47,947 bases of DNA, taken from positions 1-47,947 of the forward strand of contig JANNBC010000033.1 in assembly GCA_031385045.1 (NCBI GenBank), in the 5' to 3' direction. The position numbers and the translations under genes are program-made. Position 1 is the first letter of the stretch. Each line of letters begins with the position of its first letter. Under the pieces are notes generated by a model. That model worked only from the letters and a program-made list of their open reading frames with translations, did no database searches and was not told where the DNA came from. This stretch comes from a bacterium. GTDB taxonomy: Bacteria; Bdellovibrionota_C; UBA2361; CALJRW01. Of the stretch, positions 1 to 47,947 are shown in pieces.

Positions 1-2
1 TC

Positions 3-134
3 CAAGCTAAGCTTCCAAATCGTAAAAATAAAAATAGAAGTTACCCTCGAGTTATTAAAAATGGCAAAGATCGTTACGAAAAGGCAGCAGTTCTATCAAA
101 AAGTAATGGCGTAACTCTGGAGGAAGGTAAGTGA
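3..134 (+). mobile_element. 3' end of a probable IS4-family transposase gene (5' part outside the window)
   Basis: Frame from nt 3 reads QAKLPNRKNKNRSYPRVIKNGKDRYEKAAVLSKSNGVTLEEGK* (stop 132-134). It resembles the basic PRxxK..RY..AAxL tail of IS4-group transposases as I recall it. The stop sits inside GGTAAGTGACATTC (126-139), whose reverse complement GAATGTCACTTACC resembles IS4-group terminal repeats. Not in the ORF track. Confidence 0.55.
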
Positions 135-221
135 CATTCGAGGGAGGCTCCTCTTCCGCTCTTTTCTAAAAATTAAGTTAACAATTCTTGCTTAAGAATC
201 TAAATTTGTTAGCTTATAACG

Positions 222-770
222 ATGTCTAATTCCGAACCAGTTTATCAACATCGTGGAACTTTTGTTCAGCCTGTTGACACCACAGCATTAAATAATGTTT
301 TAAGTACTTATAATCCAATCGAGGTTGATTGTTGTGAGTCAGGCTTAAATTTAATTAGATTACGACATGGTTTAATAGCATCCTTATTAGAAACTCCTAA
401 AGATCTTAAAGATTATCGACATCTAATACAGCAGGTTACATCATTAGTTTCCAATCAAATTTGGGATTTAGAGGATCAACAAAAAATTCTAGAAATTTGT
501 TGTGCTAACTGGCAAAAGAAGTTACTTCCAAAATTGTCGAGGGAAGTTGGTCAAATAGTATCTGAGGAGCTAAAAGCGATACCCTGCTTACTTCGTGTAG
601 ACATAAAGTTCGCTATTAATAGACATGCGCTCCGTCAAACTCCTGTGGAAGATTTTTTATATGATCATATTTTACCAGTGCTACGACCACACAGCCTTGG
701 AGATACTATTATTGGATTAGTATTTAAAACCATAGAAAGAGAATATTCTAAGTTACTAGTTTTTGCTTAA
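222..770 (+). CDS. Hypothetical protein (182 aa, helical, no signal peptide)
   Basis: Long ORF filling the gap; overlaps the convergent yqjF by 23 nt; no recognisable motif. Confidence 0.65.
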   Translation: MSNSEPVYQHRGTFVQPVDTTALNNVLSTYNPIEVDCCESGLNLIRLRHGLIASLLETPKDLKDYRHLIQQVTSLVSNQIWDLEDQQKILEICCANWQKKLLPKLSREVGQIVSEELKAIPCLLRVDIKFAINRHALRQTPVEDFLYDHILPVLRPHSLGDTIIGLVFKTIEREYSKLLVFA

Positions 771-1515
771 TAATTAATTTCTTTAGTTTAAAGATCTGCA
801 CATCAACATTAGCCGACATACAAACATGATCAGGATTATTCTCTAGCGAATCAAAACCATTCCATTTCATCGGGGCATCACTAAAAGAAGCAAGCCTGAC
901 TTGTCTTAGTCGATAGGGAAGATGCCAAACACGCCCCGAGTATAATTGTGATTTATGCTTATTGTAGGAATACAAAAGATAACGATCAAGTAAGAATGAT
1001 TCTAGAGTTTCAGGATTTGGGGGATCTAAAATTTCACCTGGAAAATATTCATATTCAGCTGTTTCTTGAGAACCAACTCTTAGCGCTGAGTATTGAATAC
1101 CCGAATCTTGGTAGCTTGCTGACATTTTTGCTAAATAATAACTAAGTGCAAAAATTTTTTGAGCTATTAATACTGCAATTCTTCTATTGGCATCTAGTGA
1201 GTAGAACCAGACTCCAGGAATACCATTTTGGTCAATCACATAAGTGCGAACATTTACTTCTTGAAAGTAGGAGAGGTGGGGGAGTGACGGAAGATATGCA
1301 GGGCGTACTGCTTGCATGAAAAATGGGACGATGCCGATATAAGCATTTCCAGCAAATTGATCGACGAATAATCCAGTGGGCAAAGTAGTTTGAAGCCATT
1401 TGGGAGAAATTTTCCAATGGAGAAATAATAAGTTTTCCCAACGTTGAAACATTACTGGGGATTCCCCAAGTGGATATGTTTTAAATGCTTGGCGCGCCTG
1501 AGATGTTGAGAACAT
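748..1515 (-). CDS. yqjF: YqjF family protein (DUF2071)
   Basis: Family motifs MFQRWENLLFLHW, EVNVRTYV, GVWFYSLDA and FLLDRY. Confidence 0.9.
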   Translation of the reverse strand: MFSTSQARQAFKTYPLGESPVMFQRWENLLFLHWKISPKWLQTTLPTGLFVDQFAGNAYIGIVPFFMQAVRPAYLPSLPHLSYFQEVNVRTYVIDQNGIPGVWFYSLDANRRIAVLIAQKIFALSYYLAKMSASYQDSGIQYSALRVGSQETAEYEYFPGEILDPPNPETLESFLLDRYLLYSYNKHKSQLYSGRVWHLPYRLRQVRLASFSDAPMKWNGFDSLENNPDHVCMSANVDVQIFKLKKLIIKQKLVT

Positions 1516-1613
1516 GGAGGGTAAACTTGAAAATTAAATTTTTATTTTTAAATCTGACGGTCGTTAGAATTAGTAATTACATTTATTCGAAAAGTTGGGG
1601 CGATCTTGGTTAA

Positions 1614-3437
1614 TTACTTACTAGCAACTTGTGCCCCTTCAAGCCTTTCTGTTTGTGCTTTTTTAATCATCAAAGCAACAAACATTTTTTCAGCAGCCTT
1701 ATTTTTAAAATCATCATTAGGATTTCGACCTGAAGATTTAGCCCAATTATTATAAGTTTCTGGAGTCACATACGAATCTTTACCATTTGCTCCATAATAA
1801 AGTAGCATTTCCGATAATCTTCTGCGAAATAATCCATCACTAAAGATATATGTGCCAGTTCCATTTTCCCTAACTTTATTAAACAAACAGAGATACGCTC
1901 CGATATCTTTATTGCCTTTATTTAATTCTGCACAAAGTGTTGATTTATCTAAGGCTCCAGTATTGAAATCAAATGAGACAAGTGCTGCGAATTGATTTGG
2001 CGTAAGTTGTTTTAGAGTAGAAGTTGTAATTAAGTTTTCAACTCTTTTTACATGTTTACTCAAATCTTCACTAAGCACGGCAACAGCTTGTTTTTCAGAA
2101 AGTGCAGGACCATTAACGATAGTAGGTCTGGTACAACCATAGCCTATTGTTGGTACGCCTGCCTGACATAGATATTTATTTGCGCGAAAGCTTTCAAATG
2201 TTTTGATTAAATCAAGTCCATCCTTGGAGACACATAGCTTTGCTAAATTGATCACCGACATTTTTTCAGTGGGCTTAGGTTCAATAGTTTTGGAAATTGA
2301 TTCTAGGCGTGAATCTTGATCTCCATTTTGTTTTGTAAGTTTTAAAATTTCTTGTGCTTCTGAAGCTCTTAAGTCGGGGATAATAATTTGAGCATTGTCG
2401 TTAAGTCGATTTGGATTAAATGATCGATCAAGTAAAGTATTTAATTTAATTGTTAGCTCTACAGTTTTACTTACTTGAGCACTAGAAAGATAAGGGAACT
2501 GATTATCAATAGTTTTCCAAAGTGTTCCTTGCAATTTAGTAAACTTAAAGGAGTTTACTCTTTCACTACTAAGTGCTGTAAGCATTTGGTGTGCTTTCTC
2601 TGGTTCGTAACTATAGGTGTAAGTAGTTTCAGGTTTGTTAGTTTGAAAATTTGAAGGAATAAAGCCATGAACTAAGCCTGCTGAGGTGAAATAATTGGTA
2701 AATTCTTGATTGCTAAAAGGAATTGTAATGCCTCTGTCTGGCATCTTAAGCTGTTGAATAAAGCCAAAGACACAACCTTCGGCATATGATGGTTTTAAAT
2801 TATCAGGCAGAGCTAAGAAATCTTTAGTAGCCTGGTCACGATTAAATTCAAAAAGTCCCGACCTAACTTCTACTCCAGTGGAATCCTTCAGCGGAGTAAA
2901 GCCAAATAGTAATCCCTGCTTTTTTACCCATGAAATTGCTAACTCTGTTTCAAGTTGCAACACATTATTTAATTGTCCTTCAACACTTCCAATTTTTAAA
3001 TCAATTCCATAACGTCTAGCTTCGTTACTCATTTCCATAAAATGAACACCAGTAATTAATTCTAAGTTTTTACCTTGGTAATTTAAAGCGCAGAAATGAA
3101 CTGTTTCACCTTTTGTCCCTGTTGTTTGAAGAATTGTTGGTACAAAATCTTTTTGGTAGTTGTGCCTTGGGGCATCTATTAATTGTAATTGATTTTTGTT
3201 TGTAATTGATTCTTCTTTTGCGAGCTGATGTTCGGGATATGCCAGCTTTTCTAATCCGTAGTTTACAGTTTTTAAGCCCGCGGTTACGGAAGTTCCAACA
3301 ATCAGTATGGCTCTAATCGATCTAATTACTTTTTGAGTATGAGAATTAATTGGTAAGTCAGTCCTAATTCCAAGGCGATGTAACTTTGGTTCCTCAGAAG
3401 GTGGAGCTAGTTTATCTGTTTGTTGCTGCCTGGCCAT
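1614..3437 (-). CDS. 607-aa protein: N-terminal hydrophobic anchor, ~350-aa unknown region, C-terminal GH24 (phage-type) lysozyme domain
   Basis: C-terminal part GLDLIKTFESFRANKYLCQAGVPTIGYG has the catalytic E-X8-C-X5-T triad. It also has LTPNQFAALVSFDFNTG, STL and GLFRRRLSE. Hydrophobic segment IRAILIVGTSVTAGL near aa 41-55. Confidence 0.85.
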   Translation of the reverse strand: MARQQQTDKLAPPSEEPKLHRLGIRTDLPINSHTQKVIRSIRAILIVGTSVTAGLKTVNYGLEKLAYPEHQLAKEESITNKNQLQLIDAPRHNYQKDFVPTILQTTGTKGETVHFCALNYQGKNLELITGVHFMEMSNEARRYGIDLKIGSVEGQLNNVLQLETELAISWVKKQGLLFGFTPLKDSTGVEVRSGLFEFNRDQATKDFLALPDNLKPSYAEGCVFGFIQQLKMPDRGITIPFSNQEFTNYFTSAGLVHGFIPSNFQTNKPETTYTYSYEPEKAHQMLTALSSERVNSFKFTKLQGTLWKTIDNQFPYLSSAQVSKTVELTIKLNTLLDRSFNPNRLNDNAQIIIPDLRASEAQEILKLTKQNGDQDSRLESISKTIEPKPTEKMSVINLAKLCVSKDGLDLIKTFESFRANKYLCQAGVPTIGYGCTRPTIVNGPALSEKQAVAVLSEDLSKHVKRVENLITTSTLKQLTPNQFAALVSFDFNTGALDKSTLCAELNKGNKDIGAYLCLFNKVRENGTGTYIFSDGLFRRRLSEMLLYYGANGKDSYVTPETYNNWAKSSGRNPNDDFKNKAAEKMFVALMIKKAQTERLEGAQVASK

Positions 3438-3481
3438 CGACTTGATCTGTTAGGGAATCATTAAAGTTAATTTAATTATTA

Positions 3482-3508
3482 ATATCGACAGATGAGGAAT
3501 TCTCTTAA
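3482..3508 (-). promoter_or_regulatory. Putative sigma-28 (FliA-type) promoter of the lysozyme-fusion gene
   Basis: Minus strand reads TTAA-N15-GTCGATAT, against the consensus TAAA-N15-GCCGATAA; about 45 nt upstream of the ATG at 3437. Confidence 0.5.
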
Positions 3509-3649
3509 GGAGTATTTTCGATTTGGAAGTTAGCTAAAAGTACTTTTTCAATTGTTAACATCCTGATTTTTTTAGGTTTATTATTTTTGCCTCATTTTTA
3601 TGAAACTACACTAACTGTGAGCTAGAGGATATTTGCATTGCTAATTCAG

Positions 3650-5191
3650 CTAGAAACTCATGGAAATCAAGTAATCAACTGGAGAGAATTTGTCTGTTAG
3701 TAATTGATATCGTTGAAGTTCCTGATTATTGATCTTTATTATTTTCTCCTCAAAATGCTTTTCCTTTAGATAGTCCCATTGACGCTGAATTAACTCGCTT
3801 GCATCAATTTTGCTTTGAGTAGAAATGGCAATGATATTTTGAAATTCTTCAGATTTGGTATCATTCAGTACAATAAAGATTGTATTTGGAAAAACATTTT
3901 TTATTGTTCTAATCAAAGAGTAGGTAAAAGATTTTTTTGTCTTTTTAAGATTGCCAATAATATTTGTTAGCAATAATCCATTATTGGCCAATTTTGATTT
4001 TGCCTCTTCAAAAAACTCGTTTGTTGTGAAGTGACTAGGCATAGAATAAAGCGACCTGTAGACATCGCAAAAAATTAGATCATAATGTTTTTGATTTTTT
4101 TTAAAAAAAAGCCTTCCATCAATTAAATGATTTTGGAGCCTAGAATCATTACTAACACCAAAATATTTCTTTCCAAGTTCAAGTAATTCTGGCTCAATTT
4201 CAGCTACATCAACTACTCCACTGGGAGTCAAATATTTTAAGATCGCCTGAGGGATAATATAGGCACCACCTCCTAGGATTAATGCTTGGTTTAACTCTGG
4301 CTTAAAAATTCGAAAGATTTCAAAATAATCAGCATATTCGTATGCTGATTTAAAATCATCTAAATAGATTGCTCCAGAGTTAGTGCGATCTTGTTCCATA
4401 AATCTTGCTGGGCGACCATAGGCTTCACCATCAAAAACTCGAATTCTTTCGTATAGACCATTGGAGCTATGTAGGATTTTTAATCCGCTCGGAGTTTTAA
4501 ACTTATCTTCGAAAATAAATGGAAAGGCTGAGATGCTTAAAATAAAAAATATTAGCAGTGAGATTTTAAACATATCTGAAAATTTATGCTTTTGACAAAG
4601 TAGACCTAGGCAACCAATTAGAGAAAGTAGGATTGCAACGGTAATGATAATTGAATCAATTGGAAAGTTTGGAACAAGAATAAAGCCAGTAAGGAGACTT
4701 CCAATTATACTTCCTGCTGTTGACCAAAAGAAAATTTCACCACTGATTCGTCCGATCCCAACACGCGGATATCTTTCACTAACAAGTTTAATTGCAAATG
4801 GGCAGAGTAAGCCTAGTAACAGACAGGGGATAAATAACATTAGGCAACTTGCGACTAAGGGGCCAGTAATAATTGAAAGTTGTTCCGAAAGTTTTGGAAG
4901 AAGTACTAAGTCAAAGATATAAATTCCATAGGAGGCAACTCCTCCCGACATGATTATCAGATAGAAAATTTTTGCTGATGGAAATCGATCTGCTAAAATT
5001 CCTCCAATAAAGTAACCGATAGCTAAGGCTAGTAATACTACACTTAAAATACTGGAGATTGAAAAGATTGTATTTCCAAAGTAAGGAGCAAAGAGTCTAG
5101 TAGCCAGAATTTCTAATATTAAGATGGCTGTTCCAGTTAAGAAGACCATCAACTGGTACTCAGTTCGTTTAAATAATAAATTTAGATTCAT
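3650..5191 (-). CDS. Fused membrane domain / spermidine synthase-like SAM-dependent protein
   Basis: N-terminal multi-TM region (LEILATRLFAPYFGNTIF...GYFIGGILADR). C-terminal SAM-binding fold with ILGGGAY, VAEIEP, DGRLF, YDLIFCDVY and HFTTNEFF. Confidence 0.88.
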   Translation of the reverse strand: MNLNLLFKRTEYQLMVFLTGTAILILEILATRLFAPYFGNTIFSISSILSVVLLALAIGYFIGGILADRFPSAKIFYLIIMSGGVASYGIYIFDLVLLPKLSEQLSIITGPLVASCLMLFIPCLLLGLLCPFAIKLVSERYPRVGIGRISGEIFFWSTAGSIIGSLLTGFILVPNFPIDSIIITVAILLSLIGCLGLLCQKHKFSDMFKISLLIFFILSISAFPFIFEDKFKTPSGLKILHSSNGLYERIRVFDGEAYGRPARFMEQDRTNSGAIYLDDFKSAYEYADYFEIFRIFKPELNQALILGGGAYIIPQAILKYLTPSGVVDVAEIEPELLELGKKYFGVSNDSRLQNHLIDGRLFFKKNQKHYDLIFCDVYRSLYSMPSHFTTNEFFEEAKSKLANNGLLLTNIIGNLKKTKKSFTYSLIRTIKNVFPNTIFIVLNDTKSEEFQNIIAISTQSKIDASELIQRQWDYLKEKHFEEKIIKINNQELQRYQLLTDKFSPVDYLISMSF

Positions 5192-5779
5192 TATAGATAT
5201 GAAAAATAGGTTTTATTGGAGACTGGTATCATTAGTCAGTATTTTTTTGTCCTGTGATTTTTATGTAAATTTATTAACTGCTATGTCTTAATTACAAGGT
5301 CGAGATTCGTTATTGGGTAATTCCAATTTTATTAAACTTAAACTTCAGATTAGTTTGTACTTAAAAATCTCTTTCTAAGTTATTAAAGTTATCTAACTAG
5401 GTAGCGAATCTTAATATTGACTATAACAGCTTAAAATTTCTTTAAAAGATAGTAATGTGAAGCATAAATTATGAATTTGTAATTCGATTATGCAAAAATA
5501 AGCACTAGGGAGCCAGCTGTTTTTTAAATTGAGCAAGATATTCGCGGCTAATTTGCGATTTTATCTAAAATTTTAGATTCTTTGGTATTACTTTGAGTCT
5601 AAATCTATAATTGAAACATCTCATAACGAGCCAAAGATGTATTGGCTTTGTTAATTTGCCAAAAGCCTTTAGTTATTCTTTTTAGTTTTTGTTGCAGAGG
5701 GTAAGTCGTTTTATCTATTGCAGATTTACTCTAAGTATAATTAAAGTGATTTACTAGATAATTTTTTTTAGATATTTTC

Positions 5780-5807
5780 TAAAGTAATCCATTTCCTTCG
5801 ACGAATG
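5780..5807 (+). promoter_or_regulatory. Possible sigma-28-type promoter of the giant adhesin
   Basis: TAAAG-N15-GACGAATG; weaker -10 match; would imply translation from the ATG at 5826. Confidence 0.3.
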
Positions 5808-8800
5808 ACCTTCTTAATAAATTATATGAAATTTCATAACCACCCCAGTTCTTATTCAAAATTTCTTCTTTTCATTGTTGTTTCATTTTTTCTTTTTATT
5901 CAGAATGCCAGTGCTGGAGGTGGTGGACCTACTGTAACTCTGAGTGTTGTTGGTGGGTCAACGATTGCTGAAGCTGCGGGTTCAACGACTATTAGAGCTA
6001 CATTGAGTGCTACTAGCGGTAGCACTGTCACAGTTAACTTAGCTTATACTGGAACGGCGACTAACGTCACTGACTATACTAGATCTGGTACATCTATTGT
6101 TATTCCAAGTGGATCTACTACTGGTAATGTTACTGTTACCGCAGTAAACGATTCAGCTATTGAAGGAAATGAAACAATTATTACCGATATCTCTAGCGTT
6201 ACAAACGGTTCTGAGAGTGGAACACAGCAGGTTACTGTTACAATTACAGATGATGAGCATTGCGATGCTTCTTCCTTAGCAGTTGCTCAAGAATCTCATT
6301 ATGCAACTAGCTCGGTCTATTCATTTTTAGTTGATTATGCACCTCCTGGATCTAATCCAACAATTACTAATGGATATGTTGCCTATAAGGTTACTAATAA
6401 TACTGGTGCAGCGCTTACTGACTTATGGGTAAAGCTAGTAAATTTTTCAGGATCAGTTTTATCTTTAGCGACGCATGAGACTGGAGTTTATCACGTAGGT
6501 CCGCTTGCTAGTGGAGCATCTAGGTATGTTTATTTCTTTTTGAAAGCAAGTTCCGGCTCTGGAACTAATCAGACCCATAACGTTGCTTTATATGAAGGTA
6601 ACCCAAGTCTTGTCAGCCCAATTTGTGGTGCCAATTATAATTATACAGTTTCTAATTCCATTCGAGCTAATGCCAATCAGGTCGATGCTACCTTTACATA
6701 TCCAGTAGCGCCTTCACCACCTGAACTTGGAGCAATTGCTCAACTTGGAGTTCAAGGGAACACCGGGACAATCGGCAGTGCTCTTCCGCCATTCTCTGGT
6801 AATCCAGCGGCATTTGATAACTGGCCTGCTGATAAATTTGTTTTATATGATAGTAAAATTGCCTATAATGCTCAGGCCGATGGGACAATTCCAAATAGTC
6901 AGAAAGGTACTCTTCGTCCAACTGTTCCTGGTTCAGGAAATTATGATTATGTAATTACTTATTATTTTAAAGTTCAAGGCAGTACGGCAACTGATACTAC
7001 GGTTTTTCCAATCAATTTTATTTCTAGTGGAAACCAGATTAAATATGTTTCGCCTTCATATGATCCGAATAATCCCGTCGGAAATCCACTTTTTCCACCA
7101 ATCTTACCACCTGAGAACTTTGTCACTTTAACAATTGATGCTGTTCCAACAAATCTGCCTACTGGTGGAACTACCGCTTATACAATTACCTTAACTAACG
7201 CAGGTACTGGCGCTGTTACCTTAGATGATATTATTGCCAATCTTGCGACTAGTCCTGGAAATGTTCTACCAGTTAGTGGAACATCTAAATTTAATAATGT
7301 AACGATTGCTAATCCAGTACAGTCCGGGGGAACATTTACTTGGTATGGACTTTTTACGGTTCCAGCAGGGCAGAGTCTAACATTAACATTTGATGCTACT
7401 GTCCCAAGTACTTGTGGTGCATATGATGCAACAGCCCTTGGACATGTTGGAAGTACACAAATAGATTCAACTGTTAATATTAATGATAATAGTCTTGATT
7501 CTGTTTCATTAACAGTTGGTGTTGATACTGATTCGGACGGAACACCTGATTGTAGCGAAACCTGTGATAATGATCCTGCTAAATTAGCTCCTGGAATTTG
7601 TGGTTGCGGTACTGCAGATACAGATACAGATTCTGATGGCACGCCAGATTGTAATGAAACTTGTGATAGTGATCCAGCAAAACTAGCCCCTGGTGCTTGT
7701 GGTTGCGGTGTTGCTGATACTGATAGTGATTCTGATGGTACGCCAAATTGTAATGAAACATGCGACAATGATCCAGCCAAATTAGCACCTGGTGCCTGTG
7801 GTTGTGGAGTTGCGGATACAGATACAGATTCTGATGGAACACCTGATTGTAACGAAACCTGTGATAGTGATCCAGCTAAGTTAGCCCCAGGTGCCTGCGG
7901 TTGTGGAGTTGCCGATACTGATAGTGATTCCGATGGTACACCAAATTGTAATGAAACATGCGACAATGATCCAGCCAAATTAGCACCAGGTATTTGTGGT
8001 TGTGGTACAGCGGATACTGATACAGATTCTGATGGCACGCCAGATTGTAATGAAACTTGTGATAGTGATCCAGCAAAACTAGCCCCTGGTGCTTGCGGTT
8101 GCGGTGTTGCTGATACTGATAGTGATTCTGATGGTACGCCAAATTGTAACGAAACCTGTGATAACGATCCAGGCAAATTAGCACCAGGTATTTGTGGTTG
8201 TGGTACAGCGGATACTGATAGTGATTCTGATGGAACTGCTGATTGTAATGAAACCTGTGATAACGATCCAGCTAAATTAGTACCTGGTGTTTGTGGTTGT
8301 GGAATCGCTGATACAGATAGTGATTCTGATGGAACTGCTGATTGTAATGAAACCTGTGATGCTGATCCAGCTAAGTTAGCACCTGGAGCCTGCGGTTGCG
8401 GAGTTGCTGATACTGATACAGATTCTGATGGAACTGCTGATTGTAATGAAACCTGTGATTCTGACCCAGCTAAATTAGCACCTGGTGCTTGTGGATGTGG
8501 AGTTGCTGATACTGATACGGATTCTGATGGAACTGCTGACTGTATTGATGCTTGTTCGGCTGATCCGGCTAAGATTGTTGTGGGAATATGTGGATGTGGA
8601 GTTGCTGATACAGATACAGATTCTGATGGAACTGCTGATTGTAATGAAACCTGTGATGCTGATCCAGCTAAGTTAGCACCTGGTACTTGTGGTTGCGGAG
8701 TTGCTGATACAGATACAGATTCTGATGGCACACCTGATTGTAATGAAACTTGTGATGCTGATCCAGCTAAATTAGCACCTGGTACATGTGGTTGTGGAAT

Positions 8801-11800
8801 TGCGGAGACAGATAGCGATTCCGATGGCACAGCTGATTGTAATGAAACTTGTGATGCTGATCCAGCTAAATTAGCACCTGGTACATGTGGTTGTGGAGTT
8901 GCTGACACAGATTCTGATTCTGATGGTACTGCTGATTGTATAGATGCTTGCTCAGCTGATCCTGCTAAAATTGCAGTTGGGGCATGTGGCTGTGGAGTTG
9001 TAGATACTGATACAGATTCTGACGGAACAGCTGATTGCAATGAAACCTGCGACGCAGACCCTGCCAAACTTGCACCTGGTATTTGTGGTTGTGGAATCGC
9101 TGATACAGATTCTGATTTAGACGGAACTGCTGACTGTAACGAAACTTGCGATGCTGATCCTGATAAACTTTCCCCTGGTATCTGTGGATGTGGAATTGCG
9201 GATACAGATAGCGATTCTGATGGAACGCCTGATTGTAACGAGACCTGTGATAATGATCCAGCAAAATTTGCCCCTGGTGCCTGTGGTTGTGGAGTTGCTG
9301 ACACTGACACAGATTCTGATGGCACACCTGATTGTAATGAAACGTGTGATGCTGATCCAGCTAAGTTAGCTCCTGGTGATTGCGGTTGCGGAGTCGCTGA
9401 CACAGATACTGATTCTGATGGTACAGCAGATTGTATAGATGCTTGTTCAGCTGATCCAGCTAAAATTGCAGTTGGTGCTTGTGGATGTGGCGTTGCCGAT
9501 ACAGATACAGACTCTGATGGTACACCTGATTGTAACGAAACTTGCGATAGTGATCCAGCAAAATTAGCTCCTGGCACCTGTGGATGTGGAGTTGCAGACA
9601 CAGATACTGATTCTGATGGTACACCTGATTGCAATGAAACCTGTGATAGTGATCCAGCAAAATTAGCTCCTGGCACCTGTGGTTGTGGAGTTGCCGATAC
9701 TGATACAGATTCTGACGGTACACCTGATTGCAATGAAACTTGTGATGCAGATCCTGCCAAGTTAGCCCCTGGAGCCTGCGGTTGCGGAGTTGCAGATACT
9801 GACACTGATTCTGATGGCACACCAGATTGTAATGAAACTTGTGATGCCGATCCTGCCAAGTTAGCACCAGGTGCTTGTGGTTGCGGAGTCGCAGACACTG
9901 ACACAGATTCTGATGGCACACCTGATTGTAATGAAACTTGTGATAGTGATCCAGCAAAACTAGCCCCTGGAGTTTGTGGCTGTGGAATTGCGGATACAGA
10001 TACTGACTCTGATGGCACACTAGATTGTAATGAAACTTGTGACGCTGATCCTGCGAAGCTAGCCCCCGGTGCCTGTGGTTGCGGAGTCGCCGACACAGAT
10101 ACTGATTCTGATGGTACGGCAGATTGTATAGACGCTTGTTCCGCTGATCCAGCTAAAATTACTGTTGGTACCTGTGGATGTGGCGTTGCCGATACTGATA
10201 CAGACTCTGATGCTACACCTGATTGTAATGAAACATGTGATAGCGATCCAGCAAAACTAGTTCCTGGTTCATGTGGTTGTGGAGTTGCTGATACCGACAC
10301 AGATTCTGATGGTACGCCTGATTGTAGTGAAACTTGTGACTCCGATCCTGTTAAGTTAGCACCTGGTGTCTGTGGTTGTGGAGTTGCAGATACTGATACA
10401 GATTCTGACGGAACACCTGATTGTAATGAAACCTGTGATGCTGATTCTGCTAAATTAGCACCTGGTGCTTGTGGTTGTGGAGTAGCTGATACTGATACAG
10501 ATTCTGATGGAACGCCTGATTGTAACGAGACTTGTGATAGTGATCCAGCAAAACTTGCGCCTGGAACATGTGGCTGTGGTGTAGCAGACACTGATTCAGA
10601 TTCGGATGGCACGGCTGATTGCAATGAAACTTGTGACGCCGATCCTGCGAAGTTAGCCCCTGGAGTTTGTGGTTGTGGAGTAGCTGATACAGATACAGAC
10701 TCTGATGGCACACCAGATTGTAATGAAACTTGTGATAGTGATCCAGCAAAACTTATTCCTGGGCTATGCGGTTGCGGAGTTCCGGAAGGTAGTTGTGGAA
10801 CAGGGTCTATTTCATCAAAAGTTTGGAATGACTTGGATCGTAACGGATTATTTGATGCTCATGAGCCACCACTTCCAAATATCACTGTCGAGTTATACGA
10901 TGAAAACGATCTATTAATTGACACTGTCGTTAGTGGAATTGATGGAAGTTTTGAATTTACTGGATTAGCGAGCGGAAATTATTATCTTAAGTTTATTGGT
11001 TTTGATGGAGTTGAATTAACAATTAGTCATGTAAACAATAGCTTAATCGATAGTGATGCCGATAGTAGCACTGGTAAAACAGCAGTATTCTCAATTTCAG
11101 CTAGTAGTGTCGTAGATTCGATTAGTGCTGGGTATTATATGGGAACTAGTTGTAACTTTGTTGATTTTGATCTAGATGGAATTGAGGATTCAACTGATAT
11201 TGATGATGATAATGATGGTATTCTAGATAGTACTGAACAAGGAATTGATAGTGATTCTGATGGTCAAGAGAATGCACGTGATCTTGATAGTGATAATGAT
11301 GGTATTGAAGATCTGTTTGAGGCACAAAGCCATATTGGATTTGCCTACCTCAGTTTCATCGATATCGATCTAGATGGTCTAGATGATGCTCTAGATCCAA
11401 GTCAGGGCGGAGTTAATGTTCAGCCTGTTGATACTGATGAAGATCTAACTCCCGATTATTTAGATTTAGATTCTGATAATGATACGATCAGTGATAACCA
11501 AGAAGCTTTCCTCTCCGATGAATTTCTTCCGCCGTTATTTACTGATATCGATTGTGATGGACTTGATGATGCTTACTTAACTCGTCGTTCCTATTTAATC
11601 GAGGAGTTTGATTTTGACAGTTCTAACATTCCTGATTTTAGGGAGTTTAATTTAGATTGTGTAAACCGTTCATTAGCAGGTAAGAGCACGGCCGTTGATG
11701 GTACAGCATTAAATATGTTAAAGCACTTTAACAGAACTTTAAAGTACAAAATTAAACACTCTCAAACTCAAACTATCTGTTCATCTATTTCAGATAGCCG

Positions 11801-12113
11801 AGCACAAGAACTCAGTATTCAAGCGCAAGCAATTTATACACATATGTGGTCAATTGCCTGGACAATTCCATTATTTGATTTTCAATGTGTGGCTTATTCC
11901 GATCAGCTCTGCGCTATTAATGATATGGCAGCTCTGAAAGATGAACTGGTAGTTTATAAAAATTCGTTAAGACGTATGTCTCAGCAACTTTTAAACAGCT
12001 GCCAGGAAACACGTTATATTCGAATTTCTAATAGAACTTTAAGTAAAATCTCAAGAAATCTGAAGAAGTTTATTGCTGATATTCCTGATGAGGTAACGGT
12101 TTGCGCAGGCTAA
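5805..12113 (+). CDS. Giant secreted Ca-binding adhesin-like protein: Calx-beta, DUF11-like Ig domain, 33 Cys-rich TSP3-like repeats, SdrD-B-like domain, Asp-rich TSP3 repeats, Cys-containing helical C-terminal domain (start probably 5826)
   Basis: Signal peptide ending NASA. Calx-beta-like TVTVNLAYTGTAT...VNDSAIEGNETII...VTITDDE. DUF11-like YTITLTNAG. SdrD-B-like SISSKVWNDLDRNG...LPNITVELYD. DxDxDG motifs throughout. Confidence 0.88.
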   Translation: MTFLINYMKFHNHPSSYSKFLLFIVVSFFLFIQNASAGGGGPTVTLSVVGGSTIAEAAGSTTIRATLSATSGSTVTVNLAYTGTATNVTDYTRSGTSIVIPSGSTTGNVTVTAVNDSAIEGNETIITDISSVTNGSESGTQQVTVTITDDEHCDASSLAVAQESHYATSSVYSFLVDYAPPGSNPTITNGYVAYKVTNNTGAALTDLWVKLVNFSGSVLSLATHETGVYHVGPLASGASRYVYFFLKASSGSGTNQTHNVALYEGNPSLVSPICGANYNYTVSNSIRANANQVDATFTYPVAPSPPELGAIAQLGVQGNTGTIGSALPPFSGNPAAFDNWPADKFVLYDSKIAYNAQADGTIPNSQKGTLRPTVPGSGNYDYVITYYFKVQGSTATDTTVFPINFISSGNQIKYVSPSYDPNNPVGNPLFPPILPPENFVTLTIDAVPTNLPTGGTTAYTITLTNAGTGAVTLDDIIANLATSPGNVLPVSGTSKFNNVTIANPVQSGGTFTWYGLFTVPAGQSLTLTFDATVPSTCGAYDATALGHVGSTQIDSTVNINDNSLDSVSLTVGVDTDSDGTPDCSETCDNDPAKLAPGICGCGTADTDTDSDGTPDCNETCDSDPAKLAPGACGCGVADTDSDSDGTPNCNETCDNDPAKLAPGACGCGVADTDTDSDGTPDCNETCDSDPAKLAPGACGCGVADTDSDSDGTPNCNETCDNDPAKLAPGICGCGTADTDTDSDGTPDCNETCDSDPAKLAPGACGCGVADTDSDSDGTPNCNETCDNDPGKLAPGICGCGTADTDSDSDGTADCNETCDNDPAKLVPGVCGCGIADTDSDSDGTADCNETCDADPAKLAPGACGCGVADTDTDSDGTADCNETCDSDPAKLAPGACGCGVADTDTDSDGTADCIDACSADPAKIVVGICGCGVADTDTDSDGTADCNETCDADPAKLAPGTCGCGVADTDTDSDGTPDCNETCDADPAKLAPGTCGCGIAETDSDSDGTADCNETCDADPAKLAPGTCGCGVADTDSDSDGTADCIDACSADPAKIAVGACGCGVVDTDTDSDGTADCNETCDADPAKLAPGICGCGIADTDSDLDGTADCNETCDADPDKLSPGICGCGIADTDSDSDGTPDCNETCDNDPAKFAPGACGCGVADTDTDSDGTPDCNETCDADPAKLAPGDCGCGVADTDTDSDGTADCIDACSADPAKIAVGACGCGVADTDTDSDGTPDCNETCDSDPAKLAPGTCGCGVADTDTDSDGTPDCNETCDSDPAKLAPGTCGCGVADTDTDSDGTPDCNETCDADPAKLAPGACGCGVADTDTDSDGTPDCNETCDADPAKLAPGACGCGVADTDTDSDGTPDCNETCDSDPAKLAPGVCGCGIADTDTDSDGTLDCNETCDADPAKLAPGACGCGVADTDTDSDGTADCIDACSADPAKITVGTCGCGVADTDTDSDATPDCNETCDSDPAKLVPGSCGCGVADTDTDSDGTPDCSETCDSDPVKLAPGVCGCGVADTDTDSDGTPDCNETCDADSAKLAPGACGCGVADTDTDSDGTPDCNETCDSDPAKLAPGTCGCGVADTDSDSDGTADCNETCDADPAKLAPGVCGCGVADTDTDSDGTPDCNETCDSDPAKLIPGLCGCGVPEGSCGTGSISSKVWNDLDRNGLFDAHEPPLPNITVELYDENDLLIDTVVSGIDGSFEFTGLASGNYYLKFIGFDGVELTISHVNNSLIDSDADSSTGKTAVFSISASSVVDSISAGYYMGTSCNFVDFDLDGIEDSTDIDDDNDGILDSTEQGIDSDSDGQENARDLDSDNDGIEDLFEAQSHIGFAYLSFIDIDLDGLDDALDPSQGGVNVQPVDTDEDLTPDYLDLDSDNDTISDNQEAFLSDEFLPPLFTDIDCDGLDDAYLTRRSYLIEEFDFDSSNIPDFREFNLDCVNRSLAGKSTAVDGTALNMLKHFNRTLKYKIKHSQTQTICSSISDSRAQELSIQAQAIYTHMWSIAWTIPLFDFQCVAYSDQLCAINDMAALKDELVVYKNSLRRMSQQLLNSCQETRYIRISNRTLSKISRNLKKFIADIPDEVTVCAG
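7524..10790 (+). repeat. Coding tandem array of 33 x 99 bp (33-aa unit DTDSDGTPDCNETCDSDPAKLAPGACGCGVADT)
   Basis: First unit starts at 7524 and last at 10692 (32 x 99 nt apart, no indels). Four Cys per unit; synonymous codons vary between units. Confidence 0.95.
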
Positions 12114-12180
12114 TTGAGATCTACTAGTTTACATTAGATAGCAGGACTCCTGATTATTAAATATTATTTACTAAAGCTTG

Positions 12181-12212
12181 GCCTTGAGTCTTTTTAAAAT
12201 GAGATTCAAGGC
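12181..12212. terminator. Probable terminator hairpin between convergent genes
   Basis: GCCTTGAGTCT-N10-AGATTCAAGGC, an 11-bp stem with one G-U pair, between the adhesin stop (12113) and the SBP stop (12306). Confidence 0.55.
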
Positions 12213-12305
12213 ACTTCGTTTTCTGATTAAATAATCTTCCACAAAAGTCTGGAAAAGTTCTCTAGCTGAGAGCTTAAGAAAAACAAAAAGAACAAATTCT
12301 TAGAA

Positions 12306-13442
12306 TTATTTAATAATTGAATAGCTGAAATCTTTAGCTCCAACTTTAGTTAGAAAAAACTCACTCTCAATATCGCCATTCTCGTCAAAGCTAATGCTTC
12401 CACCAGCTCCAGGATAATTTCTAACCGTTTCTAAATAATCTTTTAAGCACGTACTACTGCTTGAGTGGCATTTGACCATTCCAGCTACTAGAATTTTAAT
12501 TGCATCATAGGCGCTCGCAACTAAAAAGCATCCTGGTGAAATTTGTTTTGAATAGGTTTCTTGATAATCTTGAATTAGCTTTTGTGTCATCGGGCTAGGA
12601 TTAATTCGATCGAATAATGAAGGCATTGAGATTAATAGCCCCTCTGCTCCCCCAGCACTCTGTTGAAAGAAAGCAATATTTCCAAGCATGGCAGCTGAGG
12701 CTAAAAGAACTGATTTCATTCCTAGCTGTTTCATCTGTTTTAAAAGCTGTGCACCTTCATTGGAATAGACAGCAAAGAAAACTAATTCAGGTTTTAATTG
12801 TTTAATCTTAAGGAGCTGAGAACGAAAATCACTACTCCCCGGTAAGATTGTTTCTTCAATAATAATCTCATGCTTGGTTCCTTGCAGAAGTTCTTTTAAT
12901 CGAGCAGCAATACTAAGTCCATAATCATTATTTTGTTTAATCAAAGCAATGCTTTTAGGTTCTAAGCGGTCTTTAATGACCTTAGCTAAATATTCAGCTT
13001 CCTGTTTGGCACTGGGATAATTTCTAAAGTTATAATCATGCGGAGAAGAGTATTCTGAGACTGAGGTAGCTACTCCCATTTGAATAATCTGATCGCGGTT
13101 GGCAAGAGGAGCTAGGGCCATTGCAATCCCCGAACCCACGGATAAAAAAACAGGGAAGGTCGTTCTAGATTTTAGTTCTCGGTAAACAGAAAGTGCTATT
13201 TTTGGATCAATCTGGCTATCTTCTAACAATAAGTTAATCTTTATTTGATTAGTTTTATTAATTTCTTTTTGAGCAAGTTCTGCACCTTCTTTAATCCACT
13301 GACCTTGCTCCGCCATTGAACCGGTTAAAGGCACAATTATTGGTATTGAAACTTCTAGCGGCTCTGCGTGGGTAGGGGTAGCTAAGTTAATCTGAAAAAT
13401 AAATAGTAAAAGAAATAAGAAAGTAATTTTTTTGATATTCAT
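12306..13442 (-). CDS. LivJ/LivK-type ABC substrate-binding protein (Peripla_BP_6)
   Basis: Signal peptide; PLTGSMAEQG, LEDS, YNFRNYPS, NDYG, DFRSQLLKIK, AYDA and GSISFDENGD. Confidence 0.9.
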   Translation of the reverse strand: MNIKKITFLFLLLFIFQINLATPTHAEPLEVSIPIIVPLTGSMAEQGQWIKEGAELAQKEINKTNQIKINLLLEDSQIDPKIALSVYRELKSRTTFPVFLSVGSGIAMALAPLANRDQIIQMGVATSVSEYSSPHDYNFRNYPSAKQEAEYLAKVIKDRLEPKSIALIKQNNDYGLSIAARLKELLQGTKHEIIIEETILPGSSDFRSQLLKIKQLKPELVFFAVYSNEGAQLLKQMKQLGMKSVLLASAAMLGNIAFFQQSAGGAEGLLISMPSLFDRINPSPMTQKLIQDYQETYSKQISPGCFLVASAYDAIKILVAGMVKCHSSSSTCLKDYLETVRNYPGAGGSISFDENGDIESEFFLTKVGAKDFSYSIIK

Positions 13443-13498
13443 TTCGAGATAAGTAAAAATTCAAATTAGCATTAAATTTTGATTTTTAAACAAAATTA

Positions 13499-13990
13499 TT
13501 AATTAATTTCACTTAAAAGATTAGTGAGATCGAGTTGCCTTGTATACATCACAAGACTACCATCAGAATTTTTTGGCCAGAGGGATTGATCTCTATCCCA
13601 ATATAATTCAACTCCATTTCGATCTGGGTCATCCAAGTAGATTGCCTCGGAAACGCCATGATCAGAGGTTCCTGAGATTGGATAGTCCGCACTTAGTAAT
13701 CTTTGATATGCTATCGCTAAGTCCATTCTTGTTGGATATAGAATTGCTGTATGAAAAAGTCCTGGAGCATGTTCTGGCGCGGGCGCTGAATTTTTACTAA
13801 ACCAAGTATTTAATCCAATATGATGATGATACCCACCAGCAGCAATAAAGGCAGCATCTTTCCCGTACCGACTCATAATACTAAAGCCTAAGATACCACA
13901 GTAAAAATTAAGTGATTGATTTAGATCCGAAACCTTTAAGTGAACATGCCCAATTCTGCTTGAGGCTGGGATTTTATATGTTTGATCCAT
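13499..13990 (-). CDS. VOC/glyoxalase family protein (CatE-like single domain)
   Basis: IGHVHLKVSDL, GGYHHHIGLNTW, GLFHTAILYP and DHGVSEAIYLDDPDRNGVELYWD. Confidence 0.92.
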   Translation of the reverse strand: MDQTYKIPASSRIGHVHLKVSDLNQSLNFYCGILGFSIMSRYGKDAAFIAAGGYHHHIGLNTWFSKNSAPAPEHAPGLFHTAILYPTRMDLAIAYQRLLSADYPISGTSDHGVSEAIYLDDPDRNGVELYWDRDQSLWPKNSDGSLVMYTRQLDLTNLLSEIN

Positions 13991-14450
13991 TGATGAAAAT
14001 TAGTTCTTACAGCTTCAAAAATCAACATCTATAAAATGTAAAATTTAATGTTTAGAGAATAATTGATTAACTATAGTCATCCTAAAAAATAATTTCCGTT
14101 AGGAAATTATAAAACACATCAAGAATATAGAAGCGACCAGAGGGAGCCAAAAGACAAATAGTAAACCCAACTAGAAAAAATAGAGTTAAACCAAAGGTTT
14201 ATCTATAAACTTAAGTCCTTCAACTCCTTCGGGGTGAAAAATAAAAATACTTAGACAAATATATAGGTAACTTATTTTTCGGAAAGTCATTTTTGGGTTT
14301 ACTATACAATTTGATTCTGGAAGTGCCCTTCTTCTAATTTTGGTAGTATGAGGTGAATTTAGCTGATATTCTTAAGTCTTTGTAATTATTAGTATAATTT
14401 TGCCTAGGTTGATTCCTTTCAAAGAGGTAAGAAAGTATCAGCCCAAAAGT

Positions 14451-14478
14451 TTAAGTAAAATCCCAATTTTGTCGATAG
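14451..14478 (+). promoter_or_regulatory. Putative sigma-28-type promoter of the Cache-domain gene
   Basis: TAAG-N15-GTCGATAG; consistent with a true start at ATG 14522 (MKNKRLIQ). Confidence 0.45.
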
Positions 14479-14479
14479 T

Positions 14480-15673
14480 ATGGAAGGTGCGTCTTTAGTA
14501 ATATGCATCCAGTATAATCTTATGAAGAATAAACGATTAATACAAATCTTGTTGTTAACCTTATCTTTTGGATTATTATTAACTTGGGGGATTAGTTACT
14601 ATTTATTAAATCTCTCGCGAGAACTAGTTTTTCAAGAAGTCACCTCCAGGTTTGAAACAAGAACAGAATTATTAGCACAGAATCTAGATAACTGGATTAC
14701 AGATAAGGCTGTCGAATGGCGTACTTATACTCATAATGAAACTCTGCAACATTTACTAGAAAAATCTAATAACGAATTTGATAAATTAAAAACCCCAGCC
14801 AATTATATTAATGAACGGGATCTGGAATGGCGTAAATATGATCCTAAGGATGGTGAGTCTGATATAGTAAATCAAGTAAACAATAATTTAGTTTCAAAAA
14901 ATTTATCAATTTTAAAATGGGAATACGAAGCTGAATATGGATATCCAGTGTATTCAGAAGTTTTTATTACCAATAAGTACGGTGCTAACGTTGCTCAAAG
15001 TAATTTGACAACAGATTATCGCCAAGATGATGAAGACTGGTGGGAAGAAGCCAAAACTAAAGGGTTACATCTTAGTTCGGTTATCTATGATCAGAGCTCT
15101 GCGAGTTATGCTTTAGATCTTGGAGTAAAAGTTTCTGATCGACAAGATAAATTTTTAGGTGTTATTAAGGCAGTAATTAATGCGCAAGATCTTGCTCATA
15201 AATTAAATCAGAGTAGCTATCTCTATGGCGAAAAAGTTACACTGCTAAATGCCCAACACCAGATATTGTTTAGTAGTGATAACTCTAAAGAGTTTTTTGA
15301 GGATGGAGGATTGCTACTTGCAGGCGATACTTTAAAAAAGAATCTTAAATATCGACATTACTTAAATCACGATCAAGTGACAGACACAGAAATGTTTTCA
15401 GTACTTAATTCATTTAGTAATAATCCAATGCTTAAGAAGTTAGGGTGGTTATTAATTATTCAGGCACCTGAGTCCCTTGTCTTAAAACCAGTAAGTCAAA
15501 TTGATCAGATTATTTTAATCTTAAAAATTTCCTTACTTACAAATATTTTCATATTGCTACTTTTCCTATTATTTACAATTAAAAAAACACTCAAATCTGG
15601 ATCCGTCAAAAGACTCGACTCTAAAGCTTTAAAGCGATTACAAATATTTAACCTAAATAAAGCAGGTCAATAG
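14480..15673 (+). CDS. Two-TM membrane protein with periplasmic dCache sensor domain and no cytoplasmic output domain (start probably 14522)
   Basis: TM1, then EVFITNKYGANVAQ...TTDYRQDDEDWW...YDQSS...GVIKAVIN (Cache), then LGWLLII and TM2, then only ~30 aa of cytoplasmic tail. Confidence 0.8.
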   Translation: MEGASLVICIQYNLMKNKRLIQILLLTLSFGLLLTWGISYYLLNLSRELVFQEVTSRFETRTELLAQNLDNWITDKAVEWRTYTHNETLQHLLEKSNNEFDKLKTPANYINERDLEWRKYDPKDGESDIVNQVNNNLVSKNLSILKWEYEAEYGYPVYSEVFITNKYGANVAQSNLTTDYRQDDEDWWEEAKTKGLHLSSVIYDQSSASYALDLGVKVSDRQDKFLGVIKAVINAQDLAHKLNQSSYLYGEKVTLLNAQHQILFSSDNSKEFFEDGGLLLAGDTLKKNLKYRHYLNHDQVTDTEMFSVLNSFSNNPMLKKLGWLLIIQAPESLVLKPVSQIDQIILILKISLLTNIFILLLFLLFTIKKTLKSGSVKRLDSKALKRLQIFNLNKAGQ

Positions 15674-15922
15674 TGCTTTTAGTAATTAAACGGTGTTACT
15701 AGCTTTGGGCTACTAGATAGGTTTGCTTAGAATATTATTAAAAGTGCCTGATTTATTACTAAATTAAGGAAAGTCTGACTATCGATTCGTAACTTAATGG
15801 ATAAATTCCAGTTATTAAGAATTACTCTGTGAGTAATTAAGGGTCTTAATTTTTTTATTAACTTCTTAAGGCAAATGATTGCCTAGGGATTTAAATCGGA
15901 GTAGAAAGGCGACACAAAAGTT

Positions 15923-16828
15923 GTGCTTTTTATGATTTCAGTTTCCGATAGTCTTTCTTTGCTTCCTTCCGGATATCGCAAGTTACTTGCTGATGTTGCA
16001 ACTTGTAAATCTGATCCCAAATTAATTGTTCATCAGGGGACACAAGTCATTACTGAGTCTCTTCCGCAGCCACTTCAAACAAAACTTATTCCTTCAACAA
16101 ATGGCATTGGACATTGCATCGATGATCGGCAGCAACGCCATACTCGTGTCGGCGGAGCACCGTCAGGCATAGCTGGTGGTGCAGTCGGAGTACAGAGTAT
16201 GTTTATGCTGTTAGGCCAAGACTTAGGAAAAGCCAGATTTTCAACTCGAGCCTTATATAAAAAAATGGATTGGGGTAAAATCACTTTTCATACCGATGAG
16301 CAAGAAAGAAAAAAATTGGGTGGTTGTGGGTATGCCCAGCATCTTTCCACAATTTCTGGAATTGTTGCGAATCATTTTCCGGATTCCTTTCTTAAGCCGC
16401 ACCCAGAACTACTAGGAGCAGATGTTGGAGTTAAGGCGATTGCAAATTTAAAACGGATTCGCCGTTCCAAAGAAGTTGTTCTAAAAGGAGTGCATCATCC
16501 TGAAGCGACACTGGTGATTAATTTCAATACTGGTACCACCTTAGATCGAGCTACGTTACCAAAAAATTCAGCTACTTTTCTTTGGGATGCCCATGTTCTT
16601 TGTCAGGAGAAGGTTGTTGAAAATGTAAATAGTTTGACAGGCAGAGGACTTTCTTTGGTGGAGTGGGAGAGACTATTAATAGTTACTACCCTGGCAACGT
16701 TTGGACATTTAAAAGCTGTTTCCAATAATCGTATTGAACTTCCAATTATCTTATCTAATAAAAATAAAGATATTAAACTTTCTTGGGAAGTTTTTAAAAA
16801 GTCTCTACTACCCTTCAATCAAGATTAG
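15923..16828 (+). CDS. Cadmium/zeta-class carbonic anhydrase (CDCA)-like protein
   Basis: Motifs in CDCA order: CIDDR (CxDGR-like), IAGG, FHTDE...GGCGY (H...GCG), LKGVHHPE..LVIN..GTTL and FLWDA. Cys-His-Cys metal ligands present. Confidence 0.65.
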   Translation: MLFMISVSDSLSLLPSGYRKLLADVATCKSDPKLIVHQGTQVITESLPQPLQTKLIPSTNGIGHCIDDRQQRHTRVGGAPSGIAGGAVGVQSMFMLLGQDLGKARFSTRALYKKMDWGKITFHTDEQERKKLGGCGYAQHLSTISGIVANHFPDSFLKPHPELLGADVGVKAIANLKRIRRSKEVVLKGVHHPEATLVINFNTGTTLDRATLPKNSATFLWDAHVLCQEKVVENVNSLTGRGLSLVEWERLLIVTTLATFGHLKAVSNNRIELPIILSNKNKDIKLSWEVFKKSLLPFNQD

Positions 16829-16991
16829 AAACTTTTCAGATTGCAGATTAAAGTTAGATATTTTGCGTATAAGCAAAAAAATTTGATCTATTCAATTATT
16901 TAGGGCAAAAACATTTAGCTATTTGCTTCTAAGTCCCTAAGTTGTCGGGAAGGACCACTTTGCATAGGTTTTAATAATTAGTTGATCAATT

Positions 16992-17429
16992 ATGTGTGAA
17001 AAATTACTCAACAGATTTTCTGCTCTTATCAAAATAAAATTATCTTCAGGAATCATTTCCATTTTAGGATTTATATTACTTTCTTGTTCTTCAATCCAAA
17101 AAGTAACTAAAAGTGAACAAGTTTTTGAAAGTCAGCCAGAGCCTACTAATTTAGTTACAACTTCTTATTATAGCCGATCCTTAGCTGGGCACTTAACTGC
17201 TAATGGAGAGGCTTATGATCCCAAGAAATTAACTTGTGCGCATCGCCAATTACCTTTTGGTACTGTGCTCAAGGTTAAAAATCCAAAAAACTCTAAGGAA
17301 GTTTTAGTTAGAATTAATGATCGTGGGCCTTTTATTAGAGGACGTGAGCTAGACATATCTAATGCCGCGGCTGAGCAACTAGGCATTTCTGGAGTTCAGC
17401 CAGTAGAAATGCAGATAGTTAGCAATTAA
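16992..17429 (+). CDS. rlpA: RlpA family lytic transglycosylase lipoprotein (DPBB domain only)
   Basis: Lipobox LLSC; SYY...TANGEAYD...TCAHRQLPFGT...VRINDRGPF..GRELDIS..AAEQLG. Confidence 0.92.
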   Translation: MCEKLLNRFSALIKIKLSSGIISILGFILLSCSSIQKVTKSEQVFESQPEPTNLVTTSYYSRSLAGHLTANGEAYDPKKLTCAHRQLPFGTVLKVKNPKNSKEVLVRINDRGPFIRGRELDISNAAAEQLGISGVQPVEMQIVSN

Positions 17430-17504
17430 ACTTACAGATAGATTTGATTAAGATCAAAGCTGCTGTAATATTTCCTATGTTCTTTCCAGTAGCTAGACAG
17501 ATTT

Positions 17505-18143
17505 ATGACCGAAGTTTTTATCAAACAACCTCACAAAGACCGAAAATTATTCCGTGCTGAAAAAAGAATTTTAGAGCATTTACCTGAACATCCCGGACTG
17601 CCTAAGTTAATTGGAGTTAACGATCGAGATGGGCGAATAATTCTTGAAAAAATTGAGGGAATTACGCTCTATGATTATCGTGAGGAACATCGGCGACATT
17701 TCCCAAAATGTTTAAAAATTGCAACAGGGATATCTTCCGTCGTTGCCGTCCTTCATCAAGCCGGAGTTGTACATAATGATCTTTCCTACAATAACGTTAT
17801 GTTAAGAGGGCGTCAGTGTGAGCCGGTTATTGTTGATTTTCAAGATTCCTTTAAGCTCGGCCGAGAATATAAAATGCAACGCAGTTTGCGAGGGTTAGAG
17901 TTTTTCTTGGCCCCAGAAAAATATCTTGGCCCACGTCCGTTTGCCTGTTTGAAATCTGATATCTATTCACTTGGGGCGATAATTTACTATACGATCACAG
18001 GGTCGCCACAAAGTGAAACATTACTGACAGATCATAATTATCCCAAGCAGTTAAGAAATATTGTTGAGAAATGTTTATCGCCTTCTCCACGACTTCGTCC
18101 CAGAGTTGATGAAGTAATTAAGATTCTCAAAAAATTAGTATAG
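17505..18143 (+). CDS. Hanks-type Ser/Thr protein kinase, minimal / N-truncated
   Basis: VFIK (catalytic Lys), E of helix C, VVHNDLSYNNVM, VDF(Q), APE, SDIYSLG and CLSPSPRLRP. No Gly-rich loop; in-frame TAG at 17490-17492. Confidence 0.8.
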   Translation: MTEVFIKQPHKDRKLFRAEKRILEHLPEHPGLPKLIGVNDRDGRIILEKIEGITLYDYREEHRRHFPKCLKIATGISSVVAVLHQAGVVHNDLSYNNVMLRGRQCEPVIVDFQDSFKLGREYKMQRSLRGLEFFLAPEKYLGPRPFACLKSDIYSLGAIIYYTITGSPQSETLLTDHNYPKQLRNIVEKCLSPSPRLRPRVDEVIKILKKLV

Positions 18144-18153
18144 CTAATTAGGA

Positions 18154-18582
18154 TTAGTCAATGTTATTGGCTGTCAAAAAAAGTGATTTTTGCAAAGCAT
18201 TAAAGAAGGTTTGATAGAACTGCGGATCAACAATCGGAGTGGTTTGATAATTAGCATTTGCTCTCACACTTACTTGGCGCTTTTGTGGAGTTAGTCGACT
18301 AGTGACTGACATGATTAAATTATAGCCATCAAGTTTTGTTGCTGAAACTACTCCTAAGTCAGCATCAACTCGATTCATCACAAATCCTAAATCCTGTAGA
18401 GTTGAAATAACTGCCCTTTGCACTTCAATTAGATTACTAGTTTCAAAGCTTCGGGATTGCATTTGTCTTAGTTGTAATTGTGATTTTTCTGAGGTTAAAA
18501 AATCATTTTGACTGGGAAACATTTCGGCACAAGCAGTTAGGCCTGAGATAATCAAGATACTTATTAGGATCAATTTTTTCAT
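18154..18582 (-). CDS. Lipoprotein of unknown function (paralogue of the upstream gene)
   Basis: Lipobox LTAC; shares Q.R.F.T, LQD.GF and PQ.YQTFF..L..LFL.AN with 18579-19145; 4-nt overlap. Confidence 0.8.
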   Translation of the reverse strand: MKKLILISILIISGLTACAEMFPSQNDFLTSEKSQLQLRQMQSRSFETSNLIEVQRAVISTLQDLGFVMNRVDADLGVVSATKLDGYNLIMSVTSRLTPQKRQVSVRANANYQTTPIVDPQFYQTFFNALQKSLFLTANNID

Positions 18583-19145
18583 AATTGGTTAGCTTCTAAA
18601 AAAAGAGCATGGGAAAGTTGCTGAAAGAATGTTTGGTAAATTTGTGGATCGTCAATTAATTCACTTTTACTAACTTGACCATGATTATTATAAATAACTC
18701 TCTGGAAAGTAATCCTGACAGCATGACCACCTCTTTGCGTGCTGGGAGTTGAGACTACTGCTACACGAATTTTTTGCTCAACATCGTAAGTTTGTTCATT
18801 GTTGTATCCGCCATGGCCATAACTAGCTAAGGCTCCAATCATAATTGAACCAAATAAGTCCCAACCATTGTGGGCAGCAGCAGTTTTTCCCGCAACAAGG
18901 AGTCCCAGTTTTGAAGCCGATTCCTCTAGGGTAAATCCCATATCTTGAAGTACCGCAATACAAGCAGAGAGAACTTCACTCTCATTCTTTGTTTGAAAAA
19001 TACGAGTTTGACGAGAGCGAATCTCTAAATTAGATTCTTTTAATTCTAATAATTGTTTGGGAACATAAGCAGTACAGGAGGAGCTTTGTAATATCAATAT
19101 TAGAACAAAAAAACTTGAGATTCGTGACAGCATCTGATCTTCCAA
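18579..19145 (-). CDS. Probable lipoprotein of unknown function
   Basis: Hydrophobic signal followed by SSSC; motifs IRSRQTRIFQT, VLQDMGF and PQIYQTFF. Confidence 0.78.
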   Translation of the reverse strand: MEDQMLSRISSFFVLILILQSSSCTAYVPKQLLELKESNLEIRSRQTRIFQTKNESEVLSACIAVLQDMGFTLEESASKLGLLVAGKTAAAHNGWDLFGSIMIGALASYGHGGYNNEQTYDVEQKIRVAVVSTPSTQRGGHAVRITFQRVIYNNHGQVSKSELIDDPQIYQTFFQQLSHALFLEANQL

Positions 19146-19148
19146 TTT

Positions 19149-19595
19149 TTAAAATCTGGAAGTGTTATAGGCAAAGTCACGAACTCTTTTTTGATCATCA
19201 AATTTAATAATTACTGTAAGAGTTTGCTGTGAGGTTCCAGTTGCTCCAGCATTTTTACTATATGATCCCAAGCCACCCCCAGCTACTCCTGGATCGGCAC
19301 CTAGAATTAAACCGAGAACACCACCAGAGCTTGTAGAATATGCTTTAGTTGTAGCAATCTTATCATAGATCCAAACTTCACGACGATTCTCATCAGTTGA
19401 AACAATATTGGGGGAGCCTAAGACCGACGCTACTTCGGCACCAGACATGCCAACTCGAATTTCTCTTTGAACTGTACCAACTGTTAGATTTCCACCAACA
19501 CCAGAAACTTCATTGATGTGGTTACCTGCGTTTACGCAGGAAGTAAGAAGCAATAAGCATCCCAAGATAGTTTTAATATGAATTGATTTAGTCAT
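19149..19595 (-). CDS. BamE/SmpA-OmlA-like lipoprotein
   Basis: Lipobox LTSC; IRVGMSGAEVASVLGSP, EVWIY and LTVIIKFD. Confidence 0.75.
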   Translation of the reverse strand: MTKSIHIKTILGCLLLLTSCVNAGNHINEVSGVGGNLTVGTVQREIRVGMSGAEVASVLGSPNIVSTDENRREVWIYDKIATTKAYSTSSGGVLGLILGADPGVAGGGLGSYSKNAGATGTSQQTLTVIIKFDDQKRVRDFAYNTSRF

Positions 19596-19752
19596 TGTGC
19601 AATCTGTATAAAGTATTATATCAACATCTTATACTAGAACTTCTAAAGTTCAAGTCATTGATAATTACCAAAAATTCCAAGGATATTAGTATTATCAAGT
19701 TAGCATTTAAACCGCAGTAAGGGTTAGGGATTTTCGAAATTAGGATTAAACT

Positions 19753-20601
19753 ATGACATTGCCAGTCAAACTCGATTTTGCCCAGTTCGGGTTAGCAACC
19801 GGGAGAGCAGTCTTTTTTTTCCATGGATGGCCGGGAAGTGCTAAACAAGGATTTTTTCTTGATGACGTTGCCAAAGAACTTGGCCTTAGGATTATTGCTG
19901 TTAATCGCCCTGGAATTGGAGGCACGAAGTTTGTTAGTGGTCGCAAGTTATTAGACTGGCCACCAATGATTGCCGAATTAGCTGCGGATTTAAAGCTTGA
20001 AAGCTATTCCATCATCGCTATTTCTGGAGGCGCTCCCTATGCTCTTGCTTGTGCTTATGCTGAACCTAAACTTTTAGATCAGGTTTTAATAGTTTGTGGA
20101 GCCCCATTATTTAAATTGATTTCAGGAACCAATAGTTTGTTTTGGGTTTATCGTGTTTTATTATTCTTCTACCGAATTAGCCCTTGGTTCTTATCAAAAT
20201 TAATTAATTTTTATGGAATAATTTGGCCACTTAAACTTCATCTTCCTTTTCTTAAACTCCTATCACTTAGCTTTTGCGAGAAAGATAAAAAAGTCTTTGA
20301 AAAACAAATTAATTTCAAAGTTATGCTTGATAGTATGCAAGATGAAATCCAAGCTGGGGGAGAGGTGCTTTTAACAGATGCCGAAGTCTATATTACAGAT
20401 CCTGGGTTTCTCTTGAGTGATATCAAGAAAAAAATTATTTGGTGGCATGGCCATAAAGATCTTAATATTCCAATTAAATATGCCAGAGAAATGACAGCCT
20501 TACTGCCTGATGTGGAGTTACATGAAACAGTAGATGATGGACATTTTTCAATTGCAATAACTGAGATGGATACAATTATCAGGTCAGTTTTTAAAAGCTA
20601 A
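19753..20601 (+). CDS. Alpha/beta fold hydrolase
   Basis: FHGWPGS, NRPGIG, nucleophile elbow AISGG, WHGHKDLNIP and GHF. Confidence 0.9.
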   Translation: MTLPVKLDFAQFGLATGRAVFFFHGWPGSAKQGFFLDDVAKELGLRIIAVNRPGIGGTKFVSGRKLLDWPPMIAELAADLKLESYSIIAISGGAPYALACAYAEPKLLDQVLIVCGAPLFKLISGTNSLFWVYRVLLFFYRISPWFLSKLINFYGIIWPLKLHLPFLKLLSLSFCEKDKKVFEKQINFKVMLDSMQDEIQAGGEVLLTDAEVYITDPGFLLSDIKKKIIWWHGHKDLNIPIKYAREMTALLPDVELHETVDDGHFSIAITEMDTIIRSVFKS

Positions 20602-20727
20602 GTCAAAGTAACTTCTCTGTTAAATCAACTTTACTTCAAATAGCGGAAGTTTAAGGCCCGCTTTTTAACTTTTTCCACTTTTAGTGTAGGATTGCCAAAT
20701 GGTTTTTTATATCAAGGATAAAATTAG

Positions 20728-21258
20728 ATGAGTCGTAAATTTGCATTTTTGGGGTGGATTATCGCCGCCGCGCTTGTTGGATTATATGCTGTTGATTTAA
20801 GGCCAGCAATTGTTAAAGAGGGTTCGTATATTGTGATTGGAAGAGTAGAAAATGCTTATATAGATGAAGCAAATATCTCTTTGAAAGCTCGCATCGATAG
20901 TGGGGCTGGGGTTACTTCAATTAATGCTAAAATTATTAAAATTCATAAATCAAAAACTAGTGGAGAGCCTGATCAGGTAACGTTTGAAATTGAAAACGAC
21001 GAGGGAGAGACTAAACAAATGACTAAGGATGTCTTAGAATGGATGAGAATTAAAAAAGTTGGCTTAGATGATTTTATCTCAAGACCTGTAGTTAAAATGG
21101 ATATTTGTTTAGGTGGTAAAAAGATTGAAGGAAGAGTTAATCTGTCCGATCGGAATCAATTTATTTATCCTGTTTTAATAGGGCGTAATTTATTAAAGAC
21201 AGGTAATTTTTTAATAAATCCTAAGCGCAAATTTACTAATGACCACGGTTGTAAGTAA
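20728..21258 (+). CDS. Retropepsin-like peptidase, DUF785 / 'ATP-dependent zinc protease' family
   Basis: IGRVE, ARIDSGAGVTSINA, RPVV, VNLSDRNQFIYPVLIGRN; N-terminal signal or anchor. Confidence 0.88.
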   Translation: MSRKFAFLGWIIAAALVGLYAVDLRPAIVKEGSYIVIGRVENAYIDEANISLKARIDSGAGVTSINAKIIKIHKSKTSGEPDQVTFEIENDEGETKQMTKDVLEWMRIKKVGLDDFISRPVVKMDICLGGKKIEGRVNLSDRNQFIYPVLIGRNLLKTGNFLINPKRKFTNDHGCK

Positions 21259-21264
21259 GGTCTG

Positions 21265-22773
21265 CTATTTCAGTTTTGCTAAAATCTGACTAGCAGTTTT
21301 CTCGCCTGTTTCTAGTGCTCCTTCCATAAAGCCTTGAAAATCTACGGAGCAATGTTCTCCACAAAAAAAGATATTATTTTCTGTCTTAGCTTCCAGTCCA
21401 GCTTTTCCTGCTTGTCCTGGACGATAACAAGCATAGCTTCCTAAGGTCAGTGGATAACTAGGCCAGTGCATCCGCACAGTTTTGTCTGGAATAAAATTAC
21501 TGGAAATACCTGGGAAGTTTATTTCTAGTTTTTGTAGTGAAACTTCAAATTGTTCTAAAGCCGTGCCCTGGTTGGAATTTAGACCGCGATTGCCACCAAG
21601 GAAATTTGTAATAATACCGGAAGTGCCAGGTTGGCCTCTGGATGTTTCCCAAATTGTCTGTACCGGGTCATCGGCAATTAATGAAAAATTATCAGTATGT
21701 TGATACCAAGGTCGAGCAGTAAAACCAGCCATAATTTTGGCATTAGTACCATATCCTAACTCTTGAATATGAAGGAGTTTCTCAGGGCTAAATCCCGCCT
21801 GACTTAAGTCAACTTGGCGAAGTAACGTAAAAGGAATAGCGATAACTACTAAATCATACAGACGATCAATAATCTTGGAGTCGTGCTGAAAGGATAATTG
21901 ATAGGAAGATCCTTGTTGTTTTAATGCTAGTAAACGATGTTCAAAGAAAGGCTCACTAGCAAGTTTGCTAGCCATTCCTTTGGCCATCTGATCATTTCCA
22001 TTTCTAATATGAAATCGCTCATCACTATCGCCAAATATTTTAAATTCCTCTGTGCTTTCAGGATCAATAAAATAAAGTAGTGAAATTGCCGACTGCTCTC
22101 CGACTTCTAGACCGAATTCACCAGTATAAGCATTGGCAAGTAATTTTTTGATTTTTGGGTCTATCCCATGTTGTAAGTCTAACCATTCACTAATTGTTAA
22201 TAAATCTAATTGTTGAAAATAATCAGGGTTTTTATCAGCTAAGTTTCTTTGGGTAAGAATATTTTGAGCTAAGGGTTTAAAGTTCTCTAAGATCCAAGCG
22301 GTACTTAAGATTTCTCCATCAACAATAAAGTGATCACTATCTTTAGTATTTTGACGACAATCATCTACTTGGAGACCAAGTTCGCTAGCAATTCGAAAAA
22401 CAGTTTTATGGTTACTATCAATTAACTCACCACCAAGCTCTGCTGTTTGTCCATCAGCAAAATGATTAGTTAAACTAAAGGTCCGGCCACCAATTCTACT
22501 AGAAGCTTCATAAAGGTCAGCCCTAATACCAGCTTTGGAAAGTTGATAGGCACAGTGTGTTCCGGCAAGTCCAGCTCCAATAATCGCAATCTTGGTTTTT
22601 GGTTTAGAGGCAGGTTTCTTGTGTGTGCTACAGGACATCAAAGGTGCTAGCGCTAAGCCTGTAGCACCAATCGCAATTCCTTGAAGTAATTTTCGACGTT
22701 CTAGATCAACCTCTGTTTTTAAAGATTGATTAGCTAAGGTACGAAGGCGTGAGAAAAGAAAATTGCGACTCAT
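21265..22773 (-). CDS. Flavin monoamine oxidase family protein, probable Tat export
   Basis: GAGLAG FAD motif, EASSRIGGR, AELGGELID and FCGEHCS...GFMEGA; N-terminal ERRKLL plus hydrophobic stretch plus LMSC. Confidence 0.9.
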   Translation of the reverse strand: MSRNFLFSRLRTLANQSLKTEVDLERRKLLQGIAIGATGLALAPLMSCSTHKKPASKPKTKIAIIGAGLAGTHCAYQLSKAGIRADLYEASSRIGGRTFSLTNHFADGQTAELGGELIDSNHKTVFRIASELGLQVDDCRQNTKDSDHFIVDGEILSTAWILENFKPLAQNILTQRNLADKNPDYFQQLDLLTISEWLDLQHGIDPKIKKLLANAYTGEFGLEVGEQSAISLLYFIDPESTEEFKIFGDSDERFHIRNGNDQMAKGMASKLASEPFFEHRLLALKQQGSSYQLSFQHDSKIIDRLYDLVVIAIPFTLLRQVDLSQAGFSPEKLLHIQELGYGTNAKIMAGFTARPWYQHTDNFSLIADDPVQTIWETSRGQPGTSGIITNFLGGNRGLNSNQGTALEQFEVSLQKLEINFPGISSNFIPDKTVRMHWPSYPLTLGSYACYRPGQAGKAGLEAKTENNIFFCGEHCSVDFQGFMEGALETGEKTASQILAKLK

Positions 22774-22985
22774 AGATAGGGTTTATAGAAAAGATGATAG
22801 CAGTGTTAATCTACAAGCTACCAGTAAAATTTCAAGATTTATTTTAGTGTAGGTTAAATATTCAGCCTGATCTAAGCCCAGTGTCTTCATATTGATTATT
22901 AACAATTTGCTTAAGGCTTTGTTTTGCCATAAATATAAATGGTGTTAGCTGATTTATCTAAGATACTCTTGGTTTATTAATAGTT

Positions 22986-23462
22986 GTGATGAATGATTCT
23001 GTTTTAACTGCTGTTAAAAATTTATATCAAGAATTTGGTGTCACGGACATAGAACCAATCTATGCCCTAATTGTAGATGATTGTAGGGAAAAGGAATTGG
23101 TTGAGAAGACAGGAAGTTTCTCAGGCTGCACCGCAATTTATCTCGGCGATTTTGATTTTCCAAGTATTCATCGAACACGTTTTACAGATCCTGATATGAT
23201 GGAGCAAATGCATGATGCTTTATGTGTTCATCCTGAAGAGTATGGATCTGACACCGAGTTCGATATAGGTAATCCGCTTTTATTAACTGAAACAGGACAA
23301 TTAATTTGGGGTATTGAAAGTTATTGGGCACCGATTGAAGGAAGCCCTGATCTCGCTCGAGCGCAAATTGATTATACTATGCTAGCACAGGCGTTTATTA
23401 GTAATGATGCGGTAGAAGGATTGCGAGCGATGTTGCTTGCAGAATCTGAATGTGATGACTAA
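22986..23462 (+). CDS. Hypothetical acidic protein (158 aa)
   Basis: Clean ORF, 5 nt upstream of the next gene; motif-like NPLLLTETGQLIWGIESYW. Confidence 0.7.
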   Translation: MMNDSVLTAVKNLYQEFGVTDIEPIYALIVDDCREKELVEKTGSFSGCTAIYLGDFDFPSIHRTRFTDPDMMEQMHDALCVHPEEYGSDTEFDIGNPLLLTETGQLIWGIESYWAPIEGSPDLARAQIDYTMLAQAFISNDAVEGLRAMLLAESECDD

Positions 23463-23467
23463 TCAGT

Positions 23468-23659
23468 ATGGATCTTGATATGAATTTTACTCGTAGAAAA
23501 ATCTTACTTGTTATTTGGATAGTCTCTATAGTCTTAGTCGGATTATTAGTGGCTCGAGCGACTGCCAGTATTGAATATGGACTAGCAGCAAGTCTTGCTA
23601 TTTTGGCAGTTTCGCTAGGTGTTCCTTTAATGCGTGCCTTGACTGAATTTTCTAAGTAA
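23468..23659 (+). CDS. Small two-TM membrane protein
   Basis: RRK followed by two hydrophobic helices; operon-like spacing. Confidence 0.65.
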   Translation: MDLDMNFTRRKILLVIWIVSIVLVGLLVARATASIEYGLAASLAILAVSLGVPLMRALTEFSK

Positions 23660-23687
23660 ACCTTTGGTCAATAATCTTGTAGCTAGC

Positions 23688-24314
23688 TTACATGAGCAGA
23701 TTTTTTAAGTTGATCCATTTAATAATTTCTGGAAATTCAGCTTGATAATTTGATTCTCCAGAAATAATTTTGTCAGATAATGCTTTGCTTGGTTCACAAT
23801 ATTTTTGGTGCATCGGCTCAACCGTACTATTCCATTGGGCATAAACATCTTCCGGCGTTCGTCCTCTCTCGACAATATCTCTGGCTAAGCGTCTTTGATA
23901 TCTTAATTCGCTAGGTGTCTCAATAAATAGTTTTAAATCAAGTAGCGGTAATAGCTCTTGGTAGCTTAATGTTAAGATGCCTTCTAAGATCACTAACTGT
24001 GTTACTGGTAACTTTGTACAATTTTTAGATCGAGTATGAGTTGTGAAATCATAGATTGGTGCAGCTACTTCTTCACCAGAACGTAGACTTGCAAGGTGCT
24101 TGATTAATAGCGAGACTTCGAAGGAGTCCGGGTGATCATAGTTAACATTAGCACGATCGCTTGGTATTAAGTGATCTTGACTCTTATAATAGGAATCAAG
24201 AGTAATCAACACAGGCTTAAAGCTTACAAGCTCCTCAAAAAGTTGTTTTGCAAAGACAGTTTTTCCACTGGCTGTTCCACCAGCAATACCAATGATTAGC
24301 ATTTTTATACTCAT
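23688..24314 (-). CDS. udk: Uridine kinase
   Basis: IGIAGGTASGKT P-loop, DSYYK, NYDHPD, PIYDF, ILEGIL, RRLARDIVERGR and VEPMH. Confidence 0.95.
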   Translation of the reverse strand: MSIKMLIIGIAGGTASGKTVFAKQLFEELVSFKPVLITLDSYYKSQDHLIPSDRANVNYDHPDSFEVSLLIKHLASLRSGEEVAAPIYDFTTHTRSKNCTKLPVTQLVILEGILTLSYQELLPLLDLKLFIETPSELRYQRRLARDIVERGRTPEDVYAQWNSTVEPMHQKYCEPSKALSDKIISGESNYQAEFPEIIKWINLKNLLM

Positions 24315-24464
24315 TTAATAATTTTGAGACTAAATTTAAGAAATTGATTATATACTAAATCTCCCAAAGCTAGAAATATGGCTAGCTTTTTTCTGGCAAA
24401 TTCCGGGACAAGAAGTCTATAGGAACTTTCACTTTGGACTGGATTACTAAGTACAATAATTTTA

Positions 24465-24540
24465 TAGTGAGGAAGTTAAGCGGTGCTTAAAGATTCTCTG
24501 CTTCCAAAGAAGCAATACTTGGGAGCTTAACTACTCACTA
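24465..24540. repeat. 76-nt imperfect palindrome (rod-like hairpin) in the udk/yfhM divergent spacer
   Basis: TAGTGAG-GA-AGTTAAGC pairs with GCTTAACT-A-CTCACTA; apical hairpin TGCTTC-CAAA-GAAGCA. Confidence 0.6.
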
Positions 24541-24805
24541 GCAAATAGCGCTTCCTTAATTTTTAAGCTAACTAGCTTTTTTTCTACATTGGGTTTCTAA
24601 GTAAGGCATTGAATTTATAATATAATTTAGGGTTAATCGGGCGGATCGCAGGTAGTAATTCGCAAATGAAAGATGGTGTGCAAAAGTCGTTGGGGTCAAG
24701 TTAGATTTTAAAATGAGGACCGAACAACTCATTAAGATTTGATTGTATGTCCTTAGTATTTAAGATACGATCCTCTGCAAATTTCATTTTGCTTGGAGTC
24801 TCTAT

Positions 24806-27800
24806 ATGCCTCAATCTTTAAGTTTTATTGCTAAACTTATTTCTCAGACTGTCTCAGTGATCTTTGGGCAAATTTCTTGGAATCCACCTAGCTGGTTAAA
24901 ACTTCTGGTCAAACCATTCCGTCGATTGGCAGAATATGATCACGCGCTTTATCTTGAGTCAAAATTAAAATTTTATTTATCAAAGTTATTCCTATTAGTA
25001 CTCTTAATCGCAGTAAGTTATCTTGTGAACTGGTATTTACATTTACCTGAGCCAGAATATACCTCGCTCCAAGTTATGGAAATTACACCAACGAATCTGG
25101 AACCTGGGAGTACCCCTAATCCGCTCTCAATAATTTTTGACACTTCGGCTGCTAAGATCGATTTGATTGGAAAAGAATTAAATAGTGAAATCATAGTGAA
25201 TCCACAAGTAGCTGGAAAATGGTTCTGGCGCAGTGATCGTAATTTAGTTTTTGAACCATTTACTGATTGGAAGACAGGCATTACTTATCAAGTAAAGCTT
25301 TCTCCAAAATTATTTACAAAAAACATTCTTCTTAAAGAATATCGCTTTGCATTTACGACGCCTAAAATTAATGGTTCGTTAGCTAAAGCTGAGTTTTATG
25401 AAGATCCCTTAGATCAAAAGCTAAAACAAGCTGTCGCCTCATTCAAATTTTCGCATCAGCTTGATAAATCAAGTTTTGAGAAGCACGTAACAGTCCAAGT
25501 TAAAGAAAAAAACAGTAAGGATTATTCTGCTCCTTTAGGATTTAAGGTCCTATTTAATGAGCGTGGGAATGAAGCCTATGTTCGATCGGAATCCTTGGCT
25601 ATTCCTAATCGTGATTCTGAAATTAGAGTTGTGATTACTCCCGGTGTTCAAAGTTTTTTAACTGGTGCCGGAACAGTGAATGAGTATCAAGCTTATGTTA
25701 ACGTGCCAGGTGCAGATAATTATTTTAAGATTCAAGAAGTTGAAGAACGAATAGTTTCTAATCCAGTAAATCATTTAGCTGAGCGATTTTTAATTATCTC
25801 TACTACCGCTCCAGCCAAATCTGCAGATTTATTTGAGGGTCTTTCTGTCTCAATTGTTGAGCCAAAAATCCGAGATGAGGAGTCTGGTTATTCTAATCCA
25901 GAGTGTTGGGACTCTCCCGCTGAAATACCAGGTCAAGTAATTGCTAAGTCCGAACAGCTGACGTTGACTGATTTATCTGATATTCAAAACCCGCTTTTAC
26001 ATTCTTTTAAATTTCAAGCTGACCCTGAAAAATGTTTATTAGTTAAAATTAAAGCTGGAACTCCATCACTGTCTGGCTTCGCCTTAAGCCAAGATAAATC
26101 TTACGCCCTGGAAACAAGTGCCTATCAGCGTGGAATTGAGATCTTGCATCAGGGATCTTTGTTGGCAGTTAGTGGTTCAAAAAAATTATCAATTTTAGGT
26201 CGCAATCAGCAAGCAGTTAAGTTTAAAATTCACCAAATCTTTCCGGACGCCATTAATCATTTACTAACACAAACCTCTGCTAACGGTAATTTTTCTTTAC
26301 CAGAATTTGAAAACTATAATTTTGGTCCAGAAAATATCTCTGAGGTTTTTAGTCAAATCAGTAGTTTTTCTAGTGCTGCCCCAGGTTTGCCACAATATAC
26401 AAATCTTGATTTTACTAACTTTGTAAATTCTCCCAAGGGCTATCGAGGCTTATTTTATTTAACTGCAACTGGCTATGATCAAGATACTCAGACTGAAACC
26501 GAGGGGTTTGATCAACGACTAATTTTAGTAACTGATTTAGGGATTATTGTTAAAACAGATCAAGCTAAAAATAGATCTGTCTTTGTCATGTCTTTTAGCC
26601 AGAATTCCGGAGTACCAAATGCTAAAATTAAAGTTTTAGGTAAGAATGGAGTCGCTATCTTTGAGGGCTTAACCGATATTAATGGACGAGTTGATTTACC
26701 ATTATTAAATGAACTGCAATATGACAAAACTGCTACGGCAATACTTGCCCAAGTTGGCGAGGATTTAAGCTTCATTCCTTGGAGTCGTTATGATCGACGC
26801 CTTAATTTCTCAAGATTTGATGTCGGAGGTCTATACACTAATGATTTGGCAAAATCACTTTCCGCCTATTTATTTAATGATCGCGGAATTTATCGACCGG
26901 GCGAGAGCGTTGAGTTTGGTTTGATTGTTAAAAATCAAGATTGGACTCCTATAGCGAAGCTTCCCTTAGAGCTAAGTATTATCAGTCCAACCGGTCGGCA
27001 AATTTTTGCAAAAAAATTAAATTTTTCAGAATCTGGATTTGAAAATTATAATTATCAAATATCAGAAGAAGCAAGCTTAGGGTTTTATGAACTTAATGTA
27101 ACCTTAATTGACGATCAGAAAAAAACTAGGACTGTCCTTGGTACTAGTACCTTTAAAGTTGATGAGTTTTTACCTGATCGCTTAAAGATTAAGGCTGAAT
27201 TTAATACGGAACAAAAAGCTGGTTGGATTAGCCCCAATAGTCTAAAGACTAACGTAAATTTAAGTAATTTATTTGGAACAGCTGCTGCTGGTAATAAAGT
27301 TAAAGCTAGTATTGGTTTATATCCAGGCCTGCCAGATTTTTCAAATTACCCAGGATTTATCTTCTCAGATCCACTGGAAACAAAAAAATCTTTTAATCAG
27401 GAATTAGGAGAGCAACTTTCTGATTTAGAAGGAAATGTAATCTTTGACTTGCAGTTACAAAAATTTGATCAAGGTAATTTCTTTTTACGTTTTGCTGTGG
27501 AAGGATTTGAAAAAGAAGGTGGGCGATCTGTTGGTACAACTCTTGGCAGTATTATTTCTCCATTAGATTATTTAGTGGGTTGGAAGCCACAAACAGATTT
27601 TAATTTTATCAAATTAAACGCCAAGGCTTCTGCTAAAATCTTAGCCGTAAATCATGATTTAGAAAAAATTGCGCTTACAAATCTTAAGTTACAGCGTGTT
27701 AAGACAGAATATGTCTCAGTTCTTGCTAAACAGCCTAATGGCAACCTGGCCTATACCGCAGTTAAAAAACAAATTCCCCTAGAGACAAAAGAGCTTAGTT

Positions 27801-30565
27801 TAGAGGCGCTGGAAAATGAAATTTTTCTAAATACTAAAGAGGCTGGAGAATTTGAATATATCATAACTAATGTTGACGGATTAAATTTAGCTAAAATTAA
27901 ATATTATGTAAGAGGGATTGGAAATGTTTCTAGAGAGCTAGAGCGCAATGCTGAACTAAAAATAGATTTATCTAAAAAAGATTATAATAACTTAGAAGAG
28001 ATTGAAATCAGTATTCAGTCTCCTTATACTGGCACAGGCTTAATTACAATTGAGCGAGATAAAGTGTATGCCACAAAATGGTTTAATACCACTTCAACTT
28101 CAAGCATTCAAAAGATTATGGTACCAGAAGATTTGGAAGGTAATGCTTATGTGAATGTGGTCTTTTTGCGAGGACTAGATTCTGAAGAAATATTTATGAA
28201 TCCTTTAAGCTATGGGGTTGCTCCTTTTAGTGTTAGTCGAGGCAAGCACACTGCAAATTTAAAATTGACAGCAAGTTCCAAAATCCAATCTGGAGAAACT
28301 GTCGAAATTAACTTAGAGTCTACTGAGCCAGTTCGGGCGGTAGTCTTTGCAGTCGATGAGGGAATTCATCAAGTTGCCAGATACAAACAGCCAGATCCCT
28401 TATCACATTTTTATCAGAAGAAAGCTCTAGAGGTTGTCACTGAACAAATTATTGATTTACTATTACCCGAATTTGAAATTTCTGAGAAAGTTTCCGCTGC
28501 CGGAGGAGATGGAGATAGTTTGCTTGGAAAGTTTAAAAATCCATTTAAGCGCAAAACCCAACCACCAGTAGTCTTTTGGTCCGGAATTCAAGATCTATCA
28601 GGAACTCAGAAATTTAAATTTAAAATCCCAGATTACTTTAACGGTAACTTAAAAATTTATGCTGTCGCTGTTAATAATTCCAGAATTGGAATAGCAAAAG
28701 CAGATACGCTTGTTCAAAATGATTTAGTCTTACAACCAACTGCGCCACTAGCGGTCGCTCCAGGAGATACTTTCTTAGTTAGTACAACAGTTGCCAATAC
28801 TCAGAAGATAGAAACTGATGTCCGAGTTAGTCTGAGGATTGATCAGCGTTTATTGGCGAGCTCCCCTTTAATTAAAGAGTTAAAACTATTGCCAGGTGCC
28901 GAAGAGCTTGTTGAATTTGAGTTAAAAGCTGCCGAGTTTTTGGGCGCTGCTGATTTGAAATTTTTAGCTGAAGCAACGAACACCAAAGCAGAATCGACTT
29001 TAAGTCTTGCCGTGCGCCCAGCAATTAGCCAGCAGACCACCTTAGATGCAGGAATTAAAGCAACTGGTAATGAGCAAGAATTAATTTCTTGGAATAAAGA
29101 ATACTATCCTCAAGAATTTAGTCGTACTTTAGCAGTTTCCAGTGGTCCATTAGCTTGGGGCTTAGGTCTTGGAAAGTATTTAGAGGATTATCCGTATGGT
29201 TGCACGGAGCAATTAGTTAGCCAAGGAATAGCCAAGTTTTCTTTAGCTAAAAATAATGCTGAGAAACTAGTTGCTCAAAAGTTTTTAACAGATGTTTTTA
29301 ATTTACTTACCGCTAGACAAAACAATGATGGCTCACTGTCATTATGGCCACAGTCTTCCTTTACTAGCGAGGCAATTCTACCAACGATTCATGCTGCAAG
29401 ATTAGCCTTAGAGGCCAAGCAGGCAGGATATCGTGTCCCAGAATTATTTGTCACAGAAATAAATTATTTCTTAAAGAATCTAGCTGCTAGTAGTGAGCTA
29501 GATGATCAATCATTAGTGCATCGGGCTTATGCTAGCTATGTTCTAGTGCGTTCAGGAATGATAGTCGGGAATTATTTAACTGCCTTAAAAGAAGATTTAA
29601 GCAATGCCAAGCCTGCGAGTTGGTCACTAGCTTTAACTAAACTATTTATGGCAGCAGCCTATCAAGTACAAATGCAAGAACAAGAGGGTGCTCTGCTATT
29701 AAAAGAAGTGCCTCAGGAATTAAAGTCTACCAAAGAAATCTCTTGGCCATACTATCTCTCAGATTTAGCATATCGCGGATTTTATTTGGATTTAGTTGCT
29801 AGGCATTTCCCTGATCTAGCTCAGCAGATTCCTAATAAATATTGGGAAGATGTTTTAGCACAGTTAAAAAACTCTAACTATAATACCTTTTCCTCCGGGA
29901 CAATGATTCTGGCACTTAAGAGTAGCTCTCAGAATGCTCAGATTGTTAATAATCTTACTGTTTCCTACTCAAGTAATGGGAAAGATTATCAGGATTTAAT
30001 TCTGCAAGGCGATCTTGTTAAGACAGTGGATCTCCCTTGGGATGCTAAGCAGGTACGCCTAGTTGGTGCCAAAGATCAGCGTTACTTTTATCAAACGAGC
30101 ACTGCTGGTTTTGAGAAAAATTTTAGTAAGTTAAGAGAATCACAAGGGTTAGAGGTTTTTAAAGAATATCTTAATTCTGCTGGCAATCAAGTTAGCAGTT
30201 CGTTGCAGGGCGAGGATCTTTACGTCCACCTAACTTTTAGATCTTTACCGGGAAGGTCAGCAAACCAAATGGTGGTTGTCGATCTATTACCTGCTGGGCT
30301 TGAGCTGGCTGGTGGAACTCCACAGCTCGCTACTGGCATAGCAATCGGTCTGGCTCCAAGTAATTGGCTACCAACTTTTTATGAAGGACGGGAAGATCGT
30401 GTAATTCTTTATGGTAGTTTTGGCGAAAACTTGAAGCATTATATCTACAAGGTAAAAGCTGCTAGCAGTGGTAAGTTTGTCGTGCCCGGAACTCTTGTTC
30501 AAGATATGTATGATCTAAAAAGATTTGCTAAGAGTAGCACTACTGAAATTAGCGTTAGTAAATAA
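24806..30565 (+). CDS. yfhM: Bacterial alpha-2-macroglobulin (YfhM family)
   Basis: 1919 aa; DRGIYRPGESV, VDEFLPDR, AVDEGI, thioester YPYGCTEQ and VVDLLPAGLE; followed by pbpC. Confidence 0.95.
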   Translation: MPQSLSFIAKLISQTVSVIFGQISWNPPSWLKLLVKPFRRLAEYDHALYLESKLKFYLSKLFLLVLLIAVSYLVNWYLHLPEPEYTSLQVMEITPTNLEPGSTPNPLSIIFDTSAAKIDLIGKELNSEIIVNPQVAGKWFWRSDRNLVFEPFTDWKTGITYQVKLSPKLFTKNILLKEYRFAFTTPKINGSLAKAEFYEDPLDQKLKQAVASFKFSHQLDKSSFEKHVTVQVKEKNSKDYSAPLGFKVLFNERGNEAYVRSESLAIPNRDSEIRVVITPGVQSFLTGAGTVNEYQAYVNVPGADNYFKIQEVEERIVSNPVNHLAERFLIISTTAPAKSADLFEGLSVSIVEPKIRDEESGYSNPECWDSPAEIPGQVIAKSEQLTLTDLSDIQNPLLHSFKFQADPEKCLLVKIKAGTPSLSGFALSQDKSYALETSAYQRGIEILHQGSLLAVSGSKKLSILGRNQQAVKFKIHQIFPDAINHLLTQTSANGNFSLPEFENYNFGPENISEVFSQISSFSSAAPGLPQYTNLDFTNFVNSPKGYRGLFYLTATGYDQDTQTETEGFDQRLILVTDLGIIVKTDQAKNRSVFVMSFSQNSGVPNAKIKVLGKNGVAIFEGLTDINGRVDLPLLNELQYDKTATAILAQVGEDLSFIPWSRYDRRLNFSRFDVGGLYTNDLAKSLSAYLFNDRGIYRPGESVEFGLIVKNQDWTPIAKLPLELSIISPTGRQIFAKKLNFSESGFENYNYQISEEASLGFYELNVTLIDDQKKTRTVLGTSTFKVDEFLPDRLKIKAEFNTEQKAGWISPNSLKTNVNLSNLFGTAAAGNKVKASIGLYPGLPDFSNYPGFIFSDPLETKKSFNQELGEQLSDLEGNVIFDLQLQKFDQGNFFLRFAVEGFEKEGGRSVGTTLGSIISPLDYLVGWKPQTDFNFIKLNAKASAKILAVNHDLEKIALTNLKLQRVKTEYVSVLAKQPNGNLAYTAVKKQIPLETKELSLEALENEIFLNTKEAGEFEYIITNVDGLNLAKIKYYVRGIGNVSRELERNAELKIDLSKKDYNNLEEIEISIQSPYTGTGLITIERDKVYATKWFNTTSTSSIQKIMVPEDLEGNAYVNVVFLRGLDSEEIFMNPLSYGVAPFSVSRGKHTANLKLTASSKIQSGETVEINLESTEPVRAVVFAVDEGIHQVARYKQPDPLSHFYQKKALEVVTEQIIDLLLPEFEISEKVSAAGGDGDSLLGKFKNPFKRKTQPPVVFWSGIQDLSGTQKFKFKIPDYFNGNLKIYAVAVNNSRIGIAKADTLVQNDLVLQPTAPLAVAPGDTFLVSTTVANTQKIETDVRVSLRIDQRLLASSPLIKELKLLPGAEELVEFELKAAEFLGAADLKFLAEATNTKAESTLSLAVRPAISQQTTLDAGIKATGNEQELISWNKEYYPQEFSRTLAVSSGPLAWGLGLGKYLEDYPYGCTEQLVSQGIAKFSLAKNNAEKLVAQKFLTDVFNLLTARQNNDGSLSLWPQSSFTSEAILPTIHAARLALEAKQAGYRVPELFVTEINYFLKNLAASSELDDQSLVHRAYASYVLVRSGMIVGNYLTALKEDLSNAKPASWSLALTKLFMAAAYQVQMQEQEGALLLKEVPQELKSTKEISWPYYLSDLAYRGFYLDLVARHFPDLAQQIPNKYWEDVLAQLKNSNYNTFSSGTMILALKSSSQNAQIVNNLTVSYSSNGKDYQDLILQGDLVKTVDLPWDAKQVRLVGAKDQRYFYQTSTAGFEKNFSKLRESQGLEVFKEYLNSAGNQVSSSLQGEDLYVHLTFRSLPGRSANQMVVVDLLPAGLELAGGTPQLATGIAIGLAPSNWLPTFYEGREDRVILYGSFGENLKHYIYKVKAASSGKFVVPGTLVQDMYDLKRFAKSSTTEISVSK

Positions 30566-30571
30566 CTGTAA

Positions 30572-32857
30572 GTGATCATGAGGAGTTACTATCACTGGGT
30601 AAGAAATATTATTATATTATTATTAATGATATTTCTGATTGCTAAGTGTAGTCGTTATTTATTACCTAATAATCTATTAGTTAATCGCGGGGGTTTTTCT
30701 CAAGCTGTTTATAGTAAAGAATCAGAATTGTTAAGGCTGACATTAAGCTCAGATGAAAAGTATCGACTTTTTGTGCCAATCAAAGATATTTCCGCTAACT
30801 TTATTAAGACTATTTTACTACAAGAAGATCAATACTTTTATTATCATTTGGGATTTAACCCAATTGGTATATTAAGAGGTGCTTGGTTAACTTATCTTCG
30901 TGGACAACGTACTGGCGGATCTACCATTAGCATGCAATTAGCGCGGATCCGCTTTGGGTTAAATAGTCGAACTGCTATTGGTAAAGTAAATCAGATTATT
31001 TGGAGTATTGGTTTAGAATTAATATATTCTAAAGAGCAATTACTAGAAGCATATTTAAATCTAATTCCTTTTGGTGGAAATATCGAAGGCATTGGTGCTG
31101 CTAGTTTAATTTATCTTAAGAAAAAACCAAGTGCTCTCTCTCTAGCTGAAGGTTATTTGCTAGCATCTATCCCTAAAAGTCCTGTGGCTCGTAATCCACG
31201 TAAATTTCGTCAACGTTTAACTGAGGTAAGTAGTGAATTACTACTTCGTAAATCTAATTCTCCATTGTCTGTCTCTGATCTAGAGCAAGTCCAGCTTGCT
31301 GGACGAACTGAAGATTTGCCAAAGCGGGCACTTCATTTAGTGCAGAGACTAACCGCCGAAAATCCTTTTAAGTCAGAAATTACGACAAGCCTGTCATTAG
31401 ATATTCAACAATCAGTGGAAGAGCAAATTTCTAACTTTACCCAAAAGAATCATTCGCTGGGAATTAATAATGCTACGGCGATTCTAACTGATTGCAATAA
31501 TATGGAGGTGAAAGCATATGTTGCTTCGGCAGATTTTTGGAATAATAAAATTTTAGGACAAGTCGATGGGCTAACTGCTCGGCGTTCTCCAGGATCTGTT
31601 TTAAAGCCAATGATCTATGCCTTAGCATTAGAGCATGGAATTATTCACCCCAGTTCAATTTTAAAAGATTCATTTTTATCTAGAGCCTCATATAATCCAG
31701 AAAATTATGAACGAGACTTTGTTGGGCCAATTTCAGCGACAGCAGCTCTCGTGCGAAGTCGTAATCTGCCAGCAGTTAAATTATTAAATAGTCTTACTCC
31801 AGAAGTTTACTTAGATTTTCTAAAAGCAGCTGGGATTAAACCACTGCAAACTGTTGATCATTATGGTTTAGCACTGGCCCTTGGAGGTGTTGAAGTAAAA
31901 CCAGAGGATGTCAGCAAGCTCTACTGTATGTTAGCAAATTCAGGAGTTATTAAAGACTTAAAATATCTTCCCTCCCAAGAAAGTGAAGCTAAGCAGTTAC
32001 TTTCTCCAGAAGCGAGTTTTTTAGTACGAGAAATGCTAAAAACTAATGAGACAAATACTTTTTCTCAACATAGCTCACCACGGGTGAAGGTAGCTTGGAA
32101 AACAGGAACTAGTTTTGGTTTTAAAGATGCTTGGACTGCTGGTCTAATTGGCAATTATGCTTTGGTTGTTTGGGTCGGGAATTTTGATGGTACCCCTAAT
32201 CCAGCATTTTTAGGAAGAGAAACTGCTGCCGTATTATTTTTTAGAATTTTTGATTCGATTATTTCTAAGTTAAAGATTGCGGAGAGACAGGTGGCTAATT
32301 TAAATGTCCGTCAAGTTAAAGTCTGTGCAACTTCTGGAGAATTGCCTGGGCCAAATTGTCATCATTTTAATAGTTCTTGGTTTATTCCAGGAGTTAGTCC
32401 TATTCAGACCTGTCAGGTTCATCGTAAATTTAGAATTGATCCCAAAACTAAACTTGCTAGTTGTAATTTTGATAACCCGGACTTGATTGAGCAAGAATAT
32501 GAGATCTGGGATTCTGATATTCAGGAGGTCTTTCGAAATGCTGGTATAAACTTAAAGCCTGCCCCTGATTTTGAAGCGGATTGTAGCCTGAGTGCATTTA
32601 CTGCCGGGAGCCCAGTGATTACCTCTCCTCAAGAAACACTAATTTATCGCTTGGAAAAAGCAAGGAAAGAGATTCCCTTTACTGTTACCACAGGAGGTGA
32701 GTCTCGGCAGGTGACTTGGTTTTTAAATGATGATTTTTTAGCACAAGGAGGTTCAAGCGAAACATTTTTTTGGCAGGCAATCCCTGGTAAGCACTTAATT
32801 CGTGTTGTTGATGATCATGGCCGATCGAGCTCAGTATTAATTAACGTTATTAGTTAA
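30572..32857 (+). CDS. pbpC: Penicillin-binding protein 1C
   Basis: Transglycosylase EDQYFYYHLGFNP and GGSTISMQLAR; transpeptidase SVLK, SRN and KTGTS; C-terminal BiPBP_C-like domain; 6 nt after yfhM. Confidence 0.95.
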   Translation: MIMRSYYHWVRNIIILLLMIFLIAKCSRYLLPNNLLVNRGGFSQAVYSKESELLRLTLSSDEKYRLFVPIKDISANFIKTILLQEDQYFYYHLGFNPIGILRGAWLTYLRGQRTGGSTISMQLARIRFGLNSRTAIGKVNQIIWSIGLELIYSKEQLLEAYLNLIPFGGNIEGIGAASLIYLKKKPSALSLAEGYLLASIPKSPVARNPRKFRQRLTEVSSELLLRKSNSPLSVSDLEQVQLAGRTEDLPKRALHLVQRLTAENPFKSEITTSLSLDIQQSVEEQISNFTQKNHSLGINNATAILTDCNNMEVKAYVASADFWNNKILGQVDGLTARRSPGSVLKPMIYALALEHGIIHPSSILKDSFLSRASYNPENYERDFVGPISATAALVRSRNLPAVKLLNSLTPEVYLDFLKAAGIKPLQTVDHYGLALALGGVEVKPEDVSKLYCMLANSGVIKDLKYLPSQESEAKQLLSPEASFLVREMLKTNETNTFSQHSSPRVKVAWKTGTSFGFKDAWTAGLIGNYALVVWVGNFDGTPNPAFLGRETAAVLFFRIFDSIISKLKIAERQVANLNVRQVKVCATSGELPGPNCHHFNSSWFIPGVSPIQTCQVHRKFRIDPKTKLASCNFDNPDLIEQEYEIWDSDIQEVFRNAGINLKPAPDFEADCSLSAFTAGSPVITSPQETLIYRLEKARKEIPFTVTTGGESRQVTWFLNDDFLAQGGSSETFFWQAIPGKHLIRVVDDHGRSSSVLINVIS

Positions 32858-32905
32858 TTCCAGTTGCTTTCTTAAATTTTTAAAAATTGCTACTTTCACT
32901 TAACT

Positions 32906-33514
32906 ATGCAGATTATCAATAAATATTTTCCAGGTCTTAGTAATTTACAACGCGAACGACTTGAACAATTACCTAGTTTATATCAGGAATGGAATTCTAA
33001 GATCAATGTAGTCTCCAGATTAGATCTGCAAAATTTAGCGGAACGCCATATCCTGCATTCTCTAGCAATTTGTAAGCAGGTTAATTTTACACCCGGAAGC
33101 CAAGTTCTCGATTTGGGCACAGGGGGGGGCTTTCCTGGGATACCGCTAGCAATTTATTTTCCCGAAACAAATTTTCATTTAATTGATGGTATCAAAAAAA
33201 AGATTACTGTTGTGGAAGCAATTGCTAAGCGCTTGGATTTACAAAATATTAATGCCGAACAATTGCGCGCAGAAGATCTAGAAGGTCAGTATGATTATAT
33301 TGTTATTAGAGCTGTAGCAGAGATTGCCTTGCTCTGGAAATATTGCAAACGCTTAATCAAACCTGGTGGAGTATTGGTTTGCTTAAAGGGTGGAGATGTT
33401 GCAGCGGAGCTTTTAGCTTTGCCAGTCGGACTCAATTCCACGATTATCCCAATTGCTAAGTTTTATACAGAAGAATTCTTTCAAGAGAAATTCATTGTAA
33501 CAATTACCAATTAG
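32906..33514 (+). CDS. rsmG: 16S rRNA m7G527 methyltransferase
   Basis: WNSKINVVS, HILHSL, DLGTGGGFPGIPLAI, RAE, RAV and LKG. Confidence 0.95.
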   Translation: MQIINKYFPGLSNLQRERLEQLPSLYQEWNSKINVVSRLDLQNLAERHILHSLAICKQVNFTPGSQVLDLGTGGGFPGIPLAIYFPETNFHLIDGIKKKITVVEAIAKRLDLQNINAEQLRAEDLEGQYDYIVIRAVAEIALLWKYCKRLIKPGGVLVCLKGGDVAAELLALPVGLNSTIIPIAKFYTEEFFQEKFIVTITN

Positions 33515-33600
33515 ACGACAAATCTTTTCCTTTAAAAATAATTCAAATATTTCTAGTACTTAAATTTTTAAGTACCTCTGCTTAATTTATACTAAAGCCT

Positions 33601-33627
33601 TAAGTTTTAGATCAAAGCTGACGATTA
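33601..33627 (+). promoter_or_regulatory. Putative sigma-28-type promoter of orphan ORF 33678
   Basis: TAAG-N15-GACGATTA, 50 nt upstream of the ATG. Confidence 0.4.
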
Positions 33628-33677
33628 CTTCTTATCCAAATCCGTAGGTAAGAAATCAAAATCATTAATTCAGCATT

Positions 33678-34154
33678 ATGAGAGAAGCAGTTGTAAATAT
33701 TAGTAATCAGCAAGAAGCTGAGCGAGCTATTGTGGCACTAAGAGTTGTTGCCAAACAAGTAAATGACCCTTGCGCCGAGATTTCCGCGGAGTTAATTGAT
33801 TGTTCTCAGAAGTTATTATTTCTTAAAAATTTGACTGCCGATGAAAAGCATGGGCTTAATATTAAAATTAAAAATTTAATTTTTGAATTACAAAAATCAC
33901 TTCTGGCATCAAAGCGTTCTAACTTTCATCTGGCAATTGCTAATGATATCGAGGGTATCGGCAAGACTTTTTCTGCCCGCAATGTCTCAACGGCGATTGG
34001 CCTCTTAAATTGCGCAGTAACAAATGCTTTTTCTATTTATAATATTGAACGAGTCGTAGGTAATATAAAACCAAACTATCCAAACCCTTTGTCGCATAAG
34101 CCACAGGAAACATTAATTGTGGAATTAAATTCTACAATGCAGCTACGAAAATAG
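33678..34154 (+). CDS. Hypothetical helical protein (158 aa, no signal peptide)
   Basis: ORF fills the gap between rsmG and a convergent glycosyltransferase; no motif recognised. Confidence 0.6.
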   Translation: MREAVVNISNQQEAERAIVALRVVAKQVNDPCAEISAELIDCSQKLLFLKNLTADEKHGLNIKIKNLIFELQKSLLASKRSNFHLAIANDIEGIGKTFSARNVSTAIGLLNCAVTNAFSIYNIERVVGNIKPNYPNPLSHKPQETLIVELNSTMQLRK

Positions 34155-34186
34155 CTCTCCCTTTGGAGCGATGCATTGGGATTATC

Positions 34187-35578
34187 TCAGCTATAAATTC
34201 TACCCTTGAAAAAATTAATTATTTTTTGTACCTGAAGTTGTTCCGCAAAATAATTAAAGCCATATGCTGTTAAGATGGAGTATGTTGGGATTAGGGGAAA
34301 AGAGTAACGACTATAGCCATCAATACCAGCCATATTTGCAAAGTATAAGATCAGTAAGATACTAAAAATTGCCACTGGGCGCAGTCTCGAATCTTTAACT
34401 AGCAATACTAGAACACCAATCAATAGCAGGATTTGAAATTGTAAACACCTTTGATAGATTCGTGACAGATATTCCTCTGATGCTAAATTCATCTTAAACG
34501 AATCTAAGAATGTATTACTAACTCTAGTCGCACTGGAGCGAGCAGAAATTAGATTTTTATAAAAAAAGAAATTTTTTACACCCTTTAAGTGGCAATCTAG
34601 ATATCTTAACGGCTCTGCTTGGAAATGTTGCCAAGCAAGAGCTCCTTCTTGTTTAGACCGCTCAAATGGATCGGCAATGTTATTAAAAGGTGCTTGTAGA
34701 TCTGCCCATACTGCTTCTTTTGGGTGATTAGTAGTCCAAGCTTCACACGTCCCTATTCGCCAAACTAAAATTTCACGACCCATTTGTGAAGTAAGGCTGT
34801 AATGACCAAAGAGTTGATAATTACGGATTTGCCAAATACTTAATGTTCCCAAAAAACAAATTAGCACTAAGAGCATTCTAGGTAAGGCTTGTTTCCAGCT
34901 AATTGCTTTGAAGTTAAGCACCCAAAAAATTAATGGGATAAATAAAAGATACATTCCAATTGGCTTTATTAGTGTCAGTATCCCAAGCAACAGGCCAATA
35001 GCTATTAGATAGTAATCACTGTGTAACTTCCAATATTTAGCTAGGAGTAGAAAGATCAGTGTTAGTAAGGCAGTAAAAAAACATTCTGCATACAATGAAG
35101 TTGAATAGGCAATAGCCAGTGGATTGCTTATATATAAACTGAGTGCAATTAAAGCAGTCCTAAAATTTTTAAAAATTAATTTAGTAATATAAAAAATCAT
35201 TAAGCCTGTCAGGGCATCTAATAATATTTGAATGAAGCAGACGATCAAACTACTAACTCCAAATATTCGGTAGATCGTTGCTAAAAATAAAGGATATCCC
35301 GGAGTTCTAAATGTTGTTAGTTGAGCTAGATCTTGCTCATTCGCTGGAAATTTATGGAAGATGGCATTAATCCCATACTCATAGATCAGCATGGCAAAAC
35401 GGTGATATCCCTGAGCATCTGAAAAAAGAGTCAGTTTTTGTTGTAGTTCCTGAGGGAGGCTCGTTAGTGGTTCTAGCATAACGAGTCGAATAACAATCCC
35501 TATTAAGATAATTCCAATCACAAGGTAATGCTTGGAATTGGAATACACGAGCAAGGATTTGTTAGCCTGTTTAAACAT
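34187..35578 (-). CDS. GT-C fold membrane glycosyltransferase (ArnT/PMT_2-like)
   Basis: Multi-TM; SDAQGY in the first loop, RTPGYPLFLA, YAE, LIKP, WQIRNY..FG and RYSFP. Confidence 0.85.
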   Translation of the reverse strand: MFKQANKSLLVYSNSKHYLVIGIILIGIVIRLVMLEPLTSLPQELQQKLTLFSDAQGYHRFAMLIYEYGINAIFHKFPANEQDLAQLTTFRTPGYPLFLATIYRIFGVSSLIVCFIQILLDALTGLMIFYITKLIFKNFRTALIALSLYISNPLAIAYSTSLYAECFFTALLTLIFLLLAKYWKLHSDYYLIAIGLLLGILTLIKPIGMYLLFIPLIFWVLNFKAISWKQALPRMLLVLICFLGTLSIWQIRNYQLFGHYSLTSQMGREILVWRIGTCEAWTTNHPKEAVWADLQAPFNNIADPFERSKQEGALAWQHFQAEPLRYLDCHLKGVKNFFFYKNLISARSSATRVSNTFLDSFKMNLASEEYLSRIYQRCLQFQILLLIGVLVLLVKDSRLRPVAIFSILLILYFANMAGIDGYSRYSFPLIPTYSILTAYGFNYFAEQLQVQKIINFFKGRIYS

Positions 35579-35654
35579 TAATTTTGGGTGTTAAAACCAA
35601 TAGCTTTTAGTATATGAGAAATTAAAACTTAGGGATATAGTATGAGCCTGCTCT

Positions 35655-35877
35655 AAATATACTAGGTGACATTGAAAATTACCGTTTTTAAAATTATTCG
35701 CCTGGCATATAAGCGCGAAGCTCTTGAAGCGACCCAAGGGGGTCGCTCAGGCTAAAATGCTTATTTTATAAGCATTTCAGCTGGGGAAAACAAATATACG
35801 AAAACCCCAATGAACTAAAAATGCGATTAGCATCTTTCCTAGCAGTTCGGTAAAACCTAATGGGTTTTAGTATATTT
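35655..35877. mobile_element. MITE-like / palindromic element (223 bp)
   Basis: Imperfect 30-bp terminal inverted repeats: AAATATACTAggtgaCATTgaaaaTTACCG against the reverse complement AAATATACTAaaaccCATTaggttTTACCG. Internal hairpins AGCGACCC-aagg-GGGTCGCT (35728-35747) and AAATGCTTAT-ttt-ATAAGCATTT (35755-35777). No ORF. Confidence 0.55.
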
Positions 35878-35920
35878 CGATATTTAGAACTTAATTTAAC
35901 TAAGACATTAATTAAAAAAA

Positions 35921-37483
35921 ATGCGCATTGCAGAATTCAATAATATCTATGTCTTCGCTCTGCTTTTTGCTGTGCTTGGCATATTAATTTTTGGAAGAAG
36001 TGGTTTTTTAAATCAGCGAGCTAGAAACTTTCTGGCGAAGTTTAATCCCCAAGTGGAACTGCTTGCTAAAATAGCCTTGGTTTTATCAGCTAGTGCCGCC
36101 TTATTATTCTTTTTTTATTTATCAATTAATTTTGTTGGTAATGATGAAGGCAGTTATGCCTATGAAGTAAAATTAATCTTAGATGGATTAATTCCACTAC
36201 GAGATTTTATTAGTCGAGCCCCGGCGCAGATTTTTTTAATGACGGGATTTTTTAGTCTAGTTGGCAACTCACTACTAACTTTAAAGGTATTTAATTTTTT
36301 AATAATTCTAGGAATTCTTACCTGTGTCTATTGGCGGGTCAGGCAATTTCAAAACTGGATTATCTCACTTTTTGCTGTTTTAATAACTTTATTACAGCCA
36401 ACATTTTTTACTTCAAAGTTAGTACTGGGTACTACAAATTTAAGTATTTTATTTGTACTCTTAGCCTGCTCGCTATTGCACACTAAGTATTATTTATCAT
36501 ATTTTTTAACAGGAGTAATGCTAGCATTAGCAGTTTTTACCCGTGAGATTAATGCCTTTTTCGTACTTGCCTTAGTAATTTTTTTGATTGCCCAAAGAAA
36601 TTTAAGAAATCTGATCCATCTATTTTTAGGAGGCATGTTAATTACGATCCCACTTATTACATATTTTGGAATGGCAATTGGATTTGAACGAGCCGTAATG
36701 ACTTTGTTTGGGATTAGTCATGTCAACGTTCAGGAATCAGTTATTAGCTCAAACTATGCAATTAACTTCTTTTTAATTAGTTTGTTGCCAATTATGAGCT
36801 TTTTCGTATTACAAAAAAAACAATACCAGTCATTTAAATTATTTTATCCGGAGCTTATCTGGCTCCTGACGATTGCAATATTTTATTTTTATTACGCAGG
36901 GAAAAGAAGCTTTTTTGTTGCCTATGGCTCAGAATTTATTCCGCTCCTAATCATTATCTGCCTATCCGTTTCTACCTTCCCAAATACTCAAAAAATCAAA
37001 AACTATTCAGGCTATCTACTTTTGGGGATATTATTTTGTGCTAATTTAATGCTTTATGTTTTTATTGAAGGTCCTCGGGGAGATTCTCCACAAATAAAAA
37101 AATACAGTTTAGATCGACTCGCTGGAAGTGGCGTGCCTAGGAAATCTTTTGATGCAATCTCACGACTGATAGTATTAAATGCCCAGCCGAATGACCAACT
37201 AATAGCGGGCAATCTAGAATTTGCAGCCTCGATTGGTTTAGCTCAGTATCTGAACATTACTCGTCCCATGGCCTATGAAGGAAGAAGCAAGGTTTATGAA
37301 ATGTACCAAGCTCCTACAAAAGAAGAAGTGCTTAGCAAGATGAAGTCAGAACCACCAAGATTTATTATTTACGATCACCATCTCGAGTTAACTTTTTGGA
37401 ATGATATTGAGCAAACTCTAATTCCAAAATATGATTTAAAGTATTGGGATCCATACTCCCGACTCTTTATTTTGCGCGACTAG
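35921..37483 (+). CDS. GT-C fold membrane glycosyltransferase (ArnT/PMT_2-like)
   Basis: Multi-TM; GNDEGSY (DE motif), G.IPLRDF..RAP, and a C-terminal periplasmic PRFII domain. Confidence 0.8.
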   Translation: MRIAEFNNIYVFALLFAVLGILIFGRSGFLNQRARNFLAKFNPQVELLAKIALVLSASAALLFFFYLSINFVGNDEGSYAYEVKLILDGLIPLRDFISRAPAQIFLMTGFFSLVGNSLLTLKVFNFLIILGILTCVYWRVRQFQNWIISLFAVLITLLQPTFFTSKLVLGTTNLSILFVLLACSLLHTKYYLSYFLTGVMLALAVFTREINAFFVLALVIFLIAQRNLRNLIHLFLGGMLITIPLITYFGMAIGFERAVMTLFGISHVNVQESVISSNYAINFFLISLLPIMSFFVLQKKQYQSFKLFYPELIWLLTIAIFYFYYAGKRSFFVAYGSEFIPLLIIICLSVSTFPNTQKIKNYSGYLLLGILFCANLMLYVFIEGPRGDSPQIKKYSLDRLAGSGVPRKSFDAISRLIVLNAQPNDQLIAGNLEFAASIGLAQYLNITRPMAYEGRSKVYEMYQAPTKEEVLSKMKSEPPRFIIYDHHLELTFWNDIEQTLIPKYDLKYWDPYSRLFILRD

Positions 37484-39494
37484 AAATTATATACAAGTAA
37501 ATTGATCCAAATAAAAAAAGAAAGACTGAAAAAAAGATACTTACAAGGTGATAACTAACGCTGATCGATAAGGCTTCAGCATAATCCAAGCCGTTTTTCA
37601 TTAATGGCCAAATCCATCCAGCTTCCATTGGTCCAAATCCAAATAAACCTTGAATCGGTAAGTAGCCACCAAGTACAGAAAGATACCAACCTTCAATAAC
37701 TAAAGAGATTGAGGTGTTGAGCCTTAGTGCCAACATTAGGCAGATTGCATAACAAATCATTGAAGCTGTAATTAATGCTGAGTAAAGATAAAAAGATACT
37801 GATCGTTTTTTCGTAAGAGGAATTTTTTGAGCGGATTGTTTAAAATAATTATAAGTAAGTTTTGTTTGGGCAAAAACTACCAAAAATAGCAGAATTGTGG
37901 GGATGATTATTTGTTGTCGACGAAATGCTAGCAAAAGGATAACCAAAACTAGATTAGACAGGTCATATAGCCGAACAAAAATTAAATCCTGAATGGATTG
38001 CCAGATAGGATTTTGGTAATGCTTCTTCATTAAATAAGGGTATGTAATTTCACCTAGGCCTATCGGGAGAATGCTATTGACCGTTGTATGAATGGCAGTA
38101 ATTGACAACATTTTACACGAGGACCCGCATTGATTCATGATCCCCAGTCGTTTAGCCCTTAAAAGATTAAGTACTATGTATATTATTAAGCTAGCCAAAA
38201 TTAATTTACTGCTAGAGCCTGCTAATAAACTAAAAAGTTCCGAGTAAGAAGTAGAGGCAAAGAAAATTAATAGACATCCAAAGCTAAAAATTAAAACTAA
38301 TAATATTCTTTTGAAATAATTTTTTTGATAATTAAACTTTTCTTGGGTTTCTTGATAAATAGTTATTAAATTTGCAATCAAATTTCCCCAAGAATATTCT
38401 TGAATTTTAAGTGTGCAGTTTCTTATTGGAGGATTCATTGCCAGAATTGGAGTAATTTCAGAGAAGTCTTTAATATTAATGACCTGATCTTCCAGATTTG
38501 GATTGGGACTATCTAGGCAAATAACAGGAAGCCCTGCTGCTAGGTAATTAATAATCTTACCTGAAGACTCTGAGCCTCCTGGTTTAGGATCAATTGCCCA
38601 GTCGGCTATTTTTAAATAATCATTTAAGTCAAAATAACTAATCTGGCCAGTTAGTATTAAATTTCGGTTTATTATTAAGTAATCGTACTGAGTTAGTATT
38701 TCCTGTGCTAGTTCACCGTAGCCAACGCAGAGTAGTGTAGTATTTGGCTGGGTTTTAATCAGCGAAGGTAAGAATTGAATAAGTTGCCTTACTCCTTTTG
38801 CGTCACTTAAAGAACCAGAATAAATTACAACTTGATTTTGGCTGGGAATCCTTAATTGCGCTCTTAAACTTTTAGCTGAGTCGATGGTTCCAAAATTGAA
38901 AATTTCAGGATCGAATCCATCATTAATAATTTTTATTTTATCCTGCTTGATTTTATATCGGTTCACTAAAACATCCTGACTTTTCTGGGAGCTACAGATA
39001 ATTTGATCGGGAAGATAAAGTAGAATTTTTTCTAAAATGCAAAAAAATGTATAAGTCCATCCAAGTTGTGGGTATTTGACTAAGTGATAATCTTTCATCT
39101 CATCTGCAAGGCTTCCCTGACAGTCAAAAATTATTGGAGCTTTAGCTCTAGTAAAAAATCTTGCGCAGTATGCAATTAATAGCCCTTCATATAGATGGGC
39201 GTGAATGATGCTAGGCTTAAAGTTAAAAAGTATCTTAGTGGTACTAAAGAGCAGTAACGGATTTAAGTATAGTTTATGCCAAGAAGCGCCTGGTAAAATA
39301 TTATTATACCAAGGGATTTTTAGACTGCGCTCCACAGAGTAGCCAGGTATGTCTTGGCCTAATCCATAAGTTACTAGAGTAGTTTCTGTGCCAGAACTTT
39401 TTAGGTATTTTAATTGGTTAAGAATTCTTATATGACAGCCCCGATCCGAGAAGAATGGAGTGGCCGCAATCATTAAAATTTTTTCTTGAAACAT
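37467..39494 (-). CDS. GT4 glycosyltransferase fused to a lysylphosphatidylglycerol-synthase-TM (YbhN-like, flippase-like) domain
   Basis: ILMIAATPFFSDRGCHIRI, IHAH, YSGSL...KG and GKIINYLAAGLPV; C-terminal multi-TM with LLRAKR, NSILP..LGE, RLYD and GFGPMEAG. Confidence 0.88.
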   Translation of the reverse strand: MFQEKILMIAATPFFSDRGCHIRILNQLKYLKSSGTETTLVTYGLGQDIPGYSVERSLKIPWYNNILPGASWHKLYLNPLLLFSTTKILFNFKPSIIHAHLYEGLLIAYCARFFTRAKAPIIFDCQGSLADEMKDYHLVKYPQLGWTYTFFCILEKILLYLPDQIICSSQKSQDVLVNRYKIKQDKIKIINDGFDPEIFNFGTIDSAKSLRAQLRIPSQNQVVIYSGSLSDAKGVRQLIQFLPSLIKTQPNTTLLCVGYGELAQEILTQYDYLIINRNLILTGQISYFDLNDYLKIADWAIDPKPGGSESSGKIINYLAAGLPVICLDSPNPNLEDQVINIKDFSEITPILAMNPPIRNCTLKIQEYSWGNLIANLITIYQETQEKFNYQKNYFKRILLVLIFSFGCLLIFFASTSYSELFSLLAGSSSKLILASLIIYIVLNLLRAKRLGIMNQCGSSCKMLSITAIHTTVNSILPIGLGEITYPYLMKKHYQNPIWQSIQDLIFVRLYDLSNLVLVILLLAFRRQQIIIPTILLFLVVFAQTKLTYNYFKQSAQKIPLTKKRSVSFYLYSALITASMICYAICLMLALRLNTSISLVIEGWYLSVLGGYLPIQGLFGFGPMEAGWIWPLMKNGLDYAEALSISVSYHLVSIFFSVFLFLFGSIYLYIISSRAK

Positions 39495-39757
39495 TATTTT
39501 TAAAAAGAAACGGAAACAGAAACTTTAACGGCTTTTACAAGACTACGCTAGATCTTGTTCTGCCAACGATTGGGAGTGAATTGCTATTCTAATTCTTGAC
39601 TAATAAAGCATTAATCCTATTATTTTTATCAATAAATAGAAGGTTTTTCTAAAATATATTCAAAGATAGATTTAATATGCATAAAAAGACTTATTTGCTT
39701 TGCCCCCAAGTCTTGATGTGTTAGTTTAGATAGATTGCCCATTTTTTATCACTGTCT

Positions 39758-40285
39758 ATGAAATTCAAAAATAAAGCTTTTACACTTGTTGAGTTACTAG
39801 TCACAGTAGCCTTAGTTGGAATTTTAAGTGCGATGGCCTTAGCTCAATTTCAAACCTATCGTGCCAAGGCTAATGACTCTGTTGCTTTGGGGCAATTAGT
39901 AAATGTTAGAACTGCAGTAGAAGCTCAGTTTATTTCAAATATGAATCTAACTGGCACAACAATTTTTGGTGGTGATGGGTCTGTGGTTACTCTCTCTGGA
40001 AGCGTTACTTCACTTCCAGGATATAGAGACGAGCCGCATGTTGCGATTTGGCTTCATGTTGGCCCGGGCTTACATTTTGGTGGAACTCCTGGAATACGCG
40101 GTAGTTACTCAATTTGGGCAGCTCATTGTCTAGGGACAATTACAAGTAATAATTCTGGAAATACTGTCATGTTAACTTACGAAACTAATAATATTAGCAT
40201 GACTTCTGGCTCAGTGCGTAAAGTTGGTGCTGGTGGATTTATCAAAGGATCGGAAATGTTCTGTCCTACCGAGGACTTTTATTAG
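39758..40285 (+). CDS. Type IV pilin-like protein (prepilin N-methylation site)
   Basis: MKFKNKA|FTLVELLVTVALVGILSAMAL (class III signal, E+5, Ala instead of Gly at -1); YRAKA; C-terminal Cys pair. Confidence 0.88.
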   Translation: MKFKNKAFTLVELLVTVALVGILSAMALAQFQTYRAKANDSVALGQLVNVRTAVEAQFISNMNLTGTTIFGGDGSVVTLSGSVTSLPGYRDEPHVAIWLHVGPGLHFGGTPGIRGSYSIWAAHCLGTITSNNSGNTVMLTYETNNISMTSGSVRKVGAGGFIKGSEMFCPTEDFY

Positions 40286-40291
40286 GGCAGA

Positions 40292-41371
40292 ATGCAAATT
40301 AAAAGAAATTTTTTATTTCTTATTTTATGTAGCTTTTTTTTGCCAAGCAATCTTTTTGCAGATGAGCAAATTAAAATTGGTGTTTCTGTAGCACTAACTG
40401 GGAATGCCAGTACCTATGGCACGGATATTAAAAATTCCATTATTTTTGCCAATAAAGTTCTAGCAGGCAGTAAATACAAACTAATTATTGAAGATGACAT
40501 GTGTGATGGTAAGACTGCTGTCAATGTGGCACGAAAATTAATAGATATTGATCATGTCAAATATGTCTTAGGATTTGCCTGTAGTAGCTCTTTACTAGCA
40601 ACTGCAAATTTATATAATCAGGCAAAGGTTTTAGTCATAAGTTCCAGTGCCTCCTCTTCCGAAATATCTCAAGCTGGAGATTATATCTTTAGAACAGTCC
40701 CGAGTAATGATGCTATTGGAAAACTATTATTTGATTATGTGCAATCGCGGCACAAGACCTTTGGTGTAATTAGTGAAGAGACAGATTTCTCACAAAGTTT
40801 ATTACAGTCATTTACTAAAAATAACTCGCCTCAAATAATTAATATTTTTTCAGAAAATTTTAATACTAAAGAATTTGATTACAAGAGCTTAATCTTGCGA
40901 CTTAAGTCTAAGGGGATTGAGGGATTATTAATTAATTCTCAGACCGAAGCTACTTTTTTGCTAGCACTAAAAGCTTTAAAAGAAATGAAAATAAATATTC
41001 CTGTCTATGGAGCATATATGCCAGGCAGTGCTACTTTTAGAGCTAATGCTGGAATCTTGGCTGAAGGCTTAATTTTTGCTGATCGACCAACAGCTAAAGA
41101 TGTTTTTAGTCCTAAAGGAATTGATTTGCTTCATAGCTTTAATCAAGAGTATCAGTTAAAGGGTTGGGAGATTGTGTTTGCCTCTACTTGGGAAGCATTC
41201 CAAGCATTGCATTTAGCAATCACAAGCGGGCAGGAGCCACGTGAGTATTTGTATACGAATAAATTTAAGGGGATCTTTGGAGATTACACTTTTGATGCCA
41301 ATGGAGATATCAAAGGACTTCAGTTCCTACTAAAATCAATTAAGAATGGCCAAGTCTATAATCTAGAATAA
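40292..41371 (+). CDS. LivJ/LivK-type ABC substrate-binding protein (Peripla_BP_6)
   Basis: Signal peptide; IKIG..ALTGNASTYG, IEDDMCD, CSS, GDYIFRTVPS and YTFDANGD. Confidence 0.9.
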   Translation: MQIKRNFLFLILCSFFLPSNLFADEQIKIGVSVALTGNASTYGTDIKNSIIFANKVLAGSKYKLIIEDDMCDGKTAVNVARKLIDIDHVKYVLGFACSSSLLATANLYNQAKVLVISSSASSSEISQAGDYIFRTVPSNDAIGKLLFDYVQSRHKTFGVISEETDFSQSLLQSFTKNNSPQIINIFSENFNTKEFDYKSLILRLKSKGIEGLLINSQTEATFLLALKALKEMKINIPVYGAYMPGSATFRANAGILAEGLIFADRPTAKDVFSPKGIDLLHSFNQEYQLKGWEIVFASTWEAFQALHLAITSGQEPREYLYTNKFKGIFGDYTFDANGDIKGLQFLLKSIKNGQVYNLE

Positions 41372-43033
41372 GATTAACTGATCTGGAATCCTTGCAATCA
41401 TTTGATTAATTCCTTGTTCCTGGTCACTTTGGATATTTTCAGTTGAAACACGCACTGTTTTAGATTCTGAGATTAATTCTTCTTCGCAATATAGATAAGA
41501 CTTAAAAAATATTGGTGGTCGTTTGCCAAAGCGGTCTTCTTTAATTCCTAATTTATTAGCAAATCTTAATTGTGAGCCTGAATCGGAAACTTGCAGTCTC
41601 GTGCGATGAGGAGAGCTAGCTAGGTTTTTAAACTTTTTAGCCACAACAACTTCCAGTTGGCAAGAATTTGTTGTCGAAAGTTGCTTAGCCGCTGGTAGGG
41701 TTAGCTCGCCAATTAAATTACCACTTTGTTGAAACTTTAGTTTTAGACTAAGTGTTTTTATTAGAGGCTCGTTTACGCTTGGCGTATCTAAAGTATTTAA
41801 TGGTTTATTCAAGCAACTACCAAATTTATCTAAGTGATCAGCAACTAGATTCCTACTACATTCTGAAAAATTTTCTGGGGGATCATAGGAAAGATAGGCA
41901 TTCATAATATTGGGAATTTCTGTCTCTGGACAGGACGTTAGGTCAATTCCATTTGAGCCAGTAGAGTCGTCATGAATTGCTGATAAGTTATGAGCTAGTT
42001 CGTGTGCAAAGGTAATAGGAGTTGTTGCTACTGAAGTTAGTTGCGTTAAGGCGAAGGCGTAGGAAGGCGTCGTACAAACAGTACCGACAAATGCTAGGCC
42101 AATTGTTGAAGTGTTAAGCTCCTGTCCAGTAAAAAGATGGTAGGCATTAGCTTCTCCGTAGTAATCTTGAGGTCCTTGAGGAGCTGTAAGCTCACAGCCG
42201 GAGTTAGTAAGTGAACTTTCACCAGTGGTATAATACTGATAATTGCAAAGTCGGTCTACGGCATTATCAATTCCAAAACTTTGCTCAGTAAAGACATTTT
42301 GCTTTACTATGTGAAAGTTAAGACCTAAATCGTTTTCATAAATTACCTCTGCTTCGTTTAAAAAACTAGAGATTACACTATTACTGTCTTCTCCATATAT
42401 TTTGTACCAATAAGAATCAGCATCAATATGCAGAGCAATTGTTTGATATTGCTTTGCTGGGGAGTACACTTGATTAGTTCTTGGACTTGCAAACTGTAGA
42501 TTTGTCCTAATGGGAGCTTCTAGCAATTGATCATTGTGAAAAGCATTTTGTTCATACTTCGTAAATCGATAAGCTCTAGCTGAATTAATGATTGGCGAAG
42601 TTAAGTTGATTTTTATTTTATAAAATCCAGTTTTCCTATTATGAGGATTTAGCGCAGAGAAACTAAGAATTAAATAAGGTGTATGTTTTAGATAAATCAT
42701 TGACGCAGCTAAGGGATGCTCCTTAGACTTCGTTGATACCTTACCTCGAAAAAGCCGATACTTAATTTCCTCGGCACGTTTTGTTCTATTAAGATCGGTA
42801 TAGGTAGCTAATGTTTGAAAATCACGATTGCGGTTAAGCTTAATTCTAATTCTTCCAAATCCAGGAAGTGAGATATTAAATAGATGCTTTGGTGGCTGAG
42901 GCGTATTATTAGTAACTGGAAATAAGTTGTTTAGATTACCAAGGCCTGCAACGCGAGCTTGAAAACTGCTATCGGCAAGCAAGCTTAATGGGGAGCAGAG
43001 AATAAAAAATAAAATCAAAAAGTTTTTTTGCAC
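41363..43033 (-). CDS. Secreted M12B/reprolysin-like zinc metalloprotease
   Basis: Signal peptide and prodomain-like N-terminus; HLFTG..L...TIGLAFVGTVC, AHELAHNLSAIHD (HExxHxxSxxH), Met-turn NIMN and FSECS. Confidence 0.87.
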   Translation of the reverse strand: MQKNFLILFFILCSPLSLLADSSFQARVAGLGNLNNLFPVTNNTPQPPKHLFNISLPGFGRIRIKLNRNRDFQTLATYTDLNRTKRAEEIKYRLFRGKVSTKSKEHPLAASMIYLKHTPYLILSFSALNPHNRKTGFYKIKINLTSPIINSARAYRFTKYEQNAFHNDQLLEAPIRTNLQFASPRTNQVYSPAKQYQTIALHIDADSYWYKIYGEDSNSVISSFLNEAEVIYENDLGLNFHIVKQNVFTEQSFGIDNAVDRLCNYQYYTTGESSLTNSGCELTAPQGPQDYYGEANAYHLFTGQELNTSTIGLAFVGTVCTTPSYAFALTQLTSVATTPITFAHELAHNLSAIHDDSTGSNGIDLTSCPETEIPNIMNAYLSYDPPENFSECSRNLVADHLDKFGSCLNKPLNTLDTPSVNEPLIKTLSLKLKFQQSGNLIGELTLPAAKQLSTTNSCQLEVVVAKKFKNLASSPHRTRLQVSDSGSQLRFANKLGIKEDRFGKRPPIFFKSYLYCEEELISESKTVRVSTENIQSDQEQGINQMIARIPDQLILF

Positions 43034-43354
43034 AAGATATTATTTGAATTTTGGATACGGGAAGATATCACAACTTAGAAAGTTAACGAAAAAATTATTT
43101 TAGCACTTGATTCTAGCTATAAAAGTAAATATTTCTAGCTAGTTAAGTATTATTGGCCAGTCCTAATAATTTCTAAAACCGGAGTTAGTCAGCACATTTT
43201 AGTAATTAATTTAAAATCAATCCTGGAAGCAACTTTCTAAGCATACATTCGATAAATACTAGAAGCCAAAATGAGCTGTCCAATTTCATCAGTTAAAATG
43301 CCAGTTATTAGAATTTAGGACAGTATTTCTAGCCGTTAGTAAAACAGGAAGCAG

Positions 43355-44080
43355 ATGAACGCGACTGATAATAGTGCCACAAAAACCGCTTTTCGCGATA
43401 AGTTAGTTTATGAATATCAAAATTATGCTCGAGCAATTTGTTTTAAAATAATTAATCAATTTAAAATACCACATGAATTCCTGATAGATTTACTTGCCGC
43501 AGCTAATCTTGGATTAGTAGAAGCAGCTAATAAATTTGACCCGAGCTTTGGAGTTGATTTTAAAGCATATGCCTATTTTCGCATTCGTGGCGAGGCAATT
43601 GATTTTTTAAGAAGAAATACAAGTTTAACAACATCGCAATATAAAAGATTAAAAGCTTGGCAAAAGCTAGAGAGTCATGCCCAAGCTACTTATCACCAAA
43701 AATCTCCTCTGGTCTCTGAGGAGTCAGAAGAAGTTCAAATTTCAAAATTACTTAATTTGCTAGCTGAGGGAGTAATTATCTATCAACTCCAAAAAGCCCC
43801 TACGTCCCTAGAACAGTATCTTAAAAATTATAGTAGTGAGCTAGCAAGTGTTAATATGTCAGAAAAAATTTCAGAGTTATTAGAGGTTTTAGATCCTCGC
43901 GAATATAAGTTAATTTATGACTTTTATTTTTTAGATAAAACTTTTGTGGAGATTTCTAGGGAATTAAATAATTTTTCTAAATCGTGGATGTCTCGCTTAC
44001 ATCATCAAGCTTTAGGTAAAATGCGCCAAGCATACCTTGACCAGGCTGTGCCTAAAATTAAGAATATCAGCAATGATTAA
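43355..44080 (+). CDS. FliA/WhiG-like (sigma-28 group) RNA polymerase sigma factor heading the T3SS locus
   Basis: Region 2 DLLAAANLGLVEAANKFDPSFGVDFKAYAYFRIRGEAIDFLR; region 4 LDPRE...YFLDKTFVEIS....SKSWMSRLHHQALGKMR; RBS-like AGGAAG. Confidence 0.88.
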   Translation: MNATDNSATKTAFRDKLVYEYQNYARAICFKIINQFKIPHEFLIDLLAAANLGLVEAANKFDPSFGVDFKAYAYFRIRGEAIDFLRRNTSLTTSQYKRLKAWQKLESHAQATYHQKSPLVSEESEEVQISKLLNLLAEGVIIYQLQKAPTSLEQYLKNYSSELASVNMSEKISELLEVLDPREYKLIYDFYFLDKTFVEISRELNNFSKSWMSRLHHQALGKMRQAYLDQAVPKIKNISND

Positions 44081-44861
44081 TAAATATTGTTTAATCATTT
44101 TTTTACTATTTGCGTCCTGTCAGGAACGAATTATTCATAATTTAACTGAATTAGATGCCAATCGCATTATTACTAAATTGCATCAAGCCAAGATTAAATC
44201 CAATAAAGAAAAGCAAGCAGACGGTTTTTGGTCAATAGCAGTCGCTGAAAGTAAGGTAATTGAAGCTATCCAATTGATTGAAGATTACCGCTTTTTTAAA
44301 AAGCCGGAACCTGCCGAGCAGAAATCAAAACTATTAAGCTCGGAGCAAGAGCAAAAATTGATTTATGAAAGAGCTCTTTCTCAACAATTAGAAACGACAC
44401 TACAAAGTTTATCTGGAGTGTTAGAAGTACATGTTCTTTTTAATATTAATAAAGATCAAGATTTATGGAAGAAAGTAAATCTCAGCAAGAAAAATTCTAC
44501 TGCCGGAGTTTTGTTAATAGTGAATCAGCAATTTGTTTTAACAAGTGACGAGTTAAAGCAATTAGTTAGTGGAGCTTCAGGTATTAACCAAGAACAAATT
44601 AATATAGTCATAAGCTATCCACAGATAACAGAAATGCCCTCGGAAGTGCCTGAGGTTAATTCAACTCCAACACCAGTCCAGAATTTAACTTTAATTAATA
44701 ATTTCTTGGCGCATTCTAAAGCTTTATTTAAACAAGTATTCTCGGAAGATTATTTTTTTATAAGCTTTATCGTAATTTCTCTTCTTAGCTGCGTTTATAC
44801 TACTTACGCGTTAATTCAGAACAAAAAAATTCAAAAATTTAAGAGATCACTAAGAACTTAA
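44073..44861 (+). CDS. sctJ: Type III secretion inner-membrane ring lipoprotein SctJ (YscJ/PrgK family)
   Basis: Start re-called at ATG 44073 (8-nt overlap with the sigma gene). Lipobox FASC; IIHNLTELDANRII..L, EQ...YERALSQQLETTL..LSGVLEVHV, STAGVLL and KQLVSGA..GI; C-terminal TM plus basic tail. At 262 aa it is too short for FliF. Confidence 0.88.
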   Translation: MINKYCLIIFLLFASCQERIIHNLTELDANRIITKLHQAKIKSNKEKQADGFWSIAVAESKVIEAIQLIEDYRFFKKPEPAEQKSKLLSSEQEQKLIYERALSQQLETTLQSLSGVLEVHVLFNINKDQDLWKKVNLSKKNSTAGVLLIVNQQFVLTSDELKQLVSGASGINQEQINIVISYPQITEMPSEVPEVNSTPTPVQNLTLINNFLAHSKALFKQVFSEDYFFISFIVISLLSCVYTTYALIQNKKIQKFKRSLRT

Positions 44862-44922
44862 CTATTTTATTCTCGATATAGATAATAATAATTTCTTAAT
44901 CATTTTATTTTCCAAGGACAAG

Positions 44923-45204
44923 ATGAATATTAATCCAATAGGGCCAAGCCTTGAGCGCTACTTACCTGAAACTGAAAGTGACAATTTCTTTAAACTTGGC
45001 GGTTTGGCGCAAAACATTGCTCGTTATGCAGAAACAGCCGCTAATTATTTAAATGCTGGGGGGCTAGCCAGTCCCTATAACGATCTGTTATCAGCACAGA
45101 CCGAAGCTCAAATGCAATTAATGCAAGTAAGCTTACAGTCAAACCTCTCTCGTACGGAACATGAAACAAGTATGGCGATAGTTAGAAATATTCGAGTAGC
45201 TTAG
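44923..45204 (+). CDS. Probable T3SS needle subunit (SctF/PrgI-like), 93 aa
   Basis: C-terminus LLSAQ-X12-QSN-X10-AIVRNIR has the same spacing as PrgI as I recall it (YQ-X12-QSN-X10-AIIQNFR); RBS AAGGA; lies between sctJ and sctV. Confidence 0.6.
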   Translation: MNINPIGPSLERYLPETESDNFFKLGGLAQNIARYAETAANYLNAGGLASPYNDLLSAQTEAQMQLMQVSLQSNLSRTEHETSMAIVRNIRVA

Positions 45205-45264
45205 TTTTGGTTTGCATGAAGAGTATCTCTGTGCTTTTAGTAAGAATGATGATCAAGGTCTGAT

Positions 45265-47106
45265 ATGAAACAGTTTTTTATACCAATTTTGATTATAATT
45301 CTGTTGCTGGGTCTCTTTATCCCCATACCAAGTGGTCTACTTGATTATTTAGTTATTTTGAATGTCTTGCTGGCAATTGTTTTGCTCTTTAGTGTCTTGT
45401 TAGTAGAGTACCCTACTCAATTAACCACACTGCCTAGTTTTTTACTAATATTAACGCTCTTTAGGTTAGTTACAAATATCTCTACAACAAGACAAATTCT
45501 AGCCGGTGTTGAGCCAGGTAAAATTATTCCTTTAATTGGCGAAGTCGTCATACAAGGAAGTGTTGTTATTGGCTTAGTCATTTTTGGAATCTTAACATTA
45601 GTGCAATTAATTGTTGTTTCCAAGGGGGCGGAGCGCGTTGCTGAAGTGTCCGCTCGTTTTACTTTAGATGCTTTACCTGGGAAGCAAATGTCGATTGATG
45701 CTGATGTTCGTGCCGGTTTAATTGATTTTTCTGAGGCTCGCCTAAAACGACAGGAGACCCAAATTGAATCAAGATTTTATGGCGCTTTAGATGGGGCAAT
45801 GAAATTTATTAAGGGAGATGCCATCGTTGGTATTTTAATAACTTTCGTGAATTTAATTGGAGGTCTCGCTAGTGGGATTTTAGTGCAGGAGTTAAGTCTA
45901 ATTCAAGCAATTAATTATTATAGTTTAATGACAATTGGAGATGGCGTTATCTCGCAAATTCCAGCAATTCTTAATTCTATTGCTGCGGGCATTTTAGTAA
46001 CTCGTGTTGTCGGATTAGAAAAATCCAACTTATCTAATGATCTCACGCAACAATTATTTACTAACCAAGGAGTTAAAATAATAATTATTTTGATTAGTTT
46101 GGTTTTTGCTTGTTTACCAGGAATTCCAAGCCTTCCATTTCTAATGATGGCTGTAATTTTTTTTGGTTTAGCATTAGCTTATCAAAAACCAAAAAAATCT
46201 TTATTGATAAATAGCAATATTGATTCCAAAGTTTATCTTCCAGAACTACTAGTTATTCAACTTTCTAAAATAAATGTTGATCTTGCGCCACAATTATTTG
46301 CCCTACAAATAAAGCATGATTTCTACGATTTGACGGGTTTAGTAATCCCAGCCCCGAAAATTAAAATTGCTGATCAAAGTGCTGATTATCAGTTAATTCT
46401 TCGAGGGGAAGTTTTTCTTTCCAATAACTTTCTAAGTAAGGAACGCACAATTGAAAAACTTAGCTTAGATATTGCCGTCCAGCTTCAAAAATATTCCCTT
46501 GATTTGCTAGATGATCGTACGACCAGAGCCTTGTTAGAGCTTTGGGAGAAGACCGCGCCATACCAAGTAAATTATTTAATACCTGATAAAATCACGATTA
46601 CTAGAATTACAACACTCTTGAAGGACTTAATCTTAGAAGGAGTCTATCCCAAAAATTTTGATCTACTAATTCAAACTGTTGCTGAGCATATAGAGCAGAA
46701 GCCCACAAATTTACAGTTACTTAATTTAATTCGTCAGGCAATGAAATATCAGATTTGTCGCAAGTATTTAAATACCCAAGAGCTTTTGGCAGTGACCCTT
46801 GATCCGCAAATTGATCATTGTTTTTTTCAGGCATCTCAACACGGAAAATCATTTAAAATTGATTTCTTAGAATTAATTATTCTCAAATTACAACAAATTA
46901 GTTTGAATGGACAGGAGGTCGTGCTGGTTTGCTCAATGCCAGTTCGAAGATTTCTTTGGCAATGTTTAAAAGCAAGCGGACTAAATGTGATTGTGCTTGC
47001 CTATGAAGAGATTCTTCCAAGTATTAAAATTAAATCCCTTCTTTGTGTAACTCCAGAAATTCAGCAGTTAGATCCTGTAAATGATTCTAGTCTTCAATTA
47101 ATATGA
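45265..47106 (+). CDS. sctV: Type III secretion major export apparatus protein SctV (FHIPEP family)
   Basis: KGAERVAEVSARFTLDALPGKQMSIDAD, FYGALDGAMKFIKGDAI and TIGDGVISQIP. The QMSID and GAMKF variants are the non-flagellar type (FlhA typically has QMAID and GASKF). Confidence 0.92.
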   Translation: MKQFFIPILIIILLLGLFIPIPSGLLDYLVILNVLLAIVLLFSVLLVEYPTQLTTLPSFLLILTLFRLVTNISTTRQILAGVEPGKIIPLIGEVVIQGSVVIGLVIFGILTLVQLIVVSKGAERVAEVSARFTLDALPGKQMSIDADVRAGLIDFSEARLKRQETQIESRFYGALDGAMKFIKGDAIVGILITFVNLIGGLASGILVQELSLIQAINYYSLMTIGDGVISQIPAILNSIAAGILVTRVVGLEKSNLSNDLTQQLFTNQGVKIIIILISLVFACLPGIPSLPFLMMAVIFFGLALAYQKPKKSLLINSNIDSKVYLPELLVIQLSKINVDLAPQLFALQIKHDFYDLTGLVIPAPKIKIADQSADYQLILRGEVFLSNNFLSKERTIEKLSLDIAVQLQKYSLDLLDDRTTRALLELWEKTAPYQVNYLIPDKITITRITTLLKDLILEGVYPKNFDLLIQTVAEHIEQKPTNLQLLNLIRQAMKYQICRKYLNTQELLAVTLDPQIDHCFFQASQHGKSFKIDFLELIILKLQQISLNGQEVVLVCSMPVRRFLWQCLKASGLNVIVLAYEEILPSIKIKSLLCVTPEIQQLDPVNDSSLQLI

Positions 47107-47648
47107 AAAGTCTGATCCTTTTATTTTTAATTTGTGTAGGTTGCTCGCATCCTCTAGTTTTAAATCCAGTGAGACTCAAGGAGTCAAAGAGGCTAAATTT
47201 ACAAGGACTACTTGCCCTGCGGAGTAAGAATTTAAAAGAAGCACAAGCTAATTTTCAGCTTGCTTATCAACTTGCCCCCAACCCAGAATCATTAGACGGT
47301 TTAGGGATCTGTGCACTTTCACAGCAAAATTATCCTGAAGCCCAGAGACTTTTTATTAAGTCTTATCAAACATCTCAAAATTACTATAACTCTTTGATAA
47401 ATCTAGCATTTTTATATGAGAAGGCAGGCCAACTAGATTTAGCAGATAGGCTCTATCGAAGTTTAATTGATAAATATCCCGAAAATTTTAAGTTACAAAA
47501 CAACTTTTCTGCCTTTCAGTTCGATTATTATAGGCCATCAGAAGTAAGTGATCTGGAGTTTCGCCTCTTACAGGCAAAAAGCTTAAATCCCGATCCTCTG
47601 ATAATAAGAAATTTAACTATGATTAAAGGTTATCGTGAACGAAACTAA
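47103..47648 (+). CDS. TPR-repeat lipoprotein in the T3SS locus (pilotin-like?)
   Basis: Lipobox VGC; about 3 TPR-like helix pairs; 4-nt overlap with sctV. Confidence 0.78.
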   Translation: MKSLILLFLICVGCSHPLVLNPVRLKESKRLNLQGLLALRSKNLKEAQANFQLAYQLAPNPESLDGLGICALSQQNYPEAQRLFIKSYQTSQNYYNSLINLAFLYEKAGQLDLADRLYRSLIDKYPENFKLQNNFSAFQFDYYRPSEVSDLEFRLLQAKSLNPDPLIIRNLTMIKGYRERN

Positions 47649-47947
47649 AAAGAAGCTTAGCCTGCAAGTGATTACTGGTAATAAAATTAAGGCACCTAAC
47701 CTTGAGGCTCAGTTACTCAATCTAAAACCAAAAAATTTGACCAATAAAACGCCAGATTTAGGTGTTTGGTATGAGGAAACTCAAGTAATAAAAATGATGC
47801 TAGCTCAAAATTCTCCAGGACTTTCCAGCTTTATTACTGAGGCCGTAATCAATAAAATGAATCTGGAAGATGCTGATCGCCAAGCCGTAGCTGATTTTAT
47901 TAAATTCTATTTAGAAAGCGATCCGACAATTTTAGATAAAATTTAAC
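47635..47947 (+). CDS. Hypothetical protein of the T3SS operon (runs off the window end)
   Basis: GTG start overlapping the TPR gene; open to the end of the window. Confidence 0.6.

Follow-up and report, generated by a model that had tools for sequence, protein, structure and literature searches.

[quoted passage not shown]

Introduction

The six-gene cluster at the end of the window (the whole analysed stretch of 47,947 nucleotides, corresponding to contig C38 of genome G000) forms part of a split type III secretion system of the non-flagellar kind (NF-T3SS), referred to here as system B, whose 93-aa product is, judging from sequence comparisons, likely the needle subunit SctF. The host belongs to an uncultured, Bdellovibrionota-related phylum that is likely predatory. 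A broader view, which we hold to be about as probable as its negation, is that basal secretin-less T3SSs have kept a needle, with a cryptic SctF family, under a dedicated FliA-related sigma factor and a conserved promoter, being common to this phylum and to the T3SS* of Myxococcaceae, a second T3SS joined to the Tad operon of the phylum, and both export gates running without any T3SS ATPase in the source genus (g1, represented by G000 and its sister genome G035, two of 73 high-quality genomes).

Results

Re-checking of open reading frames placed six codirected, partly overlapping genes at 43355-47946, where the original prediction had them (Table 1), and the claimed lack of flagellar structural genes in the window agrees with zero flagellar family matches among 35 proteins scanned. 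The SctJ lipoprotein starts with MINKYCL..C16, the 5′ end of its gene overlapping the sigma gene stop. SctV carries both of the signatures ascribed to it, QMSID and GAMKF, and its cytoplasmic domain is shortened centrally, in the SD2 region, by about 50 residues. For the TPR lipoprotein, the orthologue from genome G034 matched TIGR02521 with E 1.5e-14, again below cut-off, while the 103-aa product found no family in Pfam and NCBIfam profile searches. The gene order is kept in the system-B loci read. As for the proposed inspection of downstream sequence, the next gene after the cluster in G035 encodes an ECF sigma, and its G000 orthologue ends contig C47, so that no further T3SS gene is lost at the contig end.

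Table 1. Predicted features of the system-B cluster in the window
Feature	Positions	Strand	Evidence
Predicted sigma-gene promoter, two boxes, class consensus GGAAACTT-N12-CCGATTA	43229..43255	+	16.3 bits
Sigma-70-family factor, system-specific, FliA-related, not FliA	43355..44080	+	Sigma70_r2 and r4, without r3
SctJ inner-ring lipoprotein	44073..44861	+	PF01514 YscJ_FliF E 5e-13; TIGR02544 E 3e-23, below NCBIfam cut-off
Weaker promoter-like motif before needle-like gene	44853..44879	+	10.7 bits, rank 137/2621
Needle subunit, likely SctF (93 aa; helical hairpin predicted)	44923..45204	+	profile links
SctV, system-B export-gate protein	45265..47106	+	FHIPEP E 1e-138; trees
TPR lipoprotein, PilW/Tgl-like, possible pilotin	47103..47648	+	TPR; TIGR02521 E 2e-7, below cut-off
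Conserved protein, 103 aa, last of cluster	47635..47946	+	orthologues at same place in relatives

Other parts of system B are encoded on contig C13, comprising a sctI-like rod gene, a sctP-like gene, sctRST, sctU, and a separate FlhB-C-like gene, and the full core SctJ, R, S, T, U, V is detected in the genome. From the set sctN/R/S/T/U proposed for a presence check, the last four were all found elsewhere in the genome, while sctN is absent from both G000 and G035, which in part is the outcome named beforehand as speaking for a decaying remnant. SctU of system B ends at the NPTH position, its C-domain corresponding to the FlhB-C-like gene. The rod (C13:21917-22213, a 98-aa family) aligned with SctI at 92% in HHalign, its orthologue in G048 matching PF17001 (E 4e-5); a FliO-like gene is also present in G048. 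Most relatives have sctQ inside the cluster described here and sctL-sctN at another locus; in G060 the distance between that pair and the cluster, both on one strand, is 7.5 kb. A survey of five genomes agreed with the prediction of no dedicated secretin: two secretins were found in each, and those of G000 are one inside a type II secretion operon and a PilQ-like one. Translocon genes were found in none of five genomes including G000, and SctD had no match in G000, both being weak tests as control genomes gave no match either; no cytoplasmic chaperone was found in system B loci.

The non-flagellar assignment was borne out by trees, where SctV and SctRSTU group with NF-T3SS and not with FlhA/FliPQR, the system-B non-flagellar clade receiving 99-100% (quick SH-aLRT supports, chlamydial sequences left out). 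The possibility of SctV being FlhA was rejected by the trees and by the AU test (p-AU 5e-7 for grouping with the flagellar export gate of the phylum). System B forms a deep clade of its own outside FlhA, in line with the deep branching proposed earlier. Its placement as sister to the Myxococcaceae long locus is rejected (p-AU 4.5e-4, export-gate tree); grouping with all Myxo systems gave p-AU 0.059, and the test did not reject a grouping with proteobacterial systems (p-AU 0.215). The branch of G000 and G035 is long, with 1.7 changes per column.

Identification of the sigma factor as flagellar FliA did not hold. It shares 26% with a flagellar FliA, to which the true fliA product of G000, encoded away from the cluster at C54:124304-125062, has 64%; the system-B sigma falls outside the FliA clade (99%) and scores 70 bits with TIGR02479 against a cut-off of 190. 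In the sigma tree the Myxo sigma stands beside FliA at 80%, unsupported, and system-B sigma has no resolved sister group. Neither does sigma control set the system apart from myxobacteria, since their long loci have the same sigma type before sctI-sctJ. Using a matrix trained on 26 regions, all from other genera, the motif before the sigma gene ranked third among 2621 upstream regions of G000 and recurs at equal distance in the sister genome. The matrix also recovered the motif in held-out regions (for instance, 20 bits before all three copies in L216), and the two-box motif is found in myxobacterial loci too. Its -10 box we take to be of sigma-28 type. Promoter-like motifs are retained in both g1 species; a genome-wide scan was too noisy for naming regulon targets.

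Support for the predicted needle-like subunit comes from several profile links. Among 4283 ORFs of G000 the 93-aa protein is the best match of the SctF profile, with E of 0.29 only; in ESM Atlas it scored 0.90 to a PF09392 cluster, and its family aligned at 97% in HHalign with a 72-aa Myxococcaceae family, which matches the PDB needle chain 7y6c_F (E 1.6e-4). These 72-aa proteins sit in the "long" T3SS loci of Myxococcaceae, frequently as tandem copies (M. xanthus left out). Direct HHalign comparison with canonical SctF was weak, 48% and 29% vs 18% for the best decoy. The protein has no Pfam or NCBIfam match, and PDB sequence searches with its profile returned no needle, giving chance KMP-11 matches only. 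Its AF2 model, of low confidence (pLDDT 64, pTM 0.30), has helices at 22-45 and 49-92. An assignment as SctI was rejected (HHalign 0.1-0.35%). Across the phylum, 104 of the 110 genomes carry the gene (high-quality ones: 72 of 73), nearly always as single copy, with two copies in some members.

For system B of both g1 genomes SctN, SctL, and system-B SctQ or any FliN-type domain are absent, the three genes (sctN, sctL, sctQ-B) being missing together in just these two of 73 high-quality genomes. FliI/SctN scores over cut-off in 104/110 genomes of the phylum, and FliH/SctL and FliN/SctQ domains occur in 71/73 high-quality genomes. Where G048 and G009 have an ORF of ~75-110 aa and sctQ, G000 has a 61-bp gap before the needle-like gene, both having been deleted. 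An assembly gap is an unlikely cause, because both genomes (95% and 97% complete) are without all three genes and sctQ was deleted in place without remnant. All 14 system-B genes compared between two g1 species are intact, with no stop or frameshift, dS being near-saturated (median 1.9) and dN/dS amounting to 0.07-0.39 where computable. Median dN of system B, 0.28, exceeds that of system A (0.093) and of 46 neighbouring genes (0.127), the needle-like (74%) and sigma (72%) genes being among the best conserved. System-B genes of g1 evolve faster yet remain intact, and the system would be under relaxed selection. Flagellin occurs in 44 of 47 phylum members, and g1 lost the flagellum with an orphan fliA left.

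System A is a second T3SS, with sctV-A directly after the Tad operon in 7/7 genomes read; the operon is present in G000. Each system has separate SctJ, R, S, T, U, V. No needle- or rod-like gene was found in the system A loci read. Order members read have a single SctN, and G009 has two besides FliI; in g1 system A is conserved though SctN is absent, and a system-A SctQ-like gene is still present on contig C8 of G000. The same contig has a gene pair of 80 and 142 aa, for which an SctX/SctY reading was considered.

Discussion

The closest known system is T3SS* of Myxococcus, the "long" Myxo NF-T3SS (MXAN_2434-2464; PMC3459982, PMC10433427, PMC12075869). Like T3SS*, system B has no dedicated secretin or translocon found and co-occurs with a Tad system, and it shares with the long locus the same-type sigma gene beside a ring gene, the two-box promoter-like motif, SctF-like and SctI genes, and a separate FlhB-C-like gene; the FliO-like gene of G048 matches a report for Myxococcus T3SSs (PMC12403147). 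Unlike T3SS*, system B is a separate export-gate clade spread over three loci, with a shortened SctV and SctU ending at NPTH. Where T3SS* has tandem copies, it has one needle-like gene, or two in some members; its cluster is without an LcrH-like chaperone, and in g1 SctN, SctL, and SctQ-B are absent. The "short" Myxo NF-T3SS (MXAN_5643-5654 type) has before sctI-sctJ a SctF-like ORF matching the 93-aa family (HHalign 95-97%), but differs as one compact F-I-J-Q-R-S-T-U-V operon, without sigma in the loci read (L059, L217, L218). Proteobacterial injectisomes (SPI-1/Inv-Mxi, Ysc, Hrp, Rhizobiales) share SctJ, RSTUV, rod and needle homologues, and QMSID and GAMKF, but possess SctC, SctD, and a translocon and form their own clade (97-98%). 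Their control is of AraC, HilA, or HrpL type. The flagellar T3SS present in most members of the phylum has a homologous export gate and a FliA to which system-B sigma is distantly similar, but belongs to a separate FlhA clade, beside flhB, fleN, fliA, and flg/fli genes.

As a whole we slightly favour a sigma-driven needle T3SS with borrowed secretin, partnered by system A in predation and ATPase-less in g1. Via the two-box motif the sigma factor would activate three genes, namely its own, sctI, and that of the needle; SctRSTUV would export rod and needle subunits, both polymerising on the SctJ ring; the needle may pass the outer membrane via a borrowed secretin, one of the type II or type IV pilus system, which the PilW-like lipoprotein would recruit. 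Systems A and B might act together in predation, comparably to the Kil and T3SS* pair whose function in Myxococcus is described in PMC12075869 and PMC10433427, and whose co-occurrence is reported as limited to Cystobacterineae (PMC12428579). With SctN, SctL, and SctQ-B gone, proton motive force would be the only energy source of the g1 machine, and its output would be low.

The same loss permits another explanation, which we consider unlikely though deserving attention: system B of g1 may be an early-stage remnant that lost its ATPase and sorting platform and whose membrane parts are drifting towards loss, while the other members of the phylum keep a functional system. The restriction of the loss to these two genomes, their long branch, the roughly threefold dN relative to system A, and the loss of the flagellum with persisting orphan fliA are what a remnant would leave; against it, 14 genes stay free of stops and frameshifts despite near-saturated dS, dN/dS is well below 1, the needle-like and sigma genes are among the best conserved, and promoter-like motifs are kept in both species.

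It is rather improbable, but conceivable, that A and B make one composite secretin-less machine, B contributing rod and short periplasmic needle, A with the Tad pilus providing energy and exit route, and no T3SS needle traversing the outer membrane. Needle- and rod-like genes lacking in A, the missing cytoplasmic chaperone in B, the only SctN in the order members read, conservation of A without any SctN, and the joining of A and B in the concatenated tree, itself unsupported, all fit this scheme, as does the Myxococcus model outlined in PMC12075869, where Tad tips replace the needle. Complete separate cores, two SctN in G009, and differing evolutionary rates of A and B in g1 oppose it. A classical injectisome against a eukaryotic host, e.g., a protist, seems very improbable: needle, rod, and ruler-like genes and the non-rejected grouping with proteobacterial systems would suit it, but no SctC was found, the weak tests noted above gave no SctD in G000 and no translocon in five genomes, and myxobacterial loci have the sigma type, the promoter motif, and the FlhB-C gene in common with system B.

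Returning to the needle-bearing T3SS favoured here, myxobacterial T3SSs are described as having lost SctF (PMC3459982), and delivery by T3SS* to prey is presented as open in PMC10433427 and PMC12075869. The chain of similarity from the 93-aa family through the 72-aa Myxococcaceae family to a PDB needle challenges the "needleless" label of T3SS*. In published reports we found neither a T3SS from this lineage nor SctF-like genes in Myxococcaceae, the search being mostly short of subscription papers and supplements. Naming deletable small genes in Myxococcaceae long-type loci makes the "needleless" question testable in a culturable model. If our view is true, the needle for prey lysis missing so far from Myxococcaceae T3SS* would consist of its tandem SctF-like copies. 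The flagellum-to-injectisome transition gains two deep NF-T3SS clades of a phylum that has hardly been sampled, and g1 represents a natural case of export gates retained without SctN, which bears on the dispensability of the ATPase.

Organization of the split secretion system and its paralogues

System B, the split type III secretion system (T3SS) composed of the window cluster (cluster B) and a partner locus on contig C13 of the same genome (G000), is a real, phylum-wide and deep non-flagellar T3SS. FHIPEP was matched in all 110 genomes of the phylum, the Bdellovibrionota-related lineage for which phylum-level and class-level genome searches gave an identical set; it is probably class UBA2361, and one report has GTDB taking this basal class out of Bdellovibrionota (PMC13200544). 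Three FHIPEP paralogues occur at the loci read, namely a true FlhA adjoining flhB, fleN and fliA, SctV-A, and SctV-B, the export gate of the window, whose nearest relatives in protein search belong to MAGs labelled Bdellovibrionota, Oligoflexia or Deltaproteobacteria (68%, then about 40% identity). Flagellin is present in 44 of 47 genomes, G000, its same-genus sister G035 and G019 being the three without it; flagellin-domain matches per genome are very numerous in the phylum, up to 53 (G017).

ORF calls and family matches confirmed the six-ORF cluster just as first noted. G000 comprises 2.83 Mb with 36% GC at 94.9% completeness, and the window is its entire contig C38; since the housekeeping genes that follow the cluster in G035 terminate contig C47 of G000, the cluster is complete. 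Its usual order is sigma, sctJ, a 75-110-aa ORF, sctQ (PF01052), the 93-aa gene, sctV, a TPR lipoprotein and a 100-aa ORF, while the partner locus carries sctI-like, sctP-like (named by eye, without family match), sctRSTU, histidine kinase and FlhB-C-like genes. SctU-B terminates at the NPTH position (5/5 genomes), and the cytoplasmic domain of SctV-B is short by about 50 residues (3/3 aligned). The SctV-A gene of the second T3SS, system A, comes directly after a tadZ-cpaB-tadA-tadB-tadC operon in all seven genomes read, and in G009 and G007 this operon continues with genes for a kinase and two FHA proteins, followed by sctJ, a sctQ-like gene and sctRSTU. Other features encountered are collected in the table.

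Coordinates of the features described (C, contigs of G000; L, loci of compared genomes)
Feature	Location	Remark
Cluster B	window 43355..47947	
93-aa gene	window 44923..45204	candidate SctF
607-aa protein	window 1614-3437	phage-type lysozyme domain at the C terminus (PF00959 E 1e-24); candidate cell-wall-lytic enzyme
2102-aa protein	window 5805-12113	Calx-beta and SdrD-B domains; likely adhesin
1177-aa ORF	window 7178-10711	antisense, inside the 2102-aa gene
Alpha-2-macroglobulin and PBP1C	window 24806-32857	gene pair
Type IV pilin-like gene	window 39758-40285	
Reprolysin-like metalloprotease	window 41363-43033	divergent from sigma gene, as also in G035 at this position; C52 and C54 carry paralogues
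sctU to FlhB-C-like gene	C13:15472-19571	sctU ends at autocleavage position; FlhB-C-like gene two genes further, past conserved PAS/GAF histidine kinase (91% identity G000 vs G035, far higher than neighbouring genes)
FliO-like gene (G048)	L136:10828-11073	PF04347 E 2e-4; upstream of system-B sctR; none at the corresponding place before sctR in G000
System A	C7:7899-22342 and C8:422-10372 (L089, L090)	unbroken in L140/L141 and L209/L210; Tad genes, Ser/Thr kinases, PP2C-like phosphatase, FHA proteins, two divergent sigma factors in a single operon, where neither a needle nor a rod gene was seen at these loci; conservation good without SctN
Further Tad-type sets	C56:77304-82736, C2:156174-158253, C52:46088-46981	tadA/B/C, cpaB, tadZ homologues
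Orphan fliA	C54:124304-125062	rest of genome without detected flagellar genes
Additional system-B sigma paralogues	C3:6283-6882, L132:13895-14512	away from cluster
Tandem near-identical 72-73-aa SctF-like genes	L216:1008-4048, L222:2595-4187, L223:1900-3044	Myxococcaceae long T3SS loci; most preceded by own promoter-like motif
FlhA/SctV paralogues of G111	L161, L163, L165, L166, L053, L215	six in a 9.8-Mb genome; three orphan sctV, each downstream of TPR chaperone gene

Phylogenetic position of the export gates

SctV trees were built from 39 of 158 collected SctV/FlhA sequences, the window's SctV being then added among them, and a concatenated R-S-T-U-V tree from 30 systems (1314 columns); Chlamydia is absent from the trees. 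The non-flagellar nature ascribed to the locus holds: both kinds of tree separate non-flagellar from flagellar systems at 99-100% SH-aLRT, and placement of SctV inside FlhA clades, named beforehand as the opposing outcome, did not occur, SctV-B lying outside FlhA. B, A and the systems of Myxococcales and of Proteobacteria each form a separate clade, the branches of B being long. The relative order of the four clades varies with the analysis: in the SctV tree under LG, A and B lie outside all others at 90%; under the mixture model no order emerges; and in the concatenated tree Myxococcales branch first at 93%. In AU tests, run on 29 rows after removal of a gappy one, grouping of B with the phylum's own flagellar system was rejected (p 5e-7), as was its grouping with the Myxococcus T3SS*-type "long" locus (p 4.5e-4), but its grouping with all myxobacterial systems (p 0.059) or with Proteobacteria (p 0.215) was not.

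Candidate needle subunit

The 93-aa family (148 homologues in protein search) is carried by 104 of 110 phylum genomes, and Pfam, NCBIfam and PDB sequence searches gave no name for the protein. Against 4283 G000 ORFs the SctF profile ranks it first, yet with E 0.29; HHalign gives the family 48% versus SctF and 0.1% as SctI, ESM Atlas returns a PF09392 cluster at 0.90, and the AlphaFold model is a helical hairpin of low confidence. A 119-sequence profile of the family was run on 9644 ORFs from the compared loci. Next after the family members themselves, it matched three ORFs of 72 aa, identical to one another, in G124 (Myxococcales; E about 1e-8 to 1e-7), situated among LcrH-like chaperone genes upstream of long-type sctV, as well as second tandem genes of some phylum members and the ORF upstream of sctI in short (MXAN_5643-5654-type) myxobacterial loci (E 1e-4 to 5e-4); canonical SctF came at E 0.6-1, below two other weak matches, and reversed ORFs produced nothing under E 1. 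The 72-aa type recurs in three to four copies each in G116 and G129, whose loci, like that of G124, carry the gene set of long loci (I, J, L, N, Q, RSTU, chaperones, V; M. xanthus itself is outside the sample), and it occurs in 35 of 61 Myxococcaceae genomes, frequently as tandem copies.

HHalign joins the 72-aa and 93-aa families at 97%, compared with 18% for the best decoy, and pairs the short-locus family with SctF at 82%. The 72-aa profile matches PDB 7y6c chain F (E 1.6e-4), labelled in the entry after the co-chaperone; its 43 residues we take to be the C-terminal helix of the needle. PF09392 is found in 4 of 26 homologues of the 72-aa family, the named ones being from Stigmatella, and in 13-32% of members of its ESM Atlas neighbours. 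The 93-aa protein is linked to SctF more strongly through the myxobacterial 72-aa and short-locus families than directly, and the predicted needle-like subunit emerges as likely. System B likely has a cryptic needle. In the literature, the myxobacterial systems are stated to be without SctF (PMC3459982) and T3SS* is termed needleless (PMC10433427, PMC12075869).

Sigma factor and promoter-like motif

The proposed flagellar sigma-28 (FliA-like) identity of the window sigma failed, identity to a flagellar FliA being 26% versus 64% for the orphan true fliA retained in G000. The class-sigma profile recovers the sigma factor upstream of sctI-sctJ in myxobacterial long loci (E 4e-34 to 9e-37) and gives E 6e-21 and 1e-23 on two Myxococcales FliA; in the alignment, SKSW-S-R-L-H of region 4 is common to window and myxobacterial sigma, and the sigma tree does not group the two types together. 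The class consensus of a two-box motif is GGAAACTT-N12-CCGATTA. Its matrix was trained on 26 upstream regions of other genera, with seeds picked by eye after earlier inspection, and in this not fully blind test it scored 16.3 bits upstream of the window sigma (rank 3 of 2621 G000 upstream regions), 12.3 upstream of sctI (rank 57), 10.7 upstream of the 93-aa gene (rank 137), 20 upstream of 3/3 copies of the 72-73-aa gene in L216 and 9-13 upstream of three copies in G116, with 3.6, 3.6 and 8.7 bits in controls. We infer that the window sigma reads this motif.

ATPase complex and outer membrane route

FliI/SctN exceeds the cut-off in 104 of 110 genomes, while G000, G035 and the less complete G042 and G049 reach no more than ATP-synthase-level scores; F1-type ATPase matches in G000 are only AtpA, AtpD and Rho. 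FliH/SctL and FliN/SctQ domains occur in 71 of 73 high-quality genomes, G000 and G035 being the exceptions; sctQ-B is deleted in place in the genus, and the system-A SctQ-like gene is kept (84% identity G000 vs G035). Of the decaying remnant envisaged as the adverse case, lacking sctN and sctRSTU, the absence of sctN stood, whereas sctRSTU are present on C13 and system-B genes are intact. Their median dN between G000 and G035 is 0.28, while that of system A is 0.093 and that of neighbouring genes 0.127 (dN/dS ratios are rough because dS is near saturation). SctN forms two clades, one seen solely in other orders and one widespread, and since the latter adjoins cluster B in G060, it likely serves system B. 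System B of the genus has been stripped of its ATPase complex and may represent either a minimal machine or the beginning of decay.

The expected lack of a dedicated secretin was borne out: each of five genomes has two secretins, those of G000 being the secretin of type II secretion and another that resembles PilQ, none of their own accompanies the T3SSs or the Tad operon in the operons read, and a Tad secretin has no match in the G000 genome. The TPR lipoprotein of the cluster resembles PilW/Tgl pilotins, under the cut-off. System B would borrow the secretin of another system. Although orthology with the long-locus predation T3SS of myxobacteria is rejected, system B would by analogy operate comparably, and from relatedness and the Tad link a predatory role of system B may be inferred.
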